Translations under genes and position numbers: made by a program
The notes under the pieces: model-generated
What the model saw: the letters and a program-made list of their open reading frames with translations, nothing else
Told to the model about the DNA's origin: nothing
The model's database searches: none
Shown: positions 1-64,000 of the stretch, in pieces
How the letters are laid out: every line of letters begins with the position of its first letter
How positions within the stretch are numbered: position 1 is the stretch's first letter
Assembly (NCBI GenBank): GCA_045837725.1
Contig: JBEWZL010000257.1
Location: 248,001 to 312,000 of the forward strand
DNA length: 64,000 nt
Direction of reading: 5' to 3'
Origin: Vermamoeba vermiformis
Taxonomy: Eukaryota

Positions 1-1021
1 TCACCCCAAGAAGCAATACTTGTTGTTGGGCTCTCTCCGAGAAGTCATTGTCCGCCAATCTGGTACCAAGGAAGGTGTTACTGCTTTGAGCGCTTACTTT
101 GATCAATTCCTCACTGTTTTGTTCAACAACACTCAAAGCGAGGAAGAAGGTACTCGTAACGTCGTCTCTGAATGCTTGGGTAAATTGGCTTTGATCAACC
201 CCGAGAAGGTCATCCCTGCTCTTCGCGAGCGCATTGGCAGCGACAGCCCCTTCACCAGAGGTATCGTCGTCACTGCCGTCAAGTTCACTATTGCCGAGCA
301 ACCCTTGCCCGTTGACGATGTTCTCAAGAAGGAGATCGCCGCATTCTTGGAGGTCTTGAAGGACGCCAACATTGATGTCCGCCGCTCTGCCCTCTTGACC
401 TTGAACTACGTCGCTCACCACAAATCCAAGTTGATCCGTGAATTGTTGCCCAAGTACTTGCCTGTGCTTTACGGTGAGACTAAGGTTAGACCCGAGTTGA
501 TCCGTGAAGTCGATTTGGGCCCATTCAAGCACAAGGTTGACGACGGTTTGGAGTTGAGAAAGGCTGCTTTCGATGTTATGTACACTTTGTTGGACACTAG
601 CATTGATCGCTTGGACTTGTCCGAGTTCATCAACCACATGGTCAATGGTCTCAACGATCAATACGACATTAAGATGTTGAACCAAATGATGTTGGTCCGC
701 TTGGCTCAACGCGCTGGTGCTGCTTTGCTCGCTGGCCTCGACAACTTGATCGAGCCTATGCGCCAGACTGTCACCACCAAGGTGAAGGACAACTCCATTC
801 AACAGCAAGTTGAGCGTAACGAAGAAATGATTCGCTCCGCTCTTCGTGCCGTTGCTGCCATTAACAGCATTCCTCAATCGGACACCAACCAAAGATGGGC
901 TGACTTCATGAAGACCACCATCAGAACTCCCGACCTCAACGACAAATTCGAGCAGGTTGCTAAGGAAGCTGCTGATAGCCGAATTGATGTCCAAAAGGTT
1001 GACGCCATGGACTTGTCTTAA
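1..1021 (+). CDS. CAND1: Cullin-associated NEDD8-dissociated protein 1 (TIP120), C-terminal part; 5' truncated by window
   Basis: Shows the motifs EEGTRNVVSECLGKL, ELIREVDLGPFKHKVDDGLELRKAAF and ERNEEMIRSALRA typical of the CAND1 C-terminal HEAT/TIP120 region. The frame is open to the window edge. Confidence 0.95.
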   Translation, partial: HPKKQYLLLGSLREVIVRQSGTKEGVTALSAYFDQFLTVLFNNTQSEEEGTRNVVSECLGKLALINPEKVIPALRERIGSDSPFTRGIVVTAVKFTIAEQPLPVDDVLKKEIAAFLEVLKDANIDVRRSALLTLNYVAHHKSKLIRELLPKYLPVLYGETKVRPELIREVDLGPFKHKVDDGLELRKAAFDVMYTLLDTSIDRLDLSEFINHMVNGLNDQYDIKMLNQMMLVRLAQRAGAALLAGLDNLIEPMRQTVTTKVKDNSIQQQVERNEEMIRSALRAVAAINSIPQSDTNQRWADFMKTTIRTPDLNDKFEQVAKEAADSRIDVQKVDAMDLS

Positions 1022-1206
1022 ATGACAACATTTTCTCACTTGTAACAAGAGTACAGTAAACTGTTTCGTAAAATATAACGCGGTTGTGTGCTGCAAACAT
1101 CAAAATAATTCGGCTAAAAATACCAGAAACGGCAAAATTTAATTAATTTGAGCCAGTATTTGCAACCTTCCTTTTATTAAATACAAAGTTACGAGTAAGA
1201 AACACG

Positions 1207-2814
1207 ATGGAGAAGAAGAAAGTTGTGGATTATCACTACGAATTCCCTCACGATCTGACTCTTGAGGAAGTTCAAGAAGTCGTGAAAGGGCGAAAGGATA
1301 TCATGGCGTATGTTCGTCGTGATGGTGATTGGTTATCTTTTGATTACGTCTTCGTACAAGAAGGCACGTTCCCTCATCCTTCAACTGCATCTGATCCAAA
1401 GTAAGCAGAGAAAAATATAATTAACAAAGTGCTGTATATTAGAAGAGGAAATCACATTAGCCCTGCGCAATTCCATATTTATTCTAAATTTTTAAAATAG
1501 GATCGCTCGGCAGTTGGCAATTCGGAGGGAATGCAGAGGACTAATATTTGATGCAAAAACTGGAGAATTATTATCACGCAGATTTCATAAATTTTTCAAC
1601 GTAAACGAAAAAGAAGAATCAATGCTCGAGAACATGACAGACTTGACTGGCGGGCACATCATTCTTGAAAAGCTGGATGGCAGCATGATAGGTTAGTCGC
1701 AACGATCGTTGACGATCTTATAAGTTACTAATGCCAGCAATAGGAGCATTTTTGTGGCAAGGAGAAGTGATTTATGGCACTAAGCTCGGAGACTCAATCG
1801 TAAGATTACTCAGCTTTATATACTTGGCTGACTTTCGTTATAGATTGCTGGTCAAGCAGCTGAATACGTCAAATCAGTGAGCGCAACATATTTCTACGAT
1901 GAATTTTGTAAAAAGTGGATCGGAGCTGGTACGAACACCCGCTTGAGATATGTGGCCTCTAATTTACCTATTTTCAGGCTGGACTCCCATATTCGAGTGG
2001 TGCTCAAAGTCCAATTTGATAGTGCTGTCATATGAGAGCGATCAATTAGTGCTTACTGCCATGCGGAACATGAAGACTGGCCAGTACATGTTGTACAACG
2101 AATTGGTATTGTAGCTGTGTAGTGCCTTATCTGTAGTTTTATTGACAATCATATCAGGAACAAGCAGCCAAAGCGCACAACGTTCCGCTTGTCAAAGTGT
2201 ACAGCCGCGCGAGTGCTACAAATTTCGAAGACCTGCACAACCAAATTAAGAGTGACAAGGACATTGAGGGCTGTGTATTGAAGTTCGACAACGGTCACAT
2301 GTACAAAGTGAAGACTAATTGGTATTACAAGTTGAATAAGGACTTGCACGCGCTGACAAAGAAGAAAGATGGTGAAAAGTTCATTTGGCGCGCAATTCTC
2401 GACAAAAAATACGACGATTTGAAGTACTTCATCAGTCCTATTGACAGAGAGTGGCTCGATCGATTCAACGACGATCTCTTTGCTGGATTAATGGAGTCTG
2501 CTGATGTTTATCGGAAGCGAATGGGTTCTTATGCCCAACAATTAGCAGCGGCTGCTAGTGATGAGGAAAAGAAGCAGATCCAGCAACAAGCACGCGATTA
2601 CATTGTGAGTCAACCAAAAGAAGAGCAGCACTTGTTGTGGGCTGCATGGAACGGCAAAGTCCAAATGAACGAATACATTATCACACATGTGTTGACATTT
2701 TTGGACAAGAACTTGGAGTTTGCGCGGAAGTTGGCTGGCGGCATCCGTGTTTCGGACTACAGAACTGCTGCAAGCTTGAAACTTGCTGCAGAAGCTGACG
2801 ATGAAGACGCATAG
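1207..2814 (+). CDS. T4 Rnl1-like ATP-dependent RNA ligase (about 5 introns)
   Basis: Spliced model gives RECRGLIFD, RRFHKFFNVNE, motif I EKLDGS, TPIFEWCS (III), EGCVLKF (IV) and YKVKTNWY (V). GT-AG introns lie at about 1401-1500, 1692-1743, 1800-1843, 1928-1977 and 2106-2157. Confidence 0.85.
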
Positions 2815-3292
2815 GAATATTATGTGAAAAATGTACATAAAGTAACGTGTCAAGATATCTCAGACATCTCCCACGCGAGATTATGGTTTTATCAAATTTA
2901 GTTTTTCGCGTGCTTCAAGCGGTCAAATTATTTGAAATTCTACAGTACTACATTAATCGATCAAAGACAATAGCTTTGCATTTGTAAATATATATTTATT
3001 GAAGTTATTGTTGCAACACAAGCTCCAACGTTAGATTTCAGCACGTTATTCTAGCGAGCTTTGAAAAGGAGGAATTAGTTCAAATAACGTAAGGGAGAAT
3101 TAATTATGAATTATTGAAGCTTATACAGTGCTAGTTCTGGCTTGGTTACACGGATTTATAAAATAATTATATGAAATTTTCCGAATAACGGACAAGACAT
3201 TAGTTTACCTCAATAATTTTATAGTTGAGCTATTTAAGTGTCGAAACATGTAAATTATTTTTGGCTAATTTATTTGATGATGTAGAAGCAAG

Positions 3293-6200
3293 ATGTCCTC
3301 ATCCCGAAAAGAGTTAAAAGTAACGTACACGATCACCGTCGTGAGTGTCGAAGGCTTGCCCAAAAAAGCCGAAGGATGTGGAATTCACGTCGAATGGAAG
3401 GGTGGAAGAAAAGACAAGGATACGTAAGCGATAGCGTTGAATTAATATCATAAATTGAATTTTAATGCAAGATCAGATCTTCATTAAAAATTAGCTTATT
3501 ATTAAATTGGTTACATTTATGCTATAAATTACAACAAATTCCAAAGCAGCGCAATATTTGCTGGATCCAGCAAGTATATTTTGCTGATTTTCAATTTCAG
3601 ACCAATGACGCCCTCAGTTTCACTCGCAGAAGGCAAAACATCCGTTGAATTCGCACACAAATTCGAAATGACCACTACACTCGAATACACCGATATCGCA
3701 AACAGAAAATTTCAGGAGAAAAATCTTGTCTTCTCTGTCGTTGGTGTAAGCTTCTTTGTGCTGATATTCTGTAGAGACGTATATTAATATCAACGCGACT
3801 GTAGGAGAAAATTAAGAAGAAAAAGGACGCTGTCATCGGCAAAGCATCAATTGATTTGGGCACAATGGCCTTCCCGGGCAGTTTTCAACCGCGTCAAGCC
3901 CTGAAATTGGCCACCAAGAAAGAGAAAGAAGGCGCTGGAATTTTGAACGTACGTATGAGTGCTATTATAGGAACAACAGATATTGATTAGATTCGCAGAT
4001 TGTTGTCAACAGTAAATGGGCTGCTAAGGACGGCAAGAAAGTTGTCGCGTAAGTTATAACAAGAATGAGCTGGACTTAGATTGGGTGCTAATATGATCGC
4101 AGTGGCAAGAAGGACAAAGAAAAGAGCGATAAAGATAAGGACAAGGATAAGAAAGACAAAGATAAGGACAAGAAAAAACTTGATAAGCGCTCAAGCAGAC
4201 GTGATCTCAAAGACAAGGACAAGAAAGACAAAGACAAGGACTCGAAGTCTGATGCAGGTGATGAAGCCTCAGGCAGCGAGTCATACAGCTTCGCCAAGAA
4301 GAGAGGCGGTGACGCGCTTGAAGAGTCATCGTTCCAAGTCAACGGCGAGGACTATCATTTGGAGAGTGAAGCAGAGACATCTGACGGTGACGATGAACCC
4401 AGCATGTGGGGTGAACCTCCAGATAAGGCAAGTCAATACGAGTCATCGCGTATCATACGAACTAGTTACTAACATCGACTTAAGACCGAAGACTATTTAT
4501 CCGACAGCGATGAAGAAGGCGATAAAGTCGAGTTCAAGAAGGACAGTTCTTCCGCTGATTTAACCTCGAGCTCCGCCAGCAGTATGTGAAAACGATCAAA
4601 TTCTAACCATTCTAACATAACTGTAGAAGACGACAAGAAGAAGAAAGAAGACGACAAAAAGAAGGAAGAAGAGGATAAAAAGAAAAAAGAAGAAGCCGAT
4701 AAAAAGAAAAAGGAAGAGGACGATAAGAAGAAAAAAGATGAGGCTGACAAGAAAAAGAAAGAGGAAGAGGACAAAAAGAAAAAAGAAGAGGAGGACAAGA
4801 AAAAGAAAGAAGACGCTGACAAAAAGAAAAAGGAAGAAGATGAAAAGAAGAAGAAAGAAGAAGAGGACAAAAAGAAAAAAGACGAAGAAGACAAAGACAA
4901 ACGGTACGTGTGATCATTGCATCCTTTGTCAATACTAATTCCTGTTTTAGAAAAAGTATCAGAGGCTTTGGTGCTTTGTTTGGCAACAAAGACAAGGACG
5001 CCAAGGACAAGGATAAGGACAGCAAAGATAAGGACAGTAAAGACAAGGACAAGGACAGCAAAGATAAGGACAAGCGTGACGATAAGAGCGACAAAGACAA
5101 GAGTGATCGTGATAAGAGCGACCGAGATCGTAGTGATAGAGACCGCAGCGACCGCGATCGAAGTGACCGCGATAGGAGTGACAGGGACAAAGATCGAAGC
5201 GATCGCGACAGGAGTGACCGTGACAGCAGGCGTGACTCCAAGATCCTCACTTCACAACCTTCTTCAGCGAGCCTCTCTGGTGCCTCAAAAGACGAGATTG
5301 ACAAGTTGAAGGCTGACTTTAGCAAGAAAGAAGAGAAGTTGCAGAAAGAAATCGCAGAGAAGAAGGAGCAAATCACAAAGCTCGAGAATGAATTGAGCGT
5401 GGCTAAAGTACAAATTCAACAAGATCAAGATCTGAAACAGTGGGATCGCAAGCCTCAAGACAAACAAAAGGCTGAGTTGAAGGACTTGCAAGAGACTAAC
5501 CGCAACTTGTTGGTGAAGAACGAACAGCTTGAGAAAGACAACAAGACCATGAAGACAGAACAAGACAGCTTGAAGCGACAACAAAAGAGACTCGAAGAAG
5601 AGCTCTCCGAGCTCAAAGAGGAGCTTGAATCTGCCAAGGCGAAGGGCTCTACCTCATCCAAGTCTTCTTCCACCAACAAAGACAGTCCTGCCAATGATCG
5701 CACTGAAGAGTTGAACAAAAAGATTTCGAGCTTGCAACGAAAATTGGATGATCAGCAAGACACCAACAAGAAACAACAAGAAACGATCAAGCAACTCGAG
5801 AGCGATTTGAAGAAGGCTCAAAGCGCTGCAGCTAGCGTAAGTACTAGTGACCCAGTGACCCTTATTCGGACACTACTAACACGTTATCAGCGACCTCGTG
5901 ACAGCAACGAAGAGAAGGTGATGGGCATTGTGTCATCGATCAGCAAGGGTCAGGAGTTGGACTCGCTCAAGGACCGCATCAACGCGTTGCAAGATGAAAT
6001 TGACAACTTCCACCACGTTGAAGATTGGGTCTACGGCGCTGAATTCAAATACGACGGCAATGGCAAGAACATTACTGCCACTGAACTCGCGAACTACATT
6101 ACTGATCACGCTTTGTTGGAGTCTGATGACTTGGACAAGCGTGACTTCTTGTTCCACTTGCTCAAGGCCACTGTTCGCAGTTACAGAGTATGTGTTACAT

Positions 6201-7428
6201 ATAGCTTATTAATAACGAAGAAGTGACCACTAACCTCATAATTAGCGTGACATTAACAACGTTGATCGATTGAGTGGCTGGTTGGCATGGATGATCACTT
6301 TGTACAATTCTCTGGCCAAGTCAACTGGTGCTGAAAAGATTGACAAGAAGGGACTTGACATGAAGTTCTCTTCGTTGCCGTCAATGATGTCTGCTCTTCA
6401 CGGCCGAGGTGGTGCTCGTCGCGCCAAGGCTGAGCGATCAGACAGCGATTCAGACGACGAATCGTCCTCAGAAGAAGACGAGAACGGCGTTGAAGGTGAC
6501 ATTGACAGCGAGTCACTCTTGGGTGGTTTGCGCAGCAAATTGGGCTTGCAAGAACGACCTGCTGCCTTCTTGGCTCACTTGGAGGGTCTTATTCAACACT
6601 GCTATGTCTTGATCTACTCACAGATCTGCAGTGTATGTAGTCATGCGCACAGCTGAAGGCGAGTGACTAACATTTTGATGCTAGGAATTGCACGAGATCA
6701 AGTACATGGACATATTGTTTGACCAGAGCGAAGTGTTCCACACCTCGAAGAAAGCCAACGAGTCAATGTCTGAGTACGTCGTGTTGTCAATGATGATTTA
6801 AATATCTAACTCACCGTATCAAGTAGCTCGAAGAAGAACAGCAACGGCAAGCAAAAGGCCAACAACCGCGTCAAATTGACCAAGGTGTTGAACGCAGCTT
6901 ATCGTCGACTAGAAGCACATCACAACAACAAGACGGTCGTTGCTCAATTGTTCGCGCAAGTGTTCTATTTCATGGCCAATTCAGTGCTCAACAAGTTCTT
7001 GACCACACCCGATCTCTGTCGAGCCTCGCGTGGTTATGCCGTCAAAGTCGCATATTCGCACATGGAGATTTGGGCCTCGGAGAAGTCCGATCTGATCAAT
7101 CACATGCGCAATCAGTTCGACATTTTGTTGGAGGCCTGCAACGTGCTCGTGATTGACAAGAGCATCTTTGCAGCTGAGGACATTGTTCCGACCATCTTCC
7201 TCAAGCTCAATCCCAAACAAATCAAACAGTTGTTGGTGTCATTCCAGCCCGACGAGTAAGTGACACTATTAGTATGATTTAAATACATACACGTGCTTAT
7301 CTTATTGTTGCAGAATGGCGCCAGATCCAGTACCCAGCGCAGCTAAGGGCGCGATTGAACGAGCGGCATTGAAAGTGAACAAAGAAATTCACTTGGATTC
7401 GAGCACATTAATCAACTTGAATCAATAA
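3293..7428 (+). CDS. NT-C2 domain / charged repeats / coiled coil / dilute (DIL) domain protein
   Basis: The N-terminal exons are NT-C2-like (IHVEWKGG, IGKASIDLG). A long K/E/D-rich and coiled-coil middle follows. The C-terminus is DIL-like (QLFAQVFYFMANSVLNKFL...LNPKQIKQLLVSFQPDE). Multiple introns. Confidence 0.7.
4630..4900 (+). repeat. Coding tandem repeat of about 24 nt encoding KKKKEE(E/A)D, possibly a single alpha helix
   Basis: About 11 imperfect units such as gacaagaaaaagaaagaggaagag lie inside an exon. Confidence 0.85.
4990..5235 (+). repeat. Coding low-complexity repeats KDKDKDS and (RDRSD)n
   Basis: Translation reads KDKDKDSKDKDSKDKDKDS...DRDRSDRDRSDRDRSDRDRSD. Confidence 0.85.
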
Positions 7429-7699
7429 GAAGTATAATAAGAAGACTATTGATTATAATAAGTGTTATTTGAGGCTCAACGTCGCTTCGAAAAACAATTC
7501 CACTTTTATTTATTTTAATCAAATGATGGCACGCTGCTATTGTTTGTTCGTAATATTTAACGAATAAATTACTTGTAACCTAATTGCAGTGCTATCGTCT
7601 TGTTTGATAGCGATGTCAAGGCACGTGGTTTAGTTTGAAAACATTTCTAACTACTTTTCGCTGTTTTTATTATCCGTGACTCGCGGTACCTCAATCACC

Positions 7700-9669
7700 A
7701 TGCGCACTCAGTATTTAGTGATTGCTATTATTTTGGCTTTGGCTGTATCAGCCTTGGCTGACAATGTTTCCACCTTGCGCATCAGAAAAACTAAAAAGGT
7801 CAGTGAAAGTGAATAATAAAATCGGGCACGAATAATTTTAGTAATAATTTTAATTAAAATAGGCCGATATTCCCCGTCATCAAATTTTGCGCTCGATCAG
7901 TCAAAAATATCGCATCCCTTTGAAGCCTGGATTCGAACGTGCTAGCAACTTGCCCCTCGGTGGTAATGTCTATCCTATTGGCATTTACTACGTTGAGGTC
8001 GACATTGGCACTCCTGGACGCAGTTTCAACGTTGCTATTGACACTGGGTACGGATGGGATCTTCGTTTAAACCCTATTGACCAATATTACGATTATTATT
8101 AACACGATACTCTTCGCTAATTATAGAAGCTGCTCGCTCCTCGTCCCCGCCACAGGCTGCCAAGGCTGTCCTCCAGTGGCTCCTCAACACACTTACGATC
8201 CTACTGCATCCAGCACCTCGTCTCAAGTCTCTTGCGACACTACTTCTGAGTACGTACCTATTTGTAATATTATACATCATTATACGACTGCTTAATTAAT
8301 TATCCCTGCGCACGACTAAATAAATTTTTGTTTCAGATGCTCTGGCTGCGACAACAACAACCAATGCCAGTTTGAAAACAGCTATCAAACCTGCAACTTG
8401 AGCAATCCTAATCAAGTAAGTAACAACGATCACTGTTATTGACGGACTCGTATCGAAGCTACATCTGGTTGAAACTTGAAAATGTCGACGCTGTTTCAGA
8501 TAGCCATTCTAATATATGATATTACAATACATAGGTCTGCACAGTGGCTGGTGTCGTCTACTCCGATGTGTTCTCCTTCGGTCCTGGTTTGAAGGGATCA
8601 GTCAACTTCGGCACCATTACGCAACAAACTCCGAACTTCCAACAATTCGCAGTGATTGATGGTGTATTAGGCCTTGCATGCACTCAAGACTTTGGTCAAC
8701 CTACTCCCATCGAGTCTATGGTTCAAGGTGGCTTGATCCAAGATCAATTCTCGTTCTGCTTCGACAAATCCGGTCAAGGAGGTCTTCTCACCTTTGTAAG
8801 TTCTACTGATAGTACAATAGCCATACAGTACAATACTTATGCGCCTATTTAAATAGGGCGGCGCAGATCCCAACCTCTACACAGGCTCATTCCAGTACAC
8901 GCCACTCACGCAAGGCATTCAGGGCGAGTAAGTGCTCCTCTGACGCACTACTTGCAATTAGATATTAATATACGTTCTACCAGGTACTACGTCTCGATGA
9001 ACGACTTGTTGGTTGCCGGCAAGAGCATCGGAGTTGATCCGATCGTGTACTCTGGTCAATACGGTGGTTCTATTGTTGACAGTGGTACTAACGTCTTCTT
9101 GCTCCCCCATGAAGGTAGTTATTCAGCATTTTATTCGTTACTAAGCTCAGATCCACTCGTTACAAATTTCAAAAAACTAATAGTCTCTTTATATAAATAC
9201 AGCCTTCAGAGCCTTGCGCCGTGTATTCATGAACATGTGCTCCAAGACCTCTTTGCGCGGTATTTGTGACGTGCCTGCTGGTCAAACTCTCTTCGACGGA
9301 TTCTGCTACGGCATGACCAGCACTCAGGTCGCGCAATTCCCGCCCATGACTGTAGTCTTGCAAGTAAGTGGTAGCACTATATCATTATGTTCCTATACTC
9401 ACCTCGTTTAGGGCCCAGTTGAGCTGAAAATGACCGCTGCTAATTACTTGACCACGCAAAATGGTCCCGGTCAATACTGCCTCGGTGTTATTGACACTGG
9501 TAATGCGCTGCTGACCACTCAAATATGACGTACTAATGCATATACATTAGGTTATGGTGGCTTCACTATTCTCGGCGACACTAATATGGCTCCTTACTTG
9601 TCCTTGTTCGATCGAGTCAATGCGCAATTAGGTTTCGCGCCAGTTAATGCCGCAAACTGCGTTGCTTAA
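7700..9669 (+). CDS. Secreted pepsin-family (A1) aspartic protease
   Basis: Signal peptide MRTQYLVIAIILALAVSALA. First catalytic DTGS is split by an intron at about 8048; second is VDSGT. The C-terminus reads ILGD...FDRVNAQLGFA. Confidence 0.9.
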
Positions 9670-9906
9670 TATTATTAATATAGGCCCTATAAATCACGCT
9701 TTTAACGTTAATTTTGTGCGCTTTTGGTCAAACATTCCTCCGACTTTTCGTCAGATCCAAAATGTCACTTTTTTTGACAGGGGTTAACAAGTTTGTTCTT
9801 GCGGTCAAGTAAAATCTTTTCTTGCAATATTGTAGTTACAGCACTGCCGTTCATATACGACCGAGCAGAATCAGCTTTATTGTCAGTAAATAATTGCTAG
9901 ATCAAG

Positions 9907-11870
9907 ATGGAGACCAAGTTTCCGCTCGGAGGAGACTCGCAAAACAGCGACAAAGTGGTATTTAAGAATCACAAAAACAAGTATTATTTAACAGCAGAGC
10001 CAGTCATGGGTAGGCACCGTGTAAAACAGTTGCAATTTGCAATCCAACAATTGGATGACATTTTTAATCCGGTAGAATTGCAATAATTAACGCAATAAAT
10101 TAAAATAGGTCGCGTAGTGGCCAATAGAACAGATGCCAAGAAGTGGGAGACATGGACTTACAAAGTACTCGATACAAACAAGATTTCGTTAATGAGCTAT
10201 CATGAAAAATACCTTGCAGCCATTCCTGGAGGTAATTTTGTCTCTTTATATTATATTTCATATAATTACACTCGTTTCGTGCCATTTTAGACGATTATTA
10301 CCGCGTAATTAATGTAATACTACAATTTTTCATTTCGGATCTTGTTCGGACAAATTCCAAGTCAGGTGCAAGTTAATTATTATCCCTCAAATACAAAAAT
10401 GTAACTCCATGCAAATCCCGTTCGCTTTCTATCTTAGATCGGGACCGAACAACAGCAATCTCAGTAAACCGAAAGAATCTTTTTTGTGCTTTTAGCAACA
10501 TATGTAATACAGAACAGTCATTACATAAGCACCCTATTAATGATATAACACGTATTACGCACTTTTTGAACTGAAATTTCCAATACGCAGCCTATTTTTC
10601 TGTTGATATCAATGTGAGCTGTTGCAGCCATTTCTTTCCTAATATAGTATCATTGTATTATAGGCAGCATAGTAGCAAATAGAACAGAAGTAAAAGAATG
10701 GGAGGCCTGGACGGTGGAACCATTTGACGATGGATTCGCGCTCCGCAGTTGGAACGGCAGATATTTAACCATATTACGCAGTATGTATCAACATAATCAC
10801 TTATGAAATTGCGCGTTACTATAATAAGCGGCACAAGGTCCAGTACAAAATGAACCGTCGAAATTTTGAAGCCGATCGGCCATTTAAAATTTCCGATGTT
10901 GTTTAAATTAGAATCATTACTCGGCATTATTGCAACACTCATGTAGATTAATTTAATTGACGCATTTAATTTCCTAGAGGAATTAGTTGTAACGAAAAAA
11001 CACAGAAAAAAGAAGTCAAAATGGTTCCCCCAACCTATCACAGAAAAAGGTAAAGTGAATCATGTCGCAAATACTACATAATATGTTAAATGTATGCTAA
11101 TATGACTCATAACAGCCTCGAAGACAAATAACTTCAAGCGCGAAGATGAATTAACTCGTTATTTTGCCTTGCCAGCGACTGATTTGGTAAAAGGCACGTA
11201 TAATTTACTATGCGCCTATATATATATCAATGGATGCCTCCATCAGCTCGCCTTTAACCCGCATTCTTGACATTTTGACACGTGTCACTTGCAATTACAG
11301 TGCTAATGGTTCACCGTTAGATTTCGATTCATACATCCCCGACAATCACATTTACATCACACCTGACTTCTTGTGCCTGCATTCGCCCGAATACAATGTA
11401 AGTGTGCCGCGCTCTGACGTAAGACCCACGTTCTAACAGAGTCATTGTGCAGGTCAAAGTGAGCTTTAAAACAGTGCTGTCAGTGTCAGAAGAAGTCAAA
11501 TTATTCTCGCGCGAGCTGGTCATCAGAACGCAAGACAACTCCAAGCTCGTGCGCGATCATCAGTTCCGCATTGGACGCGTGTTCAAGTACGACGATATGA
11601 AGGCGCTGATTGAAAAGTATTGGAAGACTGCGCTCACTGGCCAGCCTCAGCCTGGTACGTCCTTTCCTAATTAGGCAATCTTAAATGATCTAACAACTCT
11701 CACGTGCAGATCCAGTGCTGTCCAAGACGCAGGATGAGTTAGCATCGAGTTCATCAGAAGAGACCACAGACTCGAGCGGCAAGGACGGCGGACTGAACAA
11801 GAGCAAACAAGAACTGACGCAATATATTGACGACATGATTGAGCCGGTAGCTGTCAGCAACGGCAATTAA
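9907..11870 (+). CDS. Fascin-like beta-trefoil repeats fused to a GRAM domain (5' exons uncertain)
   Basis: Repeats KYYLTAEP..GRVVANRTDAKKWETW and GSIVANRTEVKEWEAW..ALRSWNGRYLT. Intron 10781-10977 joins them in frame to the GRAM-like FALPATDLVKDFDSY..HIYITPDFLCLHS. Confidence 0.55.
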
Positions 11871-12341
11871 TCGTGGAGACATCGATCAAATCTGGCGTGA
11901 AAAAATCAGCCGAGATATTTATGTACATTAACTCAACTTGTGAAGATGAAATAAACCTTCGTCTGCGTGTAATTATACCAATATAATGGTGCTATATTTA
12001 TATTTAACTACTAATTATATACACTAGTACAGTCAACTAAGACACGTCGCGCACAAACAGCGCTAAGAGTGCTTTACGAATAGTCAATCGATTGCGCACA
12101 ACACAAGTCCTCGTGTTGTTTTAACACGGTTACTGGCTGTGACAACTCATTGGCTACTGTAGCAGCTAGCATTGCTGTTGTCTCGCGAACAGTCTAGCAG
12201 ACCGTAGTATTTGATCCGGATCCAATCCGGACCAGCTTTTTGTACATCTTAAGGGCGTGCAAATAGGCGAAAGGGCCCTATTTACAAACTAAGAAATGGT
12301 TAATAAGGTCATTGACGGCATACAGTGTAGCGCGGTCAGAC

Positions 12342-13291
12342 TTACTTTTGAATTGAATTGAACAGAGTCCAAGGGTAGAGAGAGTCGCAGGGCTGGAACG
12401 AAGCGTCGTCCAGTCCGTCGCTCTCACTCATCGAGTGCGCAGACAGCGGACTGCTGCAGCTCTCAGGTGATTGAAGGAAGGCGGTAGTGTCGGAGTACAT
12501 CTGCTGCACCGGGTAGAAGTGTAGTGGCTGTTGTTGCGTGCAGCCAAAGATGTCCTCAGTGCCATAATGATAAGCAGTGTCGTTAGGCACAATCGTGTTC
12601 AGATTAGCACCAACATCCGTGACATGAGGTGTCAAGATGTCGAGAGCGGCCAGAGCACTCTGATTGGCCTTGCGACGCCGATTGAGGTTGGTCTGCTTCG
12701 TCTTGTTAGTCACAACAAGAGGGACACGGTCTGGGAAGGTATTTCTGCCCACAAGCACCGCAGGGTTCAGTCCACTGAGTTGATGCACCTCATCGGCGGT
12801 AAGTTGCTGCTTAGCAGACAAAGGAAAATCGGCTTCAGTGCCTTGAAATGCATAGTCTAATATACTAGGCATAAGTACCGAAGCAGTGTGTAAAGGAACT
12901 GAACTGGCTTACCGATCAAGTACTGATGGACATGGACACCCGGTTTTTCAGGTTTTGGGCCTAATTCCCAAATGAGAAATCCTTCATATTCAAAGTAGTG
13001 TACTCCTGCACGACGAAGAGCTCTGTAACAGTTGGATCAGAAATATGCCAAAAATAATATTATTTAAATTTTCCTAGATGCAATTTTTGATACTAACGAA
13101 TAGAGGATTGTATCTACTTACCTAGCTAGGGTATCAAACCTTTTGAAGTGAGTAAACCCTTGATCACACCGCAGAACTGCGCGAGTGGGTGACAGCCAAT
13201 GCAAGAACTGAATCCAATTCTTATAGGCACTGACAACAGTCGGGTGTACGGGCAAAGGAAGGTGATGGTGATGGGTGACAGTGTCAGTCAT
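12342..13291 (-). CDS. Uncharacterised protein (3 exons)
   Basis: ATG at 13291. Two GT-AG introns keep the frame into the 176-aa ORF 12342-12872. No family recognised. Confidence 0.55.
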
Positions 13292-13437
13292 GGCAAGAGG
13301 GAGGCGTGTGTGACTAGCTAAAGGAACTCATAAAATGATCGAACTTTCTCAGCCAAAAATCGTGGATGTTAAAATTGATAAAATACGTCATCTAGTTTTC
13401 TTGTTAGTACGAATATAACTACCATAACAACACCACA

Positions 13438-14482
13438 ATGAGCGACGACGCAGCTGCCAAAGAAGAAGCCAGATTATTGCGCACGATTAGCGGCGCTAAA
13501 ATGCCCAAGTACGGATCTGCAGCAGCAACCAATACCGCTGCTAGTCCTCGTGCTCCTATCGTAACTCAATCGGACAAAGACAAGGCTGCTGAAGAGGAGC
13601 GACGCAGACAATCAGCTTGGTTCAAACAGCAACAAGAGTTGGAGATTGAGCGCAAGAAGAAAGAGGAAGAAGAAAGACTCAAAAAGCAACAAAAAATTGA
13701 AGAAACAAAGAAACAATTGCAAGAAAAGTCTGTCGAGAAAGAAAGCGAGCATATTCAAGTAAGGCTAATAATTAAATTATTTATTTCAATTTAGATTTGA
13801 AAATTCATGAAGCGCTCGCACCTTAACGGCTCACACCTGACACATCACCTAATGCTTTAAAATATTAATATTTGTATCATTACAGGAAGTCGGAGCTGTC
13901 ACTGACGAGGAGCGTCTCGCAAAAGAAGAACAGCGGTTAATGCGTCATTTGTCCTCCAAGAACCTGGATGGCGCTGAAGCAGTAAGTATTAATACTGTTT
14001 CATATCGCCTAGTACAAGATACTGCGATACACCAGTTTGTGAATCGAATATCTTTTAGAAATCTTCTCAATGAAATCTGCTCGTTTAACCGCACCCGCCA
14101 GCGTTACCTAAGCCGGCGAGTCTTGCTACAGTGCAACAAGCGGGCTAAATAAGGCATATTAATAATGAGTCAAATGATAGGCTCGCTTGAAGAAGAAACA
14201 AGAAGAGAAGGAAGAATACGAACGTCGCAGCGCTGAATTGATGAAGAAAGCTGCACAACGACAAGCGCAATACGACTTCTATCATGACAAGGTGCGCCTA
14301 GGATTTCTATACTATACTAGTGCTATATCATCGCCTGTTTATATTCGCTACCAACGTTGCTGATCGGATTTGTACAGACCCTTTCCGAACAACAACGTCA
14401 ACAGCTCGCTCAGGAGGAAGAAGAAGCGCGCAAGAAAGCAGCAGTCGACAAGTTAGCCAACTTGTTGGACAACATGTTGTAA
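13438..14482 (+). CDS. Coiled-coil, E/K/Q-rich protein
   Basis: Four exons joined by canonical introns. Charged helical sequence ending AAVDKLANLLDNML*. Confidence 0.7.
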
Positions 14483-14714
14483 GAGCTGTGTGCTCGGGGT
14501 TGGTTTTGGGTTTATGGATTTACCTTGCTCTTATGTTGCATAATGAATCGTGAAGAAACGTGCAACGAATGACAAGGTGGTAGTGGGGGTATATATATAA
14601 CGATATGTTATTTGATTTGAATGCAGCAACAAGTAAACCTAATAGATCTCGTTGTTTGCCTATATACAAGCCTAATCTCTTCTTCTATATCAATACTACT
14701 AATCGCCATGACGA

Positions 14715-15570
14715 CTATATATAGACCGCATTGCTAGGATCACTCGTGTCTCTTAGAATGGCCACGCAGTTCTCAAACCAGTGGTCGTCCTGTGCAATCG
14801 GCGGTGTCGTGTAATGCGCGCTCTCACTGCTGTCAAATGCACCAATGGCGTGCGAGGACAACACGTGCTCGTAGAGTGGTTTGTTGCGCACGAAGAGCCA
14901 TTCCAACACCTTGCTGCGTACCATACCTAGTGCAGGTTCGTCAGTGTTACCATTACATGCTACATGGATGATGTGACGTCAACCTACCAGTGTTTATCTC
15001 GTAGTCTTGCAAGAACTGCAGTGCCATCGCTCGTTGTTCTTCGGTGCTGGCGTGAAGAGTGCCGAGCAGGTAATAGTCCTCTTTGCTGATCTGCACTTCA
15101 TCCACGAATATATTACCGTACTTTGGTGAGTTGAATTTGTATCGTATAAACGGTATAAATGCAAAAGGTATCGTAGCCAAATCGTCAATCTCTCGGTTTT
15201 CAATATTGTCATTTGCAGTACCAACCAGATCTTTAATTAAACCCTTAATTTGCAGTTCGTCTGTTTCTTCACAAAATTTTTGCATATTACTGGTAGAATT
15301 ATTGGAGTTGGCTGCGTGCAATAAGATAAAAAATTGCTGATCTCGCAAACAGAGCCATTTCTGATCTCGTGCTAAGCTCATCTCGTGGTTGTCGCAGAAC
15401 ACGTCGTAGTGCTCTTTTCTCGTCTCTGGCTCAAATTGCTGCATTAGCTGTTCCAGAAGAGATGGTGTGCAGAGAAACTGAATCCGCATCCTCTCATTAT
15501 TGCAGCTTAGTACAGACTTTGCTTCAGATGCTCTGCATCGAGGATATTCGAACATTGTTGTTTGTTCCAT
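14715..15570 (-). CDS. CYTH / thiamine-triphosphatase-like fold protein with degenerate catalytic motifs
   Basis: The order of elements (HYDVFCDNHEMSLARDQKWLCLR, FCEETDELQI, IFVD, SKVLEWL..NKPLYEHVL) parallels ThTPase-type CYTH proteins. One intron at about 14929-14985. Confidence 0.5.
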
Positions 15571-15850
15571 TGTGGCTGTTCGTGAGCAGTTGTTAAATTA
15601 TGAACCGGAAAATACTGCTGAAACTCATTTCAGTTCGTTCATGGCTTTGAAGTGGCATTTCTAAGCATTCGGACCGTCGGATGTAAAGACTCCTGAATTC
15701 CCAGATCTTCGTGCGGAGGTGTAATTTCCGTGTGAAAACAAATCTAACACGTGTGGGAATTTTTCCTAAGATTTCGCTCCCGAACGCCTCCCTTTTCATT
15801 AAACAAATGTTTCAGTTTTAGCAAATCGATAACTAGTTTACAACGCAAGG

Positions 15851-17876
15851 ATGGCCTTTTTCAAGAAGATTGGAGAGAAGACTAAGGAGGCAAGTCTGCA
15901 GATCCGTCGGAAATCTTTTTCACTTGCTTTACTTCATCATTTCGTAATCTTTATTACTTTTATTAATAACGACTTGATATTATAGACCTTCACTAAGGTT
16001 AAGGGTGGTCACGTAACCAAGGATGAGACCTTCAAAAAAGAAAAAAAGAGATTCCAAGAGAGCGAAAAAACGTACGAAAAGATGGTTAAGGACGTCAAAG
16101 AATTCAACGCCACTTCTATTAGTAAGTACCTGCTATTTAATATAACAAAGCCAACAATTTAAATTCGCTAGTTTTCTAAATTACCAAAATAAAAGAATTT
16201 CGTCCGTTTATCTATTTTATAGCTCCTATCGAGACAATAGAATTCCATAGCAACTTAATATAATATTCTTATTTTTGTTTATTTTTTAAGAGCAACTTGA
16301 CTACATGCGAGAAATCTACAAGGACTTGATGTCTGGCATGAAGGACGGAGGCCCAGCCTTTGACTTAGCATCAGAAATGGTCAATGTCATCAACCAAATG
16401 CTAGAAACTAAGACTAAAACACTGGTAAGTCCACAGATCGTAAAAATGATTTTTCGTGTTTCCGGATCTGTTTCGTGACTTGACGTAAGCCAGAATCTTT
16501 TCGATTTCGAAACGCATATGCTCTTATTAAGACCTATGTATCTTATTTACCATATTAGTTTCGGGTTCTGAAACTTTTCGTGTTCGGATGTCGACCGCTT
16601 TCTTGAACTATTTCCAACTTTAATTACTTTTAAAGCGACGTAAAATATATGACTCGTTTTAATTATCCGAATATAGGACGAAAAGACCAGCAAAGATTTC
16701 CTTGATCCTCTCAACAGATGGGTGCAACAATACAAAGAGATTCATGTGAGTTGCCTCCAAAGTGATTACGATATTTCCCCACTAATCATTCACAAATAGG
16801 AACGCATTAAAGAACGCAAGAAGAGAAAGACCGAATTGGACAAATTAATTAATGACGCCAAGCACTACAAAGAAAAGGGTGACGCCCGCCTGTCCTCAGT
16901 AGGTTTCAGTTTAACGCGAATAGTTGTATAATTCTTTGATATTATTCGCTGCTCGATTTTCGGACGGAGATATTATTTTTGGTGATTTTCGTTATTGACG
17001 CGTGACTTCTAGACCGAGTCCAAGTTGGAAGCTGTTAAATTGTCGTACGAGGAGTTGAACAAAGAATTGATTGCTGACATGGCTCGCTTGTACGAAGAGC
17101 GCATGTTTGTCATGGAGCCCTTGCTTGCCAACGTAAGTCCAGCTGTTCAAAGTATTCCATTGCCGTGTGCTCATTATCGTGCTTGTAGTTGATCGTGTCT
17201 CAAGTGGCATTCTACAACGCGATGTCTGCTTCAATTTCTCAAATTCAAGCGCGTCTTATGTCAGTCAACTTGCGTTCAGCTTTCGATCACCCTCTTGTCA
17301 TCACACCACGTGAACGATCGAGCATCAGCAAGTTCTACGCTCAGACTGGCAGCAACTACGAGAGCGCTGTAAGTACTCTTTAGAGGATTTATATGTGACT
17401 GTTCGAGCTAACATTTGACCGTGTGTAGGGCTCTGTATTGCCTCCTCCTCAATACAACACTCCTGCTCCGTACGGCGGCCAGCCTCAACCTCAATACGGC
17501 CAGCCTGCCCCTTACAACAACGCTGGTGGCTATCCTCCTCAAGGCCAACCTCAGTACGGTCAACCTGCTCCGTATGGTGGTGCTCCCAGAGCAGCTCCTG
17601 GCCCTGGTCCCGCTCAACCTCGTCCTCCTCCACGCCCCATGTCAGTCAGTAAGTACCTCGAGCGCTATACTTACCACGAACAGCGAGTTAATATTGCCTA
17701 TTTCAGACGCAGTTCGCGCTCGCGCCATGTGGGACTTCGCAGCTCAAGATGCCAGTGAATTGAGCTTCCGCAAGGGTGATGTTATCAATATTTTGGAACG
17801 AAACGGCGAGTGGTGGAAAGGAGAGTTGAACGGCGCTGTCGGAGTTTTGCCCGCTAACTACGTACAACTGATGTAA
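15851..17876 (+). CDS. Amphiphysin/Rvs167-like N-BAR, Pro/Gln/Tyr-rich linker and SH3 protein
   Basis: N-terminus MAFFKKIG...VTKDETF, helical BAR exons, a PQYGQP repeat linker, and SH3 AMWDFAAQDASELSFRKGD...WWKG..GVLPANYV. Confidence 0.88.
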
Positions 17877-18229
17877 TGGTTCGAAGATCACGCGATCCTG
17901 CCCGCGAATTCTTGATGTTAATTTAGGCGCTTTGTATCGAAGTAGTTACCGTATTATTAGGTCTATTTCCAGAATATTATTTATAATATAAACCTTATTT
18001 AAAATCAAAATTTAAATCGGTACCCGAAAGATCTTACCTTAGAACACCTCTATATCATCTGGTTAGAATCTTGCCTTAATCAAACTGGAATTCTAATGTT
18101 AACGATAACCAATAGCAACTTAGCCAATTAAGTCACGGTATTTTTAGCCACAAAATAAAAATCTCGTTGGCGAGCAGTTCATTTATCTCCTCAAACTCAC
18201 TCCACAACCACATCTCAAACAGCATCAAC

Positions 18230-20083
18230 ATGTTGAAGCAAGTTAAGCTCGATATTGCCCAAACTAACATGGCCTTGTTCGGCACCGAGTAAGTTTGCCT
18301 CCTCTCCAGATTTCATGAAATAGAATTTCTCTTGCTTGCTTTCAAATCGAGCGATTATGCTTATATATGACTACAATATATTTTTGTAAATACTGATCTT
18401 CGTTTTAAAGCGTCGAAAAGAACATCAAGCACGCCGCCGCTCAGACTGAAGCCGCTTGGCACGGATGCGGCCAACAGAAGTAAGTTTTAATGCCTACGAT
18501 GCTCGCGATTACTGTTGGCCTTATTTTTGGGCTAAATGGCTCATCGTTAACATATTTGAATTAATTAAGTAACGAAATTTAACATAATTATTTGCAGCGG
18601 CATTGAGATCTGGCGCATCAACCAATTCAAGGTCGACAAGGTCCCTAAGGAGAGCTATGGTCAATTCTTCGAAGGAGGTAAGAGACAAAATCTAATCTTT
18701 AAGACGATTTTAATGAATTTACCCGATCGTTACGAAAACGGCAAGATTTTGTTCGTTAAAATACTGACAAATATTTACCTCTTATGAATAGACAGCTACA
18801 TCGTCTTGAAGACCGTCAAGAGCTCCGACGGCAAGGTCCACTACGACGTTTTCTTCTGGCTCGGCACTTACACCACTCAAGACGAGGCTGGTACTGCTGC
18901 CTACAAGACCGTAAGTACCATAATCGGTTCGCTCTATTTACACGTTTTTTATCTTTTCGCGGTCGGATCATGATCAACTAAAAAAATTTTCAGGTCGAAT
19001 TGGACGACTTCTTCAAGGGATTGCCTATTCAACACAGAGAGGTAATTTTAAATTCAAGATGGCTGAATTATTTTTAAAAGATTCGAATCTTCCTTCATGA
19101 AGGAGCTGAAAGTCTAACTGTCTGTGGATGTAGGTTCAAGGTTTTGAGAGCGAGCAGTTCTTGTCTTTGTTCTCTAACATTGGTGGCGTTCGTATCTTGA
19201 AGGGCGGTAAGTCCAATCATTAGACGATTGCAATAACGCATGAATTGACGTCCAATGTTTTCAGGCCACGACACTGGCTTCAAGCACAACGCCCCGACTT
19301 CATACAAGCCCCGTTTGTTGCACGTCTGCGGCACCATCAAGAACGTCCGTGTCGTTGAAGTGCCCTTGTCTGCCTCATCGCTCAACAGCGGTGACGTCTT
19401 CATCCTCGACTTGGGCTTGACTGTGCACCAATGGAACGGCAAACAATCCAACGTCGCTGAACGCAACAAGGTGCGCTACCGCATAGCAATATTGTCGTTG
19501 TCTTGTACTGACCAACCCCGCACAGGCTGCTCAATTGGTTCGTGCCATTGACGACGAGCGTGGCTCCAAGGTCAACGTTCAAGTGCACGACGAGGGTGAC
19601 AAGGACTTGGCTGAGTTCTGGCAACACTTGGGCGGCGAGAAGCCTGTGGCTGCTGCTGGCGCTGCTGCTCCTCAAGCTAGCGCTCAAAAGTCTCTTTGGA
19701 GATTGTCTGATGCCTCTGGCTCACTCACCTTCACTAAGGTCGCTGAGGGCAAGGTACGTCCAAATGATGTTACAAATCAAGCCAAGCTCAGGTCTCATTA
19801 TTGCCATTAGATCTCTCGCAGCCAAATTGACTCCAAGGACGTCTTCATCGTTGACTCTGGCTTCGAAGTCTTCGCCTGGGTCGGCAAGGCTGCCTCTGTT
19901 GGTGTAAGTAGTCTCGCAGCTGTGCACTAGTCGTCAGTGGGTCTAATTGTCTCGCAGGAACGCCGCACTGCCTTGCAATACGCCTTGAACTACTTGTCCA
20001 ACCAAGGCAAGAACCCCGCCACACCCGTCACTCGTATCTTGGAGGGTGGTGAGAACGAAGTCTTCGAGCAATTGTTCCACTAA
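18230..20083 (+). CDS. Gelsolin family actin-severing protein (3-domain severin/fragmin type)
   Basis: [51 protein letters not shown] and EVFAWVGK. Confidence 0.93.
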
Positions 20084-20206
20084 ACGATTGAACTGCACAC
20101 CTTTTGCTGGGTCCAGTTAAGTTAGAACTTACTTGTTTTTATACTCACTAAGTAAATACTGCCTACGAGCACTATTTTAAATAATGTGATTTTGTTACAA
20201 ATAGAG

Positions 20207-21845
20207 CTAGCTTTGTTCTTGCTCAGTACTTTGAACGGTGTTCTTCTTCTTGCTCCTGTTTCTGTTCTTGTGTCGGCCGTGTTTAGCGAGTGCCCAAATA
20301 CCAATGAACAACAAATAGAGTCCAATGAGTGAGCCGCATACGATCAACGTGAAGTAAGGCTGCAGTCTCTCTTTACGCGTGGGAAGGTGCTCCAGCGCAG
20401 CAGTGGCATTGAAGTACGTGTCAACAAGCGATTGAAAAGGAGTGCTCGTGTCTTGTTGCAGTTGAAATATGGCGAGATTGATGGCGTCAATCGTCTCAGC
20501 ACTGACACTAGGACTGAAGCTGAACACGAAGTCGAGGTCGAGGAATGACGGACCATTGGACTGAATGTTCCGCGTTGAGGTGTTGTATTGCAGTAGCGAT
20601 GGTTGATCGTGCTACAAAAACGTACATGTTATTCTTTCGGTCCTATTTGCATCGATGCTGAATAATAAGCTTACCAACAAAAACATGGTGCTTCCATTCA
20701 ACAGGGAGTTCACAGCGTCAGACAGTGTTGGGTAAGTGTAGATCTGTTATTGACAGGTGTCAGCATCACTTATGACGACACAGCGGTCACTTACATTGGC
20801 GTTAATGCCACGCAACAAAGGCAGAGCAGGGCTGTAATTGACCACCGAGACATTTTGAGCTGTGAATGAATTAGAATAATGACTGATCGATCACACTGCC
20901 CAATCTTACCTCGCAAATCTTCCAGACTTGCAGGTGGTGGAGCAAGCTGGAACAGGGTGAGTAGCGAGGTCAATGTGGCTGACACTGTGAAGGCGAAGAA
21001 GAAGCTGAATAGAATCCACACCAGTGTCCAACACATGCCCGAACGACTTTTCGGGACCTTGTCGCCGTATCCAACTGTCGCGCTCGTAACTCCTGCCCAA
21101 TAGATGCCGTCCTGCATGCCCAGCAAGTAGCGCTTGTGAAAGGTGTCGTTAGCGTGGTTCGGTCGTTCTTTCTCCAACAGCCACATGATGTGCGAGGCAA
21201 CTACAGCTAAGACAATCCAAAACAACATCTGACCCCATAAATCCGGTCGACTGAAAGCCTTGATAATGGCCGATGTGGTAGCTAAATGAGTGTTAGCTAA
21301 AGTACGAATGGCTCTTTTGACTCACTTACTAACGGTATTTTGAGAAATGAGCGCAGCACGGAGGAATGTGTGATAGTACGAGACTGAGCTGGTGAGTGTC
21401 GGGATAATACTCAAATCTGACTGCGGAATGCCACTGATGCCAATGCTCGGGCCTATCAAATGTGTTAGTTCCGGTTGACACGTGTCACTCGAAAGTTCGT
21501 CTTACCGAAGGATGAATTTCGTATCGCACGAGCCCAGTCAAGTAAATTATGAGTGACAACATAATTAGCGGCTGAAAATTCTGTAATCTGAGCCACTTGC
21601 TTCCAAACTTCCAAACTAAATCCGCTAATTTGAGTTGGATCCACATGTTGTATTCCTGGGCCAGTGAAGTTTCCACAATTAACGTAAGAGTCCGCACATA
21701 AGAAAATCTAGCGAAATTAATGCAATGTAATGAAGCTGATCCTTTGTTATTCACTTACAGCAGTCGTAAACGTTTGCGCCGATATTAAACTAGCGTGAAA
21801 TGGTAGCACTATCGCTACAATAAATAAATAATGCCTTAGTAGCAT
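20207..21845 (-). CDS. GluR0-like ionotropic receptor / ligand-gated K+ channel (signal peptide-S1-M1-pore-M2-S2-extra TM)
   Basis: S1 ISGFSLEVWKQVAQ, M1 ending IMWLLEK, pore GIYWAGVTSATVGYGDKVP, M2 SATLTSLLT, linker SLEDLRG, S2 HDQPSLLQY..INLAIFQLQQD, and C-terminal TM PYFTLIVCGSLIGLYLLFIGIWALA. Six introns. Confidence 0.85.
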
Positions 21846-22071
21846 GTTGAATGTTAGTTATAAATTGAAAAATGAACTGTTCGATGTTCAAACAATGACG
21901 CACACATGCTGGCAATGCAATTACAGCTAGTGCACAAGCGCAATTCAGATGAAATTCGACCAGAAACTCCTCCGAATAGCTCCAATAATGTTACGGAAAT
22001 ATCGATCGAAGTATCTTCAGTTTAGCAGAGGTTGATCCGAATAAAGTTTATAAAATAAGATACAGCCGTGT

Positions 22072-25000
22072 TTAGAACTCAAAGGTCGCGTCATCTTTGA
22101 ATCCAATCTTCTCCAACATGGGCAGTGCAGAGAGCGAGACCATGGCTGGAGGGCCGCAGACAAGTGCCACAGATCCGCTGCCAGGCTGGAACAGGTGCTC
22201 GTTCAACATCTTAACGTCAATTCTGCCGACACCGAACTTCCACTCAGGGCCCGGCGAGTCCGAGACAGTGTACCACAGCTTGAAGTTGTGATGTTTTTGC
22301 GCCAATTCATCGAGCGCGTCTTTGAGCAAGATGTCGTTCAGCGTGTGATTGCTGTACACGAGCGCCAGTTCAGTGGTGTCATCAGGGTCGTCCAAAATCG
22401 CTTTGATGAGCTGGTACATTGGTGTAATGCCCGTGCCACCAGCAATCATGGAGATGCGGCGCACGCGAATAGGATGGCCGTGCACTTGAAGAATGCCGCG
22501 GGAGTGGTAGTGTAAGTGACCTTCGGGACCTTTAATGCGCAGAGTGGAGCCCAGTTCTAGCTTCTCGAGGTACTGCGTCATAATGCCACCTTGATTGAAA
22601 TGAGGATTGCTGCCTGAACGATAAATCTTGATCACCATTTCGATGACACCCTGCAATGACACGTGTCAAAAACAAATTGACATGTTTGCTCCGATCAGCA
22701 GTACACTTACGCTATCATCGTCCTCTGCGATGGGTGCAGTGGGCGTGTAAGGTCGGATCACCAAATGACCGCCGCCGAGATGAGCTTCCAACAGCACGTG
22801 TTGACCGACAGGCAGACCGAGCGGCTTCATCTTTTTGTCTTTCAACGCGAATTTGAAGATGTACGAGTCCGGACTGATCTTGTCGCGTGCAGCCAATGTG
22901 ACGTCGATCCACTTGCGAGGCTGCAAGGCCCAGCGAGAATCACGTGCCAGCCCGGGCAAGAACTGACCTTCACCGAGCTCCGAGACGAATCCAATTGAGA
23001 AGTTTTGCATCCAGCGCTTGGCATCGTCGCCGTGAATGGAGTTGAACAGCTCTGTGATGTCTTTGCCCGCATTCACCACGATACTGGCCTCACCACCAGG
23101 ATGCATTTCAGTGAATTCAGTCAAGTCGTAGACCACGCCGTCAACGATGACCCAAGGGTCGTCGGGCTTGTTGTGCTTGCTGACCTCGTCGGGCGAGATC
23201 AAGCGATATGGCGGAGTGTGCTTGAGATCTTTGACGACAGGTGTGATTGCCTCGGCCATCCAGCCACCTTTATGCGGACCGGGCACGGTTGGGTGATCAA
23301 ATGTAATCTTGCCATTGCCTGCTGAGTCCAACAGTCTCTTTTTGACCGTGTACCAGCTGTTATTGAACATGCCCAACAAGTTCCTGCGGCGTGCCTGTTA
23401 GTGACTTGGCTCGTTCACTGAACAGTCGGAATAACTTACCAAGTGATGTCACGTGGCTGAGTGTTTGAAGCCTGGTCCCAAGCACGCACTTTGATGCCGT
23501 CACCGACCAACAACTTCCATTTGGGCAGATCTAACTTCCAATGACACCACGTCCAGCGCTTGAATCCATGGCGCACACTGTGCTTGGGGAACTCGCGCTC
23601 AGTGCCCATCCAAGTCTTGCCGTCATCTAATGACACTTCGACACGTGTCACTTCTCGGCCTCCACCGCTGTACGCAATGCCTTTTATGGTAATGGTCTCT
23701 TTGGTGTCGCCGTGTAAGTCAATGACGTCACCGTGCGCCGGGCTGTAAATGATGCTGTTGACGTTCTGTTCGTTCAACAACAAGTCGCCGCGCTTCCACC
23801 AGTCCTCGCGATCAGCCTTTGTGAAGCCAACATAGGACGGCAGGACTCTGTTGTCGTGCCAGTGGTACCAGCTCTTGGACTCTTCGTTCGTGACTTCGAT
23901 GGACTTGAGCCACTTGATCATGCGACCACCGACCCAACCCGGGATGACCAATCGTACGGGGTAGCCGTGGTCTGGAGGCAGTTGCTGGTCGTTCATTTGA
24001 TAGGCCAAGATAATGTCATTGGCTGGGTCCAGCGCAACGGCAAGTGGGATACTAAAAACGACATTAGAATTACTAAATGACCGTAATATTATTAGTAATT
24101 ACCTAGTGCCGTAAGTTCCGTTCTTAGGATCATCAGCGCCATCAAAACAGACGTATTTTGCGCCGTCAGCGTACGACTTGACACCGACTTGCTTCAAAAT
24201 GTCGCACAGTCTTGCACCGCGCCAGTACGCCGTGCCGATGCCACCACTGCCCCAGTCAAATCCTTTGCTGTGCCGAATAGCATTCACTTCTTTGCGTCTG
24301 TTACCGTCGCAGGAGATAGTGACGGGAATGTTGATCGAGGGCAAGCTGGCCAGCTCGTCCATGGAGAACTCTTTGGGCGTGTTGACCAAGCCTGACACGC
24401 TCACTTTGTGCGTCTTCCAGTCCAGCTTGGGCACGGCGGCGTGATTTCTGACGTAATGCACGGCATTTGAGGTGATGAGGCCCTCACGCTCGAGGACTTT
24501 GAGGGACTGCTCGGAGTTGAGTGGATGTGCTCCAGTCAAGCGCACGTGTTCCTCGCTGCGAGGGACCCAGTCGTCGGGCGTGTTCTTGTCGATATCGAGC
24601 ACGTGATCTGGAGGTGTTATTTCTTTTTTAGGTGACACAATCTTGTCTTCATCGAGGTTCAAATAATCGCCTTCAAGGCTGTGTTCAACAGCTTCATTCG
24701 CTGGTTTTCGGTGCTCGTGCTTTTCATCTTGCTTTTCGCCTTTTTTTTCGTCTTTTTTCTCGTCTTTTTTTACATCTTTTTTCGCGTCATGTTCGTCTTG
24801 TGGCTTGGCGTTTTTATCCGACTTTTCGGTGGCATGCGGATCACTGCGAGTCTTGGACAGTCCTGCGTTTAGCAATTGTCTGCGCTCTTCAGGGGCTAGT
24901 CCTGTAGGCCCGCTTTTTTGTCTGCGAATTTCTTTTTGCTTCTTAAATTCTGCTTTGTCTAGAGTACCACATCCGAGGCCAATAGACAAGCGATAATCTT

Positions 25001-25277
25001 TGCTTCCTTTGAACTCAGTTGATCCATGTCGATCGTGTTCAAGAATGTTATAAGTATTCTGAGGATAATTATTAGATAGGTGATAAGAAAAAGGGAATCT
25101 AGGTGAAGATACTTTGATCGAACTTAATCTCTAGCATATTATTTAAAGGATTATTCCAATTATTACCTTGATATTTAGTGTAGTATTGGGTTTTGCATTA
25201 TCATCAGGCTGCTTGTTAAGCTGCTGTGGGACACTTACCCCTACTTCTTCAGCCTGGTCTGTTGAGTGATTAGACAT
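22072..25277 (-). CDS. nia: Eukaryotic-type NAD(P)H:nitrate reductase (Moco-dimer-cytochrome b5-FAD/NAD)
   Basis: TPDDWVPR..RLTGAHPLN, HYVRNH, CDGNRRKE (Mo-ligand Cys), DHGYPVR..GGRMIKWL, GMFNNSWY, b5 HPGG, RPYTP, GTGITP, CGPPAM and terminal FEF. About 4 introns. Confidence 0.92.
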
Positions 25278-25816
25278 TGTTGCTTTATGGAAAAAATATT
25301 AAAATTGATTACGAAAGGATAAATTAGGTACTTTGATTGACGCGCAAGCTATTATCCGAGCAGATCTAGAGTAATTTTCAACATTTTCTCGCGGCAATTT
25401 AATCTTCGGAGCTTCTCCGTAGTGCAATATTAGAGCTGATATTTCCGTTACGGTTTAAGCAGGCTGCTTGGCGTTGACATACGAATTCGCAGCCTGCGAG
25501 CATGAATATGAAGGATTCCTAAAAGAATGTGACAAGAAGTTGTGATCAATGACTGCTTGAGCCAAATTAGGTGAAAATATGACTAATATTTTTTGATATT
25601 TTTGCGTTTTGCTAAACGAGTTGAAGAAAGCACGTAGATAGATCTGATCTGAGACTTTTTTGTTTTAAAATTCGTTGCGTCTATGCCTTACCTGAATTTT
25701 GTCTGCGCTTCGTGATTGTCGGATTGCGAATTAATACTTGAATTATGCATCGCTTGTTGTGTTTTGGCGGGCTTTAGTGTCGTTTTGATTTTTGTTTTAA
25801 TCATTTCAGCCAGCAC

Positions 25817-27053
25817 ATGGAGACATTACCAGGAGATGTTATTGTGGAAATATTATTTCACATTCACAACAGTTTAGATTTCTGTACGACTGCTGTCAAT
25901 ATTGCCTACACAACTAAATTTTTTTCGAGTGTCATTAGATCCGATCTAATTTGGAGGAAAGCCTTGGACATTTTTTTCAAAGTTACCCCAAATCAATATG
26001 ACATAGGTACGGCCTATCTATTCCGTTTGCTAATTTTAAATAATTATTTGTTATTTATTAGGAAATTGTAAAAGATTGTTTTTTGGTTACGTTACCGCTA
26101 CACCTGTCGATGGATTGAAAATAGTATTAAATACTGACAGAAATATTATAAAATATGGTGAAATAATGAATTTGACCACGACACTGATCGTAAGTTCAAA
26201 ATTGTAAATGAAAAAGAGAGCTAACAATAATTTATTGAGAATACTAAAGATGAAAAAGCTGCTATTGATATATCAATGGGCAAAAGACACTTTTTAAACG
26301 ACGGCAGTGCGTATACTGTTCAACATTCTTTCAGCTCTTCAGCAGGCGTGCATCGCTTTAAGTCCGAACGAGAACTCCCTACCGGTACTCAATAAAATGC
26401 TTTATTGGTAAATTGCGTTAACAATCGTTTATATAGGGTTATCAATGGCCAGAGTCAAAGAGCAGCCTTTAGAGCCGCATCAATCCGTTCAATTTACCAC
26501 TCAAGCACTGTTGCGAAGGTACGACTTCAGGCCATTTTATTGCAGAATGTAGTGCTTACTTCAATATCATGTTAGGGAACCAAGCAAGCCCCGAGTACAT
26601 ATGCTAACACACGAAATATCACCTGAATTGAATGCATTTGAAGTGCCGTTCGAGGACGGCAAAGTGCCTCTGAAGAGAAATCGGCTGCAATTCAAAGAAG
26701 GCTACATTGAGCTGGAGCAGAAAGAAGTCGACCAATTGGCGGATGATTTTTACTCGAATAGATTAACTGCGCTGAACTTACGCCATGTAAAGCCGCCTAA
26801 TCCGAAATACACTGTTTACTTGCAGGTCAGGTTGTCGCATCTGATCGGCTTTAATAGGTTTGGACGGCGCGAGACGACTACGATCTATTCCAATATCGTA
26901 CCACTCGTTATAGACCTCACTAGCTCTGCTGTAGCACCAACCAGCCCTTTACCAAAAATAGCAAGTCCAAGCTCTGTACCCAGCAATGGTGTCAAACGAA
27001 AAGCTGAGAATGAAGCTGAAGATCAACCTGTGGCGAAAAAGAATAAATCTTGA
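25817..27053 (+). CDS. F-box protein with uncharacterised C-terminal domain and terminal NLS-like motif
   Basis: N-terminal METLPGDVIVEILFHI...LIWR is F-box-like. The C-terminus KRKAENE...AKKNKS resembles a bipartite NLS. Internal exons are approximate. Confidence 0.6.
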
Positions 27054-27133
27054 CGTCCTTCATTGTTTGTTGCTCATTAAATGAAGCTGAGCACGATCCA
27101 TTTTCTTATTATTTTAATCTGACGAGCAACACC

Positions 27134-27933
27134 ATGAGCCGTTTATTATTGAGGCAAATCGCTAAATTGTCCTCGCGACAAGTCACATCAAGCACTCGTC
27201 ACGGTCTGTTTTCAGTCTCGCGCACTGCTACTCGTGTTGCTTCGAGCACATCCGTAAAACAAACCAGCTTTGTTTGCGCTTTTAAGAGCGAGAAGAAATT
27301 ATTCAGCACATCTGCTCGATTATTGGAAGAGAATGATGAAGGTAAACAACTATTTTGAAAGCGATAAATATCTGATCTAATTATTGTATTTCTGTCAATA
27401 ATTCCCCAATAGTTTAATACAGCTTTTAACGCGATAATAATACATACAAAAATCATTGAATAATACTACTAATTAATATGCATTTTTAAATATTTTTTAA
27501 AGCGAGTTAGAAGTTATTTGTTCGATCCAAAATTAAAACCGTTGATCCGATTTATTAACGCACAGTAACTCACTGCTTGACAATTATAGATGTTAAGATT
27601 ACTACTGGTTTGGTTGGTCTAGAAGTTCAACCCCACGGTCGCGAGATTCTGATCAAGCTTTACGAAAAAATTATGGATTCACTCAAGGACTTGCCTGAGG
27701 ACAACCCTCTTAAGAAATTTTACGGTACTATTATCAACCAACGATTGCCAATTTTGCGCTCAGTCACAAACGTCTTTGAACTCGAAAAGCAATTGGATGC
27801 AGGTCAGCTTGAAGAAATGATTGTGGATGCACAGAACCAGATTGACCACGTCTTGCCGCTCATGTTGAAAGAACAGCCTTGGAACAGCGATAAGTGGCAC
27901 ACCATCCCTGTCATTCACTCTGACGTCAAGTAA
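27134..27933 (+). CDS. NDUFA5: Mitochondrial complex I accessory subunit NDUFA5 (B13)
   Basis: TTGLVGLEV..REILIKLYEK...LEKQLDAGQLEEMI...PW. Exon 1 is an Arg/Ser-rich mitochondrial presequence. Confidence 0.88.
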
Positions 27934-28505
27934 GAGTCCAGCAAAATATTCAGGAGGTTTGGTAAGCCACATCCACCTCTGATTGTGTTGCGCATTTGTC
28001 AATAATATAATATCGAAGTAATATTATTCAATAAAGCTATCTATCCTACACACTTCTAATTCTTTCCGCTCGACACGCTTTTTTGTTGTTACTGCGACAG
28101 ATGTACTTAGAGGATCTATTCCGATCAGCCATTTACTTAGAATCGAGCTATTCTAATAATCTTATTGTTTACTTGGCATCTATTCTCATATTCCCCAATG
28201 GGGTCTATATTAAAGGCCATCAGACAATTCTGCACCGTTCAGAAGTGCGTGTCCTGCCTGACGGACTTGTATGTTAATAGAAGTTTTTTTTTTTTGTAGT
28301 TTCGGGACGAATAGAACACGTGCTTACTATCTGGAGGTGAATCTTCAACTCACGACAATACATAACGCTAATTATTCTTTCAAAAACCGAGGATGTATAC
28401 GAGAATTCAAGCGATCTGAGTCGACACGTCGCGCGCCTAGCAGTCCATAAAAGGCAATTTGAAATTGATTTTGAAACAATTGTCCGAGTTGAACACCACG
28501 CAACA

Positions 28506-29927
28506 ATGAACGGCTTAAGAAAAGGAATATGGCTTGCTTATGGCTTGAAGGAATTTGGCCACAGAGGCTACGACAAAATGATTAAAAATGCTGATCCGAA
28601 CGAACTCAATGTTAGTTTGCAAGGAAAATCATTTATGGTGACTGGAGCCAATCAAGGACTTGGATATATTACGGCAAAACAACTCGCAGAGCGTGGAGGT
28701 AATTTACAGAATTTTCACAATTTTTTTTATTTTGACGGATGTATCTTTATTAGGCCAAGTTCATTTGATTTGCCGTAATAAAGAAAAAGGCGAAGAAGCG
28801 CTCGACAAAATTAAAAAGGAGACGAATAATAGCAATGTTTTCTTGCATGTTGTTGACGTCAGCAGCACGAAACAAATACGCGAATTCGCAGATCGATTTC
28901 AAAAAGAACAAAAGTCGCTAGACGTGCTTATCAACAATGCATCTATAATGCCAAACAAGCGGTACGTCTGTGGCACACAAAATATGCCTAAATCCTAATT
29001 CCTGTTGTCATTTAGAACACTTACGGATGAAGGGTTCGAATCCACTTTTGCTACCAACACGCTTTCAACGTTCTTATTGACAAACCTATTAGTACCAGTA
29101 TTATCAAAGTCCAATAACAATCCTCGGTAAGTATTTAGACCAATCCTAAGAAATTTGTAACGGATTCGCGAACTCAACCCAAATTTACAATCCAATACTA
29201 ATGATATATGTAGAGTGATAGTAGTGAGCTCGGGAGGTATGCTATTAGAGCCACTCGATACTACCGACATCCCACTCGAGAAGCTTGATCCATTCGACGG
29301 CGTGGCTGCTTATTCGAGAACCAAACGGCACCAAGTAGCGTTGACTGAAAAGTTCGAAGAGGTGTATAAGGACACTCCTATATCATTCTACAGCATGCAC
29401 CCTGGATGGGTAAGTCTACATCCGCCTCTGCGTAACAATTCTAACAAGAATTCAGTCCGACACTCCTGGGTTTGCGACTCAACTGCCAGGATTTTATAAG
29501 ACTTGGAAGAATATGATCAGAACTACTGAGCAGGGTAAGTTATCTTCAATGGATTGATTGAAAATGTGTTTCGAATTGAAGATTCTTTCGGCCGAAACCG
29601 CACAACTAAAAATTAATATTTTTGAAATGAGATTTCGAGCGGTTGTTCTCACCTATTTATATGACTAGGCGTTGATACTATATTATGGCTCGCTGTCTCC
29701 GACAAAGTAAGTCCGTTAAAAGATCTCCGTCAAAGATACGTCAAGCTAAAATTTAAATTTGATTGCAGGTCAGTAAAAAACAAAGTGGTGAGTTTTTCCG
29801 CGACAGAGCCATTGAAAAGAAACATCTGCCATTAGCTCGCACCTCGTACACCAAGGACAAAGTGGATTCGTTGTGGAACAAACTTTGTGAATTGACCAAG
29901 TGGCATTTCGATAGACCAAGCTTGTAA
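28506..29927 (+). CDS. DHRS12: Short-chain dehydrogenase/reductase, DHRS12-like
   Basis: TGANQGLG, LINNA, VSSGGM, catalytic YSRTK and SMHPGW. The N-terminal YGLKEFG..GY extension is typical of DHRS12. Confidence 0.8.
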
Positions 29928-30227
29928 ATATTGATATTAAGCTCGATTTTAAATCATTACAGTATAACGAATGTAAATAAAGCATGTTCAAGATTTTCGA
30001 AGCTATTTTTGACATCTGTCAAATCGTAGGTGACACGCCAGTAAAAGATTAATTAATTTGGTCACATTATGAGACAATGTACGCAAACAATGGATTTATT
30101 TTACAATTTTCACAGGTATGGGGTTCAAAAAAGGGTATATTATAACATGGGAGGGGTTTTGTTCTTTCTCAAAATTGTTGTCGGTTTAACGCTCGACAGA
30201 AGCGGATCCAATATTGACTGAAGGAAA

Positions 30228-32259
30228 TCAGTTGATGTTGTAGATGTCAATAGTGCTGTTGTTTTGATTTTGTGCGTAATCATTGTAACTTTGTTGTTGC
30301 GGGTAAGTATTTGTGGTTGAGGTGGATCCGCTACTTGGCATCGGGTTGTTGAGCGATGTGATGTTAGTGAAGTATTGGTTCGAGTGTGATGTGACACTAG
30401 GCACCGAGTGGAAGTCAGGCATTTGAATTTTGACCATGTTATCGTATTGCGTGCTCGTTCCGTTCTGTTGATGTCGAGTGGTTCCGTTAGTGTGCGCGTA
30501 CGGAGCAGTGTTGTTTTGAGCGGTGTGACCATTGCTGTAGTGGTTCAATGTTGAAGGTGTGTTGTACGCGTGATGTTGATAGCCGTTCTGAGTGTTAGAG
30601 TAGTTGTTATCGGCTTGAGGTTGATAGTACATGACACCAAACGCGGGTCTAAAGAACGAGTAGTCATTGCCTCCAGAGTAGTAGCTGGGCACGAGAGGCA
30701 CTTGCTGTGTATCTACGTATTGCTGTGATTGATAGTTTGGCCGTTGAGGCTGCATGTAAGTCTTGTTATCAGGTTGGAATGCGTCGTAAGTGCGTTGTTT
30801 GGTGTGCGTGTGACCATTAGACTCTACTTCTGACTTGACTTTCCGACGAGTGGATGCCACGACTGTCTCAACAGGAGATGCAACAGGTGAAGTGCGTTGT
30901 TTTTTGCGAGGATATTCAATCTCGTACTCGTCGTCGTCCGAGAAGGAGTTGGATCTCTTTCGGTGTGAAGCAGAGCTGCCAGTGCCAGCAGAACTCTTCG
31001 ATTTGAATCGCAATTCGAGCTCGAGAGGAGTTTCGGTGAATAAATCAGCTTGGATGGTTTTATCCTTCTGTTGAGAAAATGGAACGTGTCACTAAGTGTC
31101 AAAAACAAATTTTCGATAAACGGAGTTGTGAACCGTCGAAACTAAATATAAACGCAATCTCGAATGATGTGATCGTTAAATAATTCGGTTACGGCCAAAA
31201 ACAACTTGTTGGTCCCTCGTAATAATTCAAGACCGAGAAAATTGAATCAGCTCGAATTCTCTTTGTGGAGGACTTACCATGCACTCTCCGCATTGAACAA
31301 ATACAAAACTTTTCGTAGTATAGCCTAATGCTTCATAAGGATTGAGTTTAACAGTTTTGGTACCAGCTGGGGCGTGATCGCTGTGGACTGGAGTTAGTGA
31401 CCGTTCATGAAAATGTATCGCGACAATTTGTGAGCCGTGTAAATAAATATTATGGCATCTGGAGTGGCTTGGATGCGGAGAATCTGTACTTACAAGCAAT
31501 AGGCGCTGGGGCAGGTGATGCATCTGTAGATCTTGCCGCGCGAGGTGGAAGTCTGAGCTCCGCAAGCAGCGCATCGATGGCTCGGGCATCCCCTGATAGA
31601 AAAAAATCAGTTTGCTATTGATTAAGACACCTCGCGAGTTTAATTTAAAGAGTTCTAAAACAGGAAATTAACTCCGATACTTCAGTGAAGATTATACTTT
31701 AAATTTTGTATTATCGCGGGATGAAATTACGCAGGTCTAAGAATCAATTTCGTATTTCACTGCTTTAATTTTTGCTTAATTGAAAGTTTGGATCTAATCT
31801 CCAGATCAGGGAAAACAATTTTGAAGTGCAACAATTTACGACATCCATCCACGTTTTGGATATACATACCATCTAGGTCTCGAGATTTTTGTTCCTTTCG
31901 GCAAACAATTCAAGTGAAATACGTTCGGACAAAAGCTGCATTCGAGCACTGGACCTTCCGTCAGTCTGCAACAGAAACATTCGTTGGCATGCTAAAGGTT
32001 AGAATTAATATCGTAGGCTAGAAAATCTATATAAATCATAAGTGGACCGCGGCAGATCTACGGCAGCACAAATTGAAAAACCTTCAATTTTCATCCTCGG
32101 ATTAATCTTTATATTGCCCTTGTACATACCACCATAGCGCTAGACTTTGAGTCGGCACCACTGGCTTGCTTCTTGGTAAAACACAACTTCTGCACGCGTT
32201 GAGTTATCATCTGATCCGAATAGTTGCAATAAAGTGGAACTTACCTCTGCTGAGAGCAT
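30228..32259 (-). CDS. PHD finger + C5HCH-type zinc finger protein with N/Q/Y-rich low-complexity C-terminus
   Basis: Spliced small exons give ECFCC..LECSFCPNVFHLNCL..WGCPSHRCAAC..IYRCITCPSAYC..H..QCGEC, followed by the N/Q/Y/T-rich exon 30228-31067. Confidence 0.75.
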
Positions 32260-32984
32260 TCTATATAAGATACAAAGGTAAGCCTTGGTAGGAGGAATAG
32301 GGTAAGTGAGTTATACAGGGACGTGTTGTCACTCTAAGCTTGGCTTTGAAAGAAAAGTCAAGCCAACCAGTTTTTCCGGTATTTCTCTTGTTGAATACTG
32401 CCATAAATAGAAGCTTAAAGACATGTTCTTGACGTTTTTAAAATCTTGAATTATAGAGCGTTTGCTTTAATCCATACAAATAGGGAAAGGGTGGCCAAAA
32501 ACCTGAAAACCCCGCCGTAATAACAGATCCGAGCAATTTCCATAAACGGAGTCTTCGTTGTTTTTCAGTCACTTGCCCCAACTTATCGACCAAACAGCAG
32601 CGTGCCGCAATCGAAGAGGGTTTTAGCTTAAATTACCTCTTTTCAGACCGTAGAGTAAAATTTACGAACGATCGACAGTCGATCCTTCTAGAAAAGAAGG
32701 AAATTGACCTCAGCAAATATCCGAACGCTAGATGGCGATGATTCATCCCATTATTCTTGTAAGGGACTGTACCAGTGATGAGATCCAAGTTCAAGTTCCA
32801 TGACTTGCCATTTATAGATCCGTAAAACTTGCTTCTGTGAACAATGTATTTTTGTTGACTGTGGGAGCTACGAATGTCCCGACGTCAAAATGTACTTTAA
32901 TTAATTATACTACTTACAATCCACTAATATCTCGTGGCAGATCGAGCATCTGGTAGTGGAAGCAAATGCTGAAAAGCCATTGCT

Positions 32985-35116
32985 CTATTTCCGATCGAAC
33001 AACGTGGCAATTTTAGGCTTATCTTTGGGCTTATTGTTGTTGGCGCCAGGTCTTACGATGTTGTTGGGTTTAGGGAGCGGATTTGGAATGATATTGTCGT
33101 CATCGTCGTACATGTGATCCTCATCCACTTCTCGACGTCGTTGGAGACCGAGCTCTGCGATAGGCTTCACGGCCTTGCATTTAATTCCCTTCTTCTCCAA
33201 TTGCCCGTGTCCCTACGAGATCGTGCAATGAGAATCAATAACTATAAATTCAGCACGTGAAAAACGGTGCCGTCGAGAAAGTTCGTCATAATTTTAAAAA
33301 TGGATGCGTTATTGAATTTGCGTGTGTCAGAATCGTATTCTATGTGAGATCCATCGAGCATCTGTTGCACTTGTTTCAGCAAAAAGAATTAGATCGCACT
33401 TACGCAATCACAGAAGAACCGACTAAACTTGGGTGGAGAAATTTTGTGGCCCTTGTGGCATGTCTCTGTCGAACAGCATCATTAGTCGATGAATATAGCG
33501 TGTCGCAATTGCACATTGAAATTTAAATTATACGCTAATTTTAGATCGCGCGTTTAAAATTAAACCGGGAAACTCCTTAAATTCTTACCAACGCAAACCG
33601 AGCAAATGCCATATCGACAGCGTAGATTGCAAGTGTAACAGTCGTGCCAGCTCTGCGACAGATAGGTTTTGTCTCCAGTAACTGAAAAAGTGCAGGCATT
33701 CGCTACAGTACAAAAGAACGGATCAGATCGACTGAATAAAAAGCTTTTACGAGTATCTAAAGCATTCGGAATACGATAAAGATTCTCGCCTTGAAGATAA
33801 TTTAAAATGATCCATATAAGGATGTGCCACATTCATAATTATTCCAAAGTCTAAATAAAACTCTCCAATTTTCATCTGATTGGCCTCAGCGTAATTACTA
33901 TTGTAACGATAATAGCGGCATTATAGATGCTAAATGCCTCTTGCCGTCAAATGTGAGCTGACGGATGAGTACAGATGGTGAAAGATTGATTTGACGTCGT
34001 ATTCTTGACTTACCGATAATGCACTTCTCGATGAGCGGATCCATCGCAAATCCTTGGGTGAGCGTGAGGTTGCGATAAGCGATATCTGCCAGCTCTTGAA
34101 TCTCGGTGTTCGAATAGTGGCGTTCTTTAACGACCATAAACAACGACTTGAAGTCATGTTTGTTAAGTTCTTGTCTGACACCTGCACGAGAGTTTAAGTC
34201 AGATCCGATCGTAATCGTTAAAAGCTTAATTTAGCGACGCACGAATCAATGTTACGCTCTCCGCTGAATCGCTATGTAATAGCAATCAGATTAAAAGTGA
34301 CAGGGATCTATGACACCTCAAGAAGGTATCATGCTTCCAGATCACTATTATTCGATGCTAGAGTATTAATAACGTAATACGAGCGTTTAAATTTAATAGG
34401 AAAATTAAAAACGGAGCTCGAATTTGACTTATTTAGTTCGTAAATTTTCCGCGTACTAAAGTGGCGATGCTTTAAGTACTATATAATCAGCGTATTTAAA
34501 ACATGATTGAACATGTTTGGCACGTATTAAATACCCCGAATGTAATTCAAAAACTTGATGTCTAGCGGCTAAAGTTTCGAATAACTTTCACATGATTGTG
34601 ATATAAATTTGTTGCAGGTATATCTTCAACTTACCCAAATCGCAGCCCAAATTCCAAGCCAAATTTATCGCTTCTTTAACGAGGGACTTGTCTTCGATGT
34701 ACTGACTTATCAGCTGCTTCAAGAATGGGATTCCACCGTTCTCTGCGATAATCATGCGGTTCTCTTTGTAGAACGCGTAGTGCATCAGCGCGTATAGCGA
34801 ACGATCGATTAAGTCCTTCTTGTCTTGGTAGGCCCTATAAATACGTAAAATATCAATAAACCGTAGACATGTGCCAGGGCCTGTGATTCGTCCCGTTTGT
34901 CTTCCAACTAGCGCGTTCAAATTTACCACGAATATTGAAACAAATGCGCCATATCGATCAAATTTACTGCTAGGACGTAGCTTGCACGCTAGACTACTCG
35001 GCAATTCGAATTTTAATGGTTAAAAAGTGTCACAATTTCGAAAAAGGAAAATTAATCGGAAAAAGATTTACGCGGAATTAATCGCCGCAATTAACAGCTG
35101 CGTTTCGCGATCCTTT
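32985..35116 (-). CDS. ARM-repeat + UBR-type zinc finger protein (5' end unresolved; may continue the calpain gene)
   Basis: ARM-like ENRMIIAENGGIPFLKQLI...AINLAWNL. UBR-box CTFSVTG..YLSQSWHDCYTC..GICSVC..CHKGH..FFCDC. Confidence 0.65.
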
Positions 35117-35196
35117 TAGGACTATGGTAATATAGGCTGTGTATATTACTATCAAAATTAAACTAGCGCGTTTGTTTCCATTCTGTTGTCTCAAAG

Positions 35197-38100
35197 TCAC
35201 CTTGGAGTTTTCGCATCTCGTCCACTTTGTGAACCGGAGCTAAAAATTAATCTCCTTTGTTTTGATTGACACAGATTTGTGAGAGCGAACGGTCGATAGC
35301 GGATCGAACAACGGAAGCTCAAAAAGATATGTCTGCTACTTACTTCATGTATAAAATAATGGCTAAGCTTAGATCCGACATGCTGTGCGCAGGTATGCGC
35401 TCGATCTGCAGGTTTTCCATCGGGGTGTTGCTTAAGAAAGTCATATTCCACTCAACGCTTTCGAATTTTACGGTTCCTAAAATATACGAAATTGTAAGTT
35501 ATGAAACGGAGTTGGATGTCACAAATTGAAAAATCCAATTATTGGATCTGTTCGCTGAAATATTTCATTGAACATAAGATTCTATTGTGCAACGTACCAA
35601 TTCTTGCAGAAACCACCAACAAGTAGTCCTTGCCTGGCTCTAACGTCGTTTCCAACGTAACCTCCCTTTTGCCAGCATCGCCTTTAAGCAAATATTCGTA
35701 AGTACTGGATTATAATTGCTATGGACTCAAATCCATCCAATTCCTGTCCATAATTACGCAATAAACAGCCTTCAGCGTTTTAACTAAAAATTCAATTTCG
35801 ATGGCGAAGCGTTTTCTTTTTCAGAACATCCGTAGTAACTGTACATACCAGTAGCAGCCACGAAAATGAATCGTTCCAGATGCGATGAAGCATTTTTGTT
35901 CCTTTCGAGTATATAGAGGCCATGTCTGTTGTCTACATCTGCACCGCAGGAGAAGCGCAAGTCCTTCTTCGACAACGTGACGTACACTTTGGTCGCAGTT
36001 TGTACTCGAATATTCATCTGAGCACCGTGAGGGGTTTCATTCGAATAGACGCCTATCAAAAGGTTAGATCAGTCCTACTACATCCGTGCAACGGTTCAGT
36101 TGAGTGGCACGTACCATCAATTCTAGTCTTAGCCCATCCATCTACCTCACCAATTTTACACACGGCAATATCACCGAAGTGTTTCAAGAAGTCTTCCCAG
36201 CAGATCCAGAACGCACCAGGCTCAGACTTGAAGTTGACCAATTGCTTCAACTCGTCAGTCCATCTGCTTGATTCATCGCTCCAATCTCCGAGCCACGAGA
36301 AGTAGCCCCAGGGGTTGCGCAATCGGAGCAATTTGTGGCCACGAACCTCGCGTACATCGAGCAGACCGTACGCGTGGTTATTGACCAAACCGTATTGCTA
36401 GAATGAGTGCGTTAGATTGGTATTATGACAATATTTAATTAAGACCTACCTTCAAATTGAAGCCCGACGCCTTCTCATCAATAGTCAAATGGCGCGTGGC
36501 ACAGCCCATCAAGAACCCGTTCTGTTTAATGAGGAGGTATTATTATTAACATGTAATAACAACAATATACCTGTTTGTCCGACAACAACTTCTTCCAAAC
36601 CTCGTTACTAAACACGATGTAAATAAGTTGAAGAGACTGCAAATAGTTCTAAGCTTACGGATCCTCAATGCCCAAGAAGTACGAGATGCACGGGGCTCCT
36701 GTCAAGTCATAAAGCGATTCTTCAAGTGTACCGGCAGTGAGGGCTTGGTACGACTTGTTGAGCTTTGCATAACCTGCGTTGAAAGGTAAATAGGTTGATA
36801 TATTGACTATATGGCACGACGTACCTTTCTCGAGTAAGCAAACCCAAAGATCGTTCTGAGCTGAGTGCGTGAAAATAGGTCCGTACAACAGCGAACCACT
36901 CGGCAACACCTTTTGGAAGATTTCAATGTCGAATGGCGCGTAGCCAGTCTTGGCCAAGCACGGCAAATAATCGTCCACGACTACTTGGACCCATTCTTCA
37001 CCGCTGCGATATATGGTATAAGATAACGTACGTAGACAAATTAAAACAGTGCCATACCGATGGAACTGCACGCAATAGACTCCTTGTGGGTTGATCTCGG
37101 TCGTCACCATCAACTTGAGCACGAGTTCAGGACGTGCTGCAATGACGGACAATGCGCCTAAGAACCAACAATCGCCCAATCTGCCTTGCTGAATATCACT
37201 CGGGTCAATTCTTCCAGCGAATAGTGTAGGCTTGGCTGTTGAGGAGAAGAACTCTTCGGGTCTCTTCCAAGTGACAGGTGTCTTGTCTTTCTCTTTCAAG
37301 TCTTCCATGTCAATGTAAAGTGACGTCAGCAGCGGTGCGAACTCGGGATCTGTGAATTTGCGACCGCTTCGCTTGCAAGCCATTAGCACTTCGGTATAGC
37401 TGTTACCACTTTCCTTGAGACCGGGTACTGCTTGGGCCTTCATTTTCAATTTAGTCTCGCAGTCTTGCGACAACAAATAATCATCCAATGTCGCTGTTCT
37501 TTGTGTGCATTTAAACTTGAAGCTCCAAGGTTGATTAGCGTCGACTGGCGTAATATCGATGACGTGTCTGCGGACTTTCTCGTTCAAAGGCAAGAATACC
37601 TTAACGAACGGTGAAACGATCTTGGACATGTTAACATTCTGCGTGTCACTGAGTGTCAGCTCGAGGCAGAAGGGTATCTGTTGCTCGGCAAGATTGTTGT
37701 CTACTTCGAACGTGTATTCGCTCCTCAGCTTTGTTTTGTGCAAATAAATGCCCTCAGACAAGTACTTCATGCTCGTTGTAGGCTGGCTGTCCCGCACTGG
37801 ATCGACGCTAAAAGAAGGGTTAAATACTATCATCACTAAACATATATCTATACCTTTCAGTTCCTTCGTCCAGTCGCTTGGTCTTTTCTTCCTCTTCTTT
37901 CTGTGCCTGCTCAATTGCCTCTTTCAATCGACTGATTGCGAGCTCAAGTTTTCGTCTATGAGGAATTTGAGTCACGCCCAATTGTTGCACTAGCTGAGTA
38001 GATCCCAGTGATAATAACTTTGCACCATCTACTCCAAGCTTGGTGAAGTTGTCTTTGTACTCAGACAGCCCTAAGCTCTCGATCCACACGAGTACTTGTT

Positions 38101-38696
38101 GCTGAGACCAATTCTTGACGTGTGCGCTGTCAGCAACAGTACCCACCGGGCCCGATTTTTGAGGGCTGTCTGAATTTGCTTGTGGCTGACTTATTGTCGA
38201 GTCAATCTCCATTGGGGTTGGCTCATTATTTTTAGGCGCATCTTGCTTTTGCTGTTGCCCGTCTTCGATAATTTGGGAGATCGTGGTCATTTTTTGCATT
38301 ACCAATGCCTATCAGTAATTTTTTTAGCGTTAAATGGTTAAGAACAACGCAAGCTGGTAGATCTGACCTCTCGCACAGAGTTTTCTTCTTCCTCTTTTCT
38401 TTTTTTGTCCTCTTCCTTTAATTTGTGGATATTATATTCGATTTTTCTTCCGTGCATAATATTCTGAATTCCTAAAAAATTATAAGTTGAGAAAAGTGAA
38501 TTAAAATTCGGATCTGTCACTAATTCTCACCAATTTTATCGAAATCGCGCAATGTCAATGTCAATAATTTTTCTCCAGTGACAGCATGCTTCGTCATATT
38601 TTCTTTGTATTGGGGAAATTGAACAGCTTGCTCCATCCACTGGGCAGCCTGTTCAGCTGTCCACAAGGAAGGTGGGGTGTCAGTATATGAAGCCAT
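35197..38696 (-). CDS. Calpain-family cysteine protease with two N-terminal SAM domains
   Basis: SAM1 WTAEQAAQWM..VTGEKLLTL (exon from ATG 38696) and SAM2 WSQQQVLVWIESLGLSEY..DGAKLL. CysPc has QGRLGDCW, NHAY and LRNPWG (full triad), followed by a domain III-like region. 3' end uncertain. Confidence 0.85.
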
Positions 38697-38930
38697 GCTG
38701 GTTTGTGCTAGTTATGATACAATAAATTACAACCAAAGATTTGGACGTCAAATTCACAAGACCCTTCCTTAATAAGAATTTGTCACGTGCGGAGCAGGCG
38801 CCTAAGTAAGCCTCGTAGTCGGCTATTAGGTGATCATAAGATGTCTACATTTATGCCTTGATGAGCCAATTTCGTTGTTTGGTCCCTCGTGTAACTTTTG
38901 TTCGCATCTTGTTTTCTTACCGTTTTTTAT

Positions 38931-39311
38931 TTACAAGTTATGTACACAGTTGTTGATAACGTTTTCTAGATTATTCAAGTCAGTCCGTCCGAGTAACCGA
39001 TTGCAATAAGTGTCCAATTCAGAGGATTGACCTTTGTAAGGCCGTTAGTTAAAATTAAGTTTGAGGATGTCGATCGAATACCGTTTTGCACGTCTGCGGT
39101 AATTACCTTGAGTTTTGGATACTTTAAAGTCGAAGCGCGGAGTGACGGTGGTTCTACTCCTAATAACAAATGGCGAGTTGGTTGAAGCAGGGGTGCTCTG
39201 CGGCACATCGAGTTCTGTCGATGCGACAACAGATGGCTTGCTCTCTTCCTTCAGAGCGACAAGTGGTTGCCGTCCCTTCCTTCGTCCCGTGGTCTTACGT
39301 TGTCTTGACAT
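38931..39311 (-). CDS. Small basic hypothetical protein (2 exons)
   Basis: ATG at 39311 (MSRQRKTTGRRKGR). One GT-AG intron at about 39033-39105 extends the frame to a TAA at 38931. Confidence 0.35.
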
Positions 39312-40027
39312 CGTGCTGTTTCGTATTTTGCGCAAACAAATGCTCGGGGACGAGTTTTCTGCTTCGAGCGTCGCATAACGGTTACAAAGTTCAAAAATTT
39401 TGCGCGGGTTAGCTGTTTATTTCTGTTTGAGAGGAAGAAGCTCGCTGCAGCAAGTAGCACAGTCGTACACATTATTATTGCTTCGCTGTTTAATCGAAGC
39501 GGTTGTTGAAATGATATAATAGCTCGTCTCAAAGATAGAGTCACGTTCCGTGCAATCCCGTGTTTTCGGTGTCTGTATGAAGAGGTAATGCTTTTAAAAA
39601 ATCACGACACGTCGAATGACATATTGTTCATGCAATTGAAAGTGGCATAAAGGCGTTGAAATTAATTAAAATAATTATTATTAGATTTGAAATTTTTAGT
39701 TAACAACTACTGCTTCAATTATGATGATACGCAGCTAGTACCACGCTTTAAATAATTAATACCATACAGTGTCGCAACAGACGGCTTTGATACTTTAAAA
39801 ACGAGCTAGGGGTCCCTGTCGCATCTTTGCGAGCGTGAGGAGCTACAAGCAGATTGCTTATGCTTACTATGTTCGTGGAAAGTAGACATAATTTCTTCCT
39901 TTGAGGTCTGTAGCTTTCGCGAAAATGGCAAAACCAAGAACCGGAGGTTGCGGAAGAAGGATCTTACGCGATGATTTTATTTTTAAGGTGAGACGACTGG
40001 CAATCAACCCATTCAAACAAATCAAAG

Positions 40028-41856
40028 ATGTGGCTCATAGCAGTAATAAGTGCAATGGTTGCAATCGTGTTCCTCAAGCTGAAGGCTCGGTCTGACAAAT
40101 ACCGGATGTTTGTGGGCATCACCCTGAAGCAATTCATGTTTGGCCCGCGCATGTTTGCTCAACATTTAGCTAACTATAGACAGACCAAATTTACTAAGCT
40201 CGAAACGCCTGCGTTTACAGCATTAGTCGCTCAGGATGCTGAAAGTGCGAAGGTTTGTAACAAAACTAAATTCAAAATAATCATGATAATTTAAATCATT
40301 AATTTATCGTTTCATTAGTTTATTCTATCCGATCCCGAGCTATTCCCAAAGGCGAAACTAAATGTAGTTCCGAGTGTCACGGATCTCACGAAAGATAGCA
40401 TCGTGATCGTCAATGGCGAGCAATGGAGGTATGTCATGGCTAATACATATTTATATATATCTAATATTAATAGACGCTATCGTAATGTCTTATCACCACC
40501 TTTCCACTTTGACACGGTGAAACAATGGCTGCCTGACTTCCACAAACTGTCACTCGAACTGGTCGATCAATGGACTCAACAAATCAATCAACCAATCGAC
40601 ATTGTGCGCTGGATGCCATTGTTCACACTCGATGCACTTGGTGTGACAGTGTTGAGTCGATCGTTCAATGCGATGAAAGGTGAAGAAGACAAAGACTTGG
40701 CCGCTGTCAAGACCATCCTTGGTGGCCTAGGACGACCTTCGACATTCATCCTCGGCATGGTAAGCAAGATGATTACAATAGCAGTGTTCGATATGACTTA
40801 ACATTGGTACGCGTAGCTCGAAAAGTATACCGGTCTCAACTTGTTGAAGGATCTAAACACCGCAGCCCGGGACATTAAACATTCGTTATTGGACATTACT
40901 AATGTAAGCGATATATCCATTGCATTCAACTCTATGATACTAACCCGACGTCCAGTCGAAACGAAATCAAACCAAAAACGAAGGACACTTCGACCTCATT
41001 GACGTAATGTTACAAGCACACGACCCTAAATGGAGTGAAAGCGAGGTACGTAGATATTTGTTAATATTAAAGATCTTACTAACGTCACTTGATTAAAGTT
41101 AATATCGAATTCATTTGCGTTGTTCGTTGCTGGCCACGAGACAACAGCCACAGCTTTGACGTGGTTGTTCTATCACCTTGCCACCAATCAACACGTGCAA
41201 GACAAGCTCATTGATGAGATCAAACAAGTGCTGAAAGGACAGCCTATTCAACACGAGCACATTAAAGAGGTACGCATCAATAATGAAGTGTCAAACTGTC
41301 AAATCTCATCTTACGTCGTTCAGTTGCACTACTTGACCAACGTGCTCAAAGAAAATCTTCGAATTCAACCTCCGATTGCACTGTTGTTTACCCGAACTGT
41401 CGCAGAGGATGCTGAATTCAACGGCGTGGTACTTCCTAAAGACGTAAGTACAGTGCACGCGGTACTCACGCAAATATTAACCAATCAATAGAGTCGCTGT
41501 GGTGTGAATATTTATGCGATACATCACTCGCCCGAGTACTGGGAAAGTCCAGAAGAGTTCAATCCTGATCGATTTGACAAGCCCACAGCTCCGTTTGCCT
41601 ACTTGCCTTTCTCGCTCAAGTCACGTGCTTGGTACGTCACGTTAATTAATTCCAAATTAAGCGACATTGATTGACACGTGTCATTTTGTTTGATAGTTTG
41701 GGCAATCAGTTCTCGCTCTTGGAGCAGACTGTCTTCGTCGCAACGTTGTTACAACGCTTCAGAATCAAGTCGGTGAGGTCATTCACACCTCCTCAGGGCC
41801 GCAACCCTGTCCTCAATCAGGTCGTGCAACTCAAAGTCAATCTCGAATTGCTCTAG
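40028..41856 (+). CDS. Cytochrome P450 (copy 1)
   Basis: N-terminal anchor, AGHETT, KENLR, PDRF and heme motif FSLKSRACLG (Cys codon split by an intron). Confidence 0.93.
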
Positions 41857-42046
41857 TTGCCTAGTTTACATGTAAATACGTACTATACTTAACAATAGCT
41901 GTCTCAATTGTTGTCACATGTTGACATTTGTGACAACTCTGTCACACTGCTGCAGTCCTGTCCTGTTCAACGCAATTACTAGATATTCTCGATTAATTCA
42001 GTGAATCTTTTTTTGCATGTGAACAACACAGTAGTGAATAGTAGCA

Positions 42047-43843
42047 ATGATATTCATTACAGTGTTGTTGTCGATTATTTTTATTTTGTATTTGCGGTTG
42101 AAGATCCGTAGCAACAAATACAAGCAGTATGAAGGCATATCTTTAGTTCAATTCTTATCTTCGCCTCGCCAGATAGCGCAAAAGCTTGCTACAATTAAAG
42201 GAGTCAAGTTTACTCGGCTGGAGACTCCAGGATTTACTGCTCTCTGCGCGCAAGATCCAGAAACCGCGAAGGTATGCTCAAATAATTGCGGAAAAATAAC
42301 CTCACGCGTTAATATATATTAATAGTTCATTTGGTCAAACCCCGAGTTATTCCCTAAAGCTGGAATAAACACCGTAAAAAGTGTCACGGATCTGACCAAG
42401 GACGGCATCATTCTTTCAAGTGGGGAGCAATGGAGGTACGAAAGAACTACTATTTAGGAACTATATTGACGAAGTTAGACGCTATCGTACTACCTTGTCA
42501 CCTCCATTCCATTTTGACGCGGTGAAACAATGGCTGCCTGACTTCCACAAACTGTCACTCGAGCTGGTCGAGCAATGGACTCAACAACTCAATCAACCAA
42601 TCGACATTGTGCGCTGGATGCCATTGTTCACACTCGATGCACTCGGTGTGACAGTGCTGAGTCGTTCTTTCAATGCGATGAAAGGTGAAGAAGACAAAGA
42701 CTTGGCCGCTGTCAGAACTATTCTGGACACTCTTGGCAAGCCTTCGACATTCTTCCTCGGCAGGGTGAGTATTATGCCGATAAATGTTAGTGCTAAAGAT
42801 GTGATCTAACATGCACCGTAGCTCGAAATGTTGACGGGTCTCAACGTTTTGAAAGATCTCAATAGCGCTGTTTATTCAATTAGAAAGTCATTGGCTCAAG
42901 TCATTGAAGTACGTATGCACCATAGCAACACTGTGTATAACATCGTTGTTTCTAGTCTAAACGCGTGAAGCGAGCTGAGGGAAACCATTTCGATTTGGTC
43001 GATGTTATGATGCAAGCACACGATCCTAAATGGAGTGAAACTGAAGTAAGTGAAAATTTAGAACATTGAAATCGGGTTCTAATGCAAATGATAGGTCGTG
43101 GCCAACACGTTTACAATGTTCGTGGCTGGCTTCGAAACTACTTCGACAGCTTTGACGTGGTTGTTCTATCACCTTGCCACCAAGCAGCACGTGCAAGACA
43201 AGCTCATCGAAGAGATTAAACAAGTGCTGAAAGGACAGCCTATTCAACACGAGCATATTAAAGAGGTACGCGTTTTTTCAAGCCTCGTGGGAAAGGTGTT
43301 AAATTAATTATTGACAGCTGAATTACTTGTCAAAAGTGTTGAAAGAAAATCTTCGTATTCAACCACCAGTGGCGTTCTCATTCACCAGAATTGTTACTCA
43401 AGATGTTGAGTACGACGGCAAGATCATTCCAAAAGGCGTAAGTAGCAGTCACGCATCAATTTTTTGGTTTGTCAATGTTGACTTGTGGTTGCCAGACACG
43501 AACAGGAGTCAATTACTACGCCATTCACCACGACCCCAAGCTATGGGAGAATCCAGAAGAATTCAATCCCGATCGGTTTGACAAACCAACCGTGCCTTTC
43601 TCCTACGTGCCTTTTGCGCTCAAATCACGCTCTTGGTAAGACCGTCTGGATAGTATATACAATACTAAGTGCCACTCTTGTAGCTTGGGCAATCAATTCT
43701 CGCTCATAGAACAAACGGTGTTCGTTGCAACGGTTCTGCAACATTTCAGGATCAAGTCCATCAGCGCATTCAAACCGGCTGTGGGCAGCAATCCAGTGCT
43801 CAATCAGTTGTTGGAACTCAAAGTCAACTTGGAAAAGTTATAA
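42047..43843 (+). CDS. Cytochrome P450 (copy 2)
   Basis: AGFETT, KENLR, PDRF and FALKSRSCLG. Same intron positions as copy 1. Confidence 0.93.
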
Positions 43844-43918
43844 ATACTTGACTAGGAGGAAATAAATGTGAGGAGTGTCAAGATGTTTTTACCTCGCTTT
43901 ATTATTTAAAAAATTTCG

Positions 43919-46013
43919 ATGGAAAAGAACACGAAAGACAAGAAAAAATCGAAATTAAAATCTGAATATGTCAATACGGTAGAAATTGTGCCATTTGGGC
44001 AGTCCATATTCGATTATAATGAATTGGTGGTAACTGTCTTCACACATCTACCAATCTTGGAGATATTTAATGTTAGAACTGTTTGCAAAAAGTGGAATTT
44101 ATTGGCAGAAGATGCTACGATATGGAAAGGCGTCATATTAACTGAGTTTGGTAATAACTGAAAAACTTACAAAATATTTTTAATATCTGTAACTGGTCTA
44201 GATAAATAGGACTAACAAGCCAATATATTAGGTATATTTATTGGCCCTGAATATCGTAAAATAATTAACAATAGTTCTGGAGTGGATTTGCGACGTGCCG
44301 TTAAAGATCCGTTCTTTGCGCGAACTGTAAGGACATTATTAACTTATAATATCGTTACTTACATATTTTAGCTGTTCCCTATGGACAATAATCTCGGGGA
44401 TAATGAACTTAGGCCATCCGTGTTTGGAATTCCAGAGTCAGCCTCGAAAGAAGCGCTGATTGGTCAATTATTTTCTAGCAAACCAATCTGGCGATCTCCA
44501 TGCCTCACGAATTACAAGTCTAAATCAAACAGTAGCTGGTTGTATATGCTACCTCAATTTCAGCGCCACAACTACCCGCAAGCAGACTCGTTATTTACGC
44601 AATTGTTTTTTAGCGTAATTATTGAGCGAATGATGGAGCCGAAAGATTTTTGGGACAGCCTAATGGAACGAGCAAAATCAGAAGACAGATCCAAGTAAGT
44701 TCGGACAACTTAAGCTTATGACCCGTATTAAGATTGAATTAATTGGTTGAAATATAATAGAGTAATCGTAATTATATGTCAATGGATAGCGAATTATAAT
44801 TGGTCAAAATTCGCGCAAATTTTGGATCCGCTTTTGGCGCAGTTTTTAGAGACCGCTACAACCGATGAGAAATATCAGATTGAACACGCACAGTACTTAG
44901 CTGTAAGTAGGCGGGACCTATTTACTAAAATATTGATATTTAATCTGTTATATAGACACTAAGTAGAGAATATGATTGGCAAAAACATGATCAGCCGTTC
45001 ATCGACAAAATGAGCGCCGAACAAAAAAAAGCGTTTCCAGCGAATATTAAACCAAAATTATTACAACAGCCGATAGACATATTGAATATACCTCCCAAAG
45101 AGATGGTATGTTAATTAAAACGGTTCACACGTACGTTTAATTAACATAATTAATGCGTACTTAGGCCAAGCAAGTCGCATTAGTGGAACAAAGACATTTC
45201 CGCAAACTTTCATTTGATTTTTTTATGCGTAATGATTGGAATGACGAGCCAAGCGCCCAACGGTTTAACAAGGTATAGTTCAGAATTATAATAACGATAT
45301 GCTCATTTCATAATATTATCCACTAATAGATGATGTTGGGGTTTGCGCACTGGATTTTATTTCAACCTACGGCTGACAAACGATACGAAGCAATTGTGTA
45401 TTTGATCAAATTAGCCCACGAGTTGGTTACTCTACGATGCACATTTGGCGCGTTGTTAATAATATCCGGCTTGCATATCGCTCCTGTATTCCGCTTATTG
45501 TCCCTCAAAAAAGTAAGTCACCGACCCCCATAGATTGCTCAGAAAAATGACATTTTGACACTTTGACACTGAGAACCGTTTGACACCCAGGATTAATTAA
45601 ACGTTTGTTTAAAGGCAACAAAGAAGTATGAAAGAGAATACAATGTGGTTGATATACTAACGAGCTCTGCGATGGGCTTTAAAAAGTTGCGCCGCTTTCA
45701 AGACGCATCCATTGGTCAAGCGACTGTTCCTTTTGTAGTCATAGCACTCAAGGACCTTTCGTTCACTGAAGAAGGAAATGCAAACACTATAGGCGATCTT
45801 ATTAATATTGATAAGGCCGCTTCGATCCTGTCAACCATTGGTTATGTGATGCAATTTCAGCTCGTGCCTTATTTGTTCGAGCCAATTGAACCGTTGCAGC
45901 AGCTGTGGGATCACTTTGCCGAGGCTACAAATATGACCGAAGATGAGCTGTTTATGCGCAGCTTAACTATTCAACCTCGTGTTGAGAAAGAGAACGATAA
46001 CAATGCCAAATGA
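43919..46013 (+). CDS. F-box + RasGEF (CDC25-like) protein
   Basis: F-box ELVVTVFTHLPILEIFNVRTVCKKW. RasGEF elements MAKQVALVE, IISGLHIAPVFRL and VPFVVIALKDLSFTEEGN..LINIDK. Confidence 0.8.
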
Positions 46014-46391
46014 ATGGATGCACGAAGTAAAGCAGCAATGTAAGCTCGACGATCTGTTCCGCTGAAGAGATGCATCAAGCAGGACAGAAAATAGTAAGTG
46101 TTAATAATATGCATATTATACTAGCTCGTTACTAAACTTTAATAATTGCCAAGCGTCGGATCCAGGATAGATCTTTCTAATGCAAGCGACCTCGCTTGGC
46201 TTGTGGCTTCTTTTGTGTTGCACGTTGCGTTTAAGTATGATTTTGATAAGTGATCAGATTGTTCCGAGCTCAAGGCCAAATCCGGAATTTATGGACGAAC
46301 TTTTTTTACGAGGCTCAATTTGGATCCATAAAATAAATTCAGGTTTAATTAGTCGCAACAGAAGAGCACATGTTGTAGTACGATAAAACGG

Positions 46392-48203
46392 ATGTGGTTC
46401 GTAGTAATCGTCGGAGCAATTGCAGTGGCTTTAGTGCTGCTCAAACTGTTCAGAAATGACAAATATAAGCACTTTAAAGGTTTAACAGTGAGCCAAATAA
46501 TGTTTAAAAAGGGGCTAATCCCCCACGAATACTTAGCGCAGATCAAGGAACCTTTTGTAAAATTCGAGACTCCTGTATTCACCGCTATTATGGCTCAAGA
46601 TATTGACAGCGCGAAGGTAAGTATATTAAAAATAATATAGCCCTTTAATTCCGAATCTAGTTGATTCTCTCGGACCAAGAAACATTTCCGAAAACAGATC
46701 TCGTTGATATCGCCAACAGTATGATCCATATAATTAAAAATGCCATTTTAATGGTGAATGGAGACCAGTGGAGGTACACTAAGCTCAAACTAAATTATTT
46801 CGATTTCTGATCTCTCTTCTTGACAGACGCTATCGCAATGTCTTATCACCTCCTTTCCACTTTGATGCTGTAAAGCAATGGATACCCGACTTTTACGACA
46901 TTACGGTGGAACTGATGAATCATTGGAAGCCGATTGCAAACAAGCCAATCGACATTACTTACTGGATGCCTCTCTTCACTTTTGACGTGCTGGGTGTAAC
47001 CGTGTTGAGTCGCAGATTCAATTCAATGAACGGCGGCGACTCTGATCTTACAGCCTTGAAGACTATGACAGATCTCGCTGGTTTACCTTCAACTTATATC
47101 TTGGGCGTCGTAAGCGAGCTTTTAACGCACTGTAAACTTCCAATAATTTACTTATTACTTGTAGCTTGAGCGATGGACTGGTTTGAACTTGAACAAAAAG
47201 CTGAACAAAGCATGCCAAGTGATCGAAACTGCCATAATTGACATCGTTAATGTACGACACTAATAGTACTCTGATCTTCAATTACTGACCTGTCGCTGCA
47301 GTCCAAGCGCACTCAAAAGTCAGTGGAAGGCAAGTTCGATTTGGTCGATGTCATGGTTCAAGCTCATGATCCGAAGTGGACTGAGAACGAGGTACGACAA
47401 CTCACTTGACACGTGCCACATTAAAATTGACACATTACCTATTGACGCAGTTGTTGTGCAATGCTGTGATCATGTTCAGTGCAGGCTACGAGACAACATC
47501 AACAGCGCTGACATGGTTGTTCTTCCATTTGACACAGAACTTGCACGTGCAAGACAAGCTTGTTGAAGAAGTCAATCGTGTTTTGCAAGGTCAGCCAATC
47601 AAGTACGAGCACATGAAAGATGTAAGAGGTGCCTAGTTAGTCATGTTGAAGTGCTAATATCGTGTGTAGTTGACGTACTTGAGCAAAGTGATCAAAGAGA
47701 ACTTGCGACTTCAACCACCAGTTACGACCTTGTTCACGCGAAGTGTGGCTCACGACGTTGAATACAAGGGACTGGTTATTCCTAAAGACGTAGGCTTTGA
47801 ACGTAATACCGTGGTTAGAGTGTTAATGTGTGTCTTGTAGAGTCGCTGTGGTGTCAACATCTTCGCCATTCACCGTTCACCCGAGTACTGGGACAATCCA
47901 GAAGAGTTCAATCCCGATCGATTCGACAAGCCCACCATTCCATTTGCATTCATGCCTTTCTCATTGAAACAGCGTGCTTGGTACGTCCGTTCATTCTGTT
48001 CAAAACTTCACTTTCTGACACGTGTCATTGTTTTGTTTGACAGTTTGGGCAATCAGTTCTCACTCGTGGAGCAGACTGTCTTCGTCGCAACATTACTGCA
48101 GCACTTTAAAGTCACGTCACTCGACTTTTTTGCGCCACAGACCGCGAACAATCCTATTGTGAACCAACTCTCGGGCCTCAAAGTCAACCTCGCGCCAGTG
48201 TAA
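46392..48203 (+). CDS. Cytochrome P450 (copy 3)
   Basis: AGYETT, KENLR, PDRF and FSLKQRACLG. Confidence 0.93.
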
Positions 48204-48692
48204 ATAATAGCTGCTAAATTTATGAGGGTTAACTAGCCGATTTCATTAAACTTACGGAGATACTGCAATAATCCTTTGCCTAAGTACAGTTTAAGTTGGT
48301 CCGAATTAAATTTTCGGGCTGAATATTGAGGAAAAGTCCGGTAGTACCATCAATATGCGTCGCTAAAAATACTATCTTATTTTCTTTCTTAGCTATAGTC
48401 CTGGGACTTCAAACAATCCGCAATATTTATCGTAATAACTTACGCAGATGAAATCTCCGTAGTAATTACGCCGGAGGTATTATTATCCTGCTCCGAGTAC
48501 AATTTTAGCAACCATGCCTTCGTCGTAATATTTAAAGAGTTTGTCACCAAACTTCTCATACAAATTCTCCAGGAAGTTAATGTTCCGGATCGGAATCTGG
48601 TGCGCGGTTCACAAAAAGTTATTACGGCAGAAGGATTTGTGAACATTCAATTTGTCAACTAAAATTTACAGCTCAACACCAGCACTAACCAG

Positions 48693-50496
48693 ATGTGGAT
48701 CGCAGTAGTTGTTGGTGCAGCGGCGGTTGCCTTGGTACTTCTAAAATTCTTAGGAAATGATAATTACAAGCACTTCAAAGGCCTTTCAATGCGTCAAATA
48801 ATGTTTGGCAAGGGACTCATCCCGCACAAATACTTGGCGCAGATCAAGGAGCCATTCGTAAAATTCGAGACTCCTGTATTCACCGCTATTATGGCTCAGG
48901 ATATTGATAGCGCGAAGGTTAGTTATTATCGAGGCAATACTTTACTAATTAGCGCGTAGTTTATCCTTTCAGATCAAGAAGCGTTTCCGAAAACAGATCT
49001 CAAGGGAGTGGCTCAAAGCGTCGTTCATTTGATGAAAAATGCCATCGTAACTGTAAACGGAGACCAGTGGAGGTACACTAAGCTCAAACTAAATTATTTC
49101 AATTTCTGATCTCACTTCTTGCCAGACGCTATCGCAATGTCTTATCACCTCCTTTCCACTTTGATGCTGTAAAACAATGGATACCTGACTTTTACAGCCT
49201 TACTATGGAGCTTATGAACCATTGGAAACCCATCACGAACAAGCCAATCGATATTACTTACTGGATGCCGCTCTTCACCCTCGATGTTCTTGGCGTCACT
49301 GTCTTGAGTCGTAGATTTAACTCGATGAACGGCGAAGAGGAATCTGATCTCCATGCTATGAAGACAATGTTGGATCTCGTTGGCATGCCTTCGACATTCA
49401 TCTTGGGCGTAGTAAGCACTTACTCGTTGCTTCTAAATATGGCTAACTTATTCGTTTAATTATAGCTCGAGCGATGGACTGGTTTGAACTTGAACAGACA
49501 GCTCAACAAATCTTGTTATAAGATTGAGACAGCACTGAATGACATTATAAACGTACGGTTAGATCACGTCCATTGACGCGCAATTACTCACATTTACTGC
49601 AGTCCAAGCGCACTCAAAAGTCAGTGGAAGGCAAGTTCGATTTGGTTGATGTCATGGTTCAGGCTCATGATCCGAAGTGGACTGAGAACGAGGTACGAAA
49701 ACTCACTTGACACGTGTCATTCATTGAATTAATAATCTTGCTGGCAGTTGCTATGTAATGCCTTGATTATGTTCAGCGCCGGTCACGAGACAACATCGAC
49801 AGCGCTGACATGGTTGTTCTACCACTTGACTCAGAACTTGCACGTGCAAGACAAGCTTGTTGAAGAGGTCAATCGTGTCTTGCAAGGCCAACCTATCAAG
49901 TACGAGCACATGAAAGATGTAAGAGGTGCCTAGTTAGTCATGTTGAAGTGCTAATATCGTGTGTAGTTGACGTACTTGAGCAAAGTGATCAAAGAGAACT
50001 TGCGACTTCAACCGCCCATCACGACCTTGTTCACGAGGACTGTAGCACATGATATCGAATACAGGGGACTGGTTATTCCAAAGGGCGTAAGTGTTATTGA
50101 TAGTATCGCTCTAAATTAGTCTTAACTCTTGCTCTAGAGCAGCACAGGCGTGAATATTTATGCGATTCATCACTCGCCCGAGTACTGGGACAATCCAGAA
50201 GAGTTCAATCCTGATCGATTCGACAAGCCCACCATTCCATTTGCATTCATGCCTTTCTCATTGAAACAACGTGCTTGGTACGTCCGTTCATTCTCCTGAA
50301 AACATTCACTTTCTGACTCATTGTTTTGTTTGACAGTTTGGGCAATCAGTTCTCACTCGTGGAGCAGACTGTCTTCGTCGCAACGTTCTTGCAACTTTTT
50401 AGAGTCAAGTCACTCGATTTCGTTGCGCCACAGACCGCGAACAATCCTATTCTCAACCAGCTCCCGGGACTCAAAGTCAACATCACAGCGCTGTAA
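48693..50496 (+). CDS. Cytochrome P450 (copy 4)
   Basis: AGHETT, KENLR, PDRF and FSLKQRACLG. Confidence 0.93.
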
Positions 50497-50568
50497 CATT
50501 ACCACGCTCTTCATCGTAATAAATGTATCGTAGATGAACTTACGCGTCCGCTTTACTTGAATCGTTGG

Positions 50569-51811
50569 CTAGTCAGTGTATAAGATCTTCTTAGACTTTT
50601 TTGACATCGACATTTCATCGTCGCGGCAATACTCGACGTGATCGCGCTGGGGCTGCTGATGGATGACCATCATTGGGTGCGTGCCTTCAAAGTGCTGCGA
50701 GGCAAGAGGTTCACATGACTCGCAAAAGTCATAGTCTAAGCACACCTGAAACGCTGTGAGTAGCTGCATATTGTGGCTGGAAATGTCGTAGCGTGTCAAC
50801 TTACCGCGCATCTGTAGCGCATGCCATAACTCATGCCCCATCTACAAATGTCGCAGAAACACGCGTGGTAGTTCAGGGCTGGCAGCGGAATGACGTTGTG
50901 GCCCCAGTGTTTGTCTTGGACAGCCGTCGATGAGTAGCACTTGGCGCATAATTCACCGGAGTCAAAGGCCCTGCAAGTCAAGCAAGCGTGCGGCCAATCA
51001 TCCGTGCCAAGGGTCACATGGTACGCGTTATTGCACTCCATGCAGTCGATTGTAGTATCTTCTATGCTCTTTTCGAGCTTTACCTCGGCCTTCACCACAC
51101 GATAGATCACATGACGCGCAAATTCTGCAGTTGTCACGCACGTGTCACAGAGGTAGATCTGCTGATCCGTAGCACTTCTGTTCGTCGGATATTGAAGGGC
51201 AACTGCACATTTTGCGCACGTAGGCTTGACGAGATCATCTTCGAAGCGATTATCGATTCTGTAACGGATCTTCGTGTTGCCCGGGCGATTGTAGTACTTG
51301 AGCAGCAGGTGATTTTTGAAATGACCGTGTTTTTCATAGCAAGTCTGGCAGCACGTAAAATCCTCGCAGTACCAGCAGTTGTAGGCATAACTAGCAATAG
51401 GGAAGCCCTTGCATAAAGTACAGGTCCATAGATGTGCCTTGGTGAATTCTGTCAGTCAATCCGGATTTGAGTCATTCAAGAAAAAATCAATTCTTTAAAA
51501 GCCGAAAATGTATGATAGACTAAAATATATTATAATAATACATATAAAAGACATCTTACCTTCGCAAACATTTCTTGAAAGCGAATTTTCCAATCAGAAG
51601 TATTGTTGCTGACACTTAAATCATTTGCTCCAGCTCTTTGGTCATACAATATGCGCCACAAATTAATTTTGTTGCTTTTTTCGAGCTGTAATTTGTTGCA
51701 GGAAGTGAAATTCACCAAGTCTTTGATTGTCAGCTTTAATAGGATTTCTTGCTGAATATCAGAAGGCAAATCGAGCCAATGTTCAAACGTAGCTAATGGT
51801 TGATATTCCAT
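50569..51811 (-). CDS. F-box protein with tandem ZZ-like zinc fingers
   Basis: F-box LDLPSDIQQEILLKL. Cys/His clusters include CDIC..RYRCAVCLDYDFCESC..H..H and CMEC..CLTC..LCAKC..H..H. Confidence 0.75.
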
Positions 51812-52030
51812 GACACTTGTTGTCACCTGATCTGGTTCAAATTCACGAATATGTTTCGTTTTCGATTTTTTTTGGTGGCAGAATCTTCGGGCTTGTATTC
51901 CTTTAGATTCGCATGGAATAACATAATTTAATCCATTACGCGTGTTGTCTGTTTATTGCTTCCTGATCATACTAAAGTGGAGACAATTGACCTACAGCCG
52001 GAATAGATCTGAAGTTTGTTATAACGCAAA

Positions 52031-54648
52031 ATGGAGAGCAGTCGCGAAGAGTATAGTGACAAAGTTAGGAAACCAAAAGACAAAACAAAGAAATTAAAAG
52101 AGAAGATCAACGTCTCACGCAGAAATTCGATCAAATCTGCTCGTGGTTCTGGTTTCTGGACTTTATGGTTAAAATATAATTATCCCGATCCTTCTCCTAT
52201 AGTACGCAATATTAAATAGGATTAAATAGAATTTATCTGATTTTTAACGAATTATTTTGCAATTAGGAAGTTGATCCGTCGTTTTCGATACACGACGTAA
52301 AAGGAGTCATTCAACGCTCTGAAGAATTCGATATAGATGTGCGTAGTTAATATTAAATGCTGCTCTTTTTGTGTTAATGAATTACCAGGACGTGAAACCC
52401 GGCAGTATTTTATTATCCCACGAGGGAAAGCCGCTGCATCCGAGATCCGTGGTCAAAGACATATTAAAAGGTACTTAAAACAATATAATAATAATTATAT
52501 AATTTTTATACTTGGATCTGATGAATATTCTTGCTAGATAACGATGAAATTAGTCTATCTATTTGTCTGCCCGGTCAAACAATTTCAAACGGCATCAACG
52601 GCAGCACCAACAACATATCAACGCCTAATAGTGGTAGTCCTGATATGAATGGCATTCGAAAAAGTGTCGGATCTGCAGCGGAAGGAGGATTATCGCCGCA
52701 AGCATCATTAGCCTTGCCTTCAAACGGCACGCCAGCCCCACAATATGTAGACGCAGAGTTATTACGACAGACGTTAAAATCGATTAATAGACGCTTGGAA
52801 AAAATAGAAACGAAGCTCGAATACAAAAACAATTATTTCGATCTGGCAGCAAAAGATATGCGACTGTTATTAGCGGCGCTGAAGCCACGTATTATCGGCT
52901 TTGATGACAGCATTAATAAGGAGATATTTTTGAAGCACCGATTCACGCTTGAAGGGCACACTGGTCCCGTGAACAGTTTGGCGCAGAAAGATGGTTTGTT
53001 GTACTCTGGATCTGACGACAATACTATTCAGGTACGAAAATACATAGCTTATATTATACTATTATTTCATTTTTATGCCATTTTATCGTTGATCAACCAT
53101 TAGAAAAAGTCGGTACAAAATTCTTGGAATATAAATTATTATTAATTTAAAGGTATCCAAGCTATTATTAACGTGATTTGATAGGTCTGGGACATATCTA
53201 CCGGCAAACATCGTCAAACATTAAATGCGCACAACAAGAGCGTGCGATCCATTACCATTCACAATGAACTGTTGATTAGCGCTTCGGACGATGAGACTAT
53301 CAAGGTACGTATTCAATATTAATAGTAAATTTATATCTAATCATGCTCGTGTAGCTCTGGGACGTCGAATCATTGAAATGCACGAACACGATCCAGCTCG
53401 AAAAGAACGCGTGTGAAGTGAAAGCTTCGTCCAAATATCTCATCGCTGGATTTTTCCGCTCAGTCAAAGTACGACACTGCTTTAATATAAGAAGTTAAAA
53501 TAATAATACTGACGTACTTTGTAGCTGTGGGACTTGAACACGGGCCAGTTAGAAAAAGAAATTGAGGGCATGAATCACTGGGTGCGCTCAGTGCGTGTGG
53601 CGAATGGTTATTTGTTCTGCGGCGGTAGAAATCAAATTACGGTACGTGCGATTATCATTCGTTATTTTTTAAGTTTAAAAATATTATGTTTTTATGACAC
53701 AAGAAACCATATATAGTTGCTAGCAATTATACTTAGGATCGTAATATTTTATTTATATGGCGAAATTTTCTTCTCGTAATCGACATTTCTTACGTAATTC
53801 CTTTGTGGATCTTATTTATCCAACGTCTCAAATCAACTTAATAGGACTAACCACTATTGTTGTACTAGGTGTGGGACATGTTGAACTTCAAGCTGATGAA
53901 AACACTCGAGTCGAATTGCGGCAGCATTTATTCGATGGTGCAGCACGGCAATTTGTTGTTCTGGTACGTGCCACATGATTTAACTAAATATAGTACTATA
54001 GTACATATTATACTATATTATACTATATTATACTATATTATGCTATTGTACTATATTATACTATATTGTAATGGTATTGCCAGTCATGTCTTTATTAACT
54101 TTTGGTGTAGTGCCACGTACGAAAACACGATCAATATCTTCGACATGCGGACGTGGGAGTGCGAGCGGTTATTGACAGGTCACACGGGCTCAGTCTACGG
54201 CCTCGTCGTGCACGGCAACAAATTGTATTCGAGCTCTTACGATACGTCCATCAGAGTACGTATTAATTTTATCGGATCTATTATTAGTTCCGCAGGCGAT
54301 GTCTTATTGCCCTATATGATTATTTTTTAGTTTTAAATGTAGACATCGAAGAAAAGTTATTTTTTAGCGGCGGATCCAGACTAGGATCTTGATTTCCAGT
54401 TTTATAATAGTGCTAATAATGATTAATTGCATAGATCTGGGACTTGAATAATTTACAATGCTTGCAACGAATTCCTGCTCATTCAAACAGAATTGAAGCA
54501 CTTGTCGGTGACGGAAATAACCACATCTGCAGTGGATCGCTAGATAGAACCGTGAAGGTAAGTATACGTTGTTAAGTAATACTGTGGTATTAAGTATATG
54601 AATTGAATTATTTTTCTAACGCAGATCTGGCGAGATAATCGAGTGTAA
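52031..54648 (+). CDS. Ubiquitin-like domain / coiled coil / WD40 (MHCK/TRAF7-type propeller) protein, copy A
   Basis: EVDPSFSIHDVK UBL-like segment, then a coiled coil, then WD repeats GHTGPV..LYSGSDDNTIQVWD and NHWVRSV..GYLFCGG. Confidence 0.8.
53985..54070. repeat. Intronic imperfect 10-bp AT-rich tandem repeat (TATTATACTA)n
   Basis: tattatacta tattatacta tattatacta tattatgcta ttgtacta tattatacta, inside an intron. Confidence 0.8.
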
Positions 54649-54864
54649 ATGGATCCGCTAAAAAAATGCGAAATTGTAATTATAGTTGCGTAAATATTAT
54701 TTATTTGTACTCCTTAGTGTATAAATGATAGAGTCCAATGTATTAATAGTAAAATGAATCAAATGTCAACTTGTTAACCAATTTTTTTGTATTTTCTAAC
54801 GGCCGTTATCAAACAACAAAAGGCCGCCTAATTTAATTGTAAATATTATATATTTATATTAAAT

Positions 54865-57386
54865 ATGGACAGTAGTCGTGAAGAAAAGAAATTTAAAGAC
54901 AAAACTAAGCAAAAGAAAAAAGATAAATTGTCAAGAAGATCATCCCGGGCCAGTTTTAGTCGACAAGGCTGGACATTATGGATTTCATATAAAAATGGTG
55001 ATTCAGTACCTGTAGTACGTATTTTATAGGCCCAAATAATATTATGAATTTTTCTGACGACAATTTCGATCGATTTTTAGGAGGTCGATCCAAGTTATAC
55101 AATACACGATGTAAAATCAGTAGTCCAACGATGTGATGAATATGATTTCGAGGTAATTGGAATTAAAATTAATTAATTAATATTTTGTGTTAATTTCGAG
55201 CACATTTCCATTCAGATCGATTGCACGTTTGCAATTTAATCATTAATAACGCCACAAGCATTCTGTAGCATTATTTTAGCATAAATCCAATAATACTAAT
55301 ATTATTTTAATTAAAGAGCGTCAAGTTGAGTCGGATTCGGTTATTGGCAGGAGGAAAATTACTTCAGCCGAAAGCTTTAGTCATGGATATATTAAAAGGT
55401 ATTAATATATCATAATTTTATCGACGTACATGCATTAAATATGCTTAATATTAGACGGAGATGAAATTGAAGTTGCGATCACCGAATCCAACCAGCTCTT
55501 TTCAACGAGTTCAAGCAATTTATTAGTATTGGGCAATAGTAGCGCTAGCAATAATAACGGGCAATCAACCAATACAAATGGATCAACTAGTCCTGGTAGT
55601 CAATCTCCAAACATTTCCATCAACGGATCCGATCAACATCCAGGTTTAAATATTTCAAATGGCAGCAATGACAATGGAGATAAATCTTTTGCACCTAATA
55701 AGAGTTCACCTAATACACCTCGCATAAAAAATGGCTCTATAAGTACGTAACAACCAAGCTCAGATCCGTTACAAAAAACCAAGATCTGCTTTCATTTAGA
55801 TCTGAAGGCACTTAATTATTACAATAATAACGATATTATTTTTTAGATGCTGCGGAGGATTTGGATAACACACCTGTTGCTAGTGTGGCGCAGATCGGAG
55901 AAATGTTGCGCAACACGTTGAAGACGATTACGAAGCGCATGGAACAAATGGAAGCAAAGATTGAATATAAGAACAACAACTTTGACCTCGCCATGAAAGA
56001 ATTGCGTATATTAATAGCCTCAATTAAGAGCCGACCTGCGGAGCCAGTGGCAGCGGAGAATTTGAACAGCAATATTTTAAAACAAAAATACACTTTGCAC
56101 GGCCATCAAGGACCCGTGTGGAGTCTAGCGCATCATGAAGGGATATTGTACTCTGGATCTTCAGATCAGACCATTCAGGTACGTCAATCGCTAAATAGGA
56201 CATTAGAACCATATTATAATATTTATTCCTCATAAGAGTCTCATAATTATAGGTTTTTATTTATTAATGCTCACGTGTCATTTTTGTTTTTTTTGATGGT
56301 GACAGGTGTCACGTTATTGACACGTGTTGATGCAGGTGTGGGACATTTCAACGGGCAAACATCGACACACGATCAACGGCCACGAGAACATCGTGCGCTC
56401 AGTCGTCGCGTCAAACAACACATTGATCAGTGCGTCAGACGACAAGACAATTAAGGTCTGGGACACGGAGAACTTCCGATGCACCAAGACCATCAACATG
56501 AACAAAATTGCGTGCGAACTCAAAATAGCTGCGGGATATTTATTCGCTGGCTCGTATAAGTGCGTGAAGGTACGTGCAATTTAAACATAGTATTTCCTTT
56601 TTTGGTAATAACGCTATTGATGACGTACAGATTTGGAATCTCGACACGTTAGAGCCCGAAAAAGATCTCGAAGGTCACAATCACTGGGTGCGTGCAGTGC
56701 GCGTGGCCAATGGTTATTTATTCTGCGGCGGTCACAATTTAATTACAGTACGTGCGATGCATAATATTACAAGAGAATAAGACTAATCTAAATATAGATG
56801 TGGGACATGGGCAATTACAAGTGCGTGAAGACACTTGAAACGAGCTGCGGCAGTATTTATTCGTTATTACAAAGCGGTCATTTGTTATTAAGGTACGGCT
56901 AGTAACGCTTTCCTAATTTGTACATGATTACTAAATATGGTAATGTCAGTGGCACTTACGAGAACACGATCAATGTGTGGGACACGAGGACATGGGAGTG
57001 CGTGCGCAGTCTGTCGGGCCACACGGGTGCTGTCTACTCACTTGCCATAAATGGAAATAAGTTGTACTCGGGATCATATGACAACACTATACGAGTACGT
57101 ATCATATTTGTATTAAGGAGTATTCTTCGTGGATCAAATAACAGATCCGCAATTTTTTTGAAGTTCAAATTTTCATTAGATTAATATTTACTTATAGATA
57201 TGGGATTTGAACTCGTTTCAATGCCTGCAAAAAGTTCAAGCGCACACTAATAGCGTCGAATCGTTAGTGACTGATGGCGAACATATATGCAGTGGATCTA
57301 CAGATAGTTCAATTAAGGTACGGTAATCAAATATTTAATTATTAAAACTAATGTTATTATAGATCTGGCGAGACAATAGAGTGTAA
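54865..57386 (+). CDS. Ubiquitin-like domain / coiled coil / WD40 protein, copy B (tandem paralog)
   Basis: UBL: EVDPSYTIHDVKSVV..IRLLAGGKLL..DGDEIEV. Same WD repeats as copy A and the same terminal IWRDNRV*. Confidence 0.82.
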
Positions 57387-57491
57387 CAAAATCAAAACTT
57401 GCGGAATTAAAAATGTAATTTATTAACCGAACTGACGCGAACGAATCACCGAGAAAGGCAGTGAGTGCAAGTTATATTTCGATTAATTTTC

Positions 57492-59107
57492 TTAGAAGCT
57501 GAACAAAAAAGCGATGCAAAGGAGAGCTAGTGAGACGATGTTGGCAGTCGCAGAGCTCTTGGCAGCAGCGCACTTGACCTCGCCGTCGTAGAGCTTGACC
57601 TCGCACTTGTCCAGGATGCGCACTCGGATGCTGTACTTGCCTTCAGCGACGTCAAAGGTCTCGTCAACCACGTCCATCTCCTTGCCAGCGCTGTCAGTGA
57701 CGATCAAGGGGAAGTCGAGCCACCAGTCAGTCTTCAACTGCGCCTTGTTCGCGGGCTTGACACAGGCGGTAAGTTCGGTGACAGTCAAGGTAGGCGCAAC
57801 TGCAGCACAGGCATTGAAATTTTGAAGCGAGTTCAATTGATCGTCAGTCATTTCTAGGAGCGTTAGCCACGTGACTCGAGGTCTGGATCCAGATCTACTT
57901 ACTGTTGTACAGCATGAGGGGATTGCCGTCAAGAGCACCAGCAATGCTGGTCATAGCACTTTGCGACATGTTGCCTTGCGCGAGGATCATCATGAAGGTC
58001 ATGTTGGCACCAGCAGGCACCGTGACCTCGAAGAACGGCTTAACCCATTGGCCACCGTCAGCTGGTTCGCCGTCAGTTCCAAACTGGACTTTGTTTGCCT
58101 TGGCACTGAAGCTGTTCCAGTGGATCGAGAACGGTTGTCGTGCATGTTCGCTTCGATTTTGGCATCGGAGCTGACGGAGAAGTACTGCGTGAGCACGCTA
58201 CTTTGAAGCACGTAGGTACACTTACATGACTACGTAACGACTAGTACGCTTGAGGACTGCAATAGAACCTCCTGCGTGGTTCCAATAGCCAATAGCGGCA
58301 GAAATAGGTTCCTCAGTAGGATTGTTGACCATATTGACCACACGAGCCCAACTTTGATCAGGATCTGAAAATGAAAAAATTGTAAGTTAATTGGAATTTT
58401 ATACTAAAAATATGTAGACGTACTCGCAGGAACATAGTAATAATGCTGAGTCACGAAGGGAAGATCAGGATTTTCAAGATCAACTCGGAAAAGTCCGTCC
58501 GAGAGGCAGGTAATGTTGGTAGAGGGCGACATGTAATAAAACGTTTCATTAACGCTAAATTCCATAGCACCATCAATCGTATCGCGAGATCCGTCGATGA
58601 GTCCGAATCCGTGCTTGTTATCCTGAGTACGGTGGAGACTGTAACCAAAGTCCCAAAAGAATCCCTTTTCTCGGAAGAGATTTTCAGTGCCGTTGCCGTG
58701 GAGTTGTCCCACGCCGTAGAACGAAGGATTACGGTCCCAAGCATCGTTGAAGTTAGCGTTTCCATCCAAACCTTAAAACCAAATCCGTCAGTACATCGCG
58801 CTTGGTCCACCAAAGCGCTCGGAAAAATATTATTTGATATTAAGTACGTTTTAAAAGCATAAAACAGAATATTACAGCAATAATAAGCACGTCCGTTTTA
58901 CCTACCGTAATTTTGACCGTTGACAAAGATAGGATTGCCAGTATTCAGAGAAACGGTGATAGCAGTAAAGTCAACATAATCACCGTCACGAGTTAAATAG
59001 GCGTTCTGAGTGTCGATGCAGTACGGTACGACCAACAACGGATCGTTCCCGATGCACGAGACATAAGCAGCCAGAGCAAGCAAGCAGCCGAACACTACGA
59101 ACTTCAT
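57492..59107 (-). CDS. Secreted, probably GPI-anchored surface protein
   Basis: Signal peptide MKFVVFGCLLALAAYVSC, Cys-containing body, and C-terminal SSATANIVSLALLCIAFLFSF. Strong codon bias suggests high expression. Confidence 0.7.
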
Positions 59108-59381
59108 TTTTTATTGTCGTTGCGAAGAAGGCAATAAATAAATTGACAGTGTTTTGCGTTGAGAATGTATGTAAGTAAATTTTATTGTCCTTATTTGGCA
59201 AATCAAGATATTCTTTCAGATATAATCAAATAGAGTTTAGAACATGTAACTGCACCCAAGCAAAAGAGGGTTCGATGCATAACTTTTGTCCGTAAAGCAA
59301 AGCAAAGATAAAATTTATCCGATTTATCTTAAAATTATGGCAACGGTTTTTACCTTCTTAATTCAAAGAGCAAGTTGAACG

Positions 59382-60595
59382 ATGGAACACAAGGCTGGTA
59401 TGACTAGTCATAAACATATTAATCCCCTTCGTACCGTTCCCTTATTAATTGTACTGCAAGTTGAAATCATCAACAACGATCTTCGTATCAAAGACTTTCG
59501 AACAATTTGCGTTATCATCAATTTTTTTATTTTGCGAACATCCTTAAGCGTAAAATAATGCGTTGAAATTGCGATCTCTCTCATTATGAATTAATTTAAA
59601 TTTACAAAATTGGGACTTGCTTGGAAATTTTAATTCTGCATAGTTGTTAATTAAATTGGTTATGAACATCTGTTTTTACAATTTTCGGGGTCTGATCTTT
59701 TATTACAGACCAAAAAAGAGAAGAGAGGGATCACCACTCTCGCCGAGAAAGAGGAGGCAGAAGAGATTCAAACGGAGACCATAGACATACACGACGTAAT
59801 GACAGATCTGATTCTCATCACTCAAGCGAGGCACCAGAGCAGAATTCCAACGCTACAGCAGATGCACCTAGACTTACGCGTTACGTCGGGTTTTTGAGCA
59901 AATTACCATTTGATACCAATGCAAAAGATATATTGGAATTATATCCGTCGTCTCAGGTACGCTGATCGCTAAACGAGAGGGACATCTGCTAAAGACTTGT
60001 ACTAGATCACCTCGATCTCGCTTCATTTCCCAATCAAAGGTGAAAATCCATTGGGTCACGGTGAAGTAGAGTTCGCTAGCCTTGATTCAATGGCAAAGGC
60101 TGCCAAAATGGGAGCCAAGGTACGTTACTAATGGTAGGCAATTCTCGGACTAACAATAGGCAGAATATTCGTGGCCACGAGATTCGCATTCGAACAGTGA
60201 AGATGCATGCTGGCAGTCAACAGCGCGATGCACAAGATGACTCTGAAAAGCGCACAGAAGTTGAAGACACTCGGTCTGAACGTGATCGAGCACCACGCAC
60301 TCGAGACCACAGAGAACGCCACACACGTGATGCCGACGAATCAACTCGCCCTTCAACTCGACGATCTCGCCGCCGAGATGACACTGCACATCGATCGGAT
60401 CGTACTGAAGGCAAGGGTCGCTCTGCAGCAGTCCATGAAAACACAGATCCAAAACAGGATCTGAGTCACAGTGACGATGTATCTGACGAGCAAGCATCGT
60501 ATTCAAGCGATGAAAGTATTGAAGTACAGGAGGCGAGATACCGCTACATGTTGCAGTATTATGATGACAGAGAAGACTGGGACAATATTGATTAA
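59382..60595 (+). CDS. Single RRM protein flanked by R/D/H-rich disordered regions (eIF4B/4H-like RRM)
   Basis: RNP2-like GFLSKLPFD, RNP1-like LGHGEVEF and IRGHEIRI. Start exon uncertain. Confidence 0.6.
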
Positions 60596-60803
60596 ATAAT
60601 TCTTCCTTATCGAATGGTGCGTACATAGCAACGTTTAATGAAATATATGCTTAAATTCGAAACTGTTGGTCAAGTGTCGTTCAATACTTGACACGGAACT
60701 GATGTCAGCAAGTCAAAAAAAGTCATATTCTTATTCTGCACCGTCAACAAAACAGAAAGGATTGTTTGTTATTTAATTTACATTCAACATTCCAGTGAGA
60801 ACA

Positions 60804-61962
60804 ATGGGCAACGCTCAAACGCAGTTGTAAGCAATCGATTTTATGTTTGAATTCTGGATTTGGTTTCAATTTCGATTCTGTTGCGTAATAATATTATATT
60901 TAACATTACCTTTATTTGATAAATATTTTGTTTAATTAATTAGGCATTAATGTATTAAATAGTGCGAGCTTTGTTGGCAATTCGCCTTTGAGATTGATGA
61001 ACGAAGACACATTTTTAGTCACGCTCAAGTACCTTGCCGTCAGCGATTATATCCACTTAACTATCCTATGTCGATCTTTTTTCCAGATTTTCAATGCGGT
61101 AAGCAGCTGCTAACGATTCAAATCTTGCGAAAACTCATCGCATTCAATTCAGAACAACTTTCTTTGGGCGCAAATGTGCGAAGTCGTTGCTAATAAGCCC
61201 CTCCTAGCACAATGTAGTACAACAATGCGAGTTGGTCCGGTTGCAGATCCTGAACTACAAGTCCAAAACAGCGTGGCTCGCGTACTCTTGGCTGCGTACA
61301 AAGACGAGAGACTGACATACAACGGCCGTCCTCTTAATGCCAATGATGCGTTAAACGTGCGCGACAAGCATTTGGTGCGCCAGTTCAATTTCAAAGAAGC
61401 CATCAAGAAGTACTACATCCACTACATTCAACTTCGAGCTCTGCAGGCGCAATGTAAGCGTTTTGTAAGGGGTACGAGGCATTCAGTGAAAATTAGAGTC
61501 AAGCAATACACCGGCCTGTTTGAAAACGTGTCCGCCAAGAAGGATCTGAAAAATCATCGCTGCGCTCGAGACTACTATTACTACGTCGACTTTGGCTGCA
61601 ATGCGCATAAATTAGAAAAGATGCAACAAGAGAAGAAGATTGATGTGGCAGCTCCAGCGAATGAACGCGTGAACGGCCAGCCAAAAATGATCCGACAACC
61701 CAGTCCATCCTTGTACGAAGAGGTTGGAGGCCGATTAGTGGTCTATCAACAATCTGATGTAGAGCCGCATTGGCATTACCCTAAGTCTCGTTCAGCGTAC
61801 AGTACAAGAGGGCATGTAAGATCTGGCCAGGCACTGTACCCGCAGAAAAGTTCTGGTTGGTTCAGAGTCTCTGGCATAACTACAGTATGTGCAGTGGCGC
61901 TTCTTTGTATAATAGTAATGTTACTTCGATCGATCGAGGCTAGGAATAGCCATTATTTATAA
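60804..61962 (+). CDS. Putatively myristoylated F-box-like protein, unknown domain, C-terminal TM helix (copy A)
   Basis: MGNAQTQ micro-exon, F-box-like LMNEDTFLVTLKYLAVSDYIHLTILCR, and terminal ITTVCAVALLCIIVMLL. Confidence 0.65.
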
Positions 61963-62063
61963 AACATTTAATTTTGTTTTAAATCCGTTCGTACACGCAA
62001 CAATAGGCATTGAGACTTGCAATTTAAAGTAAAGAAAAGAATACCGACATAACTCTTCTTTCA

Positions 62064-63033
62064 ATGGGCAACGTACAACAACAATTGTAAGTAACGGATT
62101 TAGATCTAACTTTCAACAATCTATACTTTGTCAACGAAAATTTAGGAATATTGACTATAATAATTAGCCCTTATTATGACATTATTTGTAGTAATTTTTA
62201 ATTCTTAGTTCAAATTTCGTGGGCAATTCACCCTTGCGCTTTATGAACGAAGACACATTCCTTGTCATGCTTAAACACCTTGCAGTAAGCGATTATGTAC
62301 ACTTGACTATATTGTGTCGCAATTTCAATCAGCTCTTTGGCTCGGTAAGCAAGATTCAGAAAAAATTTTAGATCGAAAACTCATCCCTGTACAATTCCAG
62401 AATAACTTTCTTTGGGCTCAAATGTGCGAAATTCTAGCTAGTAAGCGACGGCCTGCCGAAACATTCTCTCCTTCTGATGATATTTCGCTGGACGAGGAGA
62501 TGTACGGTACGGACACAAGCAGCGTGGCTCGCGTCCTCCTTGCCTCGTTCAAAGGCCAAAAACTGATGGTCAATGGCGCACCTTTGAGGCCTAGAGACGA
62601 GTTAAATGTGCGCGACAAACACTTGGTGAGCCAGTTCAATTTCAAAGAGGCCATCAAGAAGTACTACATCCACTACATTCAGCGTATGGCCTTGCAAACA
62701 ATGTGCTTTCGCTACACGTCAGGCACTAGCGCCACATCTTCAATAGAGGTCAGAGCATACGACGGCAAATTCAAAGACGTGTGGGCTAAGGCAGATCTGA
62801 AGAAACACAAGTGCGCGCAAGACGTTTATTATTACGTCGACTTTGGGTGCAGTCCACAGAAACTCGAAAAAATGCAACAAGATAGCGTGGCAACGCCATT
62901 GTACAGCGAACTCGGTGGCCGCTTAGTCGTCTATCAAATATCGGTTGTGGAGCCACGTAAGCGAGGCTACATTTCGCGAATGCCTGCACGACCAGTGAAG
63001 CGAATGCCACATATTGAAATTAAGAAAAAATAA
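62064..63033 (+). CDS. Putatively myristoylated F-box-like protein, unknown domain (copy B)
   Basis: MGNVQQQ micro-exon. Shares LNVRDKHLV.QFNFKEAIKKYYIHYIQ and YYYVDFGC with copy A. Ends in a basic tail. Confidence 0.65.
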
Positions 63034-63173
63034 GTGCTCTGTGTTGTTTTTGGTGGATAAGAGCACTGTGTACCGGTATTACGTTTGTAAATTTATGTAG
63101 ATCTAGGTTTTATAAACTTTATTTTTTTGATTCCCCTTTTTAGCACGTTACAGTTTATTTGTTTGATTTGATT

Positions 63174-64000
63174 ATGTCTGAAAGGCGGCCTCTGCTTATT
63201 AACATGGCTCATCCACAACATAATCACCACCATCAAAATGTAAGTGCGATCGAGGATCTCGATCCGTTTAAAATTAAAAAGATTTTGTATATTAATTTAG
63301 TGCTAATTATTTATTATAGACACATATTACCGAGCATCATTTTGGTGCGCATGCTTTGGTTAAATATAACATCGACGACAGTTCGCGATCTCGTTTCTAT
63401 GGATTAATCAGTAAGTTAAAACACTATCATCGCAATAATAATATTAAAAATATGGTAATGACGCTAGGCGTATTTTAATAAATTTATTTTTAATTTGCCG
63501 CCATTTATTTTAGAGATCCCTCGGTTGCGACAGTATTACGTTTACGATCCTAATTTGAAGAAAGAAGTGCTCATTAGAGAGAAAGACGTACGCAAGGTTT
63601 CGTGGACAGAACTGTTTTATGATTTGATTTACGTGGTCTTGGTCGATCACTTAGGTAAGACATCCAAAAAACAGCGCGTTGCACGGAATAGTCTAATAAT
63701 TACCTCAATATTATATTAGTCCACTTTTTGAGTGAGCACGCTGACAAATCACACATTTTCGTGCTTCTGTTTGCTTCGATCTACCGTGTTTGGTCCGCAA
63801 CAACGATGTACAGCACTCGCTACGATACCGATGACTTTGTAAGCAATATTATAGCATAGTATACCGACTACTATATTAATATACGATTATCTGATCAATC
63901 AAAATAATTACTAAATTTCTAACACAAACGAAATCCAGATCCACAAAATCTATTATTTGATTCAAATGTCAGCAGTCGTATGTATGGGTATCAATCTCGA
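63174..64000 (+). CDS. Low temperature requirement A (LtrA)-family membrane protein; 3' truncated
   Basis: RKVSWTELFYDLIYV and W...TMYSTRYDTDD match the LtrA N-terminal signatures. Confidence 0.75.

Follow-up and report, generated by a model that had tools for sequence, protein, structure and literature searches.

What kind of channel is encoded where a K+-channel filter, a split glutamate receptor-like binding domain and spliceosomal introns meet in a single gene? In textbook accounts, glutamate receptors descend from the fusion of an inverted K+ channel with a bacterial binding protein, the arrangement preserved in GluR0. To our knowledge, the rotifer AvGluR1 is the only eukaryotic form cited as having retained the K+ signature. 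The window analysed here, a DNA stretch of 64,000 nucleotides, contains a candidate for a second. We consider it probable that an intact, spliced eukaryotic gene here encodes a small channel subunit of the iGluR/GluR0 superfamily, and we propose that the channel is ligand-gated, K+-preferring and responsive to a non-standard ligand.

Is the reading frame real? The coding region starts at the first in-frame ATG (21845), with an upstream stop 5 codons away, and ends with a TAG at 20209-20207 on the minus strand. It is laid out as follows.

20207..21845, minus strand: whole coding region from ATG to TAG, 7 exons and 6 introns, 440 aa
21759..21845, minus strand: exon 1, aa 1-29, with the signal peptide at about aa 1-24; homologues P0006, P0008 and P0011 have similar N-termini
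21708..21758, minus strand: intron 1, 51 nt, GTAAGT..TAG; if retained, stop at aa 33
21506..21707, minus strand: exon 2, aa 30-97, opening part of S1, with a Cys33/Cys40 pair also present in P0005 and P0006
21453..21505, minus strand: intron 2, 53 nt, GTAAGA..CTAAC..TAG
21330..21452, minus strand: exon 3, aa 97-138, S1 continued
21282..21329, minus strand: intron 3, 48 nt, GTAAGT..CTAAC..TAG
20910..21281, minus strand: exon 4, aa 138-262, with M1, pore loop, second transmembrane segment (TM) and PPP linker
20860..20909, minus strand: intron 4, 50 nt
20795..20859, minus strand: exon 5, aa 262-283, start of S2
20744..20794, minus strand: intron 5, 51 nt
20675..20743, minus strand: exon 6, aa 284-306, S2
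20612..20674, minus strand: intron 6, 63 nt
20207..20611, minus strand: exon 7, aa 307-440 and stop, with the remainder of S2, M4 and a basic tail

All six introns are of the GT-AG type, start with GTAAG and end with YAG (51, 53, 48, 50, 51 and 63 nt), and joining the seven exons gives a coding sequence of 1323 nt that stays in frame for 440 aa. Retention of any one of them introduces a premature stop (6/6 introns). The spliced product can be compared with three uninterrupted, transcript-sized homologues: P0001 is collinear with it (134/308 identical residues, 44%, E 2e-81), and end-to-end alignments were obtained for P0005 (aa 25-429, E 2e-50) and P0006 (aa 23-438, E 8e-48). No alignment gap falls at junctions 1, 3, 4, 5 or 6; next to junction 2 there is a gap of 2 residues. 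The splice signals, the 1323-nt frame and the collinear homologues, all at the coordinates listed above, uphold the original prediction of a spliced gene with six introns, and place it on the minus strand. The locus is a real, intact gene.

What does the gene encode? Hydropathy marks hydrophobic segments at aa 1-27 (signal peptide), 152-175 (M1), 218-251 (second TM) and 389-416 (extra TM), and the domains follow one another as signal peptide, S1, M1, pore loop with TVGYGD, second TM, S2, M4 and a short basic tail.

21169..21240, minus strand: M1, about aa 152-175, from hydropathy; modelled in P0006 as helix 137-161
21061..21078, minus strand: K+-channel signature TVGYGD, aa 206-211, from the sequence
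20944..21042, minus strand: second TM (M3 in iGluR naming), about aa 218-250, from hydropathy; helix 201-233 in the P0006 model
20282..20365, minus strand: C-terminal extra TM (M4), about aa 389-416, with a tail rich in Lys and Arg behind it; modelled in P0006 as helix 374-417

S1 starts about 5 residues after the predicted signal-peptide cleavage site, so this 440-aa protein has no amino-terminal domain (ATD). The signal peptide, the intact filter (21078-21061), the added C-terminal TM and the missing ATD had all been proposed from the DNA beforehand, and each is found again here. The same is true of the insertion of the pore module between S1 and S2: a profile built from 146 bacterial-type GluR0-like proteins aligns collinearly to aa 52-374 with 187.5 bits. 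Domain models, suggested at that time as a check, gave a divided answer. The pore exon scores 37.9 bits with Pfam Ion_trans_2, above the cut-off of 22.5, but reaches only 26.3 bits with Lig_chan (PF00060), under the cut-off of 30.8, a score that scanning a single exon depresses; among the clade members described below, P0001 alone passes this model (35.1 bits). No exon, scanned singly, matched SBP_bac_3. The protein has nine N-x-S/T sequons, seven of which lie in S1/S2, whereas the median for 99 bacterial-type proteins is one; two sequons are near-invariant across the clade. These sites speak for a domain that passes through the secretory pathway and faces outwards.

Is the pore selective for K+? 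A profile of the clade finds its best PDB matches in the pores of KvAP, KCNQ and KcsA (E 1e-15 to 1e-10), and from the motif the pore would be expected to prefer K+. The TXVGYG motif is no guarantee of K+ selectivity, since AvGluR1 has it and yet, according to the available text of Price et al. 2012, passes Na+.

A small clade with an extra predicted membrane segment

Does the protein have close relatives, or does it stand alone? In a tree of 120 rows, 11/11 rows fall on one branch with a support of 99: the window protein, P0001, P0004-P0009, P0011, P0064 and P0111. The other members share only 27-44% identity with the window protein, and one of them comes from a named organism, the amoebozoan Ceratiomyxa fruticulosa, the single name obtained when 18 proteins were looked up by cluster. 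What unites the group is a post-S2 TM (seen in all 11 sequences), a D/E-Q-x-S motif, a conserved N-x-T in S2 and a PPP-type linker behind the second TM. A TM more than 150 aa past the filter occurs in 16/155 proteins examined, a count in which one entry is an unrelated 1493-aa multi-repeat channel and from which the filter pattern overlooked P0005 and P0011. The comparison places the protein in a distinct small clade, with the extra TM predicted throughout, and on sequence grounds this assignment can be called shown.

The clade is also sparsely represented in the databases. Of 1.84 billion representative proteins, just 7 match P0001 at E <= 1e-30. Searching a word index with the pore exon gave 3 matches among 214 candidates; the same kind of search with the clade alignment gave 52 matches at E <= 1e-20 among 7999 candidates, 3 being known clade members and 49 bacterial-type proteins with SBP_bac_3. 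Among metagenome contigs, the best 80 of 98 relatives show at most 44% identity, except in two partial matches of just 27-56 residues, at 48% and 56%, and these 80 did not include a genomic homologue in which intron positions could be compared. The ten longest matches from viral contigs, ORFs of 340-408 aa, are of the classical GluR0 type, ending after S2 and having no M4.

The ligand pocket and the clamshell

Which ligand could such a protein bind? Three short features bear on this question.

21409..21441, minus strand: S1 loop GISGIPQSDLS, aa 101-111, at the site of T-x-x-R-E in canonical relatives; no Arg or Lys
21358..21360, minus strand: codon of R128, a clade-specific Arg in the strand after the S1 loop; candidate substitute for the canonical Arg
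20597..20611, minus strand: HDQPS, aa 307-311, with D308 at the canonical amino-group-binding acidic position; the Q and S that follow are clade-invariant

In GluR0 the S1 motif reads ISVTPER, and the solved Nostoc homologue 2pyy has ITAERE at the position of the S1 loop. The window protein has neither Arg nor Lys from I100 to H124, and S111 or I112 occupies the column of the canonical Arg, which confirms the earlier observation of an S1 lacking this residue. Nor is this a peculiarity of one sequence: the Arg is missing in 5/5 clade sequences with known S1, the other four rows having E, D, Q and V, with P0006 (E) and P0005 (D) thus acidic at this site. Outside the clade the column holds R in 86/108 rows, the remaining 22/108 being bacterial-type relatives without the Arg. 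The side of the pocket that would face the amino group has fared differently. The D308 column is D/E in 9/10 clade rows plus the window protein (97/111 other rows), and the S2 Ser is retained in 8/10 clade rows, while the Thr beside it is substituted in 10/10 (by Q, Y, P, A or F). From these residues a non-canonical ligand is plausible, and that ligand could still have an amino group, given that D308 persists together with the invariant Gln and Ser beside it.

Could the channel nevertheless be gated by an ordinary amino acid? Either another basic residue, most likely R128, which begins the strand crossing to lobe 2, or else an ion or water would then hold the carboxylate, and the absence of the canonical Arg would consequently say little about the ligand. 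R128 could indeed be an Arg supplied to the pocket from elsewhere: its column is R in 5/6 clade sequences covering the region (H in P0011), whereas in 111 bacterial-type rows G, Q or A are commonest and R is never among the six commonest residues. The retained amino-group-binding acid and S2 Ser also suit an amino acid, and anions have been described as taking part in ligand binding by AvGluR1 (Lomash et al. 2013). Against this, an acidic residue at the Arg column, as in P0006 and P0005, would repel a carboxylate, and the Thr that adjoins the S2 Ser has been replaced in all 10 clade rows. We regard amino-acid gating as unlikely, although of the alternatives it is the one to be taken most seriously.

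Is there a functional binding domain at all? Scored separately against the GluR0-like profile, the pore reaches 102.2 bits and S2 reaches 40.9 bits (E 6.6e-9, Z = 1e6). S1 alone is strongly degenerate and gives 15.5 bits against canonical ligand-binding domains (E 0.33 at Z = 1e6, not significant). This, and the Pfam binding-domain models that stay below their cut-offs, would fit a vestigial or purely structural S1/S2 attached to a K+ channel that is constitutively open or gated by some stimulus other than a small ligand, such as membrane tension, pH or ions. The fold of a relative speaks for a real clamshell. An AlphaFold model of P0006 (27% identical to the window protein) has a pLDDT of 89.4 and a pTM of 0.75, with most 10-residue blocks above 90, and predicts the bilobed fold at high confidence. 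Used as a Foldseek query, this model has as top matches the LBD-TMD chains of GluA2, GluA1, GluA4 and delta-2 (E around 1e-17), over 416-445 columns with TM-scores of 0.45-0.58 and about 15% sequence identity. The clamshell-plus-pore fold is supported by modelling for this clade member. For the window protein itself, the clamshell foreseen in the original prediction is recognised by sequence in S2 and escapes recognition in S1 taken alone. Moreover, S2 residues near the canonical binding positions (D-Q-x-S, and later a Gly and a Phe) are invariant in the clade, and such retention would not be expected in a vestigial domain across members whose identity to the window protein is just 27-44%. A domain without a binding role is improbable.

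The reading that we favour is a ligand-gated channel with an altered pocket, and homology with GluR0 and the AMPA receptors suggests how it could work. Four subunits would assemble around an inverted K+-channel-type pore, as in GluR0, with the glycosylated S1/S2 clamshell facing outwards. Closure of the clamshell on its ligand would let the linkers tug on the second TM and open the K+-preferring pore, and the cell would hyperpolarise or lose K+. M4 would pack against the exterior of the pore module, as it does in AMPA receptors. The ligand is perhaps not a standard alpha-amino acid held via its carboxylate; an amino group on it may still be accommodated.

Relation to known receptors

Which known proteins come closest to this architecture? 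GluR0 (Slr1257 of Synechocystis PCC 6803) and the other Group 1 proteins of Ger et al. 2010 likewise have S1 and S2 flanking a two-TM pore with the K+ signature, and no ATD. The binding segments are similar in size to those of the window protein, at about 120 aa for S1 and about 130 aa for S2; in GluR0 they are described as 1-140 and 256-385. Group 1 proteins are prokaryotic, have two TMs and end after S2, whereas the window gene is eukaryotic and spliced and encodes a third TM and a cytoplasmic tail; its product is also rich in sequons and lacks the Arg of T-x-x-R-E. When Group 1 was defined, the combination of a binding domain with a K+ filter was described as known from bacteria only (Ger et al. 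2010).

AvGluR1, reported in 2011, is the nearest eukaryotic case: it too belongs to the glutamate receptor family, has a TXVGYG signature and has a TM after S2. It is described as having the full eukaryotic iGluR architecture, and by that description it is set apart from the window protein, which has no ATD. It is also reported to be activated by amino acids, whereas the clade of the window protein is without the canonical Arg. The GluR-like proteins of chlorovirus PBCV-1 (411 and 433 aa) resemble the window protein in another respect, being small, with three predicted TMs and no large N-terminal domain, and one of them is reported to have single-channel activity that depends on glycine (Greiner et al. 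2018). Compared by description only, they differ in the pore, which the available text of Greiner et al. 2018 calls weakly similar to that of mammalian and plant receptors, with no mention there of a K+ signature.

How does the protein relate to the receptors of animals and plants? With the structures of AMPA and delta receptors and of the plant GLR3.4, it would share the M4-bearing LBD-TMD fold, judging from the P0006 model. It differs from animal iGluRs and plant GLRs in lacking both the ATD and the Arg, and in having a K+ filter in place of the Q/R/N-type loop. Insect IRs are reportedly iGluR relatives that have lost canonical binding residues and sense ligands other than amino acids. They are animal, non-selective cation channels with an unrelated pore type, and in sequence they are no closer to the window protein.

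A eukaryote-wide tree of iGluRs contains a clade of Amoebozoa and Discoba (Commun Biol 2025, PMC12226733), for which the available text gives the tree position and no architecture, filter or binding residues. It is possibly the same group as ours, or an overlapping one, since one of the members found here is the amoebozoan Ceratiomyxa. A published description of this architecture was not found in the literature searched, which lay mostly outside subscription journals. Two further observations belong here. Should the organism turn out to be a fungus and not an amoeba-like protist, the gene would be notable on that account too; a survey of pathogenic fungi reports no ligand-gated channels. Cnidarian database clusters that pair Ion_trans_2 with Lig_chan offer a lead.

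What remains of the singularity that was first claimed for this gene? It is narrowed by the ATD-less, three-TM proteins of chloroviruses and by the bacterial relatives (22/108) in which the Arg is also missing. A eukaryotic clade with a K+ filter and an M4 and without an ATD appears to be new as a combination, judged by its sequences, and the kind of channel from which it stems was already known. The significance is limited accordingly, because small ATD-less relatives are on record from chloroviruses and as uncharacterised database clusters.

How might such a combination have arisen? One speculative answer, which we hold to be unlikely, is that the clade represents a side branch, still extant, of the passage from GluR0 to eukaryotic receptors, in which M4 was acquired before the ATD and before K+ selectivity was lost, and whose clamshell was retuned to a cue other than an alpha-amino acid, such as an amine or another cationic compound. 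A cue of this kind would fit, because the Arg position is acidic in two clade members. If the idea were true, free-living microbial eukaryotes that are neither animals nor plants would possess a ligand-gated K+ chemoreceptor. Independently of this idea, the clade, with its K+ signature, fourth helix and missing ATD, offers a possible second and simpler intermediate, and would make it possible to test in what sequence M4, the ATD and cation non-selectivity were acquired. A subunit of 440 aa would be handy for structural work and electrophysiology, and the altered pocket could expose a new class of ligand for the superfamily.

Transcripts and neighbouring genes

Is the gene expressed? Three RNA runs (X19-X21, labelled with the same species as the best DNA match) were read to 46-48% each, with a likeness threshold of at least 95%, and gave 185, 201 and 306 mapped reads. 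These reads are confined to 19800-20135, bar a trace (depth 0.49) at 22236-22300 in X21, and over 20136-22235, which includes the whole gene, the depth is zero in all three runs at this threshold, the RNA coming from a diverged genotype. The neighbouring gene has an intron of similar make (54 nt, GT..AG), which is spliced in the reads (98, 112 and 157 per run). The reads of this gene all differ from the window at a fixed set of positions and cease to resemble it a few bases beyond the gene's stop codon, so the runs come from a diverged genotype. The lack of reads over the receptor gene is therefore weakly informative, as reads from a faster-evolving gene may miss the 95% threshold.

That the gene is non-functional, either an unexpressed relic or wrong in the detail of its exons, is very improbable: zero reads and the 2-residue gap adjoining junction 2 would suit it, but the seven-exon frame is intact with canonical splice signals, the product is collinear with expressed-looking homologues, and the RNA is of a diverged genotype in which the adjacent nitrate-reductase gene is equally near-blank, with practically zero reads.

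A DNA run (X1) matches the stretch without differences, and is possibly the source of the window itself and so not independent. At 40-60% identity, the neighbouring nitrate-reductase ORF has its best named matches in Endogonales, chytrids, Ascomycota and green algae, and it is nearest to early-diverging fungi (only 47-60% identity).

The channel gene and its surroundings

Is the channel gene real, and are its exons joined correctly? Reading the sequence directly shows that 20207-21845, where the original prediction placed it, are the exact limits of a minus-strand coding region. It runs from an ATG at 21845, with an in-frame stop five codons upstream, to a TAG whose last base is 20207, and is interrupted by six introns:

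21758-21708, minus strand, intron 1 (51 nt, GTAAG..YAG)
21505-21453, minus strand, intron 2 (53 nt, GTAAG..YAG)
21329-21282, minus strand, intron 3 (48 nt, GTAAG..YAG)
20909-20860, minus strand, intron 4 (50 nt, GTAAG..YAG)
20794-20744, minus strand, intron 5 (51 nt, GTAAG..YAG)
20674-20612, minus strand, intron 6 (63 nt, GTAAG..YAG)

Two of the six carry a CTAAC box just ahead of the acceptor. Joined, the seven exons give 1323 nt in frame and encode 440 aa, and retention of any intron introduces a premature stop (6/6). Homologues from protein collections follow the same path. P0001, found with the pore exon as query, is a 324-aa protein whose ORF is uninterrupted, as it fits within a 1206-nt contig; the spliced product aligns to it over aa 116-423 with 44% identity (134/308, E 2e-81), and the three small gaps all lie clear of junctions 3 to 6. 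Two longer homologues align end to end: P0005 (402 aa, 1375-nt contig) with model aa 25-429 (E 2e-50) and P0006 (431 aa, 1451-nt contig) with aa 23-438 (E 8e-48). Junction 1 is gap-free in the homologue alignment, and a 2-residue gap adjoins junction 2. This collinearity gives the splice model strong though indirect backing, and the channel gene is a real, intact gene. No second copy was found by tblastn in the 64-kb window.

What do transcripts add? In three RNA runs whose species label is that of the best-matching DNA run, searched at a likeness of at least 95%, the channel gene has no reads and the gene flanking its other side almost none; the reads are confined to the neighbouring plus-strand gene, at 19800-20135. 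Every one of these reads departs from the window at a set of fixed sites (T>C at 19852, for instance, occurs in 76/76 and 67/67 reads of run X19), and soon past the neighbour's stop codon the read sequence no longer follows that of the window. The RNA therefore comes from another genotype, and with the 95% threshold the blank on the channel gene is weak evidence. Splicing of a 54-nt GT..AG intron of the neighbour (19904-19957), of the same style as the channel-gene introns, is seen in all three runs (98, 112 and 157 reads).

This neighbour (18569-20085, plus strand), gelsolin/severin-like as judged by eye from ORF translations, is convergent with the channel gene, their stop codons lying about 120 nt apart; further fixed read differences occur at 19978, 19984 and 19989. 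Directly upstream of the channel gene, at about 22080-25130 on the minus strand, is a multi-exon assimilatory nitrate reductase whose ORFs carry Oxidored_molyb (molybdopterin), Cyt-b5 and FAD_binding_6 domains. The named sequences closest to it share 40-60% identity and belong to early-diverging fungi (Jimgerdemannia 47%, Rhizophlyctis 55%, Borealophlyctis 57%), green algae (about 55%) and other fungi; no close relative was found in the protein collection. Possession of this enzyme speaks against an animal source; relatives so distant do not place the organism, which may be a protist. Farther away, a minus-strand ORF at 36655-37923 has a calpain-type cysteine protease domain (Peptidase_C2, 118.6 bits), and a plus-strand ORF at 17412-17876 has a Pro/Gln/Tyr/Gly-rich repeat region, with a putative SH3 domain, seen by eye, in a neighbouring frame. 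The A-rich, strongly AT-skewed stretch at 4100-5230 (AT skew 0.44 in 4001-6000) consists of imperfect tandem repeats, 15-96 nt long, of AAG/GAC/AAA-type codons. Long ORFs run along either strand, pointing to a low-complexity coding region rich in Lys, Asp and Glu; its ORFs have no Pfam match.

Architecture, family and predicted fold

What kind of protein is encoded? Hydropathy gives hydrophobic segments at aa 1-27 (the signal peptide), 152-175, 218-251 and 389-416; the TVGYGD filter is at aa 206-211 and the S1 loop GISGIPQSDLS at aa 101-111. There is no amino-terminal domain (ATD), because S1, the first half of the ligand-binding domain, begins a few residues past the signal peptide. Coordinates, hydropathy and homologue alignments thus agree with the predicted architecture: signal peptide, S1 and S2, TVGYGD, six introns, an extra transmembrane helix (M4) and no ATD. 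The protein has nine N-x-S/T sequons, seven of them in S1/S2, compared with a median of one in 99 bacterial-type proteins, and two are nearly invariant across its clade of eleven sequences. The tail after M4 is Lys/Arg-rich, which fits a cytoplasmic C-terminus. So many sequons and a basic tail may be taken as signs of a eukaryotic surface protein.

When six exon translations were scanned singly against Pfam, only the pore exon gave real matches. Of the domains first proposed, Ion_trans_2 passes (37.9 bits, cut-off 22.5), whereas Lig_chan stays below its cut-off (26.3 against 30.8 bits) and SBP_bac_3 has no match in the exons; Ion_trans is also below threshold (24 against 25 bits). When 1.84 billion representatives were searched exhaustively with P0001 (HMMER), 2538 matched at E ≤ 1e-3 and just 7 at E ≤ 1e-30. 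Most of the best 150 are bacterial GluR0-kind proteins of 330-400 aa, annotated 'transporter substrate-binding domain-containing protein' and carrying SBP_bac_3, Lig_chan and Ion_trans_2. A profile of 146 GluR0-kind proteins matches the spliced product in one piece over aa 52-374 (187.5 bits); by part, the scores are 102.2 bits for the pore, 40.9 bits for S2 (E 6.6e-9 in a search space of one million) and just 15.5 bits for S1. These profile scores demonstrate homology to GluR0-type channels at the sequence level for the pore and for S2; S1 is assigned by collinearity and by the predicted fold of the relative P0006. Among PDB sequences, the best matches of a clade profile are K+-channel pores (KvAP 1e-15, KCNQ1, KcsA), and those retrieved with a wide alignment are 2pyy (the GluR0 homologue of Nostoc), GluR0 (1ii5, 1iit), plant GLR3.4 and AMPA receptors.

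The structure model is of P0006, a clade member standing in for the window protein, built on a 125-row alignment (mean pLDDT 89.4, pTM 0.75). Its strands and helices are ordered as in a two-lobed binding domain; a pore helix and two long helices occupy the middle, and the final helix spans 374-417. Foldseek against the PDB places chains with the binding and transmembrane domains of GluA2, GluA1, GluA4 and delta-2 at the top (E about 1e-17, 416-445 columns, TM-score 0.45-0.58, 14-17% identity). How might such a channel work? If it behaves like its homologues GluR0 and the AMPA receptors, the channel would be a tetramer with an inverted K+-channel pore, and closure of the outward-facing clamshell on a ligand would open a gate where the second transmembrane helix ends. 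The clade motif there, [ST]-A-x-L-T-S-x-L-T, looks by eye like SYTANLAAF. From its signature, the pore may prefer K+.

The binding pocket and its ligand

The amino-acid-binding Arg was predicted to be missing, and it is. The S1 loop of the solved Nostoc homologue reads ...ITAERE..., and the canonical column holds R in 86 of the 108 non-clade rows with a residue there. In the window protein the column falls on S111 or I112, according to where a one-residue insertion is placed, and E, D, Q and V stand in four other clade rows, so that none of the five clade sequences with that column has the Arg. Such a loss, on the alignment, is not unique to the clade: 22/108 bacterial-type rows (alignment A2) have L, A, G, S, D and others, and non-canonical pockets may be common in the bacterial GluR0-like family too. 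In S2, the acidic residue D308 is kept (9/10 clade rows), the Gln and Ser after it are invariant in the clade, and the canonical Ser is present in 8/10 rows, with Thr right after it in 0/10.

What, then, could be bound? From the sequence, the balance tips somewhat towards a non-canonical ligand and away from an ordinary amino acid that R128 would hold. In favour of the latter, R128 is a conserved Arg peculiar to the clade (R in 5/6, H in one), where bacterial-type rows mostly have G, Q or A, and it lies on a strand running from lobe 1 to lobe 2. A ligand-independent role is the least likely of the three.

A clade of M4-bearing relatives

A FastTree phylogeny of 120 rows unites the window protein with P0001 and P0004 (support 98); P0005, P0006 and P0007 join them (support 96), followed by P0008, P0011, P0064, P0111 and P0009, and the 11 sequences together make up a single branch (support 99). 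Full-length members have 402-431 aa and the same order of parts. A transmembrane segment more than 150 aa past the filter was found in 16/155 proteins examined, namely clade members, P0046, P0053, P0121, P0132 and one unrelated 1493-aa multi-repeat channel; P0005 and P0011, with TIGYSN and LVGFGD, are missed by the filter pattern. The single member of named origin is P0008, from a transcriptome of the amoebozoan Ceratiomyxa fruticulosa (EukProt). The others were recovered from assemblies of JGI, Logan and ENA, where their contigs measure 0.9-1.5 kb, and searches of the protein collections with the pore exon and the clade alignment returned no member from NCBI or UniRef.

Beside the clade in the tree stand P0046, P0121, P0053 and P0132, ATD-less proteins with the K+ signature and a transmembrane segment after S2; in P0046 the canonical Arg is retained and S1 contains a Cys-rich insert. 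In an Atlas look-up, the nearest to P0006 are cnidarian clusters of 469-547 aa with Ion_trans_2, and with Lig_chan in 56-68% of members, a lead rather than a test; green-algal, diatom, plant, bacterial and giant-virus clusters come next.

How does this compare with known channels? In their catalogue of bacterial channels, Ger et al. 2010 state that the binding domain with a K+ filter was known from bacteria alone, whereas the window gene is a spliced eukaryotic gene combining the two. AvGluR1 is the cited eukaryotic form with the K+ signature and full receptor architecture, and according to Price et al. 2012 it passes Na+ in spite of the motif. No description of an ATD-less, M4-bearing eukaryotic clade with the K+ signature was found in the literature, most subscription journals lying outside coverage. 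The 2025 eukaryote-wide tree (PMC12226733), in the portion available, mentions without description a clade of Amoebozoa and Discoba that may include the present one. Among viruses, Greiner et al. 2018 report two chlorovirus proteins, 411 and 433 aa long, each with three transmembrane segments; one of the two is glycine-activated. IMG/VR contigs of 40-548 kb (L081-L089, L098, L111) carry genes for GluR0-type channels of the classical kind, 340-408 aa long; the ten that were examined all contain TVGYGD and stop directly past S2, with no further transmembrane segment.
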